A DNA stretch of 64,000 bases from Leidyana gryllorum EB-2025a (GCA_048772705.1 JBLWGC010000182.1:1-64000), one strand, 5' to 3'; numbered from the stretch's first letter, positions 1 to 64,000 are shown. Made by a program: numbers and translations. Notes: generated from the letters alone by a model not told the origin.

Positions 1-1138
1 ACATAAGGTAAGAGACTCACCTATTACATGTCTTGTTCTCGTACGTGATCACTTCGTGTATCTTATGCTACAACGCTGCCGTCTTACCATCTTTTGTTTT
101 AGATGATGTTGCCCATCTCAACTCGGAACCCTTTCCCGCAAATCTAACACTCATGTATCCACGATGTACATGAGGAGGGGTAGGGGGAGCTAGGGGAGGG
201 GTAGGGGCTGCCAGCCTTGGCAATGGCTTCAGGTCCACTGTCGAGGCCAGTGAGTCTCTGCGAGTGCTCAATAACTCTGTTTGCTCATCTTGAACAACCG
301 TTGAGAGACACCCAATCACCTCAGTAGACGAGACCGAAGCTGAGGAGCTGAGAATCACTCAGTGGCATGCTAACTGGGGGGCCCTGGATGCTGGTTGGGG
401 GAGGGAGCGAATGGGGGAGGGGTTAGCTGGCTGGGGAAAAAACCGAACAACCGGGGGTTCAGGCTCCATTGGCTGGAGCTCTACTCGCAATTGGGGTCGC
501 GGGGCATCCCAGTTCCTCGCAAAGTGCCGAAGCTCTTCCTCGGCTATGTGAGATGTGTGGACGATGAGGTGTGGAAACTGACTGGTGTGGGAACGTGCCA
601 GACCAGTCTGAGTGGCACGAGGTCACTCTTGGGAACATCTGGGGGGGAAGAAAGCGAGCGCGAGCGAGAAGAGGCCTTCTTGGATCTGAGAACAAAAATA
701 ACAATCCAAGTCCCACGTCTCGCACACCAAAAATCGGCAAAGGTGGCTCGTTTGGGCTGCTATCTGTTGCTTGCGAGCCGCACGGAGCTAAGTTAAGGAG
801 TCTGACGACCCTTACTCTCATGGGAAGCTAGTTTGCTGTAGCGGACGAGCCAATTGAAGTTTGGGAAGTCTCATTTTTGCAAAAATCAGGCCTTCTCGTG
901 TCTCAGAGAGCTCGAGAGAGTCGCCTATCTCCTAATCTAGCGGTGAGATTTCGCCTAAAATCTAAGCTTAACTAATCAGGCCACTACTATTCCTAAGGTA
1001 AGCGGAGAGAGCTAGTCTAGAGCTCCTAATCAAATTCCTATTTCACTAAAAGTCGTTTCTGGTACCCCCTAAGAACCCCCAAAAAAACCTACGGTAATGG
1101 TCGGGCTCACCCTTGCGGGTTTCGCCGACCTGCACAAC
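1..1138. mobile_element. Repeat element A, copy 1 (left end outside window); ends in hairpin + TGCACAAC
   Basis: Near-identical to 2939-4084 and, over its right part, to 2024-2813. All copies stop sharply at GGTCGGGCTCACCCTTGCGGGTTTCGCCGACCTGCACAAC and are followed by unrelated flanks. Confidence 0.75.
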
Positions 1139-1189
1139 GCTAATAACCCAGAAACGTATCATTTAAGCCCTCGCACTCCCAGAACCACT

Positions 1190-1790
1190 CAAAGTGTTAA
1201 ACATGTGGCAAAGAACTGGCAAGCAAGTGTAAAGCATGTGTCAAACGAGTGTCAAACAAGTGTGGAACATGTGGCAAAAAAGTGTTAAACATGTGGCGAA
1301 CAAGTCTCAACGGAGTTTCAAACAAGTGTTAAACATGTGGCAAAGAACTGGCAAGCAAGTGTAAAGCATGTGGCAAACAAGTTTCAAACGAGTGTCAAAC
1401 AAGTGTGGAACATGTGGGAAAAAAGTGTTAAACATGTGGTGAACAAGTCTCAACGGAGTTTCAAACAAGTGTTAAACATGTGGCAAAGAAGTGGCAAACA
1501 CGTGTCAAACGAGAGTCAAACAAGTGTGAAATATGTGGCAGAAAAGTGTTTAACATGTGGCGAACAAGTCTCAACTGAGTGTCAAAGAAGTATGAAAGAT
1601 GTGGCAAAGAAGTGGCAAGCAAGTGTAAAGCATGTAGCAAACAAGTGTCAAACGAGTGTCAAACAAGTAGCAAGCAAGTAGCAAACAAGTAGGAAACAGG
1701 TAGCAAACAAGTGTCAAACATGTCGCAAACAAGTCTCGAACATGTTGCAAAGGGGTATTGAAGGTGCTACAAAGAGATGTGTAACACAAG
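1190..1790. repeat. Degenerate ~11-bp minisatellite (AAACATGTGGC / AAACAAGTGTC) with higher-order blocks
   Basis: AAGTGTTAAACATGTGGCAAAGAA recurs at about 1192, 1324 and 1467 (spacings 132 and 143 = 12x11 and 13x11). Confidence 0.85.
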
Positions 1791-1851
1791 TATCATCTGG
1801 TACAAGTTGCACACTGGTGACGAACTCTGCTTTTTTGAAAAATTTGGTAAG

Positions 1852-2020
1852 GGGTTAAGGATGACGACATGAAAAATTCCGATGAATTAGTAACGGGTTA
1901 AGGATGACGACATGAAAAATTCCGATGAATTTGTAACGAGATAAGGATGACGACATCAAAAAACACCGATAAACTTGTAACGAGATAAGGGTGACGACAT
2001 CAAAAAATGTGATAAATTTC
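1852..2020. repeat. 43-bp tandem repeat, about 4 copies
   Basis: GGGTTAAGGATGACGACATGAAAAATTCCGATGAATT-like units at 1852, 1895, 1938 and 1982; one further dispersed copy near 2863. Confidence 0.9.
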
Positions 2021-2023
2021 GCT

Positions 2024-2813
2024 TAGAGACACCCAATAACCTCAGTAGACGAGAAATGCGGTAGGGGAGACTGAGAATGACTCAATGAGATGTTAGCTGG
2101 GGCGTCACTGGATGCTGGTTGGGGCAGGTAGCGAATGGGGGTCAGTTGGCTGGGATAAAAACTGCACAATGGGGAGGTGAGGCTCTGGTCGCAAAGTGGC
2201 GAAGCTCCTTGGGGGCGTTCTGGGATGTGTGGGGATGAGGTGTGGGAACTTACTTGGTGTGGGAACGTGCCAGACCAGTCTGAGTGGCACGAGGTCACGT
2301 CTTGGGAACATCTGGGGGGGAAGAAAGCGAGCGCGAGCGAGAAGAGGGCTTTTTGGATCTGAGAACAAAAATAACAGTCCAAGTCCCACGTCTCGCACAC
2401 CAAATCTTGGGAAAAGTGGCTCGTTTGGGCTGCTATCTGTTGCTTGCGAGCCGCACGAGAGCTAAATTAAGGAGTCTGACGACCCTTACATCTCGATGGG
2501 AGGCTAGTTTGCTGTAGCGAACGAGCCAATTGAAGTTTGGGAAGTCTCATTTTTGCAAAAATCAGGCCTTCTCGTGTCTCAGAGAGCTCGAGAGAGTCGC
2601 CTATCTCCTATTCTAGCGGTGAGATTTCGCCTAAAATCTGGCTGCTAACTAATCAGGCCACTACTATTCCTAAGGTAAGCGAGAGAGCTAGTCTAGAGCT
2701 CCTAATCAAATTCCTATTTCACTAAAAGTCGTTTCTGGTACCCCCTAAGAACCCCCAAAAAACCTACGGTAATGGTCGGGCTCACCCTTGCGGGTTTCGC
2801 CGACCTGCACAAC
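2024..2813. mobile_element. Repeat element A, copy 2 (left-truncated, internally deleted)
   Basis: Matches the right part of copies 1 and 3 and has the same hairpin terminus. Confidence 0.75.
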
Positions 2814-2938
2814 ATTGGTAGAATCGCGAAAATTTGCGTAAAAATTTCGATGAGACTTGAACGGGTTAAGGATGACGACAAGAAAAAACACGCAAAATAT
2901 TTGCACTGGCAGCGGCAACTGTATGAGGCATTGAAGGT

Positions 2939-4084
2939 ACATAAGGTAAGAGACTCACCTATTACATGTCTTGTTCTCGTACGTGATCACTTCGTGTATC
3001 TTATGCTACAACGCTGCCGTCTTACCATCTTTTGTTTTAGATGATGTTGCCCATCTCAACTTGGAACCCTTTCCCGCAAATCTGACACTTCATGTATCCC
3101 CGATGTACATGAGGAGGGGTAGGGGGAGCTAGGGGAGGGGTAGGGGCTGCCAGCCTTGGCAATGGCTTCAGGTCCACTGTCGAGGCCAGTGAGTCTCTGC
3201 GAGTGCTCAATAACTCTGTTTGCTCATCTTGAACAACCGTTGAGAGACACCCAATGACCTCAGTAGACGAGACCGAAGCTGAGGGAGACTGAGAATCACT
3301 CAGTGGCATGCTAACTGGGGGGCCACTGGATGCTGGTTGGGGGAGGGAGCGAATGGGGGCGGGGTTAGCTGGCTGGGGAAAAAACCGAACAACCGGGGGT
3401 TCAGGCTCCATTGGCTGGAGCTCTACTCGCAATTGGGGTCGCGGGGCATCCCAGTTCCTCGCAAAGTGCCGAAGCTCTTCCTCGGCTATGTGAGATGTGT
3501 GGGGATGAGGTGTGGGAACTTACTTGGTGTGGGAACGTGCCAGACCAGTCTGAGTGGCACGAGGTCACGTCTTGGGAACATCTGGGGGGGAAGAAAGCGA
3601 GCGCGAGCGAGAAGAGGGCTTTTTGGATCTGAGAACAAAAATAACAGTCCAAGTCCCACGTCTCGCACACCAAATCTTGGGAAAGGTGGCTCGTTTGGGC
3701 TGCTATCTGTTGCTTGCGAGCCGCACGAGAGCTAAATTAAGGAGTCTGACGACCCTTACATCTCGATGGGAGGCTAGTTTGCTGTAGCGAACGAGCCAAT
3801 TGAAGTTTGGGAAGTCTCATTTTTGCAAAAATCAGGCCTTCTCGTGTCTCAGAGAGCTCGAGAGAGTCGCCTATCTCCTATTCTAGCGGTGAGATTTCGC
3901 CTAAAATCTGGCTGCTAACTAATCAGGCCACTACTATTCCTAAGGTAAGCGAGAGAGCTAGTCTAGAGCTCCTAATCAAATTCCTATTTCACTAAAAGTC
4001 GTTTCTGGTACCCCCTAAGAACCCCCAAAAAAACCTACGGTAATGGTCGGGCTCACCCTTGCGGGTTTCGCCGACCTGCACAAC
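2939..4084. mobile_element. Repeat element A, copy 3
   Basis: Direct repeat of 1-1138 with the same hairpin terminus. Confidence 0.75.
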
Positions 4085-4260
4085 GGTGCGGACTTGATAA
4101 CCGAATTCAAACACAAGTGGAACAACAAATATCCACGGAACCCGTTCAGTCTAGGGGAAGAGGGAGGGGTGTAAGCGTGTCTCCGGGGAGACCGGCACGG
4201 ACCGGCATGGAGACACAGACACGAGTTTTTAGACACACGCACGAACTTAGACTAGAACAA
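4085..4260 (+). mobile_element. 3' remnant of an LTR retrotransposon: chromodomain-like pol tail, PPT, start of 3' LTR
   Basis: 4085-4174 reads GADLITEFKHKWNNKYPRNPFSLGEEGGV*. The purine tract AGGGGAAGAGGGAGGGG (4153-4169) is followed immediately by TGTAAG, an LTR-type TG start. Confidence 0.55.
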
Positions 4261-4267
4261 AAAGGAA

Positions 4268-6185
4268 TGGACAGAAGAACAATCGCAGGCCTTTGAAACA
4301 CTTAAGGAAGATCTAGCTCAGACTGTGATGCTCAGGCCAATTAAGGAAAGTGGAGATTTTGTCCTTCAAACGGACGCTTCAGCGAAGGGAATAGGTGCTG
4401 TGTTACTGCAAAACCAGCAAGGGGAGTTGGTCCCTCTTGAATATGCTAGCAAAACTCTCAGCCAAGCCGAGCAGAACTGGGACACACGAGAGAGGGAGGA
4501 ACTTAGATGGGCTGCGGAAGTTTGAAGGGTACATCAAATGTAGCCATACGCTAGTGCAGACTGATCATGAAAGTTTGCGGTGGATGATTGGTGCTACAAG
4601 TGGCAAAGTGCAGAGATGGGCATTGTGGCTACAGCAATTTGATCTAACGATTCAGCATATTTCAGGCGAAACCAACACCACTGCAGATTGGCTTTCAAGG
4701 AGCACCGAAGCAGACACTGCAGACCAAGAGGTGGAGACCATCGCAGTACCAATATGGTCAGTACAGGAAAGCCCGTTAGCACCCCGCATACCAACGATTG
4801 AAGAACTGCAAGGATCGTATCATACAATGACGGAGAATGAGAAAGCAAGCTGCCAACTGACGAACGAAGGAGTTTATGTATCGCCCCGAAACCTGAGTGT
4901 ATTTATCCCAGAACCTCTGCGAGAAGCTGTGGTGTGGTGGTTCCATGCATCTCGGTACGGGGGGCACAATGGGGTCAATAAAACACTCAAACGAATGAGG
5001 AAACTCGTGTTCTGGCCAGGAATGGCACAAGATGTTAGCAGGTACATCGGAGCGTGCTTAGCGTGCAAAAGGAAAGCTCCATTAACGCTTAACCGCACAT
5101 GGCAGGGATCGTTAGCCAAACCAAGGCCGCTGGAGACGGTAAGTGTGGACGTGGTCGGGCCACGGAAGTATAGATCGCGAAGTTTCTGCTACATTGTATT
5201 TATTGATCACTGCACTCGCTTCGTACAGGCCTCTGTAGTCCTTAAGGAAGCGGTGACTGCAGAGGATACCCGAAACGCCTTTGCAACACAGTGGGTAGCA
5301 TTCTTTGGAGCGCCTGCTGTAGTATTAACCGATAATGGATCCCATTTCGCGGGTGCGTTCGGTCGCTACGTGGTACAAGGGCTGAAGGCATATCACGCTT
5401 TTACAAGCCCGTATTACCCACAGGGTAACGGGATCAACGAAGCGTCTCACAAGGCGTTAGAGGCATCTATCAAAGCTGCTACGATGGATTACAGGATTGA
5501 ACTTGAGGATGCAGTGATATACTCCGTTCAGGTTCACAATGCGTGCCCGCACTCGGCTACGAACGAAAGCCCATTCAAGCTGATGATGGGCTTCGATATG
5601 GTATTCCCGGGATGGCAGCAGTATCGACGAGATACGAACGAGTCCCGCCGAGCCAGCCAAATTGCTATTGCAATTACGAGGATGATCCACGTCCAACAGA
5701 GTCGGAAAGGACCACAACCATACCCCTCTGACATGAACTTTGGAAAGGGAGACTTAGTTCTCGCCCAGCTGACTACAGGCGATATGTTGGCAGATGCGGG
5801 AGAAAGGGCACTAAAAAGCAGGTACGACGTCTTATGGAGTTTACCCGCTAGAGTGCTGGATGTGCGGGGATCACAGCTAGTACTGTACTTCTATGGGAGC
5901 GCTAGGACGGCCACGGTACCGCGCAGGCGATGTCAAAAACTGAAAGGAGAAGTTCCAGCTAGTTTAGCAAAGCTTGCGGCCCAGATAATAGCACTTGACG
6001 CCCCTCATACAAAATACCATCACTCACTGACCAAGCTCCCGGCCTGCACCTGGGACAAGATTATGGACTCGGTCCCGGAAGAGTGTCAACCTAAGATGCG
6101 GAAGAGACGACGAACTGAGCCTACTGATGGTAGTGTCACGGGGGGTGATGATCCAAAAAATGATGTTGTGTCTATTTCTGATTGA
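4268..6185 (+). pseudogene. pol: Ty3/Gypsy pol fragment (RT connection-RNase H-integrase), 5'-truncated, frameshift near 4500-4520
   Basis: WTEEQSQAFETLK, LQTDASAKGIGAVLLQ, YASKTL, TDHESL and ADWLSR (RNase H region); HASRYGGH..CLAC zinc finger; VSVDVVGP / TDNGSHF / NGINE DDE triad. RNase H precedes integrase, the Ty3/Gypsy order. Confidence 0.93.
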
Positions 6186-6481
6186 CACTACCAGCAGTAG
6201 GAGCGACGTCTTAAGGACCCAATAAATAGTTCATGGACACCGAATTAAGCAGTTTGGTCGTAGTAAAGCACCTTGTGCCCGGCCATACCCGGCCGGGGAG
6301 ACACACGTTGACACACACGCGTTTTGACTGATTGAGTGATTGAACATTGACTACCAAAAACTACGGTTAGATGATGCCAGCTACCATTCCGCCGCAACAA
6401 AAGGATTCGACCACTGAAAACCAACCGACGCATTCACCTCTGCTCGACCCAACCAGACAGGACAGTAACGGTTCACAAATC

Positions 6482-9400
6482 AAAAGGGAACCTACTCGAA
6501 AATCATAGCGACTGTGCTTCAAGGGATCTGTTCTTCAGTCCACCGCACTGTCTCAGCAGAAATACTCTGCAACCAACTCAAACCACGAGGATGACGGCGT
6601 CTCGAGTCCGAAGGCGACATTTGGAGGAGCGATCGGGACTCGAGACTGCTGAGTGGTGACGGAGACGGCGACCAGACAGCAGAAGTCACGGAGACGGAGA
6701 CGGCGACCAAACATCAGATGCAGATAGGGAGCAAACGTAGAGCAAAAACACCTCACACAGTGAGACCCACAGAACGGTTACACTCTCCACACTGCAATGA
6801 TATCAGACGAACGGCTGAGGTCGGCAGACTTCAAGACAGAACGGTCGACATATGTCAAAGTGAATCGACTCTAAAATCATAGCGACTGTGCTTCAAGGGA
6901 TCTGTTCTTCAGTCCACCGCACTGTCTCAGCAGAAATACTCTGCAACCAACTCAAACCACGAGGATGACGGCGTCTCGAGTCCGAAGGCGACATTTGGAG
7001 GAGCGATCGGGACTCGAGACTGCTGAGTGGTGACGGAGACGGCGACCAGCAGAAGTCACGGAGACGGAGACGGCGACCAAACATCAGATGCAGATAGGGA
7101 TCAAACATAGAGCCAAAAACACCTCACACAGTGAGACCCACAGAACGCTTACACTCTCCACACTGCAATGATATCAGACGAACGGCTGAGGTCGGCAGAC
7201 TTCAAGACAGAACGGTCGACATATGTCAAAGTGAATCGACTCTAAAATCATAGCGACTGTGCTTCAAGGGATCTGTTCTTCAGTCCATCGCACTGTCTCA
7301 GCAGAAATACTCTGCAACCAACGCAAACCACGAGGATGACGGCGTCTCGAGTCCGAAGGCGACATTTGGAGGAGCGAGAGGGACTCGAGACTGCTGAGTG
7401 GTGACGGAGACGGCGACCAAACATCAGATGCAGATAGGGAGCAAACGTAGAGCAAAAACACCTCACACAGTGAGACCCACAGAACGCTTACACTCTCCAC
7501 ACTGCAATGATATCAGACGAACGGCTGAGGTCGGCAGACTTCAAGACAGAACGGTCGACATATGTCAAAGGGAACCTACTCTAAAATCATAGCGACTGTG
7601 CTTCAAGGGATCTGTTCTTCAGTCCACCGCACTGTCTCAGCAGAAATACTCTGCAACCAACGCAAACCACGAGGATGACGGCGTCTCGAGTCCGAAGGCG
7701 ACATTTGGAGGAGCGATACGGACCCGAGACTGCTGAGTGGTGACGGAGACGGCGACCAGACAGCAGAAGTCACGGAGACGGAGACGGAGACGGCGACCAA
7801 ACATCAGATGCAGATAGGGATCAAACATAGAGCCAAAAACACCTCACACAGTGAGACCCACAGAACGCTTACACTCTCCACACTGCAATGATATCAGACG
7901 AACGGCTGAGGTCGGCAGACTTCAAGACAGAACGGTCGACATATGTCAAAGGGAACCTACTCTAAAATCATAGCGACTGTGCTTCAAGGGATCTGTTCTT
8001 CAGTCCACCGCACTGTCTCAGCAGAAATACTCTGCAACCAACGCAAACCACGAGGATGACGGCGTCTCGAGTCCGAAGGCGACATTTGGAGGAGCGATAC
8101 GGACCCGAGACTGCTGAGTGGTGACGGAGACGGCGACCAGACAGCAGAAGTCACGGAGACGGAGACGGAGACGGCGACCAAACATCAGATGCAGATAGGG
8201 ATCAAACATAGAGCCAAAAACACCTCACACAGTGAGACCCACAGAACGCTTACACTCTCCACACTGCAATGATATCAGACGAACGGCTGAGGTCGGCAGA
8301 CTTCAAGACAGAACGGTCGACATATGTCAAAGGGAACCTACTCGAAAATCATAGCGACTGTGCTTCAAGGGATCTGTTCTTCAGTCCACCGCACTGTCTC
8401 AGCAGAAATACTCTGCAACCAACTCAAACCACGAGGATGACGGCGTCTCGAGTCCGAAGGCGACATTTGGAGGAGCGATCGGGACTCGAGACTGCTGAGT
8501 GGTGACGGAGACGGCGACCAGACAGCAGAAGTCACGGAGACGGAGACGGCGACCAAACATCAGATGCAGATAGGGAGCAAACGTAGAGCAAAAACACCTC
8601 ACACAGTGAGACCCACAGAACGGTTACACTCTCCACACTGCAATGATATCAGACGAACGGCTGAGGTCGGCAGACTTCAAGACAGAACGGTCGACATATG
8701 TCAAAGTGAATCGACTCTAAAATCATAGCGACTGTGCTTCAAGGGATCTGTTCTTCAGTCCACCGCACTGTCTCAGCAGAAATACTCTGCAACCAACTCA
8801 AACCACGAGGATGACGGCGTCTCGAGTCCGAAGGCGACATTTGGAGGAGCGATCGGGACTCGAGACTGCTGAGTGGTGACGGAGACGGCGACCAGCAGAA
8901 GTCACGGAGACGGAGACGGCGACCAAACATCAGATGCAGATAGGGAGCAAACGTAGAGCAAAAACACCTCACACAGTGAGACCCACAGAACGGTTACACT
9001 CTCCACACTGCAATGATATCAGACGAACGGCTGAGGTCGGCAGACTTCAAGACAGAACGGTCGACATATGTCAAAGTGAATCGACTCTAAAATCATAGCG
9101 ACTGTGCTTCAAGGGATCTGTTCTTCAGTCCACCGCACTGTCTCAGCAGAAATACTCTGCAACCAACTCAAACCACGAGGATGACGGCGTCTCGAGTCCG
9201 AAGGCGACATTTGGAGGAGCGATCGGGACTCGAGACTGCTGAGTGGTGACGGAGACGGCGACCAGCAGAAGTCACGGAGACGGAGACGGAGACGGCGACC
9301 AAACATCAGATGCAGATAGGGAGCAAACGTAGAGCAAAAACACCTCACACAGTGAGACCCACAGAACGGTTACACTCTCCACACTGCAATGATATCAGAC

Positions 9401-9626
9401 GAACGGCTGAGGTCGGCAGACTTCAAGACAGAACGGTCGACATATGTCAAAGTGAATCGACTCTAAAATCATAGCGACTGTGCTTCAAGGGATCTGTTCT
9501 TCAGTCCACCGCACTGTCTCAGCAGAAATACTCTGCAACCAACTCAAACCACGAGGATGACGGCGTCTCGAGTCCGAAGGCGACATTTGGAGGAGCGATG
9601 GGGACTCGAGACTGCTGAGTGGTGAC
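6482..9626. repeat. Tandem array of ~375-bp units (8 full + 1 partial)
   Basis: CTTCAAGGGATCTG recurs at about 6517, 6891, 7262, 7601, 7982, 8363, 8737, 9107 and 9483. Length variation comes from an internal (GAGACG)n tract and a deletion in unit 3. Confidence 0.97.
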
Positions 9627-9743
9627 CAGAGAGGTCTCAAGGTAGATGGGCTGGCTTCCTACTACAGTATTTCAAGGTGAAGGACGAGAGCCCGATCGGC
9701 AAAGTGCTACAATTCGAAGTACAAACAAACCGCGACCACTGCA

Positions 9744-10790
9744 TTGAGTTTTGTTGTACTGGATTGGGGGGCGCGGGGAACGATTGCCTACTTTCGTCTG
9801 TCTGATATTAGGCCAACATACCTGAGGGCGGTCAAATGGCCTGATTCTCGATTGAACCAACCGGGTGTGCAATGGTTAAGGACCATTAACACTGTTGGGT
9901 GGTCTAAAGGAGACACCGATGAGGCAAAGCGTGTCCGGATTCTAATCTAATCTAACTCGACACTCCGAACTCTTCTTCTGTGACTCCATCGACGACATGG
10001 TGAGAGAGAGTGATGCCCATTTGCGTCTGACTGCTTGTGAGAATGAATATGTGCAAGAATTATTGGAACTGGCCAATGGTAGAGTGAGGTCGCGGTTTCC
10101 CACCTGCCCGGTGCTAATGACAATGGGCTCACGGACGACGCTTGATGTGCCAGATTTCAACCCTCGTACGGAGTTGGAATTCGAGGATTGGGTCGATAAG
10201 GCCGCGTTGAAGGTGACCCGCTCCAAGTCGAGCGTCGACAACTTCCAAGAACAATGGAGCGCCTCCTGCGAGGATATGGACTGGATGCATACGATACAGA
10301 TAATTCCCGACACAGAAACCTATGAGGATTTGGTTACAAGAGTGGCAAAGGGGATGTTTGCGACCACAGAAGCTGTGGATGAATTGGAGTGGCAATTGGA
10401 GAATCCGGGCCGTAAGAACTCGGTGCGTAGTGCCGTGGTGGCGGTGCTGAAGCTGGCGCGACGCTACATCAGGGTGGCCCTCAGGAAAGGGTATACGCCC
10501 GAGGCGCTTGCCCTCGGACCGCATCACTTGGCCCGAAGCCTTCAGCGGGCGATCCCGCTCGAAGTTGCAGCAGCCTTCCCGAAGCGAAGACTGTGGATGC
10601 TATCAACAGATCTGTATGCTGAGTTGTTGGAGATCGAAGGCCAAATCAAAGCACGAAAAGAAACTTCCCCATCTGTCAAAAGGTCGAGGGCAGGAAACGA
10701 CGTGCCTCAAGCGGTGCCGCCTAGGCGACGGAAGACTTCGTGTGGCGGATGGTGAGGAAGCTACGGACCGAAAGATTGTCCATTGCCCAC
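9744..10790 (+). pseudogene. gag: Retrotransposon gag-like pseudogene (capsid-like region + decayed zinc knuckle)
   Basis: ORF 9997-10755 has VPDFNPRTELEFEDWV, a capsid-like motif. Reading through the stop gives CGGW*GSYGPKDCP, a decayed CX2CX4HX4C. The upstream frame is broken at a TCTAA triplication near 9941-9955. Confidence 0.6.
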
Positions 10791-12527
10791 TCTGCCGCCG
10801 GCCGGAAGGAGTCCTGCGCGACAATGATGTAAATGACAATGAAAGGTGTTTCTGAAGGCACAAAACAGTGCTGACGGAAGGCACTATCCCCCAGTAGTAG
10901 AATGACGCGGACTGGAATAACGGTCCACTTTCGCTGAGCAAAGAGAACCCACATCAACTCAACCCGATAAATCCTTAGATAGGGCAGCATGACTGAGGAC
11001 AATCGGAATCAGAGCTGTGTGACAGCAGAGAATATCATTGTGGGCGAAGCAGCTACACGGTGTCTAACCCTAAGCCAACACCCGACAAAGAAAATTTGTA
11101 AAACCGCCCGTAGCCTTCCTCCCCCCCTCTCCAGACTTTCCCCCTAACACTTCACCGTCCATTGCTTCCCAAACACAATGCCAAGAAATCCTCCCGACGC
11201 CACAGAACGGTCAACTATCGGTATTGATCAATTAACCTCGCGATTCCCTTTAACATCTCGTTCTCAAGACCTGTGTGTGGATAACAGATTGTCCCTTCTC
11301 CACCACCACGAGCGTAGTCGTGTACGTGTCCAGCAGGAAACCCGCATTGTGTGTCTGCAAGACAGGAGGTGTTGGGCCTATTGTGAGGGCCGTTGCACGC
11401 GAAATATCCGAGTGTTGTAGCCGGGTCTCAAGGGGGGATATAGTATACGGATGCCTCTTCTTCTGCATCACGGGGTACGCTTCGGGTGTGACAATTATGT
11501 TAGGTGGGCTGCTATCTACCTGCGCCGGAGCGGAGCAGTTGGGTACTTAGTCGAGAAATCTAGTGGACGGGGATGGGTAGCTTTTGCGCTGTACACACAC
11601 TTTTACAAGACGGTCCTCCTGATCCCAGCAAATTTCATACTATTGAAAACGATACCTCACTGATCTGTTCGGACTGAAAACGGAAGACTCGAAGAAGAGT
11701 ACACTGTACGTTAGAGTGACTTGACGGGGCGAAGTGATATACAGTTTAGGGAGGCCGGCAACTATCTTCTCTCTACGTTGACCGACGACTGACTGATTAT
11801 GGCCATATCGGTTAGCCAAAGTCTCATTCGTCGGCCAAAGTCTCAATCGCTACTTTCTCTGAATCATCACCGTTCGCACTCGGCTGCGGTGAACTACCAT
11901 GCCCTCAGGCACGAGAGATTTCCAGGATGCGCTGTGGTGGACCTTCCAGCGACCAATCTCACCCTGGGATCATTTGTGGGGTCGAAACTTCGCGGGGGAT
12001 TGTAGCGTGATTTACAGCCGAACAGACTTTTCACTTTCAGACGGAACCAATGAGCATCGGGTATCCTAAACCCACCGACAGCCGAGAGGTCTCACGGCAT
12101 GCCATGCATGTTATGAAAGAACCAATGTCACTGCAAGCGGTGGGCATAGACGTGGTGGGTCCCTGAGAACGTACATCACGAGACTGCACTGATTTTGCTG
12201 CGAAATCGGGTGGGTTGGATGGGCAAGTTCGTCCAAGTCCGCACACCAAATTACGCCTTCAAGAACCCATACCACTCGCAGCGAACGTTCTTGGACAAAC
12301 TCGTCCCCCCCGAATGGAGGAATCGATAACGGAATCTTTCATCACATCACATCACATCACATCACAATGGCCTTTGAGGCTGCAGCACTTCAATCAGTGC
12401 ACACATTACATTGTGCGTCGATCCCGAGTACAAACTATTTGACGGAACGGGCACCCCCTTCAACGAGACACAGTCAATTACCGAAGTGTGTCAGAGACAG
12501 TAACAACGTCCATTCGAACCTGAAAAG

Positions 12528-12698
12528 TCTAAAAAAATCACAGCGACTGTGCTTCAAGGGATCTGTTCTTCAGTCCACCGCACTGTCTCAGCAGAAATAC
12601 TCTGCAACCAACTCAAACCACGAGGATGACGGCGTCTCGAGTCCTAGTGCGACACTTGGATGAGCGAGAGGGACTCGAGACTGCTGAGTGGTGACGGA
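12528..12698. repeat. Solo diverged copy of the ~165-bp core of the 375-bp array unit
   Basis: AAAATCACAGCGACTGTGCTTCAAGGGATCTG...GAGACTGCTGAGTGGTGACGGA matches the array unit. Confidence 0.95.
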
Positions 12699-12879
12699 AA
12701 ATCGGCCTTTAGAAGGCGAGTGGAGCCTGAAGTAAGCGCGACCGGTTGTTTACAATTTCGATGGAGCGCAATGGAGCCTACTAGTCTCAATCTTCCGTAA
12801 AGGCCCAATATGAGCTCTTCACGTCTATCTCTGTACTGTGAATACGATGTTGCAGATGATACGGTCGCGTTCGCGCGAG

Positions 12880-12960
12880 GGCAGTTCCTCGTGCGCGGAA
12901 TCAGTCCCTCGTGCGCGGAGGCAGTTCCTCGTGCGCGGAGGCAGTTCCTCGTATGCGGAA
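12880..12960. repeat. 20-bp tandem repeat x4 (GGCAGTTCCTCGTGCGCGGA)
   Basis: Directly visible, about 200 bp upstream of the 441-aa ORF. Confidence 0.9.
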
Positions 12961-13126
12961 GGTATGTTGATGTGAGAGTATTGGTGTACCGCAAAGTTGC
13001 TTTTGGGTGCGACTCGCTGTGAGTTTTACCCATCGAGTGCATATCAGCCACGAGGCGCGGATTCGAGCCGCGCTGGCGCGCCGACTTTGACTAGCGGCGT
13101 TTTCTGCGGCCGAGGGTAAGGACAGC

Positions 13127-14452
13127 GTGATCGTAGAATCAGTTGGGTGTTGCAGAATGAGCATTACTGCATTGGATAAGTTGCGCGATAGTTTCCCTTT
13201 CAGTTGGAAGGAAGATACATTGCAGCACTTACGCTCCTCATTTCTGTCGCCGTGTACCGCGTGTCGGAATAAACGTGTCGAGGAGGCGCTTGATGATTTG
13301 ACTCGCGATCTACAGAAATACATCAATGAGTGCTACAACAGAGACGTCATACCGGAGCTGGATTCCTATGACTTGGGGGCGTCTCTGTTGAGACGTCTCA
13401 AGCAGAACGTTCGGATGGAGGCGAGATCATTCGGTCTGCGGGGATCAGTGATGAACGGGTTCAAGCAGCTCATCGCAGAGCTGCTGGAGGTCGAGTCGAA
13501 GCTTATTAAGGACGAGAAAAAGTCCTTACGCGCTCCCAACTATATGTATAGCGGAAGCCGTTCGGAGCGACCTCGACTTTGGTTTCTGATCTCCAAAGTT
13601 GAGCCGAGAGGCTTAGACAAGGCGGTTCCGAAAAAGAGATCTTTCTGGCGAAAGTTGTTGCCCTCACGGCGCAGAATTCGGCGGACCCCAAGATTTGGGG
13701 TAATGGACCGAGTTGAACGCGTTCTCAACAAGTATGTAGCCGACTTTGCTGCTTACCGAGATGCGTACAAAGCCCTCTACTATCCTGAACCATCGGAAAC
13801 CGAGCAACTGTTGGCAGACCATGTGAGAAATATGCACTTTTGGCTGAGCAGGTTCGAGCAGCTCGGACGGCAGCTCGGCCTTCCTCATGCGTTGAGGGAT
13901 ACTATAGATCTCGAATGTATCTTAGCGCGTCGGCTGACTCCAGAGTTCCTCCAAAAGATGCGAGATGGCCCAAGCCAGTCTAACTGCCGTGCCTGGCGCC
14001 CCATGTTGGACCCAGTGTTGGTTCACGCGCACTTTAGGGAAGTCGAAGACATTCACAACCCCCGGCCATACTGTGTTAGACCAAGCCGCGTCAAGTGGAA
14101 GATAGATAGCCATATCGCACTTGAGGTGGTCGACCGGCGAAACAGATTGATCGAGAGGTTCGTCTTTGATGTCGAGTGCCTCGATTATGATGCCTATGAG
14201 CCCTGGTGGCCAGGAAAATCATTGCAGAATCAAGCACAGACTCTAAAGGCCTTGACCTCAGACCCTCAGGTCTCGACCGAAGACCTGAGCTGCTCTTCCT
14301 CAGACTCGGACTCAGACTCAGAGCGAGATGACTCGTCCTCACCGCTCCGCCACTCGTCCGCAGAGATGCACTCCTGCTCTGATAGGAAGGACCCTACTTC
14401 AGAATCTACTGCCCCCGAAACACAAAACCCGAATGTGGTGTCTGCACAGTGA
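13127..14452 (+). CDS. Hypothetical intronless protein (about 430-441 aa), Ser/Asp-rich C-tail
   Basis: Long uninterrupted ORF, first ATG near 13157; no motif recognised. Confidence 0.65.
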   Translation: MIVESVGCCRMSITALDKLRDSFPFSWKEDTLQHLRSSFLSPCTACRNKRVEEALDDLTRDLQKYINECYNRDVIPELDSYDLGASLLRRLKQNVRMEARSFGLRGSVMNGFKQLIAELLEVESKLIKDEKKSLRAPNYMYSGSRSERPRLWFLISKVEPRGLDKAVPKKRSFWRKLLPSRRRIRRTPRFGVMDRVERVLNKYVADFAAYRDAYKALYYPEPSETEQLLADHVRNMHFWLSRFEQLGRQLGLPHALRDTIDLECILARRLTPEFLQKMRDGPSQSNCRAWRPMLDPVLVHAHFREVEDIHNPRPYCVRPSRVKWKIDSHIALEVVDRRNRLIERFVFDVECLDYDAYEPWWPGKSLQNQAQTLKALTSDPQVSTEDLSCSSSDSDSDSERDDSSSPLRHSSAEMHSCSDRKDPTSESTAPETQNPNVVSAQ

Positions 14453-14827
14453 TATATGTCCGTGTGTCCCAAAGAGGATACGTCCATGACCTCCTTATTC
14501 TATGATAAAAAAGCAACATTGTGAGAAAGAAGGCAAAGACCTTAGCCCATTTATGAATGACTCGATGCTCGATCGGCTGCCAGCAGGGCAGTTCTACAAA
14601 TAGTGAAGCTAACCGTTAGGAATCGGTTCAGGCATTAGTTGTAGCGCATTGGGACTGCTGGTTTTGTCTGATCAGACCCAGGAGGACCACAGCTGTGCTG
14701 CAAGTCAATGGATTTTCTTCAGGTCCCGCAGAAAAATCTGGCAGAAAACGGCCCCGCTCGATCGTGTTTGTTTTCCTTCACCACAGATCGCACTCGCTCA
14801 GATCGCACTCTTTTGACTTCTGACAAG

Positions 14828-15214
14828 ATGACTTACATGGTGGTTAATCCTGACCTCGACGCCTCGCCTCTCTTCGGGGCAATTTCCGTGAACGATACCG
14901 GGATCATGACCAGTCTGAAAAACCATGACCCTCAGCTTCTGAACAAGAATGATGGTCAGGGCAACACTCCTCTCCATGTGGCTGCTGCTTATGGGGCCGT
15001 CGCGGCCGCAGAGCTTCTGATACAATGGGGGGCGAGCAAACAGCCCAAAAACAACAACGGCGAGACGCCTTTCGAGGTGGCTATGGCCAACGGCCAGCCC
15101 ATGGCATCGGAGTATCTGGTGCCGCCTCCAGGAATATTAGACACCCAATATCGGGTAGCATACAGCCGACATATTGGTACAGTGAGGACGCAGTCGTCAT
15201 CCAGAGCGATCTAA
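14828..15214 (+). CDS. Small ankyrin-repeat protein (start may be at 14708)
   Basis: GNTPLHVAAAYGAVAAAELLIQWGA and NNNGETPFEVA ankyrin consensus. Confidence 0.85.
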   Translation: MTYMVVNPDLDASPLFGAISVNDTGIMTSLKNHDPQLLNKNDGQGNTPLHVAAAYGAVAAAELLIQWGASKQPKNNNGETPFEVAMANGQPMASEYLVPPPGILDTQYRVAYSRHIGTVRTQSSSRAI

Positions 15215-15661
15215 TACAACGAAGTGCTTCAGTCCGCCCCTCATCACCCTATTGACTTGACAAATTACCGCAGAGGGGTGTGATTGGATTGCACTATTTA
15301 TTGAGCTCTTTTTCTGAGCGGGTCCGATCTGTTTTTCACAGTGGATGGTTCTCTGCCTTTTGACTCGAACAATTTGAAAGTGACCTATTCGTAGATTCCA
15401 GCAAAGTTACCCAATGCATTCTCAAACTTGTACTCAGTCAGTCAGTCAGTCAATGGGACACGAAGCCCCCGTAGCTGTTGTGGGGGTGGGCTGATGGCCG
15501 CGTTAGCATCAATGGGTGGCAGAGAGAAGTTGAGTGTCCCCATAAAGAGAGTGATTGAAGTTCAAAGGTTCGCGGGCCATCAATGTACTTAGAAACACGA
15601 AGCACCCAGTGTGTTGTGGCTGGCTAATGGAGACTTGCTTTTTATGAGAGCGACGAGTGCT

Positions 15662-16377
15662 CTACAGGTTGCAGTCATCATCTTCAATGGCAACTTCTCC
15701 GGCAAGCCGCATTTCCTCTTCAATCTTGGCCCTTTGCTCGTCAGTCATGACAATCTCGGGCTTGTGGGCGAACTCGCCACGGAACTCGAGATCTCTGTGG
15801 TTGGTGAGGGCACGGGCGAGCCATAAGAAGGGCTTCTCGAAGTTATAATTGCTCTTGGCCGAGAGATCGTAGTACTGAATGTTCTTCTTTCGGTGGAACT
15901 GGATGTTCTTGGCCTTCACTGCGCGCTCCTTGACATCAACTTTGTTTCCGACCAGAACGCACGGGATCCCAGGGCAGACACGGTCCAAATCACGGAACCA
16001 TCCTGGGACCGAGCGGTAAGTGACGCGGGATGTCACGTCGAACATGATGATGGCGCAATCTCCACGGACGCTGGAGGAGGGAGGGAGCGATACATTGAGG
16101 CAGCGCTGTCGAAAACCACTTACTAATATCCGTCACGGAGGCCGGAGAACTTCTCTTGGCCAGCGGTATCCCACACATTGAAGACAAGAGGGCCATAGTT
16201 GGTCTCGAATCGAAGAGGATATACATCAGCGCCCAACGTAGGGACGTATTTCTTCTCGAACTCGCCCGACAAGTGGCGTTTTACAAGAGTGGTCTTGCCC
16301 ACTGCACCATCTCCAACGAGCACGAGCTTAAAGGTCGGGATAGTGCTCTGAGCAGGGGGAGCGGCAGCACCTTCCAT
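15662..16377 (-). CDS. RAN: GTP-binding nuclear protein Ran; intron 16071-16123
   Basis: [38 protein letters not shown] and acidic C-tail. The GTAAGT..CAG intron restores LRDGYYVRGDC. Confidence 0.98.
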
Positions 16378-16674
16378 TTTCGATACACTACCAACACACC
16401 CACAGGTTGCTACTGCAAATTTTTTTCTCTCACACTGTCGCTTTTGCGACGGTCCCAGTCGTTTTTGGAGACTCCATCCACCTAACCCTAATCTATCATT
16501 CAGGCTGTGGCGAATGCAATGTCACTCTGAGCTGTGAATAAATGCCCCACTGAAGGAGACATTGCCCCCAATAGCTCCAGGTAGAAACGCAGAACCGATG
16601 CGCACAAGCTTTCAATATTGTGATGCCACTGTTGAAACAGATTCCCACCGACTTCACTCACACCCACTCCCCTC

Positions 16675-19600
16675 TCACCTTGTCGGCCTTCTCAATCTCA
16701 CTCTGAATGTGGTGTCTTCGTGTTTCGTCGTTCCCAATATACTTTGACGCATGAGTAGGAACCAACCGATACCGAAGCCCCCCAATGTCAGATTGATTCT
16801 GAACCGAATCAAAAACCGCAGAGGCGGGAACTTGTCTGAAGCCAACAGTGAAGCGAAGCGACGGACAACGAGGCACTTTGGGTGAAGAGGCACTTTGGGT
16901 AAAGAGGCACTTTGGGTAAAGAGGCACTTTGGGTAAAGAGGCACTTTGGGTAAAGAGGCACTTTGGGTAAAGAGGCACTTTGGGTAAAGAGGAACTTTGG
17001 GTAAAGAGGAACTTTGAAGACATCCAAATCAGATTAACCAGAACACCAACAAGACAACAGTCACACTGGTAACGGCATCCACTCACTCAGTGTCGCCCCC
17101 GTGAAGTACTTCTTGACTACCCCTCTCACGGTGCAGAGCTCGCGCACTCTGATTGGCCTACAAGGACAACGAGGTCTGTCACCGCCACCCAACATCTGGT
17201 TCACACGTACCACGAATATCAACCAGTCAAAGGGTGTGCCTTGACGCGTGTGCCTTTTGGCACTGCCCAAATCACTATAGGCTTCAGCGCGAACGCACGA
17301 CTGAGAAAGAACAACGACAACGTGTGAGTGTGTGCGCCTGTGTCTCCCTGTGACTTACGGTGACATGTAAGCTCGATAAGCGACTTCGAACAGCGAAAGC
17401 GTATGGAATCAGCTTGACATTCTGATAAACAATCTGAACCATATGGCTACTGGGCTGGTTGGTCGCATGACCAGCCATTATCATTGGATTGAATCTTCGC
17501 AGGATTGGTGGTGCGTATGAGGTCTCAAGAGCCACTCGCCAGTTACACCGAGTCTTCGCTAGTTCTTGAGCCACCATTCCGCTATGTGTGGGGTGTAGAT
17601 TATTTACCGCTTCCAGCCAATTGACACCATCGATCGCAGTGCAGGGAGGGAGTAGTAGGAATGTGTTATCTAACTTGGCGCAGGGGCCGTCAGAGGGGGC
17701 CAGATCTGGGAAGGCCGCCTGTGGTAATGAGACGGACGAGCTTTTCATCCATGTGGTCAAGTCTTCGTTGGACGGAAGGGGTGCTGCTTTACTGCTGCGA
17801 TCATCCTTGACACTTCTTTTCCGTTCTGGGCGTTCCGTTCCGGCTTGAAGTCGTGAGTTGGTACGGGACGGACGGTTAGAAGAGCGTGTCACGGGCGGTT
17901 CTGTGTCATCTTCTTGGTGCATCATCACCTCTCCATCGGTCACAGAGGGCTGACTGCCTGATCTGTTCCGACGGAGGGTGGTGGTAGTGGACTGTTGCAT
18001 AAAGTGATTCCGCCACCTCGTCTTCCACTTGGGATGAGATGCGGTTGTTGTCATTGTCGTATCCACGAGTCGTTGTATGTCGATTTCAACACCAAACGCA
18101 TTCAGCGTTCGACTTGCCGGATTAATGTTTGCAGGGGAAGGTTGTCCGGGGTAATCCTCAGCCATGACGTCATATTGACCTCCAACCGCGATGGTGGAAG
18201 TCTGAGTTTTCAGACGTACGCAATCGAATTGGGCGTGTCTGCTGGTGTTGGGTGGATCAGTTTTGCTGCTGGTGCCACCACCAGCTGTTGCCGTCACCAC
18301 ATAGTGTAGGAACACAAATCCGCGCTCGGAGTTGAACAGCATGGTATCAAAGTCCAGCGAGATCGTAAACAGTACCCGTGTCATCGCGATGCGACCGAGA
18401 GCTACCGCGAGAGTCTCTTCGAAACACTCAATATGGCTCAGCATATCATTCAGAGCAGCAACTTGCGGATCTTCAGATGGCAGCAGCACTGTTTTCCGAC
18501 GTTGCTGAGCGACCCAGTCGGTGGCTTTACCCCTATGATGGAAGAGCGATGTGAGGAGAGACTGGGATTATTAAACGGGGTGCTTACGTGAAGTGTCGCC
18601 ACTCATCGACGAGTTTAGCATATTCGGTGAAATCAGCGCTAATTTTACCGATGGCGATCTCAACTGTGAAGATCTCTCGCAGTCGCTGCTTAAAGGTCTG
18701 AGAATCGTACATTGTAGATCGTATATATGCCCCCAGCGAGGAGGCACTCTCTTCAGGGATCTTCATGAACACTTTGAGTAGCAACGGAACCACAGCGCCG
18801 TAGGTATACACCGACTCTGTGTCACCCAGCCACGGAGTGAATGTGTTTACCATACTCCACAGCACCCGCACGGGTTCAATCTCAAAGAGAACTTCACGCT
18901 GAATTCGATCTTGTGTGTGGCCTACGCGCAACTCGTCAATACGAATCGCCGCTCACCCCGACTTACTCTCTAATGTTCTTTCCATGACGTCCAACTTGCC
19001 AAAGTTCACTACGCTGTCGAAGACGACACGCAGATGTGAGCACGGCTGAGCCCGTTGAGCGTCGGATGGTTGAAAGAGTTTCTTGGTTTGCTGGCGGTAC
19101 ACAGGCTCCACAGCGAAACGTCGGATGACGCTAGCGACTTGAATGGTTGGCAAAGTTGCTTGCATCGACCGCAATAGGCAGTGTGGTAATTCCAAAATCT
19201 CTCCCGTTGGAGTCAGTAGTTGGAATGGCTTCGATGTCGTCGGAGATGATCGATATGGAGGGGGCATCACAATGGGTAAATCGACTTGAATAGCATTCAG
19301 AGTTCGACATAGAGAATTAATATAACTTTTCACTTCGGTGACCACTGCCGATGATGCGATGGGAGGTATCTTATACTGAAGAGCACTTCTGAATCACCCC
19401 AGCGGAAGTTATATTGATGTACTCACCTTTTCCCAAAAGCTTCGACATCTCTGGTCAGCTTCGCAGCGAGCAAATAGAGAATTCAGTAATCTCAACATCT
19501 CATGAGAGTAAGGGTGGGCCATCAGATTCGCCAAAGTCTTCTCCGCCTTACTGACCGTCTGCACAGGAATCGACCGGAGCAACTGGGGGGCGGACAAACG

Positions 19601-21396
19601 TTCCGACGGCTCACGAGACAGCAGAGATGCTATCAGTCTCGCTGCCACTTTATCTGTTACGCCTTGCTCCGCGGCGCTTCGACCCTGAGATTCCAACAGC
19701 CGAGTCAAAGTCACATGGCGCTCCATTACAGTCTTCGGGGGAGGCACCAGCATCTCAAAGAGTATAACTCCCAAAGCGAACAGGTCAGCCGCTTGATCGT
19801 ATCCTCCTATAGACCTCTCCACTTCCGGAGCAATGTAGAACTGCGTTCCCACGCCGACTGTCTGACAAGCCGTGTCTTTACTCAACCGAGGTTGGCTGCT
19901 GACCGATGGCCGGGCCACCACATCTGGTTCACGTTCTATGAAGGTACTCAGACCAAAGTCCCCGATCTGAAACAAAGAGATCAAACGAAGATCACCCACC
20001 TTACCTTTACTGTCCACGACAGCTTTCGTGGATTGTAGTTGGTGCTGTTCTGAGGTTCGCGATGTAACTTGAGAAAGACATTCTCGGGTTTCAAGTCGCG
20101 ATGGACAAAGTGGTGTTCATGAATGAACGCCACCCCTTCACAGATCTGACGGAAACTCTCCCAGACTTTCACAATGTCGCCAGAGAAACTCGACTGATTA
20201 ATGGCTTGCCGCAGCGTCATCCCGTCCACGAACTCCATGGCAATGTACAGATAGCGCTTGACTTGAACACCGCCGGCTACGGGGGTGGTTAACACGTTGC
20301 GAGCGGCTCGGTGAAAGTGTGTCATCGCCCCGTTCACTGGAGTTCGCATCCGCTCTTCACTGCTCGGCTCCGGGGGGTCTCCCGTGCCCCTCAGAAACAT
20401 GACTTCCTGTGAGCTCTCGCTGAGACTTGATGGCGACTGATCTCTCTGATGAGAGGTGAGTCGTTTCGCAGGCGTACTTGCGGCTGCGGGGCGGGGGACG
20501 CAAGATGATCCGGAAGAGGAAGAAGACCCGGAAGAAGATGAGCTCTCATCTGAATCGGACGAGCTTTTCCTATGACGCCTCCGCCGACACCTCGGCGAAC
20601 CTTCCACTGATGATTGTGGCCTTTGCTGCTTATCGACTTTTTTGAGTCGAGGAGGGTCTGCCACTGCGGACAGACTGCTTCCCTCGGCTCTCTCCTCGTC
20701 AGCCCCGGAGCTGATTATAGGGGTGCCTTGAGGCGGAGAGGACGAGATGATCTCCTCGCTGCTGGTATTATCGCTCTCGCTTGCACTGGACGACGAAGAG
20801 GAGGATACACCTTCCGAGCACGAAGCCAACAACTCTTGTCTCAGGAAGGCAGCGAGAGCGGGTTGCGCATGGATCACGCATCCAGACTCAGATCCATCAC
20901 TAGAATGTCCGATACTGCGCTCAGAGGAAAGCAAATGTCGGGAGGATACTCTGGCACTGGATAGGCCACCGCGGGTTGAAAAATAGAAAGGCGTTGATGT
21001 CTTGGGGACCAATGGGGGTGGGACGCGTCGGCTGCTACCCAGCAGGTCGCTAGATGATATGGTCGTGGTTAGGGGTCGTGGGCGTCCCTCCTCGAGCCAT
21101 GCTGAGAAATATCGCACAATGTACTCATGATGCAGACTGGCAAGGTTAGATGCCTCTCGTAGCACAAAGGCATCGGACTCTGGGTCGTTGGAGGAGGGCA
21201 ATGATATACGTTTGACGGCAAAGTAAAGGTCTGTCTCATCTTCATTATGATCCGATTGTAGGGCGGCGTGTCTGCGGAGTCGGCACTTAGCCACCGAACC
21301 GAAACCTCCTGCTCCTATGAAGCCTACCTCCTCGAATTCAGTCTCATATCGGCTCTTCGAAGGGGACTTTCGATTGAGCGGCGCCGACGTGTCCAT
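16675..21396 (-). CDS. GCN2: GCN2-like eIF2-alpha kinase with long kinase insert and C-terminal HisRS-like region; multi-exon, 3' end approximate
   Basis: SRYETEFEE, GAGGFGSV, FAVKRI, HEYIVRYFSAW, LYIAMEF, HRDLKPEN, K|IGDFGL (spliced), VGTQFYIAPE; downstream IAVGGQYD...AFGVEID resembles the HisRS motif 3 region. Confidence 0.88.
16870..17016. repeat. 17-bp minisatellite GAGGCACTTTGGGTAAA, about 8.6 copies
   Basis: Directly visible; probably lies inside a ~250-bp intron of the kinase gene (GTGAGT near 17087 to CAG near 16836 on the minus strand). Confidence 0.95.
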
Positions 21397-21465
21397 ATTC
21401 CCAACTCATTATCTCGTCGCGTTCACCCACCCTGTTTTAGGAGATGTTAATGCATAACTACGCTC

Positions 21466-23651
21466 TCAAAAATTGTGCTCGAGTAGCTGAAGTCTTCTCA
21501 TTCGGTATAATTGGGAGGGATGCAGCTCCCCGTCTAGTTCCATACACAATCGGGCTGCCACCTTGTTATCGTCCTCAGGTAAAGTGGTGAGGCACATTGA
21601 CCCCCAGCGAATGGTATGCCATGTTCCTGGCAATGCCACTTTTTCCACCTCGTCAGGGGTCATGGCTTCGTAGTCCAATATCTGATGAGCCAACCTGAAC
21701 TCGTCTTCCCAATAGAATCCTCCATATTGCATTGGACTACGTTTACTCAATACCTGATGAGGATTGCTGCACTTCTGCAAATCCACATCAACTTTGAAAT
21801 GATTTCGCTTGAGTGTGCTGCTCTTTGGAGCCATTAGACACTGATGCTTGCCCAGCTCCCTCAGCGTCATCCTCACTCTATTGCCGGTCACGCTTACAGG
21901 AACATACTTCCGATTGAAAGAAACAACCTTCCCAACCGTATCGGCCTCGGCCTTCTCACTAGACGTCTCGCCCAACCGCGGCAGAGACCTCGTGGGGAAC
22001 TCATCACCCCACACAGTCCACTTTTGTGACTTCCGAGAGTTGTCACAATCGACCATTCGCAAAACAACGGTGGACTCCCCGTCAGCGTCGGTCTCACTCT
22101 CTCGACTGAGACACTGTGGAGGCCCAGAATCCTCATCTTTGTTCTCCTGTTCTATCATAAAGGAGATCATAGGTATCATATCCTTCATCAAGAACGCATT
22201 GCGGAACTGACGAATGTAGCTGCACAACGCATGTGTAGATACCCCCCGCACCCTTAGTACCAGCACTCACTCATCAAAGCTGCGCTCACGTGTCAAACGC
22301 TTGCGCAGCTCCCGCCTCTCGTCCAGGGGATGGTCAGGATCCTCCTGATAGGCATCACGAGCTCTGCTGATCCGAGGACTCTTGTAAACACGGTCTCGCC
22401 ATCGATCGAACCACACCTCCACCAAACGCACTTTGTTGTACGCCACCTTGTTTCCATCGACTTGATAAGGGAACTTGGATCGAAAGACATGTGACACTTT
22501 TGAGTCGCGGGCGACCACTATCTCGCCTCCCGCCTGCCACATACGCAGTGACTGCTCGATGTTCTCCGAACCCCAAAGCCTCATTCCTGGATCCAAACCT
22601 TCGGTCTCGGTCCACCAATCTTGTGTCAACCCCAATAAGCCGCCTGACATACAGGGGACCTCGTCATTGTCGTCCTCGAACCAGTTGAACGCCAGATCCC
22701 AACCAAACATCATTTTGTATCCAACTACGAACCACTCAATTGAGAAGAAGAAGCTGAAACACACCTGCCAACGACGTTACATTCCACGTATCGGGTTGCA
22801 AGATAGGGATAGCGGGGACTACTGCCCTCTTGGGCGATATGTTCATTTCCCGCATCAGATATGCCAGCCACTTGGGCTCGGGCTTCACATGACCGTCCAG
22901 GAAGACGATGAAGGATCCTTGACTCATATTGCCGCCATAATGCTTTGCTCCTATTAGGCCCTAATCTGACTGTATATATCGTGGTACACTCCAAAAAATG
23001 TCAACTCACCAACCGCTTCTCAGATCGAATGATCTTCACTTTGGGATTCTCCAGCACATGAGCTGATACCGCAGTGGCCAACGGTTCTTGGTTATCATCA
23101 TCTATCACCAAGATCTCTTCCAAGCTCAGAGCCAATGTCGAATTCAATATACTTTGGAGAGTTCGGTCGATAAACTCGTGCTCCTTGTGCGCTACTATGA
23201 CCACCGACACTCCAGAATGTTGCTGACCAACAGTACCGCTACCTAACTGCCGCACCGCCGCAGCAGGCAAGGTATGCATATGCCATTCTTCCAGCATATT
23301 CCCCGGAGCCTCCTCCAAGGATTGCTCATCCACGCTCGTCCGTCCACGCAGCTCGCCTGCCAGCTTCGGCTCCAGATACATACGTCGATGTACATGGTCA
23401 GTCAGCAAAGAAAATACGAAAAGCTGTACTGTCCAAGTGGCTATCAGGTGGCCCAAGAAGGGCCACCGTGCAGTCAGATTCACGTGACGTAGCGCAATGG
23501 AGCACCCACTGATGATCAACCAAATACCATTGAATGGAACTGGAAACACCACAGAGAGCAGCGGCAACAACAATAGCAGACTGTAGCGAATGCTAGTTCG
23601 TAGGACATTCTTACGCGGACCCTTCAGCCTTATACCGAAGGTTGCCTCCAT
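21466..23651 (-). CDS. Polypeptide N-acetylgalactosaminyltransferase (GT27) with C-terminal ricin-like lectin; multi-exon
   Basis: N-terminal TM segments; SVVIVAHKE, EILVIDD, GLIGAK, FLDGH (DxH), MSGGLL, WGSENIEQSLRMWQAGG, VSHVFR; last exon QCL...DCDNSRKSQKW (ricin QxW). Confidence 0.92.
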
Positions 23652-23744
23652 CTCACGTCAATAAATTTCCTCCTTCATATATCGCTTACAAAGTGCCCTG
23701 ATGCAGACGTGTTATACAAACGCGCACGTGTGCGACAGACCCGT

Positions 23745-26700
23745 ATGTACACCCTATTGGTGTTCGTTTGGTTCCTGATTGTTAAAGCTGATGACGAGTG
23801 GTCACCAGCCCAGTTCAATGGTGCTATGGCCTCTGACACGAACCCTGGAACTTACGATCAGGAATTTGCCCCAGCCAATGCGCTGACTGCAGGATCAAGT
23901 ATGTTGAACACACTAATTAGCTCACTCTAGGTTTGCATAGACTATTGGTGCTCCAACAATGGCTTGCGTACTGGCGATGAAGTGGTGTGGAAAGGTTTAT
24001 TCCGACAACCTGCCGACATCAAGGGACTGCACATCGATTGGGCACACTCCCCAGACGAGGTCAAAATTGTGGTCTCCTCCGACCACCAAAATGACGAGTG
24101 AGTCTTTAGAATTGATCGGGAAGTTTACGATGATATCAGAACTGTCATTCCCTGGCGGAAGACTTCCACATTCGAAGGTGAGCCGCCTTGAAGGTATGCA
24201 TGAAGACAAGGTTATTTAGAGGCGTTTGATGAGGTGTTCAACTTCCCGAGGACTATCGCGGCCATAGAAGTAAAAATCATCATGCGCGGTGCGAGGCACG
24301 ATTTCATCGGTATACGACACGTAAGTTGACAAAGCTGCTGTCTGATCATAAGTGTCGCCAGGTGTCACCAATAGGCGGTGGAATTGCTGTGTACATGCTA
24401 CTCTCCGGCTTGACCACTGCTGGACAAGAGCAGTGCTTGATGGTGTCGGATGGCGGCTTTCACGAGGGTGCCCATATAGCTGTTGATGAATGTACCTATG
24501 GTATTGCGGCAGGGGACGGTCGAGAGCTGTGGTATACATTACCATCCGGACAGATAGTGTCAGCTATGACAGCTCCTCCTCTGTGTTTAGTGCTTGACCC
24601 TGAAGGGGATATGACATTGCAGAATTGTGACAGTGCTCAGAACTCCGGCGATGGACGATCTCATTACAACTTCGCCCCAAACGGGCATTTGGAACTGCTG
24701 ACCAGCCCTAAACAATGCGTCTCTTTACAGGGTGCGGGTGCTGGGCTCATAGACTTGGTTGGTCTCGCCGGAGGGACCGCTGCTTCCGCGGTGGCATCAT
24801 CGGTGGCTGATGTGGACCATCAACCGTCCATGGCATTGACATCAGATCTCCGTCATTACTGGGCCAGCAGCGGATTTGAAACCTCGGGAGAGAACAACGT
24901 GATCTTCGACATCGATTTCGGGTCCGTCGTCAACATTAGCAAAGTGGAAGTCGACTGGGAATATCCTCCTCTCACTTACTCCGTGGCCCTCTCGACGAAT
25001 GGGATTGACTTCAAGTAAGCTGAACAACCTTTCGACTTGTACTCATCTTCGTTCAGCACTGTGGAAGAGGTACACGTCAATCCACTGAACCACACAGTTG
25101 ATGACATTGGTTTCCAACGAGCACGGATTCTCCGATTAGCGTTACATCGTCCGCATCCCTCTTTGGGTGAGGCCCCCAACGCAGTCACCCCTACGTGGGT
25201 GTATGGCATTCGACAAGTCCAAGCGTTGAGCCATCGAATGAGGGTATACACGAGTGACTGCGCCGAAGCTGCCCAAAGTGAGGACGCTCGGGACAAATGG
25301 TTCCGGATTGTGGCTCACAACGTGGATGCTCATCTGGCTAGAGCCTTGGCTGGTGCAAGTAAAGCCTTCAAGAATGGAATGGAAGCAGTCGAGCTGGTGG
25401 CTTCACACGTGTTGGAGTTACTGTTGGATATGGAGGAGTGCGCAGGACATGCAGAAAGTGCGAGGGCAGAAGTTGAGGAGGTCTTTGAGCGCCACAGACC
25501 GCATTTGTCTGCACGACTGCAGGAATTGCTCAACAAACGTCCTGGGCCCGGGCATTGGAGCGGCATTTTGGGGCTGTCAGACGACCATCCTGCCCGAAAC
25601 TGCCGACGAGCCAAGGAGTCTATTGGTGGCTATGCCACCGATGGTTGGTATGCGATCAAAACTCCTTGTCAAGACACTCCTCTTCGAATGTGGTGTGAAA
25701 TGGATTCCACTATTGGCTATTATCTGTACAATGATACTGACACCCATGACGAGCTGACTGACACTGTCGACCTCGAGAAATTCTGTGCACTCAAAGGTCT
25801 GGAGCCGTTGAAGATCAGGAGCGTACGGGAGTATCAATCCTTCAGAGATATGCTCATCTCTCAAGACGCCCCCATGGACTTTGAGGGTATCATCCCACTG
25901 GCCTTTGACTTTGGATGCGCCATCGGCAATTGTAAAGGCACTTTCTACGACCTTGGCACATTGGAAGACACCACTGCGTAAGCTGGATACCCATTTGGCT
26001 GAACACACTCTTTTGGCAGGCTTTTCCATCGTTACCTCACAGCTGGAACTCAATCGCTCGAGAAGAATGATGCACTGGCATTGATCAACTTGGAGCCCAC
26101 CGGGGTAGATCTCGTGAAGTGGCAATCACAACGATTGGCTGGCGTTGGGTGTTCCAGTCCAGGACTCAATAACGGATACGCGTAAGTCTCGTTCATACAA
26201 GCTACGCAAGAATGTCACCATGTTACTTTACAGATATACCGCGAGGCTGGAGTGTCACACTACAGTGGCCGAGAGTGGTATCTTCGTCGGAGGGTTGAAT
26301 ACTAACTTCAGAGTCACTTGTCCGCATGATTGTGCTATGACCCATCAGTATGAGGTGTATGGTGGCGAGGACAATGTGTATGCTGATAAGTCGTCCATCT
26401 GCCGTGCGGCGCTACACGCTGGCTTGGATCTAACGGAGTTCAACGTTGCTCTGGAGACGGCTCACAAACATTATCCCTCGGTGCCGCGAAATGGCGTTGA
26501 GTCGAAGGCTCTTTCGGCAAGGACTCGATTTGCTATCCGATTGAGTCCGCTACCCCTGATGTGTCCGATAACGGATGTTTCAAGCAGCTTAGGCCGCCTG
26601 GAGTCCGTACCTCCTGCCAGGAAGCCTGCTGGGGACACCATTGGAGCAACTCTTACCTTCGACTCAGGTTTTGCGCAAGGTGCAGCTAGACTAGTGGCAG

Positions 26701-28233
26701 AGGCTCTCATGGCTTCATATGCTAATTCGGTAAGGAGTGTGTCGCTGAAGAAGTCATTGTCTCATATCACATACAGCGCCCGAATGAATTAACAGACAAG
26801 ACCGCGAATTATACGATGGAGCTTACTCAGCAGTTCACGAAAATGGACGACACCGCGATGCATCTCATTCGTCAATCTTTGACAGCCACTTTGATGGCAG
26901 GTCGAGGAAAGATCAAGCCCATCGAGACCACGGTCGGACGCCTTCGTGACACCACGATGCAGCAAATTCCCTCGACACATCGGCTGACGGAGAAGATCTT
27001 CCAAACCACAGTGAGTTTTCATCTCTCCCGTATCCCACTGATGATTTTCCGCAGGGCCAATTGTTCGGCGAAGTTGAAGACATCAAGAGGCAGAAGGAGT
27101 CTTTCGAGCACCGAATTGATCTCATTAAAGGCTTCACGTCATGGGTGTTGGATTACCAGGCTTTTGCCAAAGGTAGAGCTTTCCCCGAGTTGTTTGAGAA
27201 AGTGGACTATACCGGAGACTCTGAATGGCTCTTCACAGCTGAAGCTCCTCAACGGTTGCACCAAGATCCGTCCATCATTGTCGAGACCAGAGCTATTGTT
27301 CGTCAAACGAGTCTCTTGTCCATCGATGGAGAATTCTTTGATGCCGCATTTGGCTACGTCAAGCACCGCGTTTTCTACGATTTCAAGTATAAAGTGGATG
27401 TTTTGGCCCATTCTCCGGAGGACCTTGTCGCAGTGCTCTTCCGCGTCAAAGATCGAAGAAGTTTCTATGCTCTAATGATCGAGGTCTTTGAGAAGCACGC
27501 CGAATTCAAGCTCTTCAGAGTCCAAGGGGGTTTGCTGAGAACTATCGCAGGTCCTGTCACTTCACAAGCTGTCCGCGCAAACGAATGGTTTACCGTTATG
27601 ATTGAGACCAAGCGTGGGGCATTACGTGCTGCTATTCTGCCCCAAGAGTACAGTTCTGGTGCTGAGGCCGCAATGCGAGAAAAATTGCGAGCTCATGGAC
27701 AGGGGGAAACGACGGCTGAAGGGGATGATGACCTAGATTGGGAAGAAGATGTGGAGGATGAATATGACGAGGACGACGACGAAGAGGAGGAAGCACCGAG
27801 CGACAAGCCAACAGTCGTCTTATTCGAAGTGATCGACGAATTTCATGTAAGTCACCATCCTTAGTCTCAGTACCCTCATACAATCTCTCTTTCTCAGAGC
27901 ATGGGGTCTGTCGGAGTCGGTGTGGTGAAGAGCAGAGGTCCCGTATACTTTGACACCCCTGCAGTGGATACTCAGTGTTGCAGTTCGTGCAACATCCGCC
28001 CAAGCTCCATCGTTTTCCCACACTTACGGCCACTCAGCGGTGACTTGGAACCCCACGACGAAGAGGAGGACGATTTAGACGAGAGTACCGATGAGGGAGA
28101 CGATGAGGATTACGAAGATGACGAGACTTCGGAAGAGGAAGGATATGGGGAGGGGGCAGAGGACCTGCACTTCTACCTGCAGCCGCCCGAATTGTTGGGT
28201 GCAGTCCGAAGACATGATCCGAGATCACGATGA
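23745..28233 (+). CDS. Apicomplexan CCp1/CCp2-like LCCL multidomain secreted protein; many short introns, 3' end approximate
   Basis: Signal peptide MYTLLVFVWFLIVKA; discoidin-like (YWCS, HYWAS..IDFG); ricin-like (LCLVL..LQNC); NEC/fibrinogen-like (PARNC..DGWY..RMWCEMD); LCCL (CPHDC..VYG..YADKSSICRAALHAG); levanase-like lectin domain (VLFRVKD..FY). Confidence 0.88.
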
Positions 28234-28653
28234 GCAATGTGATCGGTTTGTTGCTCGGTAGTGAAGCATGAAGTCAACTTTGAGGCTTGAAGACATGCAC
28301 CTCAGCGAACATGCGGCTGCTTAATCCTCTCAACGCGCTGCTGATGTCCTCTATGGCCGCTTCCTTAAAGTTGCTGAAATTTGGGCAGCACGAGAAGGCC
28401 CAAATTGGACGTCAATTCCGACATATTCCGGAGTTGACCCTCTCGATGAAGGATCAACCACACTTGTTCATGATGGCTTACACTACGAAAGCACTGGGCA
28501 CACAGGAATGGATTGATTTGCGTGTGATGTCGCTGATTGTGCAGCAGACCGCGAAGATTGTGCTGTTAGCCGACATGACGCCTCAGCGTGTGACTGCCAT
28601 CCTCAACTCTCCACTCACAAATATCTAGGCAAATTTGGTGTTTTTGAGGAAGG

Positions 28654-31231
28654 ATGCCTCGCAGTCATGCACCCCATCAGGGGTTCAGTATAGCGTTGGT
28701 ACCAGATCCCTTTTTATGGTCACAGGAATTCGATGTGGCCGATCCGAAGATCAATGAGCAGCATAATGATATTATGAAAGGAGTGAACCTGGTGGCTCAA
28801 GACGTGACGAATGTGGCGGCTTTGGACGACCTATACAAAGTGCTACAGAACCACTTTGAGACTGAGGAGGCTTTGATGGATCGATTGCTGATCGAGCAGC
28901 GCCGGTTATTGGCGGAGTATCACTCGGCCCATCGCGATTATAGTCCTTCGATGTCGTCTTTTGCCTCGAGTAACTCCGATTCATACCGCCCACCTCCCCA
29001 TGGGCGCACTCGCAGCCGGATGATGAGTGATGACGAAGATCCGAGTCGCAAGAACGTGACTTTTGAAAATCATCATCGATCTTTCGACCCGATTTTTGAT
29101 GCGGAGATCGTGATTTGGACTGGTCAGTTAGAGGGCGAACATGCACGAGTTGATCTGAGAGATTGTATGCTAACCCAGAAAGGGATTGAGGCGCATAAGC
29201 TGAAGCACGCTGTATTTTTAGAAGACGCTTTGCTAGTAAAGCGAAGGTAAAGGGTCTTGTGGGGGGGTTTGGGGGATGAAAGGCTTGTATGTGGCAGATT
29301 ACTGCGGAACCTCGAGATGGACGCAAGTAAGATGGGGGCCACTTTGGAAGGCACTGGGCCGTATTCGCCTTTCACTGACCCGTATAATGGGAACGCTAGT
29401 GGCTCGTCAGAGCTTAGTTTCATCAAGGTAGGGGTGGAGGAGTACGGAAGTGTTTGTTGATGGGGTCTTTGCAGAATTGGTACGCTCAGCATGTCAAGAC
29501 GGAGGACATGGCGATAAAACACTCAATCACGTTGTGTACGCGGCTATCGGCGTACTTACAGAGTATGAAGGTGGACGCCTTCTCGTTGGGCCTCGGATCC
29601 GTATCGATGGAGGGGATGTCAACAACGGCAGGTGGAGCTCCGCTGTCAAAATTACGCAACTCACAATCTGGGAGCTCAGGCGCCCCAGCGGGAGGCAAGA
29701 TCCAACAGACTACTGCCCTACCCAGTGTTCAAGCACCTTCGTCGCAAATCGCAGAATTGAAGGCGAGTAAAGATTCGTTTACAGACGTGGAGGCTTGGTT
29801 GCGTACGACTCCGGAGCCGCATGTCGCGACGGCGAGATCGTGGTTGGCCGCTATTCAGTACAACTCTGTGATGGGTTTGTTGTTATTGAGACCTCCGAGT
29901 GGGTCAAACAGCAATGTGCGGATGGCGATGGGAAGTCTTTCTTGGGGTCTCTTGACTGGCTATGAGCCTTGGGAAGTGTCTGGACAAGATTTTGGCCCTT
30001 TACTCCACCAGTCCAAAGCCAACGAAATGATTCTCGCTATCCAGCGCTGGTGCTTGGAGTGAGTGCATTCTATTGTTGCGAAGGGTATATGAGCGATTCT
30101 ATAGCTTGAAGGAGCCAATTCAGGAAGCTCAGCCGCCGATTGCCACGTCTATCATTCGAATGGTCCCCTTTGTTCACAGAAGTGGTGAGTGGAAGATTGA
30201 GGTGCAACTTGTTGCTATATGGCTGCTGGGCTTCGACCAGGCGGGAGAGCGACAGCTTTAATGTGTATCATTGCGGTTCAAGTCCGATCAGCTTTTGTCA
30301 AGAGTGAGGGACTGTCACTCTTATGTTTCTTTTTCCGTCCGCGGCAAGCCGTGGCATCAGATATGCCAGGCGACGCGGGGAGAGCAGATTTGTTGGCGAT
30401 GACGCAAGCGCGTCAGCAGCCGCTTCTGGGCTTCTCATTCTTCAATGTTCCGGATATAAAGGTGAGAAAAGACGCGAAGAGATGGCATAGTGACTGCAGT
30501 CAATGCGAGAGGCCGCGGTGACGAGCAGCGAACGCGTGCGAAAGTGGCGTTTCATGCCGTTGGGCAATGAGAGTGTGCGACACTGCATCGAGTATGCGTG
30601 TTACGCTGCCATCCACAATGGATTGGTGGCTTCAGAGTTGGCGGCGGAATGCAAGATTTATCCGTCTCCACGGTTGGCGGCTCAACGAGCGGCGAACAGT
30701 TTGGCCACACAGAGACGACTACGACAATTAATGATGAACTATCTGAGCCCACCACCGATGACAGCGGTACAGTCACCTCTGGAAGACAATACCAACATCT
30801 TCTCCGACAATGGTTCCGAAGCTTCTGGTCCATTGCCATCACAAGCGGACTCTGTGCGACCTCAAGGCGACACTCAAGTTGATTCTGATTCGGACGGTAA
30901 AGAGTTTGGTGGTCCCACTACAGCAATGAGCTCTCCGCGTCGGACCAATCACCGTTTGGACGACGGGGAAGACGACGACTCGTCTTCATCAGACCGCGCT
31001 CCGAGTCGCACATCTGCCAAAGTGCCCGAGACAGCACCGGCCGCAGCCAAACCCGTCAAGAAAACAATCTGGCAGGAACTCGGATTCAATCTACCTGTTG
31101 ATCGTGTTAAGAAGCAGCCTGAAGGACCTGCTAGATCCAAGACCCGTAGAAAGAAGAAGACTGGACACAAGAAAGGGCACAAAGGGTCTAAACATAAGAA
31201 GAGACCGCGTAAATCGACAGCTGATGCATGA
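28654..31231 (+). CDS. Hemerythrin (myohemerythrin-like) + PAS-like domain protein with Lys-rich C-terminus; introns 29247-29297, 29428-29474 and others
   Basis: VPDPFLWSQEFDV..INEQH, NHFETEEALM, HKLKH and spliced FIK|NWYAQHVKTED give the H/HxxxE/HxxxH/HxxxxD ligands. Then LLTGYEPWEVSGQDFGPLL (PAS) and IRMVPFVHRSG..IIAVQ (PAC-like). Confidence 0.8.
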
Positions 31232-31295
31232 GTCCCAAGAAATTAGAAATAAAGACACCACCGGAAGGTTTTCTTAATATTTTCGTACGATTCCA

Positions 31296-32782
31296 ATGGC
31301 ATCTGGTGTCTCTGCTGCAACTAACATTGAGAACGAAACCTCTCCTTTGACTAACACTGCCACTCAGTTCAGCAGATTGGCCAAAATGGTTCGTGAATCC
31401 TCAAACAGAATCAAAGTTGAGAACCCCATCGCTGAACTCGATGGTGATGAGATGACTCGCATCATCTGGAAGTGGATCAAGGAGAAACTTATCTTCCCCT
31501 ATGTCGATATCCCTATCGAATACTTTGATCTGGGAATCGAACATCGTGATGCCACTGATGATAAGGTCACTGTTGATGCAGCAGAGGCTATTAAAAGATG
31601 CCATGTTGGAATCAAGTGCGCTACCATTACTCCCGACGAAGCACGTATGCAAGAATTCAATTTGAAAAGAATGTACAGATCGCCCAACGGAACGCTACGC
31701 AATATCCTCGATGGAACTATCTTCAGAGAACCTATCCTTTGTAAGAACGTACCACTACTCATCCCTAGCTGGAAAGAACCCATCATTATCGGCCGTCACG
31801 CCTATGCTGACCAGTACAAATGCATTGATATGGTGGTTGATAAGCCCGGTACCTTTGCTATCACCTTCACACCCGCCGATGGATCCAACAAAGAAGAGTA
31901 AGCTTCACACCTCCAAATCCCTCCCCCCCAGGCTAAGACCACACCCTGAGCCCCTGACACACACAGAGACACCGATCGTTTTACCCCCTCCACACGCACC
32001 CACGGACGTCTTCCGAGTGAGTTTGCTGCTATCTTCCGTGCAGACATGTTGTTCACGAGTTCGACAATGCTGGTGGCTGCGCTTTGGGCATGTTCAACAC
32101 AGTGCCGTCCATTGAGGGCTTCGCACGGGCTAGCTTCAAGTACGCCCTGAACCGCAAGCTTCCGTTGTATTTGTCGACCAAGAACACTGTTTTGAAGAAG
32201 TACGATGGCCGTTTCAAGGATATTTTCCAGCGAATCTATGACGAAGAGTTCAAGAAGGACTTCGAAGACTTGAAGCTTTGGTATGAGCACCGCCTCATCG
32301 ACGATATGGTTGCTCAAGCCGTGAAGTCCAAGGGAGGCTTCGTTTGGGCGTGCAAGAACTATGATGGAGATGTTCAGTCGGACATTCTGGCCCAAGGGTA
32401 TGGATCTTTGGGTCTGATGACCAGTGTCCTGATGTCCCCCGACGGCAAGACGGTGGAGGCCGAGGCTGCCCACGGCACTGTGACCCGTCATTACCGTCAA
32501 TATCAGAAGGGTCTGAAGACGTCCACCAACCCAATCGCAAGCATCTTCGCTTGGACTCGTGGTTTGACTCACCGTGGGTCTCTCGATGACAACCAAAAGT
32601 TGAAGGACTTTTGCACCGCTCTGGAGGAGGCCTGTGTGGAGTGCGTAGAGTCTGGATACTATACGAAAGACCTCGCGATCTGCATCAAAGGAAATGACGT
32701 TAAGGAGTCGGACTATCTCCACACCGAGGAGTTCCTGGATCAGGTGAAGAAGGTGTTCGAGGCCAAATGGAACAAAGATTGA
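31296..32782 (+). CDS. IDH: NADP-dependent isocitrate dehydrogenase; intron 31898-32043
   Basis: [73 protein letters not shown]. Confidence 0.98.
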
Positions 32783-32934
32783 TTTTACTGTGACATTATA
32801 GACAGTGTTGAACATTTGAAACTGAGAGAGATTATATATAGAGAGAAGGACAAATATCTGAGATATACACAAAGACATGAAAGGACTACTGTCCGTGTAT
32901 AGGTGGTAGACTTTGCGCTTTCGCAACCGCCCTT

Positions 32935-34435
32935 TTATATGAGATCCATGAGAATCCCTTTACGGAGATGGCCGGTTCCACGGCTTCTGATACGTTGAGC
33001 CTCTTTGGCTGTCCCTCTAAGTGGAGCTGTTGCACTCGACCCAATCATTCCCAAACCCGGCTCGACTTCATCGAGACCGTAGTCCCCCTCAGCTTCGAGG
33101 CCAAACTGTAGTCTATTGGCTTGGCGCTGCATTTCGGACATTCCGTACTTTTCCTTGGCTCTCCGTTGCCGTTTACCACCACGGCGAGCGCGGGGACGTT
33201 CGTCAGGGATCGGCAGAATCTTTTTCATCTGAGGGGGGGGAGGTTCTTGGTGCTTTTTGAGTGTTTCCAAAATCTTCTCCCGCAGCTTCTTCCCAATCGC
33301 GTCTGATCTCTGGTACTTGTAGAAGTCACTACGGGCTGCTATGCCGCACTTTCCAGCCATCAACCGCAAAGCTCTCCCTTTCAATTGCTTTGGCGCATTT
33401 TGAACAATGTCACTGTGCCAAATGACACCGTATCCCCGCCCGCTTCGCTTAGCCAGATTCGGCAGCACAGAGGAACTACCGCCGTGGCTAAATGCCGACT
33501 GCGTCTTGCTGAATGCCGACCCGCCAACGTTGAGAATGTTCTGCGCGGGCATATCGGCAAGCTGTTTCAAGGAGCCACCATGCGTCACCAAGCGCGCCGC
33601 GAGCGATGGTCCAGCCAGAGCCGTCAGGTTGGGGGCCATGATACTCATATGAATCTCAATGTAATTGAGAATGACTTTTCGGCACTCGACCATTTTGTTA
33701 ACCTCTTCCGCGGCGTCCAAGACTCGCAGGAGCTCAGCTTGGCTCAATCTATGCCCCACAGTCACGGACATTGCCACAGTGATTTGCATAATAACTGGGT
33801 TGGGTAAAATGTCGTCCATCTTGTACACCAAGTCCATATCCAAATCATTCTGGAGACGAGTCACCGCCCCCACATAGTCCAGTGGCGCCGTCACTATGGT
33901 CTCCAACTCGGGAAACCGCTTATTGTAGATATCCCGGATATGTCTGGAAACATCCGAGATGAAAGGGGGAAGGCCAGAGGGCACAGGGGTGTAAGGGGGC
34001 ACGGGCACAGAACCAGACACACACACACAGACACACACAGTGGGGACTCATGAAGACGCACCTGTATACAGTGAGTATTTCTTGGTCCACTTCCGCCAGG
34101 GCAGCATTACATTTGGTCAAATTGTCTACCAGAAGGGAACGAGATACTTCCTCTTCCGACATTGCAGAAGAACCCTTGTCAATGGCGGCTCGCAATGTAT
34201 CGAGGAACTCGTTGAATTGAGGATTCTCCAGTAGTGCTGTAAGCGCCTCTTTCGGTCGCTGGCGGGCTTCGATATATAAAGCAACAGCATCCGGTATTAC
34301 ACATTCCGCCGGTTCGTCCTCTGCCATATCATTATTCTCGCCATTGACCTCTGCATTCGAGGCAACGTCCTCATCACTCGAGCCTTCTGAAGCATCCAGA
34401 TCCCTGAGGAAGTCCTCTGCCAGCTGGTTGGACAT
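32935..34435 (-). CDS. PRPF31: U4/U6 snRNP protein PRP31 (Nop domain); intron about 33966-34065, 3' end approximate
   Basis: YNKRFPELE, APNLTALAG, LADMPAQNI, IAARSD, KILPIPDERPRARRGGKRQRRAKE, ANRLQFG. Confidence 0.93.
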
Positions 34436-34522
34436 CCCTTCAGAGACAGAACATGCACAGCCTCAAACAATTTACAAGGGGGCCAAAAAAAAGTCTGAGG
34501 GAGGCCTCGGTACGTCTGAGCT

Positions 34523-35223
34523 ATGTCGAGTCACAAGGTAAGTATGCACCCCAACTATCGTCGAAATTTGTCCGTATAGGAAGTTGTCATTGATGGGAAA
34601 GGCCACTTGACCGGTCGTCTCGCCGCTATCGTGGCCAAGAGGCTTTTGGAGGGTGAGCACATCACCGTTGTCCGCTGTGAGGAGATGCACACCTCTGGCT
34701 CTCTCTTCCGCAACAAGCGTAAGTATACCAAAAACCTCCGACTGTCACTCCAAACTATCGCTCCACAGTCAAATACCTCGCTTTCCTGCGCAAGAAGTCC
34801 AACTCTAACCCTCGGATCCACTCGCACATCCACTACCGCGAGCCGAGCAAGATGTTCAAGAGAGTCGTCCGTGGTATGCTCCCCCACAAGACTCCCCGCG
34901 GTGCCGCTGCTCTCAAGCGTCTGACCACCGTCGAAGGTGTCCCAGGCAAATGGAACATGCAGAAGCGTCTCGTCGCTCCTGAGGCCCTGACCCATCTTCG
35001 TATCAAGCCCGATATGGCCACCTGCCGTCTGGGCGATCTCGCTAGCGAGGTTGGCTGGAAGCACGATGCCGTCGTGAAGCGTCTCGAAGAGAAGCGTAAG
35101 GTCAAGTCGCACGAGCGTTGGGAGAAGCGCCGCGCCGCTGCCAAGGAATTCGCCCTGAAGAGAACCGCTGCTATTCAGAACGCTCCCGAGGACGTCAAGA
35201 AAGCTCTTGCCTTCTCATTTTAG
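34523..35223 (+). CDS. RPL13A: 60S ribosomal protein uL13 (L13a); two introns
   Basis: MSSHK|[53 protein letters not shown]. Confidence 0.97.
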
Positions 35224-35332
35224 ATCGTTCCAGTAGTGCAACCAACAAACAACGACTCAACATCTCAGACGGAATACAGCAACTGACCATCTGGTCACCC
35301 TTCCACAGCTACATAAATTCACAGATTTCACA

Positions 35333-37106
35333 ATGAGCAACGTCCGGACCGTCAATTATACCTCTGGCCGTACGGGACCAGCTGCTAAGTCCGTGGTATT
35401 GAAGATCTCAGATCAAGTAAGATTGCAAACACGTGTGCTCAACCAATCTTGGGACGCGTAGCGTGATGTTGGACGAGTGATTGGTCGCGGTGGCGCCACC
35501 ATCAAGCAGCTGCAACGGGATAGTGGAGCTCGCATTTCGGTCAAAGATGATAGCGTCACCATCTCGGGTGACCAGGCCGCGATAACGTGAGCTTGACTCC
35601 TGGCAGCATTAAAGGTTGTGACAGGGAAGCGAGCTTTTTGGTTCAGAGGATTATTGGCGGTCCCAATGTACGCTGCCTGAAAGACCTCGAGGAGGGAATG
35701 GTGGGATACTTGTCGAATGCCGAGGAGTGGTTGGTGGAGTTGATGGAGAAGTACAACGTCGGCATTGAATTGAGCAGACGCGATTTGATAATTGAAGCCG
35801 AGGATCAGCACCTGGATGCCCTGGACACGGTGCAGCAGATCATCGAGCAGCGACTACAGGAACAACTGGAACAAGTCAAAGTGACAGTAGACGTGTTCGA
35901 TTTGTCCAAATTGCCTGAGGTCTTCAAGGATCCTATCATCGTCAGTTTGCGGGAAATGGGAAGTTTGACGGTGAGTTATGTTGGTAGCGGTGGATAGCGG
36001 TGTTAGGTGGACATTGTCAAAGGAGACACTGGGACCACTGTCGAGTTATCAGGTCCAGGAATCACGGTTGAGGAAGCCCAAACTGCTGTACAGAACATCC
36101 TGTCCAACGAACAGACGAGTGCGATAGTCCATATTGTTGCGGGTCTCTTAGTACAAGTTGACGAGGCGCAGGGGCAAGACTTCGCTGACGACATTGTGGA
36201 TCACGTTGAGCGGAGATACCATTGCCGCGTCCAGTACACGTGGGGCGGAAATCGGATCGACATCCGTATGGACCCGACCATGGGTCGCCAGGAGGATCTG
36301 CCCGCTGCCGTCCGTACTGTACAAGAGCTGCTGATATACTATTACTCTGATTGGTGTGCAATGTTCTACATTCGCCCATTGTTGGCTGTGGACTATGTTT
36401 GCGGCAAAGAGGAAGCCGAATTGGTAAGTGAACACTGGTTTATGGTTGCTATCATTCACAAGGTACGCTATCAAACTCGAGATTGCGTGGTGAGCTTCAA
36501 CCGTCGAGATGCCACGATTTGGATCTGTGGCGAGCCCCGTCTCGTGGAGATGGCTTGCAATAGGTATGATTCGGTCACTTTTTGTGCTATGATGATGCTG
36601 CTGGGCGCAGATTTGATCAATCGCTGACAAATTGGAACAACTGTCACCGTCTGGTTCAGTTGCCAAGTGACTCTCGAGTGAAAGGATGGATTGTGGGCCC
36701 CGGTGGTGAGAACCTTCGTCGACTACAGATGGAAAGTGGTGCCAGCATTACGATCGAAGGTAAGACACTTTGTCGATCGAAAGCAAGAGAGAAGCTTATT
36801 GGCAACTTGATGGGCACTCTTTCACTCATTGCTGCCCCTCTTTCTGCATTCTCCGGCTCATTCGTTGGTTCCACATCAGAGAACATTGTGCTCATTGGAG
36901 GTCAGCGAGAGGAAATGGAGAAGGCTGTTGCAGGCGTGAAGGGCGTCATCTCGGCCTGGGAGCAAAGAAATTCGTCATCGGGCGGCGGTTACTATGGAAA
37001 TTCGTCGTCGTCTCCATCACCTCAACAGTATTCGTATCCCCCGACTCCCGGACGCGGGGGTTTCCGCCGAGGAGGACGGGGAGGTGGTCACAACTATCGG
37101 TACTAA
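35333..37106 (+). CDS. Multi-KH-domain RNA-binding protein with C-terminal RGG box; multi-exon
   Basis: VGRVIGRGGATIKQLQRDSGARI and KGWIVGPGGENLRRLQMESGASI (KH GxxG loops); GRGGFRRGGRGG tail. Confidence 0.85.
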
Positions 37107-37709
37107 GCTGCAGTGCCGGCTCCCCAAACATCTATGACTGTTCTCTTTCGTTGTGTGCGGGGCCCGGCTGAAAGGTCGATCTCGTGATTGCGTCCCCACT
37201 CCCAATTAGTCTCCGATCCATTACGGACAATATATTTATATGTGACAGTCTTGACATCTGCACCAAATGATCAGCCGTAGAGGGGTGGGAGAAGTACATA
37301 CCAGGCGGAAAGCTTATGTCACAGTGCCAGTTATTCCCTTCGGCCCATTCCATTTTGACTGCATCTTTGGGGTCCCAACTGCCGAGGGGGGCAACGCTTC
37401 CAACAAGGAACAATTCTTGTCCGAACTATGAAGTTAGATGCAGTGGGGATGTTAGAACAGAGAGAGACTCACGTGGGTTGCGAAATTGATCTTGAAGTTC
37501 ACAGTAACAGAAGTGGTCTGAGCCGCGGCTTCCTGTTGCTGCACGATCTCCAATGCTCGGTAGTACATCTCGATCTTGCGTTCCTGGGCCCTTTGAGCAT
37601 ATTTCGCCCTGATGCGTAGTCGGTCTTGCATACGTTGCTCATCCTCAGCTAGTGCCCTGGCGGCGGCTTCCATGGATGCCATAGCGTGGAGGTTCCCTTC
37701 AGGCGTCAC
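37103..37709 (-). CDS. Small CBM20 starch-binding domain protein; two introns
   Basis: VNFKI..|FGQELFLVGSVAPLGSWDP..MEWAEGNNW..|..YKYIV..WEWGRNH matches the CBM20 consensus. Confidence 0.88.
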
Positions 37710-37799
37710 AAAAAGTTTTACACTCTTTGACTTGATGCAGCAAGTCGTTCAGCCCCGCCTTCACCTCTGTTCAGTTTTGAGTCACAATTGCACCACACA

Positions 37800-38865
37800 C
37801 TAGCGCCACCTACCTGGGATCCAAGGATCGAGAAGGGCAATGAAGCGTTCAGCCTGGGCAATCCCTCGTGAGGCTGGCTTTAGCAATTCCACGCATCCCC
37901 AGAAGTACAACAAAGTCAAATCTACACGGTTTGAACCAGTGGTCGAATGAAAAGGGCTTACAACGATTGCGAGGCTCTGCAAAAGCGAGTTGTTGGAGCC
38001 AGTTGACCCAAATGTCTGCTAACTCCGTCATCTCTGGGCCGGTCAAATCCAAAACCGGTTCGAGAATATCAGTTAGAAGGAACCGGCTGGAGGACTGTGG
38101 TATACTGTACACACTTTTCTTACCAATGGGCCGCAGCAAAGTAGTGCAGGCTACGCTTGCGCAACTGGTCCGTAAGAAAAGCTCTCTCGTCGATGTAACT
38201 CAGAATAGGTTTCAAAGGGGAAACAGGGAACGAGGGGAGCTCTTCGATGGTTGGCAAGCCTTCTGGATCATATTCACTGATGGATAATTCACAGCAGTCT
38301 TTCGGCGCTACACCGGAAATCCATCTTTCCAAAAGCCACCGTCTGCAACGGTAGATTGATCTTTGTTGCAGGGATCATGTCCAAGCGGCTCTGCCGGAGA
38401 CGCACACACGCGTGCGCTCCTGCTCGCCAGATGCTCAGTGTGGTTCTTGCCACCTGACACCTACCTATAACGCCACGCTCGGGGTGATTTGGGGTGGCTG
38501 TTGAGGAAAATAGCGTTGAATCTGAGTTCATGATGGATTGTCTCGGGTGAGACTAAGCGCGCCCTTTCTCTCCAAACAGCGAACGAATCGCCCCGGCATA
38601 TGTCATGTATATCGCGATTAGGCCATTGTTTGCAAGAGGCGTTAGCCAGATCCCATCTCCATTTATCACTCAGCATCATATGGCCTCGACGTATCAGGAC
38701 ACCTGCCAGGAGCGTTTTCTCCTTTTCGGGTACTTGAGGGCCGCATTTTTCATTCTCGATGAAGCTCAGAGGAGCGAATACCACATCGCAACTGTCACAC
38801 AATAACCGGAACACGCTCTTGCCTTACATATTATGCGTCAGGTACAGCGCTTCTATCTGCTCCAT
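37800..38865 (-). CDS. Protein prenyltransferase alpha-subunit repeat protein (PTAR1-like)
   Basis: DSFAVWRER and HELRFNAIFLNSHPKSPRAWRYR resemble PPTA repeats; later RKRSLHYFAAAHW. Confidence 0.6.
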
Positions 38866-38970
38866 CGAAAGAAATTATGACAAGTCACTCCTCTCCCTAC
38901 TTCCAAAGGGAGCTCGCTATCGCTACCCAAGCCCAAGCAGTACTGAGCGTTCGAGAAGAGGTATGCTGAC

Positions 38971-39420
38971 GTGGTCACTTTCCATGAAAAACACCCGTTC
39001 CAGATTATTAGACTGCAGAGAGCACGTGAGGCTAACCGGGAGTTTCTCACGGCTAGCCGACGCAGGAGACTGAACAACAGACACCGTTTGTGGGAGTGCA
39101 TCAGTCAACAGTCAGGTTCACACCACCCGGCTGGATTCATTGAGTCAGACGTGGATTCTGTTGTGTCCTTCATCACCACTGGTAAGCAAAGAAGAACGAG
39201 CATTCTGTTGACAAGTGGCATTAATCACACAGAGCAGCAGAGAATTGAAAAGGAGCTAAAAGGTCTTGAACGCCAGCGGAAACAATGTCTCGCCCAGCTT
39301 CTGGAACTTTCGCCAGATGCCAGTACGATGCCCAAGGGCGACTTGAACTTTCTTCTCCAGCCCACTGGCGTTGACTTGGACGATGATGATGCCGATAGTG
39401 AACCCAGCAGTGACGCTTAG
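38971..39420 (+). CDS. Hypothetical protein (149 aa), coiled-coil and acidic tail
   Basis: ATG-initiated ORF filling the gap between neighbouring genes. Confidence 0.55.
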   Translation: MVTFHEKHPFQIIRLQRAREANREFLTASRRRRLNNRHRLWECISQQSGSHHPAGFIESDVDSVVSFITTGKQRRTSILLTSGINHTEQQRIEKELKGLERQRKQCLAQLLELSPDASTMPKGDLNFLLQPTGVDLDDDDADSEPSSDA

Positions 39421-39549
39421 TGTGAGACTGAATGGGTTATAAGAAGGAGTCTATCCGGCCATCCTTCTTCTTCTTCACGCTCTCGACCATCAGTCCGCCC
39501 GTTCCTCACGAGACTTGCCAAGTGCTGGCGGAGCGTGTGTTGATTGATT

Positions 39550-39855
39550 TTACCCGAGGAAGGTGTAGGCTCCCAGGAGGATGACGAAGCCAGTTAGTAT
39601 ATACTGAACATAGGCAGTTGATGTCTTGAGTCCCGGGAAGAGTCCTGGGGAGGTGATCTGTGTCCTGAAAGCCAGTGTTCCGACAGCTAGCCCCAACTGC
39701 CCATAGAAGCTGGCCAAAAATGCATTCTTTGGATAGGTGCCGACTACCACAGCATATCCGGACACCACTGCCAGATTCAGTATTAAGAGTAGGAGGAATC
39801 CATTCAACACTCTGACGTGAGCCGGCTGTTCTCGCAGAGCACTTAGAGCCTTCAT
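39550..39855 (-). CDS. DAD1: Oligosaccharyltransferase subunit DAD1/OST2
   Basis: Three TM helices, GYAVVVGTYPKNAFLASF (cf. VGTFPFNSFL), FRTQI, C-terminal TFLG. Confidence 0.85.
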   Translation of the reverse strand: MKALSALREQPAHVRVLNGFLLLLILNLAVVSGYAVVVGTYPKNAFLASFYGQLGLAVGTLAFRTQITSPGLFPGLKTSTAYVQYILTGFVILLGAYTFLG

Positions 39856-39881
39856 ATTTAATAATCCTACTTTTTTCCTTG

Positions 39882-41520
39882 TTACACTACTGTAATCTGC
39901 TGTTCAGGGCAAGTATCGGCCAGCTTCTCATTCTTGCCACCAGACTCAACTCCCCATAACGGCAACTCGACTGAATTGCCACTAACTGTACCAGTTCCAG
40001 AAGTGGGTGTGCCATCTCGATCACCACCGCCCAGACTCTGACGAATGTAGGCATAGACAGTAATGCCAGCCAGTGAGGAAACCAATCCCACGATTGCGCG
40101 GAACTGTAGGTGTTCTTTGAAGAGAACCTGAAATAGGCGGCAAGTGAAAGAGGTGTAGGCGGGGTGGGGTGGGGTGACACGGCTTTGCTGACTCGACTTT
40201 GCTGTGTGTGTGCGCGTGTGTGGACCCACCATTGACATCCCAATTGTCAGTACCTCTTTGCCCACTCCCGCGACAGTTAGGGTCAAAGAGGAAGTTAGTT
40301 CTGCGTGGATATGGAGCAGAGAGGGAGGTGGTTGTGGTTGTTACCTATCAACTTGAACTCGCAAAAGAGCAGTACTGAAGCCAGAAGAACGGCGAAGACT
40401 AAGAGGAGCAATATTGCACAGACTCTTTGCGAGTCAGTTGGCTCAGAGGCCCAATTGGACACGAGATCTGGCATATCATACACGACTGCGGCGGGGACTG
40501 CGGAGTGAGATAGATTATTGGGTGTGGTAAGGATTCCGGAGCTCACGTAAGCAAAGGGCCGCCAGGGGTTGCGTGAGTGAGATGAGATCTAAACTTCCCT
40601 TCTTAGCGGAGGCGAGTTGTTTGTGGACGAGCACCCATCGTACAGCTGCGCATATGACGGCTAAGGTTAAGACAACGACTCTGCAAACGTGAATTAGATT
40701 GAGATGTGATTGGGTCGCCGCCGATTACCCGAAAGAGTTCTGAATTTCCATCCCAGGGACCGAGATCGCAACACTCATGATGATCCACAGTAAAACGGCA
40801 GCCAGTCGCAGTCGAAAGGTTTCAAGTCCCGCAACGATGGAAGCTCCATATGTAGCAGCGACGAGTGTCGACTTGACCACCGTCATCACTGACAGAGACA
40901 CCATAGAGTATGCCTGGTTACCCAGGGCGATCTCCACGGCAGAAAAGAATGCAACTGGACAAAGTCGAACCCATAGACAGAGACCGCTCTTACTTGGCAG
41001 TATAGTCGAGACATATGTCTGGGGGTCCACGACCAACTTGGATCGAGGTCCTATTATATATGTAACAACCTGACATTAAATATGTGTGAGAGAGAGCAGT
41101 GGCCAATGATAAGTCGCCCACTGTTCTTATTATCAGTGCCACTCCTGCAAAGTGGACAAAGGTAACAGCGAGTGGATACGGGAACGCGAGTGAGTCCAAT
41201 AAAATCTTATTGCCCGCTGTGAGTAGCAGACTTATGAAATACCATAAGACAATCAGCCCGAATACTGATAGAGCCAATTGTGCATTGGCTCGACTGAATC
41301 TATAGGTCGCTTGATAAGTGGCCCGTGTGGCTTTCGCAGTCAAAGTGGTTCGCAACTTATGTTTCGGAATAATCGTGGACGCTTTGTGGGGTGAGGTCGT
41401 TGGTGGGTCAACAGGGTGCCGATGAGTCAGCGGTGCCAAAGCCGGACTGACGGTAACCACTTCTGCATCACCTCGGGGGGCATGGGAGGCACTAGTTGGT
41501 GCCATGCACCTAGGCTCCAA
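39882..41520 (-). CDS. SLC35C2/TPT-family nucleotide-sugar transporter; multi-exon
   Basis: LWYFISLLLTAGNK..FPYPLAVTFVHF, EIALGNQAY..VSLSVMTVVKST, TLTVAGVGKEVLTI. Confidence 0.85.
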
Positions 41521-41538
41521 AAATGGGCAATTTAAGTG

Positions 41539-43278
41539 ATGAACTGGGAGCCTTCACCTCTGCACTTAGCCAGTGTGTCGCCGGTGTCTAAAGGATTTGA
41601 TGTGGCTTCAGTTGCTGCCAGTCAGATACGTTTGGATTTACACGCACGAAAGCAGCGCGTTGCAGCACAAGGTCATTTATCTCGACCTACTCACAAGAAA
41701 AGCTATCTTCAACCTCGCTCCAAACTCCGTAAAGCCGTACCCTTCTCAAACGCCCACGCCGGAAGTCTAGACGCCCTGGACGAAGATGTCGCCCCCATAC
41801 GCCTAGTTAAGACCCTCGTACATGTCACTGCCTACGATATTGAGCACCTCTATACTGCTCTATTGGCTCAGGGCCGCCAGTGCGAACTCCTAGATGACAA
41901 AACTGCCCTTTGGGTCGATCTCACACTCCCTCCCATCGGTGCTGAAGACTCTCTCATCGTTGATTTCCCTCCTACAACCTCCCGCCCAGGCAGTCGCGTT
42001 CGGAGAAGAAATCGCCCAAGGAAATTCACTCGATCCAAAAGCGCTGACGCCCTCCCTCCCACGGCACACACTTGGCTGCGAGCCAATCCTTCGCGGAGTA
42101 CAGTGAGTGCCCCACAGTACGATACCTATCTCTGCTGCCAACGATGCATAGGTCGAGTGCTGTGTTTTCAGCTCAGGCGTCGTGGTGGTCTGGGGTCTAC
42201 GGCCTCAACTCCACACAAGAAAAACTGCCCCTATTCGATCCACTGAGGGGGCCTACACTAATTCGACCCCCTCAACATTGGCGGCCTCTGTCCCTGCTAT
42301 CCCCGAATACGGGATAGATCTACCTTTCAGCCGCTCCCCAGACACGGCAGACAACATCCGATGGAACACGGACATTGTAGATAGCACTGTTTGGTTTCTG
42401 AGTCAATTCGCCGAGGGACATCTCAGGCCAGACTGGATCTGTGAGGACACTCTACACTACGTCCAGTACAGTGCACATGAACGTCCGAAACACAGATCAT
42501 ATCGCGTGGCACGGGACACGTTTGTATTAAGAGTAAGCGCTCAGCACCTTCCATGAAAAACAGTGCGACTCTTGATGCCAGACAGGACGATGGCAGGAGA
42601 AGTTCGCAGTGAGCTTGGCTCTCGCGCAGTCAACGATTCTTGGCGTCTTTGGTGAGTTCTTTAACCATCCCACACACGTGTGCGACGTCTTGTACTACAT
42701 TGTTACTCTACAAGCAGAGGAGGCGATTGATTCCACCATCCGCCGGCTGACTCATTCATCAACCGTTCAGAGCCTGCCTGAACAAATGCGGGCGGTGGAC
42801 ACTGTAGCCTGGTGGCAGTGGTGGAAAAGAGCCGATCTGAATGAGGGTGACGACTCTTTGGTGCGGAGAGTGGCTCAGCTGTATGTAACAGTAATTGATG
42901 TGAACCTCGTGCAGAGTAAGTCGCCAGGTTGAACACCAACTACTCTTTCGCCCTGCGCGACACAGAGCTTCTGGATGTTCCTGACTTCTTTTGGGAGAAT
43001 CCGGGCTTTCAAGGTCTTTATGGTGCGGTACACGAATACTTGGAGGTTCACGAGAGGATCGATCTGGTGAATACGCGATGCAGTTGGATAAAACAATTGC
43101 TGGCCGATGTGACCCGAAATCGGCAAGACTGTGAGTACCAACTTGTAGTGAGACGATGGATCATCTGGGTGTTACAGTGCAAGAAATACGACTGACTTGG
43201 ATCTGTATTATCGCAATATGTGCGGCAATCTTAGCAATGCTCATGGAATGTGTATTAGGTGATCGAGGCGGTGTGTGA
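41539..43278 (+). CDS. RMD1/DUF155 family protein; multi-exon
   Basis: AYDIEHL, GVVVVWG-like segment, SLALAQSTIL, ELLDVPDFFWENP..LY..YLEVHERIDLVN, C-terminal TM. Confidence 0.85.
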
Positions 43279-43308
43279 GAGGGGGGTGCAACGTGTTCAG
43301 CGGAGAGT

Positions 43309-44518
43309 ATGGTGACCACTCGAGCCAGCCGATCCGATTATGAGTTCTTGTTCGGTGATGATTCTCATCTCCGAGTAACAGGAGACCTGCCTCCCGCCTC
43401 CGGGAGCCAGATGGAAAAGCGCGCGGCATGGAGAGAGACCTTAGGTCCTTGGGGACTTGAGGGGGAAATATCTTTGGATCTGCAAGTGCCTATCCATCGT
43501 AGACTAGAGATGGCTAAATTGATCCGAGAAGACAGCCGATACTTCGCTGCCCTCGACACCATTGAGAAGCTCAAGTCTAATCCGTCTTCAGCGCCGTTGG
43601 ACCTTTCGGATGAAGCGTTAAGCGATGTCTGCCTTATCCTTGAGCTTAGTCGCTCGCTTCGGAATCCAGAGTTGGCCACCAACCATACTGAGGAGCCCAG
43701 TCAATCTGCGGACGTGTCAATCCGGAATCTCATCGATGAATTCAACACCGCCAAAGTGCAATCAGTGACCAACAGCGCCCACGAATCCCGACGAATGAGT
43801 GGAGAACCGCTCATGAAAACGAAATTCCGCTACTATCTCGTACGGCTGGGCCCACCAGCCAACTGCCGTGTAGTTCACACCAAAGTTACGTCTGATGCTG
43901 GTAGGTTTAAAGGGACATGCCTGTGGGCCCTGACAGTATGACTCTGCTTTTTAGTTGAGAGGACCATAATTGATGGCAAGCCGGCTGTCACCTATAGAGA
44001 CTCGTCGCGTCGGCTACGAACCCGCACATTCAACAATAGGTAGGCATACCCGTGACACGCAAACTCTGAACCTCGCGAGTAGCATCGATGCCGACCGATG
44101 GAACAGCGATGAGTCTCTAACTGGTCACGAGGCGACCATCCGGGCACGCAACAAACAGGTGGAGTGGTCTGCATTGGAGCTGGCCATGGTCGGTCCAGTT
44201 CCAGCGCTACCAGGTAAGCACAGTCCTTGGAAGATCAGCACTCAATAGGCCGTTTTCACAGCGATAATGTACGATCCGGAGCACCACGCCTTCAAGGCCA
44301 CAGTGGTCCTTGAAAATCATTTCCATCTCACAGAACCATTCCTCGTTCAAGATGGGAGATTCATGGAAGCTCGCCAAAAAGCCATGGGGTGGTTGAAGCA
44401 AATGGAAAGCTCAATGGCCACACTGGAAACACCCTTGGAAATCCTCGAGAGAGAGATTCGCCAAGCTACACCTGATTTATCCTTCGCTTTCCATCAACAA
44501 TCCCACCTTTCCACCTAA
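43309..44518 (+). CDS. Hypothetical protein, about 3 exons
   Basis: Consecutive ORFs 43309-43941, 43970-44248 and 44267-44518 separated by GT..AG segments. Confidence 0.55.
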
Positions 44519-44533
44519 GGAAAAATAAAACCA

Positions 44534-46270
44534 ATGTCCCAACAACAGAAGGAAGAAACAGCTTCGGCTCTTCAGTTCCCACAGTTCGACCCCTGGGTCC
44601 CCCCAAAGCACCGAGGCGTTGGTATCTTCAGACTCCCCAAACGCCCTACCGGAGACTTGGCCAGACTCAATGTTTTCAAGTAAGTATCACCAAGCAGTAT
44701 CCCACGTTGTACACCATTCAAATAGATATGCTGGCGACCAACTTGATGGAGGCCAGAAACGAGTGCCACTCGTCGACCCGAACGATGACGATATAGATGA
44801 AGAGGCCATCCCCGTGGGAGAAGACGCTGGTGCTGACGACGGGGCTGACGAACTGCCCATATCCCCGGAAGATGCTAAGCACCTTCACTTGGAGAAGCTT
44901 GCAGGGCGGGAGGGCCGATGGTTGACCGTGTTGGAATGCCCCACTGAAATGTTCGGGCTGCTTATAGGGAAAGCTGCAAGTGCCAAACAAGAGTTCGAGA
45001 CCACATATGACGTTCAATTGACCGTAAGAGTTGCGTTTGTGTACAGCACACACTTGAATCATCGCAGTTTCGGGACGCTTCTTCGAAAGAACTGGGCTCG
45101 CCAAGTCAGCTGAAGCCGTCGCGTGCACAACAGCCCCGGCCGATAATCAAAATCGGCAGACAGGAGAACGGAACCATTGAAATTCGTCAGGACAGCTCGC
45201 GACACCGTTTGCTTGAGGCGCGACGAGCGATGCAAGAATTGATGATGAGCAAGCTACACAAACTGCCCTACACACACTTCTTGTCCCTGCCGTTCCTGCG
45301 CAGGGATAACGAGGAGTTATGTAAACGCTACGATCTGTTCCGCAAGCAAGTGCTAGAGGCGACCGACCCGATCCGCGATCAAATCGATGATACGATCTTC
45401 ATGGAGCCGGGACAGCTTCACTTGACTCTATGTATGCTTCGGTTGTACTTCAAAGATCAAATGACGGCGGTTCAAGAAGCCATGGACGAGTGGGAGCGTA
45501 ATCCTCGGTTAGCGGATCTGTTTGAGAAGAAGGAGTCTACGGCGGGTAGTATGGTTGTGGGGTTGGATACAACGAGTCTTGGGAGTAGACGGAAGCGGAG
45601 CCGTGGAGCGAGTAGCAGTCGACGAGACTCAAAGACGCTGAGCGACAAGTTGAGTGATTTTGAGAGCCTGGAGCCGTTGCCCCCGGGTTTCCACATTCAT
45701 CTGAAGGGTTTGTCGTTCATGGGGGATGATCCAAACCGCGTTGATGTTCTGTACACCAAGGAGGCTGAAGGTGAGGCGAATGCCAACAAGCCGGGGGCTG
45801 GGGAGCATAACAAGTTGGGTAATAAGGCTACATGGCTGATGCTCCGTCGCAGTGGTTCCACGTACATCCACACGCTATGTGATGTGATGTATCAGAGCTT
45901 ATGTGATCGTGGGGTCTTAGACTGGGAGGAGTTGAACAAACAACGGTTGTTGGACTCTGGTGGACGGCCTCAGATACATTTACACGTAACTCTACTGAAC
46001 AGCAAACTACGGACAGCCGCGAGTCCTCTGTTACGAGGGCATCAGGCACACGCTCGGGCTACTAACCACACCACGAGCGGTGTGGCCGAGAGCACTTTAC
46101 CGCGATTGCCTTTCAACGCCGTGAATGTGTTGAGGAGTTTTGGAGACTTTGATTTCGGGGTGGGAGTGGTGAAGGGTCTGCATTTGAGTCGACGAGGTGC
46201 CGCAGCGGCAGATACAATGTACTATCACGCGGATAAGGTCGTTGGAATATGTGTTGATCAAGGTTTGTGA
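44534..46270 (+). CDS. ASCC1: ASC-1 complex subunit p50 (KH + 2H phosphoesterase)
   Basis: FGLLIGKAAS (KH), PYTHFLSLP, LHLTL and LHVTL (two HxT motifs), FGDFDFG..LHLS. Confidence 0.88.
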
Positions 46271-46294
46271 TCAAAAACTTTTTTGTCTTTGAGT

Positions 46295-49184
46295 ATGGAG
46301 TTGGAAGTCCGCCGTCAAGAGTTCTTGGGAGGCGTCCATGAGGTCACCCCGGAGGAAATGGCCGCCATCGTGGGGGCTGGAGGCAAACACATCATTGAGA
46401 AACCTTTGGGCGGCGGTGTGGCAGACCAGGACCAACAGGAGGATGGACATGCCGACATCTTGCAAGTCGAAGGGGATCGGATGATATTCAACCCTCAAGG
46501 TCCTGATCCTCTCAACTTGCGTGGATTCGAAATTAGTTTGCCGTCACCTGACAAAGCTGATAAACTTGGCTTTGCCTTTGGCGGTCAGCCAGTCTTATAC
46601 GAGGAAGGAGCTCCCTTACCGGTGATTGGCTTCGAGATCCCTGGTGGGCCTCGTTACAATGTCCTGGAGGAAATGGGTCTGGAAGTCAACCGCTTGGCCG
46701 ATGGATCTCTAATCCCTCGTTTGCCCCAACAATTGCGGAGTGCTCCGCCCACCAACCGTCCTCCTCGTCTCATCACTGAGCCTCGAAAAGCCGTATATGC
46801 CAACGGCATCGAGATCGAAGAATTACCACCACAAGCTGCCACCACTGCTGCCTATGTGACCACCCATAATCAGTATATGAACGACCAATTCCAGACCACT
46901 GGGGCCACTCTGTCCATGATGCCTCCACAGTCCCCTGTTGCCCAGGCTCAAGTTTTCGGTAGCCATCATCAAATTCCCGAAATCGCTCATATATCCCTTA
47001 AGGATGCACATACGCTCCGCAAACCTACTGGACACACTGTTTCCCGACGCCGTACTGATCCAACTGCCATAGAATATGTTGGAGCAGCCGTTGGTAACCA
47101 AATGGAGAGACAAATCGTCTATACACATGCCAAGGCCCCTCAGCCTGCTGCTGCCACACACACGCGTCGCGCGGTGTCTCCCACCAACAATGGCACCCAG
47201 AACCGCAGAGTGAGAAATGCCAAGCAAGCTATGAGTGGCCGCAACCCGATGTGCGGAGCTGACTTTTTGAAGTACACTGCTCTTGCATCTCAAGCTCTGG
47301 AGCAAACGCAGGGATGGCTAAAAGCAATGGGTGCCCCACCAGCTGCGGCTACTACCCAACACACCTCGACCTCCAATCAGGCGCAGCAGAGTCGATCAAT
47401 TGAAGAAGATGCCGCCGCCAAAGCTCTACGCCGCAAAGAGCGCCGACTTCGCCGAGAACGTCGGGCAGCTGCCGCTGCGGCCGCCGCCCAGCATCATGAG
47501 ATGATCGCTGCTGAGCATCAACAGCGCGCCACTGCTGGAGCTGGCATGATAGCTACGGAGCACCGGGCGACGGCAGGGGCTGAATTGCGCTTCATGCAGC
47601 AGAGGAATCAGCAGCAGCGTCAGCAGGAGGCTGAGATGCGAAGATTGCCTTCTGACGAAGCAGTGCAAAAGATGATTAGCATACGTCCACATCAGCAGCA
47701 AATGCTGAATAATCTGTCGCCCCAACAAATGGCACAGATACAACATATATCTCCTAGAATCGCCCAGAACGTCCGTCAACCTCAGATGACAAGGCTTGAC
47801 CGAGGTGCCCCAACAATGGAGACACCCATGTCCGCCAGAGGCGTACCACCCGGTCCAACAACTCCGAGACTCCCCAAAGCATACGACTTTGCTCTGCCTA
47901 TTGATCGCTCAGCTCTACCAGAGATTCTCCAACAAGCGTGTGACGCGCCGGGGACTATCCAGATGAGACAACCAGTAGCTATGAGCCCAGAGCAAGCCGA
48001 GGCCATTGGCAACAATATTAGTGCCATTCCAACCATGTTGGAGAAGCCGAAAGTGCTCCATCCTCAATTAGCCCAAGGGCTGAGTATGGCAGAGATCGAG
48101 AAGGCCAAAATGGAGGCCATCGCAGAGGGCAGAGTACCTCTGCGAGGTCAAGTGGGAGTTATGACAGCCACCGATCAGCTCAAGTTCGCGGCCACCGTTA
48201 AGGATGGCGAGACTGAGGCGCGGGAGCGACTGGAAGAAGCTCAACGCGGCCGTTGTGTGGCCCCCCGGGATCAGATGGTGGCTGCTGGCGGGGCGGGGTT
48301 AGCGAGCCCACATCACTACAGGAGAGATAATCAGCCTTCTGAGAGTGCTACTCATCAGCAGCAACAGCAGCAACAACAAGAGGGCAGCGAGGCTGTGGGA
48401 CTGAGTCTCAGCGGAGGGTCTGGTCATGTCCATCGTCACGTCACTGCGTCGGCCGAAGCAGCTCGGACAGGCCCGCGGGTGGTGGATGTGGATCCAGTGC
48501 GGGCACGTTCGACATCTCCAGGCCGGCCGACTGCCCGGGAGAGGGTATTCGAGATCGCCACTGCTTCCGGAACCCGCACAATCGAGTTGGTCACATTGAA
48601 CGAAGCACCAAAAGTCGAGCTCTTCCGCAACTTTTTGACAGAGGAGGAATGTGATCGATTCGTCGCGTTGATCGACCAAGTCGAAGCGATCCCAGATAAT
48701 CCCGTAAGCCTTTCAATGCCCCTTTGGCGATTGAACTCTCTGGCTCTCTCTCTCTCAGAACAATTTGTTGCTGGACGAAAACATGGACCCCAAGTCCAAG
48801 CTGTATATCGCCAAGATATCGCGACGGATAGCGGCTCTGACCGGATTGGACATTGAGGATTTCGCCGGAGTCTGTCCCTCGGTGGTCAAGATGACCGCTA
48901 TGGACGCGACCAAAGACTTCAGCGATATCATCAGAATCTATTTGGACAGTAAGTCGGGTAGAAGAGGAGGACTGTTTGTTGATCGACTGCGTCTCTTTCC
49001 AGCTGAGCAAGAAGAAGGGCAATCTGATTTCCCCTGGCTTGGCATCAGTGTGTGTCCACGTCGAGGAGCAGCGATTCGGTGGCAGACGAAGAACGAAAGA
49101 GGGTTTAAGGCGGCCAGGGCAACACACAGTGAATCAGTCGGGAAGGGACAGCAGAGAAGACTGCTGACTATTTACGTGCGGTGA
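46295..49184 (+). CDS. Large low-complexity protein with C-terminal degenerate prolyl-4-hydroxylase-like domain
   Basis: LNEAPKVELFRNFLTEEECD, RIAALTGL, IYLD|TEQEEGQSDFP..VCPRRGAAIRW..H; Q/A-rich N-terminus. Confidence 0.72.
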
Positions 49185-49505
49185 AATATATAGTCAGAAG
49201 AGGACTAATGATTAGACACTAATGGTTTCGTTGTTTACCTCTGTATTTCTGTTTGTGCGTGTTGGAGTGGAGGCTCATGAAGACGATGAATGCTCGCTCG
49301 GCCAGTGGCTCTCAATAGCTATTCGTTCGTCGAATGTGGTCGATCGTTCTGTTTGTCTGGTTCGATTCGGATGTTGGTAGAACATGCGACTGGTGACCGT
49401 TCAATGAGGTCGGGCCAGCTCTAACATTGGCGAGGGATCACATCTAACGGGCAGTGGTTTGGGTGACTGGAGTGGGGGAGTCTTGGCACACTGTCAATTT
49501 CCATG

Positions 49506-50188
49506 TCAGTCCTTTGGACGATGTTGCTGCAAGGATTGTGAAGGAATGGCTGACGGTGGGTAAAGTTGTTCAAGGCTTACCAAAGCTTGAGCGCGCACTC
49601 GTTTGTTGTACTCTGCCTTGTTTTGCTGGAACAGAACATAAGGGTCCACTTGAGCAGGGGAAGCAGGGTTAGGATGGTCGAGCAGGTCCTGATTCGGAAA
49701 TATATAAAATCAGCACACGAGAAGGTGAAACGCACCTGAATACCAAGCAGGATCTGCTTGATGGTTATCGATGGTTTCCAATCCTCGTCCTCGCTGAGGA
49801 TGGAGAGACATACTGTGCCGCTCGGATAGATATTGGGGTGAAAAAGCACACTAGAGAATTTGCCTGTGTGAGGGGTGGGTGGGTGAAGAATGTATGCCAC
49901 ACGTGTTTGCGCTCACATTTGGGAGGCTTCGACGGGTACTCCTCCGGGAAATCCATAGTCATAACATATTCACCGCCCTCCCACAATCCCTGCAGCAGAG
50001 TTGATATAGTGTACGTGTGTCACGACGGCTGGAGAACTTACCCCTTTCTTGCCCGGTATCTTGCAGATCCACTTCAGAGGATCAACGCCTCCCGACTCCT
50101 TTGGCGCATATTTGGCTGAGAAGCCAGTAGGGTGGTCAAGACGCCATTCTGCCCGTTCAAGTGCCAGCCGTTTCCGTGCGATGGACAT
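49506..50188 (-). CDS. UBC9: SUMO-conjugating enzyme UBC9; four introns
   Basis: [23 protein letters not shown]|[44 protein letters not shown]|[13 protein letters not shown]. Confidence 0.96.
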
Positions 50189-50382
50189 TCAGTAAAAATT
50201 TCGCCAGCAGTCGCCAATCAGTACAGGCAGGCCGGTACCGGGGCGGGCCGGATATTGATAGATAGCTCTCCAACAGGGTAATAAGATAAGGAATATGCCC
50301 GAATATTAGTATAGTTTGTTTGTTCAGAGGTCGAATGTCTCTACTGCTATAGTATAGACGAAGAGTCTGCGCCCTTACTAGA

Positions 50383-52038
50383 ATGTATAAGCCTGCAACT
50401 ACCTATGCAGCACAACGTCTTGTCCAGAAACATGCTGCCTCCGAGGGCCGGGCCTGGCCCACCAATGACGAGGAAAGATGCAATTCTTCTAATACTAGAC
50501 CCGTCGATCCTTACCGAATAACCACCGAGCACCTCCACTATGCTGATGACCCTCCCCTCACCCACCGATCCCGCAATTGGACCCCTCGCGGTACACATCC
50601 CCCCGCAAATACAGCGATCGTCACCAGTGAAGGTTCTAGGTATCTCAGGGGTCACGACCTACACCCCCCGCTAAACCATAATTCCGCCAGAAGACGACTT
50701 CTACCCCCTTGCGTTGCATTGATGCCCGAGCCTCACACTGACTTGGCACCTTACCTTATACACACCGACTTTGCCACGGCCCAATACATCGATAATATGG
50801 GGATCGTTCTCAAGCACATGGCCGACCGAACGCCACCTCATCGAGGACTGCAATTGCGATTTGACTCCGTCACAGTGCCCCAAGTCCCTATCGACGAGTA
50901 TCTCGACAGAATACGCCGCTTCTTCGGTTGCTCGCCCGAGTGCTTCGTTCTTGCAATGATATACATTGACAGACTCATCCGTCTGCACGAAGGACATGTA
51001 TTCCTTTGCAGCCTAAATGTTCACAGGCAAGCCAACTAACACACCCTCGCTCCACAACCCTCCCCTGAATGTTGCTCCGTCTTGCAGCAGCCCTTCACCA
51101 GAGAGACCAAGTGATCGGCTGGCCTCCCTTACACAACCTCCTCCACACAATTGGGCTTGTCCTCCTGTCGCAGGCTCCTCCTACTGAGCTCTCACGCCAC
51201 CGCATGACGCGTGCTGGACGCGAGCTATTGGCAGTAGTCCCGAACGTCTATGGTCGAGTCATTTCTCCCATAAGTAATAGTAATCTGCACACGTGTGTGC
51301 TCCGCCTGCTGAGTGTGTCTCCGGTGTGTGTCCGGTGCCTGTGCTTCCGTGCTGCATCGGGGACTGGCAGTATGGGTGTTGAGTCCTGCCCACGTGGTAA
51401 TCTGATGTGATCGGCGATCAACACGCAAGGCGGGCAGCAGTGGTGGGATCGAAGGTTACTTATCGCTATCGTTGTTGTGTATATATATCTTTTTGATTGG
51501 ATTCCCACTTTCTGATTCCCCCTGTGCGGGAAGAGGTTTTCTCATATGGCCTATCTGCAGGGTTCTAGTGACAGCTGTGCTGCTCGCCGCTAAGTTTTTC
51601 GACGACATGTACTACGCTAATGCATACTACGCTAAGATAGGAGGCCTGACGACGCAAGAGATCAACGTTTTGGAGTCCCACTTTCTCAATCTCATCAAAT
51701 ACGACTTGTATGTGACCCCGCGAGAGTTCGAGAATTACCGGCGGGAGGTCTCCCGGGTGCCGACTGGGAGGGCTTCTCAGACACCGCGAGTTCCGCAACG
51801 AACAGTGGGGAACGAGGTGATGTTCCCAGCTAGTCTCCGGCCACGCGACTATTCTGGTGCGAGGCCGGTGGAGGAGCAATGCTCCACGAAGCAATTTCAA
51901 AATGATCCACAAGTACGCATTCACTTCTCCCCCCTGAACACAGCAGCTTCCTATTCGCCTCTGACCTGGGTGTCCTCCTCGGAGCCCAGAGCAGAATCTC
52001 CACACAGCATGAGCCCCGCAGTGAAACCGCTGTTTTGA
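50383..52038 (+). CDS. Pho80/P-U-type cyclin; GC-AG intron 51027-51560
   Basis: FDSVTVPQVPIDEYLDRIRRFFGCSPECFVLAMIYIDR, LNVHR|VLVTAVLLAAKFFDDMYYANAYYAKIGG..EINVLE. Confidence 0.93.
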
Positions 52039-54137
52039 TAACGAGCAAAGGGTCAAGTCTACTCCTGGGGTGGAGCAGGGCTAGGAGCTTGATTAGCTGC
52101 CCGATGACTCTACGCGCGTGGGATACTGAGAGTTGTAAATCCCAATTGAGCGGGCCAGCGAACGAGTCAGCCAGCCAGCGAAAGGAAGAAGCTTGATGCT
52201 AACTAGCTGAGTGAGTAGCTAGCTGGCTACCTTGCTCAGTCCATCTCCTGTTGCGCCTCAACGATTACGTTCTCTCACACGACAACGCGACTGATCGCTG
52301 GCCGCAGGGGCCGCGGTTGTTCTTCTCTCTCTCTCTCACTCACTCTGCGCACTCCTCTTTGAGTTCACTCTTCCCCGGCCCTCCCATCAGACGGTCCCAT
52401 TCTCGCTGTGTTTGATGTTGGTGTTTGTCCTCCAGTGGCTCTTTCATGGGTGCTTCACTTGCAGATTCCTGTATCTATTTCTTCTACACAGTGCTCAACG
52501 CCCACCGAAGTACGCGAGTCGTCGGGTGGCTCACCGTCGCTGATTCCCTGAGAGGATCTTTAGAGACTGTTTATCTCTTGACGAAGAGAAGAGACCCCTG
52601 ACTTTACACAGACGGACGATCATCACATAGGAAGACTTGAGCAGGGGGTGTGTCTAGCTGTATTAAAGAATATATATATCGATATGTTGATAAGACTCCT
52701 GCGAGCCCACAGAATCCAATCGTATCAGGTCGACTATTCTCCCCTCTTTGCTCTACATATTATGCACTGCTGGAGTTATTGGTGGACCCAAAGGTTTATT
52801 GTCCTCTGTCAAAGAGTATCTTTTGGAGACCATTGCGGGGAGGAGGATGCCCCAACCAAACGGGCACTGCTTGACATTAAATTTAGATGGTGGAGGGAAG
52901 AAAGCTCACGTTTCTGTTGAACGACTCGACGCTCCACCCTGGGTTGATCCTCGTATTTGATCTCTTCTATGGGTACGAACACTGGCCTATGAAGTAGGAT
53001 GACGACATGCATACCCACAAAGGTGGACAATTAACGGTCGCGGCGGCCGATAAAGAAGTCTTCAAGCCGAGGAGGGTGTGAAGAGGCCAACTGCGACAGC
53101 GAGAGAGCGCTCGCGAGATATACGCAGACAGCGGGCGGACACACACACACACACACACACGCGATCAGGCTGCTGTTGACAATCAGTCTCCTTCCGAGTC
53201 TGTGCGTGTGATCCGACCGGGCGTCTATAGCCCGTCAGCCTGCCTGCCTGCCTGTTTGCTGTCTGCCAACTGTTGCGCGCGCCACCGCCCAGATGCGTGC
53301 GAGTGACCCTTGGCTGATAAGCGGCTCCGGAGATTCCATGACTTTCCGTTTGCAAGCCAAAGCTTTGTAGCCAAGCTCTATCGATGACCACATCAGTCGC
53401 GTCCTGCAAGGCGCGCCCGGCACTTCTCGTCATCCTTCGGGGTCACGGCTGATGTGTCGTAGAAGTAGATTGTCTCTGTCACTTGTGCCCTCCTCAGGAT
53501 ATCCTTCGTTCAATACGGATCGCGCCCTTAACCGCCACCACTCACATATATGCACGCACACACAATGGTACAAGAGAATTGCAATTTCCGTGACACCCCA
53601 CTATCATATTAATACTCATGGGTACACCACCACTCCACTCCATTCGACTGATTAATCAATTTTGCACACACAACATCCCACATCTACATGACACCCGGCC
53701 GTGCAGCAACAGACATCTCTCAGGGTAAGCTCGATGTCCACACTCATGGACACATTCACAAAATATACACTTACACCACTCACTCACTCACTCACTCACT
53801 TACCCACCCACACACACACACATCTCACACACACGCGGAGACACGGGCATCGATCGAGTCATAGAAGCGGGCTGTGCACGCACACACATATGTCAGTGTT
53901 GCCGAGTGGCACACACAGACTCACACAAATACACCCTCACAGGCCGTACACATTGGGGTCTGGTGTCGGTCGGTCGGTCGAGCGAGCGATCGAGACGCAG
54001 GAGATCTGTGGACCGGCCCGATTCGTGTGTTGTGATGTGCAGTCAGCACATTAGCTCCTGATGACATTGTGGATGTTCCCAGATATACTGGTAGCATCTG
54101 TTGATGCAATGTCCTGGAGCGACGGCCGACATACGGG

Positions 54138-54807
54138 TTATATGAACTGCGTGCTGTTGAGGTCAGTTCTCGAGGCGACGATCTTGACGCTCATCTCGTT
54201 CGAGCTTTGACCACACACAACACTGTTGACGCGACGCTCACTTATGGACTCCCACGACACCCTCGCCCGACACGCTCACTCACACGTTTCCAACGCAACT
54301 ATTGGTACACATTCACGCACAGTACATGATCGTGTATGGGGTGTCACATTATACGTCGCGGCTATGAGTATCGTAATGAATAGCACAACACACGTACATA
54401 CGCAAACACAGAAAGACGAGTCCAGTTGCGCACTTACTTGGTGACCTCCTGGATAACTGTGCGGTGTCTGGGGACAATCTTTTGTACTCGAATGGGAACA
54501 TCGACATATTTGGGGCGAATCTTGAGTTCTACCTTGGGCACTTCGACGTGGCTGATCAGATGACCTCGTTTGGTGGTGTTGTTGTCATTGAAGTTGTCGG
54601 GGTCGAGGAGGAGGATTTGACGGTCGAGGGTGTCGACTGCTTGATGGCACTGTGTGTGCAGATCTGAGTTTGTTGCTTTGGCGCTTGTAATCTTACATGA
54701 GAGGTGTGGAACGTGCGATTGTCAGGTTCTTTGGATACAGTGACCTTGCGGGTGGGCGTTCCGAGTCGAACTTCGTCTGACTTGAGCTCCCGGCCGAGTA
54801 CTTCCAT
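54138..54807 (-). CDS. Small alveolin/IMC-like protein (mostly missed by the ORF track)
   Basis: Splicing a 47-bp GTAAGA..CACAG intron gives HCHQAVDTLDRQ..HVEVPKVELKIRPKYVDVPIRVQKIVPRH, a V/P-rich IMCp-type segment. The last exon is uncertain. Confidence 0.5.
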
Positions 54808-54876
54808 GGCTTGCGTGCGGAGTGTGTGGCATGTGCCCTGTTTTCTATGTGAGAACCAAACTAGTTCGACTAAGGT

Positions 54877-56384
54877 ATGTCCTCTTCGGGCTTGTCGCCC
54901 CGTCTTCGACTGCCGCTGTTTAAGCGGGCAGATGATTTATGGGAATGGACTCCAGCGGCCCCTGAAGACAGTTGGGGCCTGCAAACACACGTACCCCCTG
55001 AATCCAGTATACGTCAGCTTGATTCCGAGGAACCATCGAGCGCGAGACGATCTCATATTCCGTCTCCCACCAAGCAGAACAATTCCTCCTCTTCAGCAGA
55101 CACTCGCAACAGGTTTCGCACCCTATTGCCCCTTACTACCCGCTATGACGTAAGTGGCGTCTGCCAAAAGTAATTCGCACCCACATCTTCAGACCCGCGT
55201 GGACGATCGCCGGCGCGCAAGTCTCAACTGGCCGACTTCAGCTGTCTTGGAAGCTGCGAATGCCTTTGATTCTCTGGACGCGCTAGAACTGATTGCCGCG
55301 TTTAATCGTGCGGTGAAGCGGTTGTCGATGGGAGCCCCTCATTTGACTCCTTGTGCTCGAGCCTTGGTGACAAAGCTACAAGAGAGTCGACCTCAAGACT
55401 CGGATTTCTCCACATTGCGCAGTCTTGACCGCTTAGCCGTCCTCAAAGAGGACCCAAAGTTACCCGTTCTAAGTGAGTCGTCGCCTTCTCTGCCCCCCCC
55501 TTCACAGTCTCACAGTTTTTCGTGAGGTCGATGCCTACTTGAGCCAAAGGCCTCTGATTGTTATAACCTTTGCACGTGGCTATTTCAATTTGCCGTCTTA
55601 TGCGATGGGCGGTGACCGCCACGCCAGAAATCCCTCCCTCGAGAGAGTGGCTATTGCCCTGAGTCGCTGGCAGTCTGACACTGAGGACTTCCCAGTAGAC
55701 AGTTTCGCGACCCGCTTCAAGGAGGCCGTAGACCGGTCGGCGGAGGTGGCCGCCCAGTTGCCACTCCCGCTGCCCCAACCCCACAGCGCCCTCCTTCTCG
55801 AAGCTCCGCTCCTCAATGTCACTGAAGGCAGCCGAGAGCCCGCGAACCGCCGCCCTGGGAAACAACTCTACTGCCTCATGACCCCTCAGTATCTGGACAC
55901 CTTACTCCGCAGCCTCGAGAACTCCCATTCCACGGAACAGGTTGAGCTCAGAGATTGGGCCGGAGAGGTGAAGCCCAATGCGTTCGTAGTGCTGAACAAT
56001 ACCCCTGTGGCTCCTCCACCCCCTGGCGCCGGCGGTGGCGCTCCCGTAGTAGATCATCACCAATCAGCTCAACAAGACGAGGAAACACGTCTGCTGTCCT
56101 GTCTGATGGATCTCTTACTGCTTCCGGCTGGCCACCAATCTCCCCAAAGTGATTGCTGCGAGACCCCCGAGAAAGCATTCGTGCGGTGTTGGCCACCACA
56201 AGTGGACCCACACGGCACACACGAGATCTCATCCGACGAGTGTCAAGACGTGTATCCCGTCAGATCGCAAACCCACGCTTTTTGGACACCTGCCTCGGTT
56301 CAGCCCACTCACTCTGAGCCCTATCGCCAGAGGGGACAACCGCGCACACTCCTTTTCCCCGCGAAATCTCTAGGTCAAGTTTGA
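54877..56384 (+). CDS. Hypothetical multi-exon protein
   Basis: Overlapping ORFs 54877-55173, 55154-55525 and 55473-56384 joined by GTAAGT/GTGAGT..CAG introns. Confidence 0.55.
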
Positions 56385-56797
56385 CCAAAATAAAGTCCAG
56401 AATCAGACATGCGATCCGTGGTCACAGAAAAGGATCTTAATCGCGAGTTCTTCACCTCCGCTGATGCTGCAGATCAGAAAACCGATGGCCAAAACCGCAA
56501 ACACATACTGTCCTCCTTCATCAACAATTGCCGATTCTGCTGTGTCTTCCTTCTACCCAAGGTGAGAGAGAGAGGGAGAGAGACATGTGCCCCCCAATGG
56601 CTTTTAAACACTCATCTTCATTCAATCTCCCTTGTGTGCTAACTTTATATCTTTGTGTGAATGAGCGTCTTTCGATGATTTTCATTATCGAACCTCATCA
56701 ACCCTTCCCTCCATTCATTGTAATACCCCCACTGAAAACACTATCTGCGTACCTCGGCTGCAACAAGCAAATGTAACGGGCGAATGTAACGCTCCAA

Positions 56798-56928
56798 AAT
56801 GCAACTTGTCATTGCACAATGCAACGTGTCATTGCACAATGCAACGTGTCATTGCACAATGCAACGTGTCATTGCACAATGCAACGTGTCCTTCAACAAT
56901 GCAACGAGTCATAAGCACAATGCAACGC
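56798..56928. repeat. 20-bp minisatellite AATGCAACGTGTCATTGCAC, about 6.5 copies
   Basis: Directly visible; intergenic, upstream of the SulP gene. Confidence 0.95.
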
Positions 56929-57101
56929 GCTGCCACACCTCTACCTTGCTTGCTTGAGCGTCAACTCGGTCGTCTTGGCCCATAAGCTCGTCTTTGTTGT
57001 TCTTATCGACCTCTCAGATAGGCCACGCGATCACCCGGAAATGTCGAGCGTTTACGCTTCCCGTGTTTCTTCGTCGGACGTTCCCGGGATTTGTCTTGTT
57101 G

Positions 57102-59887
57102 ATGGTGTGGGCTCACGTACTGAAAGATCTGATTAGTGCCCCGTTCAAGCGCAAGAGCTCCGGAACCAAGGACCACTCTGACGGAAGCACAGTCAGCGTC
57201 CCGTTAGCTGATGACTATGGGGGACAAGAGTCGTCGCCAGCCTCGCGTCGCGTCCCACACGTGTTGGGTGTAGGAGTGGCTATGGACGAAGAGCAACACC
57301 GATTGCAGACATTAGCTGGGAATCCAGTCCCTGTAGAGGAGCCGTTTCCAACGAAGAAGTTGGTCAAAGATAGCTGGGTAGGAGATCTGCTGACCGGACT
57401 ATCGGTTGGGGCAATGAGTGTGCCAATGGGAATGTCATACGCTCTTCTGGCGGGTTTGTCGTACGAATATGGGTTGTACAACAACTTTATCTATCCATTT
57501 GCCTATATGGTGTTCGGTACGTGTCGTCAAGCCGTCCTGGGGGTGTCGGCGGTTGAGAATATAATATTGGGAACCACGATCGACGGACTTATGCCCGAGG
57601 AAGCGACGGCTTGGGACAGACACAACTGCGCTATAGCCCTGTGTCTCATGTCTGCCGTTGTCTATATGATATTCCGAGTTCTGAAGCTGGCTGTGCTCGC
57701 TGATCTTTTGGCCGAACCAGTTTTGTCGGGATTTGCCACAGCGTCGGCCTTTCTTGTCGGCACCTCGCAGCTGAAACACGTCTTTGATCTCTCCGCAATC
57801 AAATCTGACTGGAGTCTGGTCCGTAGTTGGGTGTATATCGTCAAGAACGTTCCTGACTTCAATTGGTATGCTGTTATGATTGCGGCACTCAGTCTGGTAT
57901 TCCTTTTCATTTGCAAACGATTGTCCAAAAAATGCTCGAGGTTCTCCATACCCGGACCCCTACTGCTCGTGGCCCTAACCTGCATATTGAGTTGGGGTTT
58001 CAAGTTGGAGCAGAACATGGACATCAAGATCGTCGGCTTCATTCCCCAAGGCCTCCCTCACCTCTCCTGGCCCAGAATGAGTTGGAGCTCAGATAATGCC
58101 ACAGCGTCAAGTCCCTTTATCGGCAGTGTCTTTCTGAGCGCCCTGCTCCTCTGCCCGATATATTTTGTGATCCACATGTCGATTGCCAAGACCATCGCCA
58201 CCAGGAATAACTACGGTTTAGATATCGCTCAAGAGCTTGTAGCGTTCTCCTTATCCAACGTTATGGGAGGCGTCCTGTCTGGTTTCCCAGGTGCCACCAG
58301 TTTAAGTCGTAGTAGTGTAACGGAGACCCTTGGAGGCCAGACACAGCTCCATGGTATCGCTGCTGGGCTCATTGTCATTTGTACCCTTGTGTTCCTCACC
58401 GTTCCACTCGGATTCCTCCCTATGCCTGCGTTGGCGGCTGTCGTTTTATTTGGTGTCATCAAAATGGCCGAATTTGACAAACTCGCGCGCCTCTGGCGGT
58501 TGCAAAAAGTCGCATGGCTGGAGTCTTCCAGATCTGCCAGGGGCAGCAGTGTCACTATCCCTGATCTCCTTTTATGGATCACCTCCTTCCTTGGCACTAT
58601 GCTTGTCAGCGCCCAGTTTGGTATCCTACTCAGCGTTGCTATCAGCCTCATCTTTGTTGGCAAAGGTATCGTACGCCCACCCTTCATCCAACTCGCACGC
58701 ATCCCCAATACCGAAATCTACCGAAACATCGACCGTTTCCCCACATCCAAGACCGACGAAGGTATAGTCATCTATCGAGTCGATGCCTCCATCAACTTCT
58801 GCAACGCCAACTTCCTCGAGCAACAAACCAAACTCGCCATCGTACAACATTTTGGCTTCAAAGATGCCCCCATACAACCACAGACGCCTCACAAAGTCGA
58901 ACTGGCACACTCCGATGGTCAAATCAACTCCTCAAATTCAAGCGGCGAGGGAGATCTCGAGAATGTCAGCCCTTCAGTCAGAAGACAGCGCTGGTCACCA
59001 AAATGTCGACGCAGCCGTCCCACCTCTCCCGATAAGAATAGAGTGAGTCATGCTCTTCTGCAAATCGCTCAACAACAACCTCGTAGTCCATCCTTACTGT
59101 CCAACCTGTACCATCTGCATTAAAACCTCCCTACTTCTTTGTCCTCGATTGCTCCTCAGTCAATGGTCTCGATGTCACCGCCATCAGTGCACTGCGTCGT
59201 ATCGCTGAGTTTGCGACCATGTACAGATGTGTCCTCTTGTTCGCCAATTGGAAGGGCCCCCAACGAGACTATCTCCAACATGCTGGTAAGTATGATATGT
59301 ATAATATGGCTGTTGACTAAATCAAAATGTTTGGGAGCCTAACTTAAACAAAGCGATAAGATTGAAAACGAACACCCGGAAATTCAAGCACATTCTCCCT
59401 CTCAGACTTCTACTCCATTGTGCCACCACAAAGGTGCTTCTTGTCCAACCACGATGCTGTCACATGGGCTCGCGTCGCTAGGACTAAGTGCCTAGAAGCC
59501 GCCACCTGTCCCAGAGCGGCCTTGGTCTCCACCACCACTGGAGGAGCCCCGGATGATGCAGCAGACAGTTGGAAGCACAGGAGTGCGATGGACAATCCTC
59601 TCATCTTCGGAAGCCCTTCTCAACATTCTGTACACGTCGAGTGGGACGGACTGTCTGCACTTGTACCTAATGTAAGCCTACATGTGCGATCTCCGATATC
59701 ACACTTCCCCCGACAGGTGCGAGTGGTCAGGGAAGTGGCCTCAGACGGCAGTCGCGAATGGCCTATAGCGGTAGCCGAAGCCGTGACCGACTCGCCAAGC
59801 TTGCCCCAAGCAAGCAGGGAAGAAGGATTCAACTCCCCTAACAGTTCAGTCACTCCTGCTGCCATCACTATAATGAACGTAATCTAG
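57102..59887 (+). CDS. SulP/SLC26 anion transporter with STAS domain
   Basis: GDLLTGLSVGAMSVPMGMSYALLAGL, FGTCRQ, VLSGFATASAF, QELVAFSLSN, SLSRS, YRVDASINFCNA, spliced VLDCSSVNGLDVTA. Confidence 0.95.
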
Positions 59888-60094
59888 ACTTTTGAATGCT
59901 ATGGACTCACCCGACAGGGGGGAAAATGAAGCACCACTAGCGAATAATGATATGGGAGTGGGTGTGCCTGCCAGAGAGAGCATGATTAGCACTTCTTGTC
60001 CATTCAGGACAAGTTCAATAGCTAGATATATGGGCTCAGGACAGGTGTCTCAAGGGCTAATTGATGGGACAGTATGGGTCTGACTATCTATCTG

Positions 60095-61273
60095 CTATAA
60101 TAGGGATGCGGTGCGAGTCCTCTTCATGGCATGGTGTTCCGCAGATTCACTCGCGCACGAATTAGGTCGTGGTCGTTTCCGTATCACGACTGGGATGGGG
60201 CATCCTGACTTCTCCGAAACCCCAAGAGACGACGGTTCTGGGTTGGCACCAGCATCCCTTTTACGCCTCGGAGCTTGTAAGCTTGGCAACGTAGGTACTG
60301 CCTTGCCGCCTCCGGCGGTACTCTCCTCATGTCCTTCCGGATTGATAGGCGTCGACCAACGATACCCTGGATTTTTGAACAAGGCTCCTGCGGCTGGGTT
60401 CTCACACTGCGGCGTGGCAGTCGGTACATGAAGTGAAGAGTCAACCGCCGTAGTATTGCGCCGACGAATGGGGATCGGAGTAGTGTAGTCGTCCCCTAGG
60501 ATCAAGGAGGCAGCGGCAGCGACAGCGTCAGTCGCCACTGCTGTTGAGCAGCTGCTGCGTTGCAAGCGTGGGGGTCGTGACAAGGCAGCTCCACTCAAGT
60601 GGGGTGTGGGGAGTCGAAGTGCATTGGTGTTAAGAGTCCTTCGCAGAGGAGGTAGCATGTCAGGAGCAGTAGCTTCGGGTGCTGCTCTGATCATTGGTGG
60701 GACGCCCTCCAAAGGAGTCTTGAATTCTGAGCGTTGCTGAGCTGTCGGTGCGACAAACCGAGACAAAGAGGCTTGCTGGAATGAACCGTCGCTTTGACGA
60801 TGTCCAGCCCGTACTTCCCCAACTTCCGCATTCGGAACGAGGCGTTTAACCACCAAACGGCGTTTCTGGGGTTTGGGGAACGCATCCGCGGGCAGTGGAG
60901 AGCAGCAGTCACGTTTGCGGGGATCCCGCTTCGCTATCAGTGGCTTGGTGACGGCTGGTTTCGGGATGTCACATTCCTTGGCCTTCACATTGACCACCTT
61001 ATCCGTACTGGGCTTGCCAGCGATCAAGACTTGGTCAGGCTCGGGTTGTGAGGAAGAAGGAGCGGACACTTTTTTCAATTCGGCGGGGGGGGGAGGTCGC
61101 TTGATGGGCGTCTCACGCTGCTGCGGCTCGCAGGAAGACTGTACATTGTATACGATGACCACCGGATCTGTTTGGCAGGCGATCGACCTCAGCCCATTTA
61201 ATTCCGTGACCGCGGTAGGCTTTGTGGTGGTGCGGAGGTGCCACATCTCGCTGAGAAGCGCTTGGGTGGTCAT
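60095..61273 (-). CDS. Hypothetical Pro/Ser/Arg-rich, probably disordered protein
   Basis: About 390-aa uninterrupted ORF; no domain recognised. Confidence 0.6.
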   Translation of the reverse strand: MTTQALLSEMWHLRTTTKPTAVTELNGLRSIACQTDPVVIVYNVQSSCEPQQRETPIKRPPPPAELKKVSAPSSSQPEPDQVLIAGKPSTDKVVNVKAKECDIPKPAVTKPLIAKRDPRKRDCCSPLPADAFPKPQKRRLVVKRLVPNAEVGEVRAGHRQSDGSFQQASLSRFVAPTAQQRSEFKTPLEGVPPMIRAAPEATAPDMLPPLRRTLNTNALRLPTPHLSGAALSRPPRLQRSSCSTAVATDAVAAAASLILGDDYTTPIPIRRRNTTAVDSSLHVPTATPQCENPAAGALFKNPGYRWSTPINPEGHEESTAGGGKAVPTLPSLQAPRRKRDAGANPEPSSLGVSEKSGCPIPVVIRKRPRPNSCASESAEHHAMKRTRTASLL

Positions 61274-61378
61274 TGGTGATGAACAAATCTGAGAGCACAC
61301 GCGCGCGTGATTATAGAAGGAGTTCCGGTTAATTCAGGTGCGCACACGATTTAAGCAAACATGAACAAAATTTGATCA

Positions 61379-64000
61379 ATGTTGGCCTGGCTGTTGCTGA
61401 TAATCGGCTGTGCAGTGGCTGTTGATGAGGGTTCGCAGATAGCTAGCCTAAGACCCACAGAGGGGCCGGTTTCAGGAGTCAGTCGTTTTTGAATAAGTGA
61501 GGTCACATGTGCATCGCTGGCAGGGAACTCGTGTGACTATCAAAGGATACGGCTTTCAACCGGACGGTAACAAGTCCAAGCTCTATGTTCATTTTGATGT
61601 GATCGATGAGGAGTATCACATCATCGAGGCCAAGGTCTTATCTGACTGGAAAGCTGAGTTTGTAACACCGGAGTTGAACAGTACCGCTTTGCGTGCGAAA
61701 CGACCTCTCACAGATCGTGAGTCAGAGTTTGGGAACCAGGGACGGCACCAGGTACAACCACGCGCGATAAATGTATTTGTGTGTACCCTGTTCAGATGGC
61801 TCTGGTGTCAGTTCACTTTTCACCTGATCCATTGAGGGATGTCGAGAGTCCCGAGGCATTCAAGATTTACGAAGTGCCATCGATCGGGTCGATTTGGCCC
61901 GCGGAAGTGGAGAGCTCGCCGGGTGGGCACGAGTGCTTTCTGCTCGGATCAAACTTCTTTGCGTCGGATCACATCCGCGTGAAAATTGATGGAGCGCAGG
62001 ATACCTCGATAGTGGAAGGTGCGCGGCCCTATGAGCGGCAGATCGAGCGACTCTGACAATGCAGGTTTCTTTGATGTTCTACCTGTGGACCCAGGATCAG
62101 GACAATTGGTTAGTTCCTACACAACAAATCCGTCTAAATCCCGAATATAGAAGCCAGTTAGGGTGGTAACGTTCAACAGCCCCCAATGGCCAACTGAGGA
62201 CAGTGAGTGTTGACCACACTGTGAGCGACCATGTTGTGACACAGATGCTACTGTATCAATATCGTTCAATGGACAGCAGTATCACACTGGACCAAGACCT
62301 GTCGTCTTGAGATTTCGAGGTACTCGGACCAATCATAGATCAATAATGGTGGTGCCGACTTTCTTACGCAGAGAACGCCTCTCTACTCAACAAAATGGTC
62401 CGTCAAATTAAGGAGGTTCCGGAGTCCGTCGAGCATCCGGGAGTAACCGAACTCTGGGAGGAGAATTCGCTGGCGTCTGCTGTGAACAACAGCGTACTGG
62501 GACTGCTGAATGTTCACAACGAGGAGCCAGAAACGGCAATGCTTTCTGTTGAGACGTCGATATCGCCATTCCACCAGTCTGGACTACGACGCGCTATCAA
62601 TCACCATGGCAGACTGGGATCTACTGATCTTCTCAAACTGAAATTGGTCGACGGCAAAGGCAACGATTGGGTGCTCGCGAGACCTGTACGCACCAGTGAT
62701 GTGCATCCCGACTTCCGCTTCCTGGCCGATGCCTTTGTCATGGTAAAGAGGACACTCATTATTCCTCCAACACGCACACACACACACACCTCAGACTATA
62801 CTGACTGCGTTTCTGGGTGTCTTGGCGAGTGAGTGCTGCAAAGTTGTAAGAGAATGAGAAGGTGTCACAGCTTACTGCAAGGCACCAGCTGTGTTGGGCT
62901 ATTTGTTAGCGGGACTTTTGGTGTCGAGTTCATCGCCGGTCTGGTTCCCCTATCACGTCCAACAAGCAATTCAAATGACCTCTCTGGCCAACTTTGGGGG
63001 AACAATGATGTTATTTGAGATAGGTGAGAGCGGACTGAAGGACCGGTTGTGCAGCAGCGACTCGTAGGTCGAAGTTTGACCCTTCAACGCTTTCTTAAAG
63101 TGGGTCGAGTACTGATCTGGGGCGGAGTAGGAGGATTGGTTATGGCCGCCGTTGTCTTCAGTGCCATCAGTTTGACATTGAGGTGAGACTATTCAATTTT
63201 ACAGAGAGTGTCGCGCATTCATTACAGATCATCGGTGGTGGAGGCCATAATCATTGGGTGGTATCTGATGATGTCGTCAACTGCATTGGTGTCTGCAGAA
63301 CTTGATCTGAATACCGAGCGTGCCAGGGTGAGATTATGGATCAGTCAACTAGTCAGGCGACTAAGGAATCGGGGATCCCAATTTAATCCCACTCCCACCG
63401 CAGACCCGTGTAGGTGACGCCATGGTGGCAATCTTGGTGCTCCAAGATGTGGCTTTGGGGCTTCAACTATCATCCATACCGTATCTCCGTCTGGCCCAGA
63501 TCAGGAGTACTCATGTGGAGGGTATCTTGAAGAATCGTATCATCCGGATTCTGGCCATCGGCTCATCTCTGGTGTTCCATCTTTGCGCACAGCTGCTGGT
63601 GTTCACTACGGTTGCTATTGCCATCTCTTTCATTCTGTTACCGATGATTTGGAGGATTCTCGCCCGCACTCGCAACGAAGAAGCATTTATGCTCAGCACT
63701 GTGGCATATATATTCATGATGGCTCTAGCTGCCGAAAGTGAGTTTACAGTCTCTGCCTATGTTTGTCTCTCTCTCCCTCTGTGTCTCCCTCTGTATCTCA
63801 ACGGCTTTCTTCATCGATCGATCAGAATGTGGGCTCTCCCTCGAGATGGGAGCATTTATCGCTGGTTTCGCCTACACACAGCTACCAGAGCCGTTGCTGC
63901 AGCTGAGCTCCAAGATGACGACTTCGATGAATCAACTGTTTTCTGCGCTATTCTTCTGCAGCATTGGTGGGTATCTGTGATTATCCGCCATACGAAAGGT
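61379..64000 (+). CDS. CPA2 K+/H+ antiporter (KEA4-6/TMCO3-like) with N-terminal IPT/TIG domains; runs off window end
   Basis: Signal peptide MLAWLLLIIGCAVA; IASLRPTEGPVSG|GTRVTIKGYGF (TIG); LVDGKGNDWVLARP..DFRFLAD; MMSSTALV, AILVLQDVALG, GLSLEMGAFIAG, LFSALFFCSIG. Confidence 0.88.

Follow-up and report, generated by a model that had tools for sequence, protein, structure and literature searches.

Does the region between positions 28654 and 31231 of the window (the whole 64,000-nucleotide stretch of Leidyana gryllorum DNA analysed here) encode a single protein that joins a hemerythrin to a PAS domain, and what might such a protein do for a gregarine? We consider it largely confirmed from the sequence that the gene is real and that the hemerythrin and PAS architecture holds in the predicted spliced protein. 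For the second part of the question, the reading that we favour is a sensor of O2 or redox state that would act through protein contacts, to which we assign a probability of roughly one half.

The predicted gene lies on the plus strand and consists of six exons separated by five GT-AG introns, and its 2340 nt of coding sequence specify 779 amino acids with no internal stop. Retention of intron 1 would introduce an in-frame stop, and retention of any of the other four would shift the frame. Its parts are as follows.

28654-29246, plus strand: exon 1 (residues 1-197), with a myohemerythrin-type N-terminal arm, helices A and B, insertion 1 and helix C; matches TIGR00058 and 1a7d/2mhr
29247-29297, plus strand: predicted intron 1, 51 nt, GTAAAG..GCAG
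29298-29427, plus strand: exon 2 (residues 198-241), with insertion 2, ending in FIK, the start of helix D
29428-29474, plus strand: predicted intron 2, 47 nt, GTAGGG..GCAG
29475-30058, plus strand: exon 3 (residues 242-435), with helix D (NWYAQHVKTED) and its conserved helical extension, a low-complexity linker and the first half of the PAS domain
30059-30104, plus strand: predicted intron 3, 46 nt, GTGAGT..ATAG
30105-30184, plus strand: exon 4, PAS strand G and the FVHR turn; FVHR is common to the Blabericola migrator orthologue
30185-30240, plus strand: predicted intron 4, 56 nt, GTGAGT..CCAG
30241-30461, plus strand: exon 5, with PAS strands H and I followed by a conserved DLLxxxQARQ helix; the identity to the orthologue is 40% (pairwise E=8e-12)
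30462-30499, plus strand: predicted intron 5, 38 nt, GTGAGA..GCAG, with the least certain boundary
30500-31231, plus strand: exon 6 (residues 537-779), with a conserved post-PAS module, a disordered region, a WxELG motif, the K/R tail and the stop

The orthologue just mentioned, P0001, is a Blabericola migrator EukProt entry and the single match (E=4.7e-28) to exon 3 in a HMMER search of 1.84 billion representative proteins. Blabericola migrator is a gregarine of cockroaches, and its transcriptome has been published (PMC8051059). In a single frame, P0001 presents helix D as NWYTQHVKIED, with the same Tyr, followed by an unconserved linker, the PAS domain, the DLLxxxQARQ helix, the post-PAS module, the WxELG motif and a basic tail. 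Conservation between the two proteins covers helix D and extends about 20 residues past it, lapses over the next 70-90 residues, and reaches 50-55% identity in the PAS region.

This second protein helps to judge the gene model. The preliminary description had removed introns 1 and 2, both of which have GT and AG exactly where it placed them and keep the frame open. Two introns are insufficient, as the PAS domain needs the removal of introns 3 and 4 and the tail needs that of intron 5; the K/R tail and the PAS fragments that had been quoted are nonetheless present in the sequence. The second junction is independently supported because the residues at the boundary between exons 2 and 3, FIK|NW, match the hemerythrin profile consensus flkkW. 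Removal of intron 3 yields a spacing that agrees with the B. migrator transcript protein within one residue (counted by eye), and removal of intron 4 gives exactly the register of the orthologue from FVHR to LM. Exon 4 alone (26 residues) did not produce a BLAST alignment. Given that alternative in-frame acceptors exist at some junctions, a few residues are uncertain at each, and most at intron 5. A further candidate intron at 30304-30360 was rejected because the stretch is conserved in the B. migrator orthologue and is thus coding. The gene was single-copy in the genome searches made (an assembly of 15.5 Mb in 237 contigs). Immediately upstream, a 113-residue open reading frame (28287-28628, plus strand) ends 25 nt before the ATG; it has no Pfam match, is absent from the protein collection, and could represent a small gene of its own or else an upstream exon.

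The hemerythrin half occupies exons 1 and 2 and the beginning of exon 3, and its predicted elements within exon 1 are the following.

28699-28890, plus strand: hemerythrin arm and helices A and B (residues 16-79), with ligands H37, H67 and E71 and pocket residues I40 and F68
28891-29178, plus strand: insertion 1, about 95 residues rich in Ser, Arg and Asp between helices B and C, with a decoy YHSAH inside (HxxH spacing only)
29179-29226, plus strand: helix C, HKLKHAVF, with H181, H185 and F188

Exon 1 alone matches the animal-type hemerythrin family TIGR00058 at E=4.7e-14, TIGR02481 at 3e-8 and PF01814 at 0.012, all under the curated cut-offs, and its bit score is 52.9 for the animal O2-binding family versus 33.7 and 31.6 for the bacterial models. 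Its PDB matches, seven out of seven, are hemerythrins or myohemerythrins with the N-terminal arm aligned (myohemerythrin 1a7d/2mhr, E=1.2e-7). A profile built from 26-27 bacterial hemerythrins, with 1500 shuffles as the control, places three pieces of the protein colinearly: residues 20-78 as helices A and B (E of about 3e-9), residues 176-191 as helix C (profile positions 72-86; 20/1500 shuffles) and the start of exon 3 as helix D (6/1500). The region of insertion 1 scores no better than shuffles (443/1500). The HxxxHxxF pattern of helix C is found in 17 of 22 bacterial reference hemerythrins. As another candidate for this helix, YHSAH (residues 89-93) was rejected on its HxxH spacing and on the shuffle-like score of its region, into which local aligners do extend.

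All seven di-iron ligand motifs that had been reported for this locus are present and in order, provided that introns 1 and 2 are spliced: H37 (28762), H67 and E71 (28852 and 28864), H181 and H185 (29194 and 29206), and H247 and D252 (29490 and 29505). The signature of O2-binding hemerythrins is H-HxxxE-HxxxH-HxxxxD (PMC9388753), and it is complete here because the A/B, C and D pieces fall in order on the profile. The O2-pocket residues I40, F68, F188 and W243 are likewise kept. Exon 1 and the predicted ligand set therefore carry the signature of an O2-binding hemerythrin of the sipunculid and DcrH type.

Two features of this bundle are unusual. The first, which the preliminary description passed over, is its interruption. 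The distance from H67 to H181 is 114 residues, compared with 19 in every one of 22 bacterial hemerythrins, and that from H185 to H247 is 62, compared with 35-36, so two insertions, of about 95 and about 27 residues, interrupt the predicted bundle. The helix spacing of a compact domain of about 120 residues is consequently not found in the gregarine protein, and the longer insertion exceeds anything in the reference set. The second feature is the gate position after the helix D Trp, which is Tyr (Y244) in both gregarine copies, Leu in 17 of 24 bacterial references and Tyr in 2 of the 24; since those two references share it, the Tyr gate is a minority natural variant and not unique. Two bacterial hemerythrins encoded side by side in one genome carry Tyr at the gate position. 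An L98Y mutant at the equivalent position in Phascolopsis hemerythrin reportedly binds O2 more tightly and autoxidizes more slowly. The gate position corresponds to Leu114 of Methylococcus hemerythrin, whose L114Y mutant structure (4xpy) reads DWYVNH, and the title of a paper on that protein names Leu114 as a regulator of a water tunnel.

The second half of the architecture begins after the linker.

29826-30341, plus strand: PAS domain (predicted), exons 3-5, with an N-cap helix, five strands and a TGYEPxEVxG core

The ESM features of the exon 3 segment score 0.96 for PAS, with PAS as ten of the ten best families, and a PAS fold is very likely present in the predicted protein. A profile from 42 bacterial PAS domains, again with 1500 shuffles as the control, gives weak scores that nevertheless beat the shuffles (1/1500 for exon 3 and 0/1500 for the orthologue segment), with the TGYxxxEVxG core and the strand pattern aligned. 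Curated resources are less forthcoming. Pfam and NCBIfam profiles do not call PAS on the exons or on the B. migrator orthologue, and the HH-suite profile-profile probability for PAS is only 7.8%, obtained with a reference set that included some mis-stranded loci. A single-sequence AlphaFold prediction of P0001:85-375 gave no confident fold (pLDDT 38). When the orthologue segment P0001:104-248 was modelled with a PAS-biased alignment, the result (pLDDT 83) had the canonical PAS order of a five-stranded sheet and helices C-F, and AlphaFold put the last strand on SLLAFFFR of the orthologue despite its misplacement in the input alignment. Fold searches with this model return only PAS domains (Foldseek 3.7e-7, VIA Z 14.4, TM about 0.7), although the model and its matches lean on the PAS alignment and are not independent lines of evidence. 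The PAS-like segment that had been proposed at about 29850-30290 thus stands as a fold and needs a later end, near 30341, because the last strand (SLLCFFFR in the window) is conserved in the orthologue.

The fold matches say little about a ligand. LOV, FixL and DOS domains are among the top matches, and known PAS sensors of the LOV, FixL/DOS, NifL FAD-PAS and ARNT/HIF PAS-B types share the fold and the TGYxxxEVxG core with the alignment-guided model, whereas identity to PAS references is 7-24% and no subfamily stands out. The LOV cysteine motif (GxNCRFLQ) is absent, the two gregarines having GQDFGPLL and GFEFGPFL there. In FixL and DOS the proximal heme His is located in helix F, and no His is common to both gregarines in that helix. 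Given the absence of both signatures, no PAS cofactor is predicted, and a relay of small-ligand signals, as had been suggested for this domain, is not favoured over a role in contact or dimerisation.

Beyond the PAS domain, three elements can be placed.

30545-30733, plus strand: post-PAS module, about 30% identical to P0001:308-367
31058-31084, plus strand: KKTIWQELG motif inside the disordered tail; KRSLWEELG in B. migrator (pairwise E=5e-5)
31139-31213, plus strand: K/R-rich tail, with 19 K and R in the last 45 residues

No assignment for the post-PAS module was found in Pfam, NCBIfam or Atlas (the best Atlas value, 0.78, being noise), and support for an ACDC domain, which was also considered, was not found. 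A basic tail is present in both species and is not alignable residue by residue; in the window it is possibly a nuclear localization signal or a patch for binding nucleic acid or lipid. Pfam and NCBIfam searches of every exon and of the orthologue matched no catalytic output domain (MCP, GGDEF, HD-GYP or kinase).

How widely is this protein distributed? A search with P0001 returned only P0001 itself, scans of metagenomes and prokaryotic genomes found no relatives, and among 151 bacterial genomes a profile search turned up a single marginal match (E=0.049). Searches for homologues of exon 1 found no match among proteins of 108-345 residues, and as the search covered proteins of that size only, this result should not be read as absence from other apicomplexans. 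Helices A-C are missing from the orthologue protein, which leaves five of the seven ligands known from one species. Most subscription journals were outside the scope of our literature search, within which no paper on a hemerythrin in gregarines or on a eukaryotic hemerythrin-PAS protein was found, in keeping with the earlier remark that this architecture had not been described in Apicomplexa. The gregarine hemerythrin-PAS architecture is apparently one not described before; it is restricted to this lineage and marked by two structural peculiarities.

Comparison with known systems sharpens this picture. The sipunculid myohemerythrins and hemerythrins (2mhr, 1a7d and 1hmd; TIGR00058) resemble the gregarine protein in the N-terminal arm (PxPF/YxW), the seven ligands and the pocket residues, whereas they are single-domain O2 carriers of 113-118 residues and the gregarine protein has insertions of about 95 and 27 or more residues, the Tyr gate and a C-terminal extension of about 500 residues. 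The bacterial chimeric sensors DcrH (with MCP), Vibrio Bhr-DGC and also Bhr-HD-GYP employ the same ligand signature for sensing within a multidomain protein (PMC9388753), and six bacterial GGDEF chimeras pair hemerythrin with PAS (PMC2556348). These bacterial sensors have an uninterrupted bundle and an MCP or enzymatic output, whereas the gregarine protein is eukaryotic, intron-split and closer to the animal-type family. By its predicted ligand set and layout it would resemble the DcrH-type sensors, but it falls outside that group because no MCP or enzyme output was found. Among protists, the available portions of published accounts describe hemerythrins in Plasmodium yoelii, Naegleria, Mastigamoeba and Symbiodinium, with those of P. 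yoelii and Naegleria grouping with the metazoan clade (PMC2556348, PMC8136499, PMC8070245); those portions mention neither a PAS fusion nor a split bundle, and none of these proteins is from a gregarine. Long eukaryotic hemerythrins are on record for Naegleria and Nematostella.

From this architecture we infer a sensor function, and hemerythrin and PAS may well be paired for O2 sensing in a low-oxygen host. An N-terminal sensor with a C-terminal output is the general layout of hemerythrin sensors (PMC9388753). In the mechanism that we envisage, O2 entering the di-iron pocket would convert the diferrous site to the oxy/diferric state, and a hydrogen bond between the gate Tyr and the bound peroxide may form and raise affinity, as would suit trace O2. 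The change in the bundle would then alter its docking on the PAS and post-PAS unit or expose the inserted loops. Rigid helical coupling is unlikely because the linker is long and unconserved. Since no enzyme domain was found, the output would most likely be a change in contacts, stability or location, such as dimerisation, partner binding (through the PAS sheet or the WxELG motif), protein stability or nuclear residence. Such a sensor might adjust metabolism that is sensitive to O2 (PFO/PNO), or the change of stage between the gut and the outside world. A bolder formulation, which we offer tentatively and consider doubtful as a whole, is that this is a direct, heme-independent, high-affinity O2 sensor of gut gregarines, in which an animal-type hemerythrin with a Tyr gate and a loop-opened bundle is wired to PAS and a new nuclear output module; among eukaryotic one-component O2 regulators it would be of a kind not yet described, and in Apicomplexa it would be the first to use hemerythrin.

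The strongest competitor to the O2/redox reading is a sensor of iron or metal occupancy, in which the split bundle would fold only when iron-loaded and in the apo protein the Ser/Arg/Asp-rich loops would be degrons or docking sites. FBXL5 and plant BRUTUS carry F-box or RING E3 modules, and BRUTUS is grouped with FBXL5. Both are eukaryotic regulators of several domains that, like the gregarine protein, have a di-iron bundle at the N-terminus, and large low-complexity insertions in the bundle together with the lack of a catalytic match are what such a switch might be expected to present. FBXL5 is moreover a eukaryotic precedent for an iron-dependent hemerythrin-like switch, but it is not significantly similar to the O2-binding hemerythrins (PMC4919030), and it is absent among the PDB matches of exon 1. 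The ligand set and pocket of the gregarine protein are those of the O2-binding clade and not of the FBXL5 type, and Pfam and NCBIfam matched neither an F-box nor a RING nor any other domain of the ubiquitin system on the exons or the orthologue. We therefore regard iron sensing as unlikely. The earlier sensor reading keeps its hemerythrin and PAS architecture and loses its analogy with FBXL5, which belongs to the wrong subfamily.

It is also conceivable that the hemerythrin half is degenerate, or is unjoined to PAS in most transcripts, and that the product is a PAS adaptor that starts near helix D through retention of intron 2 and an internal start. P0001 begins 8 residues ahead of NWY and has Gln at the splice position; intron retention would produce this, and it suggests that the counterpart of intron 2 may be retained in the 11-kb assembled contig of B. 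migrator. Within intron 2 of the window, TGATG at 29458-29462 combines an upstream stop with an overlapping ATG in frame with exon 3; this and the B. migrator Met just before NWY could be coincidental or could point to a shorter isoform. However, the B. migrator contig may hold unspliced RNA, in the window none of the seven ligands or pocket residues is lost, and the junction between exons 2 and 3 follows the family consensus. The helix D ligands are also kept in both species, which is sensible only if the bundle is completed. A product confined to the PAS part is thus improbable.

The surrounding genome bears on a third alternative. The upstream neighbour is an LCCL/CCp-type gene (by its LCCL match), the downstream neighbour encodes isocitrate dehydrogenase, and introns are short and of the GT-AG type; this is a compact eukaryotic genome. 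Together with the B. migrator orthologue, the neighbouring genes suggest a eugregarine apicomplexan, most likely one of an invertebrate gut. Only 64 nt (31231-31296) separate the hemerythrin-PAS stop from the start of the isocitrate dehydrogenase gene on the same strand, and Prp31 follows on the minus strand. A retroelement pol remnant with RNase H and the zinc finger and core of an integrase lies at 4395-6185 (plus strand). Elsewhere in the assembly there are two PFO-type genes (C121:5638-6327 and C115:43231-43923), one of them within an open frame of 1815 residues, and a protoglobin-like globin (C104:706981-707457) that exceeds its Pfam cut-off (E=1.2e-16) and is a candidate second gas sensor of this organism. 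A profile search of the genome did not turn up cytochrome c1, a weak blank because the same search missed the hemerythrin-PAS gene with PF01814. Gut eugregarines are adapted to hypoxia (PMC8051059), and the PFO-type genes, the protoglobin and the cytochrome c1 result fit such an organism.

Given these O2-sensitive PFO-type enzymes, the protein might be a non-signalling di-iron scavenger or buffer of O2, NO or peroxide that guards PFO and Fe-S enzymes, with PAS and the tail used for oligomerisation or targeting only. The gate Tyr, if it behaves as the Phascolopsis mutant is said to, may favour the tight O2 binding that this role would exploit. But a carrier or scavenger is usually a small protein of one domain, whereas the bundle makes up about 120 of 779 residues here, and the PAS domain, post-PAS module and tail motif are conserved, which leaves the scavenger with a slim chance. 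Weakest of all, and very improbable, is the proposal that the PAS assignment is wrong or that PAS binds a cofactor of its own (heme, flavin or lipid) and makes the protein a two-input sensor or something else: the silent curated models, the low identity and the LOV, FixL and DOS matches allow for it, but the window's own sequence draws PAS as every one of its ten best ESM matches, the core and strand pattern align, and neither species has the LOV-position Cys or a shared helix-F His.

The reach of the O2/redox sensor that we favour is limited. It is known from two gregarines only, with so far no sign of it in the medically important apicomplexans, and standard annotation misses it. The protein nevertheless offers a natural test of whether a hemerythrin bundle tolerates a 95-residue insertion and of the role of a native Tyr gate in an animal-type hemerythrin. 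In Toxoplasma, a known route of O2 sensing is the PhyA/Skp1 hydroxylase. For apicomplexans that have abandoned respiration, the hemerythrin-PAS protein is a candidate O2 sensor whose metal and O2 chemistry would be measurable by routine spectroscopy.
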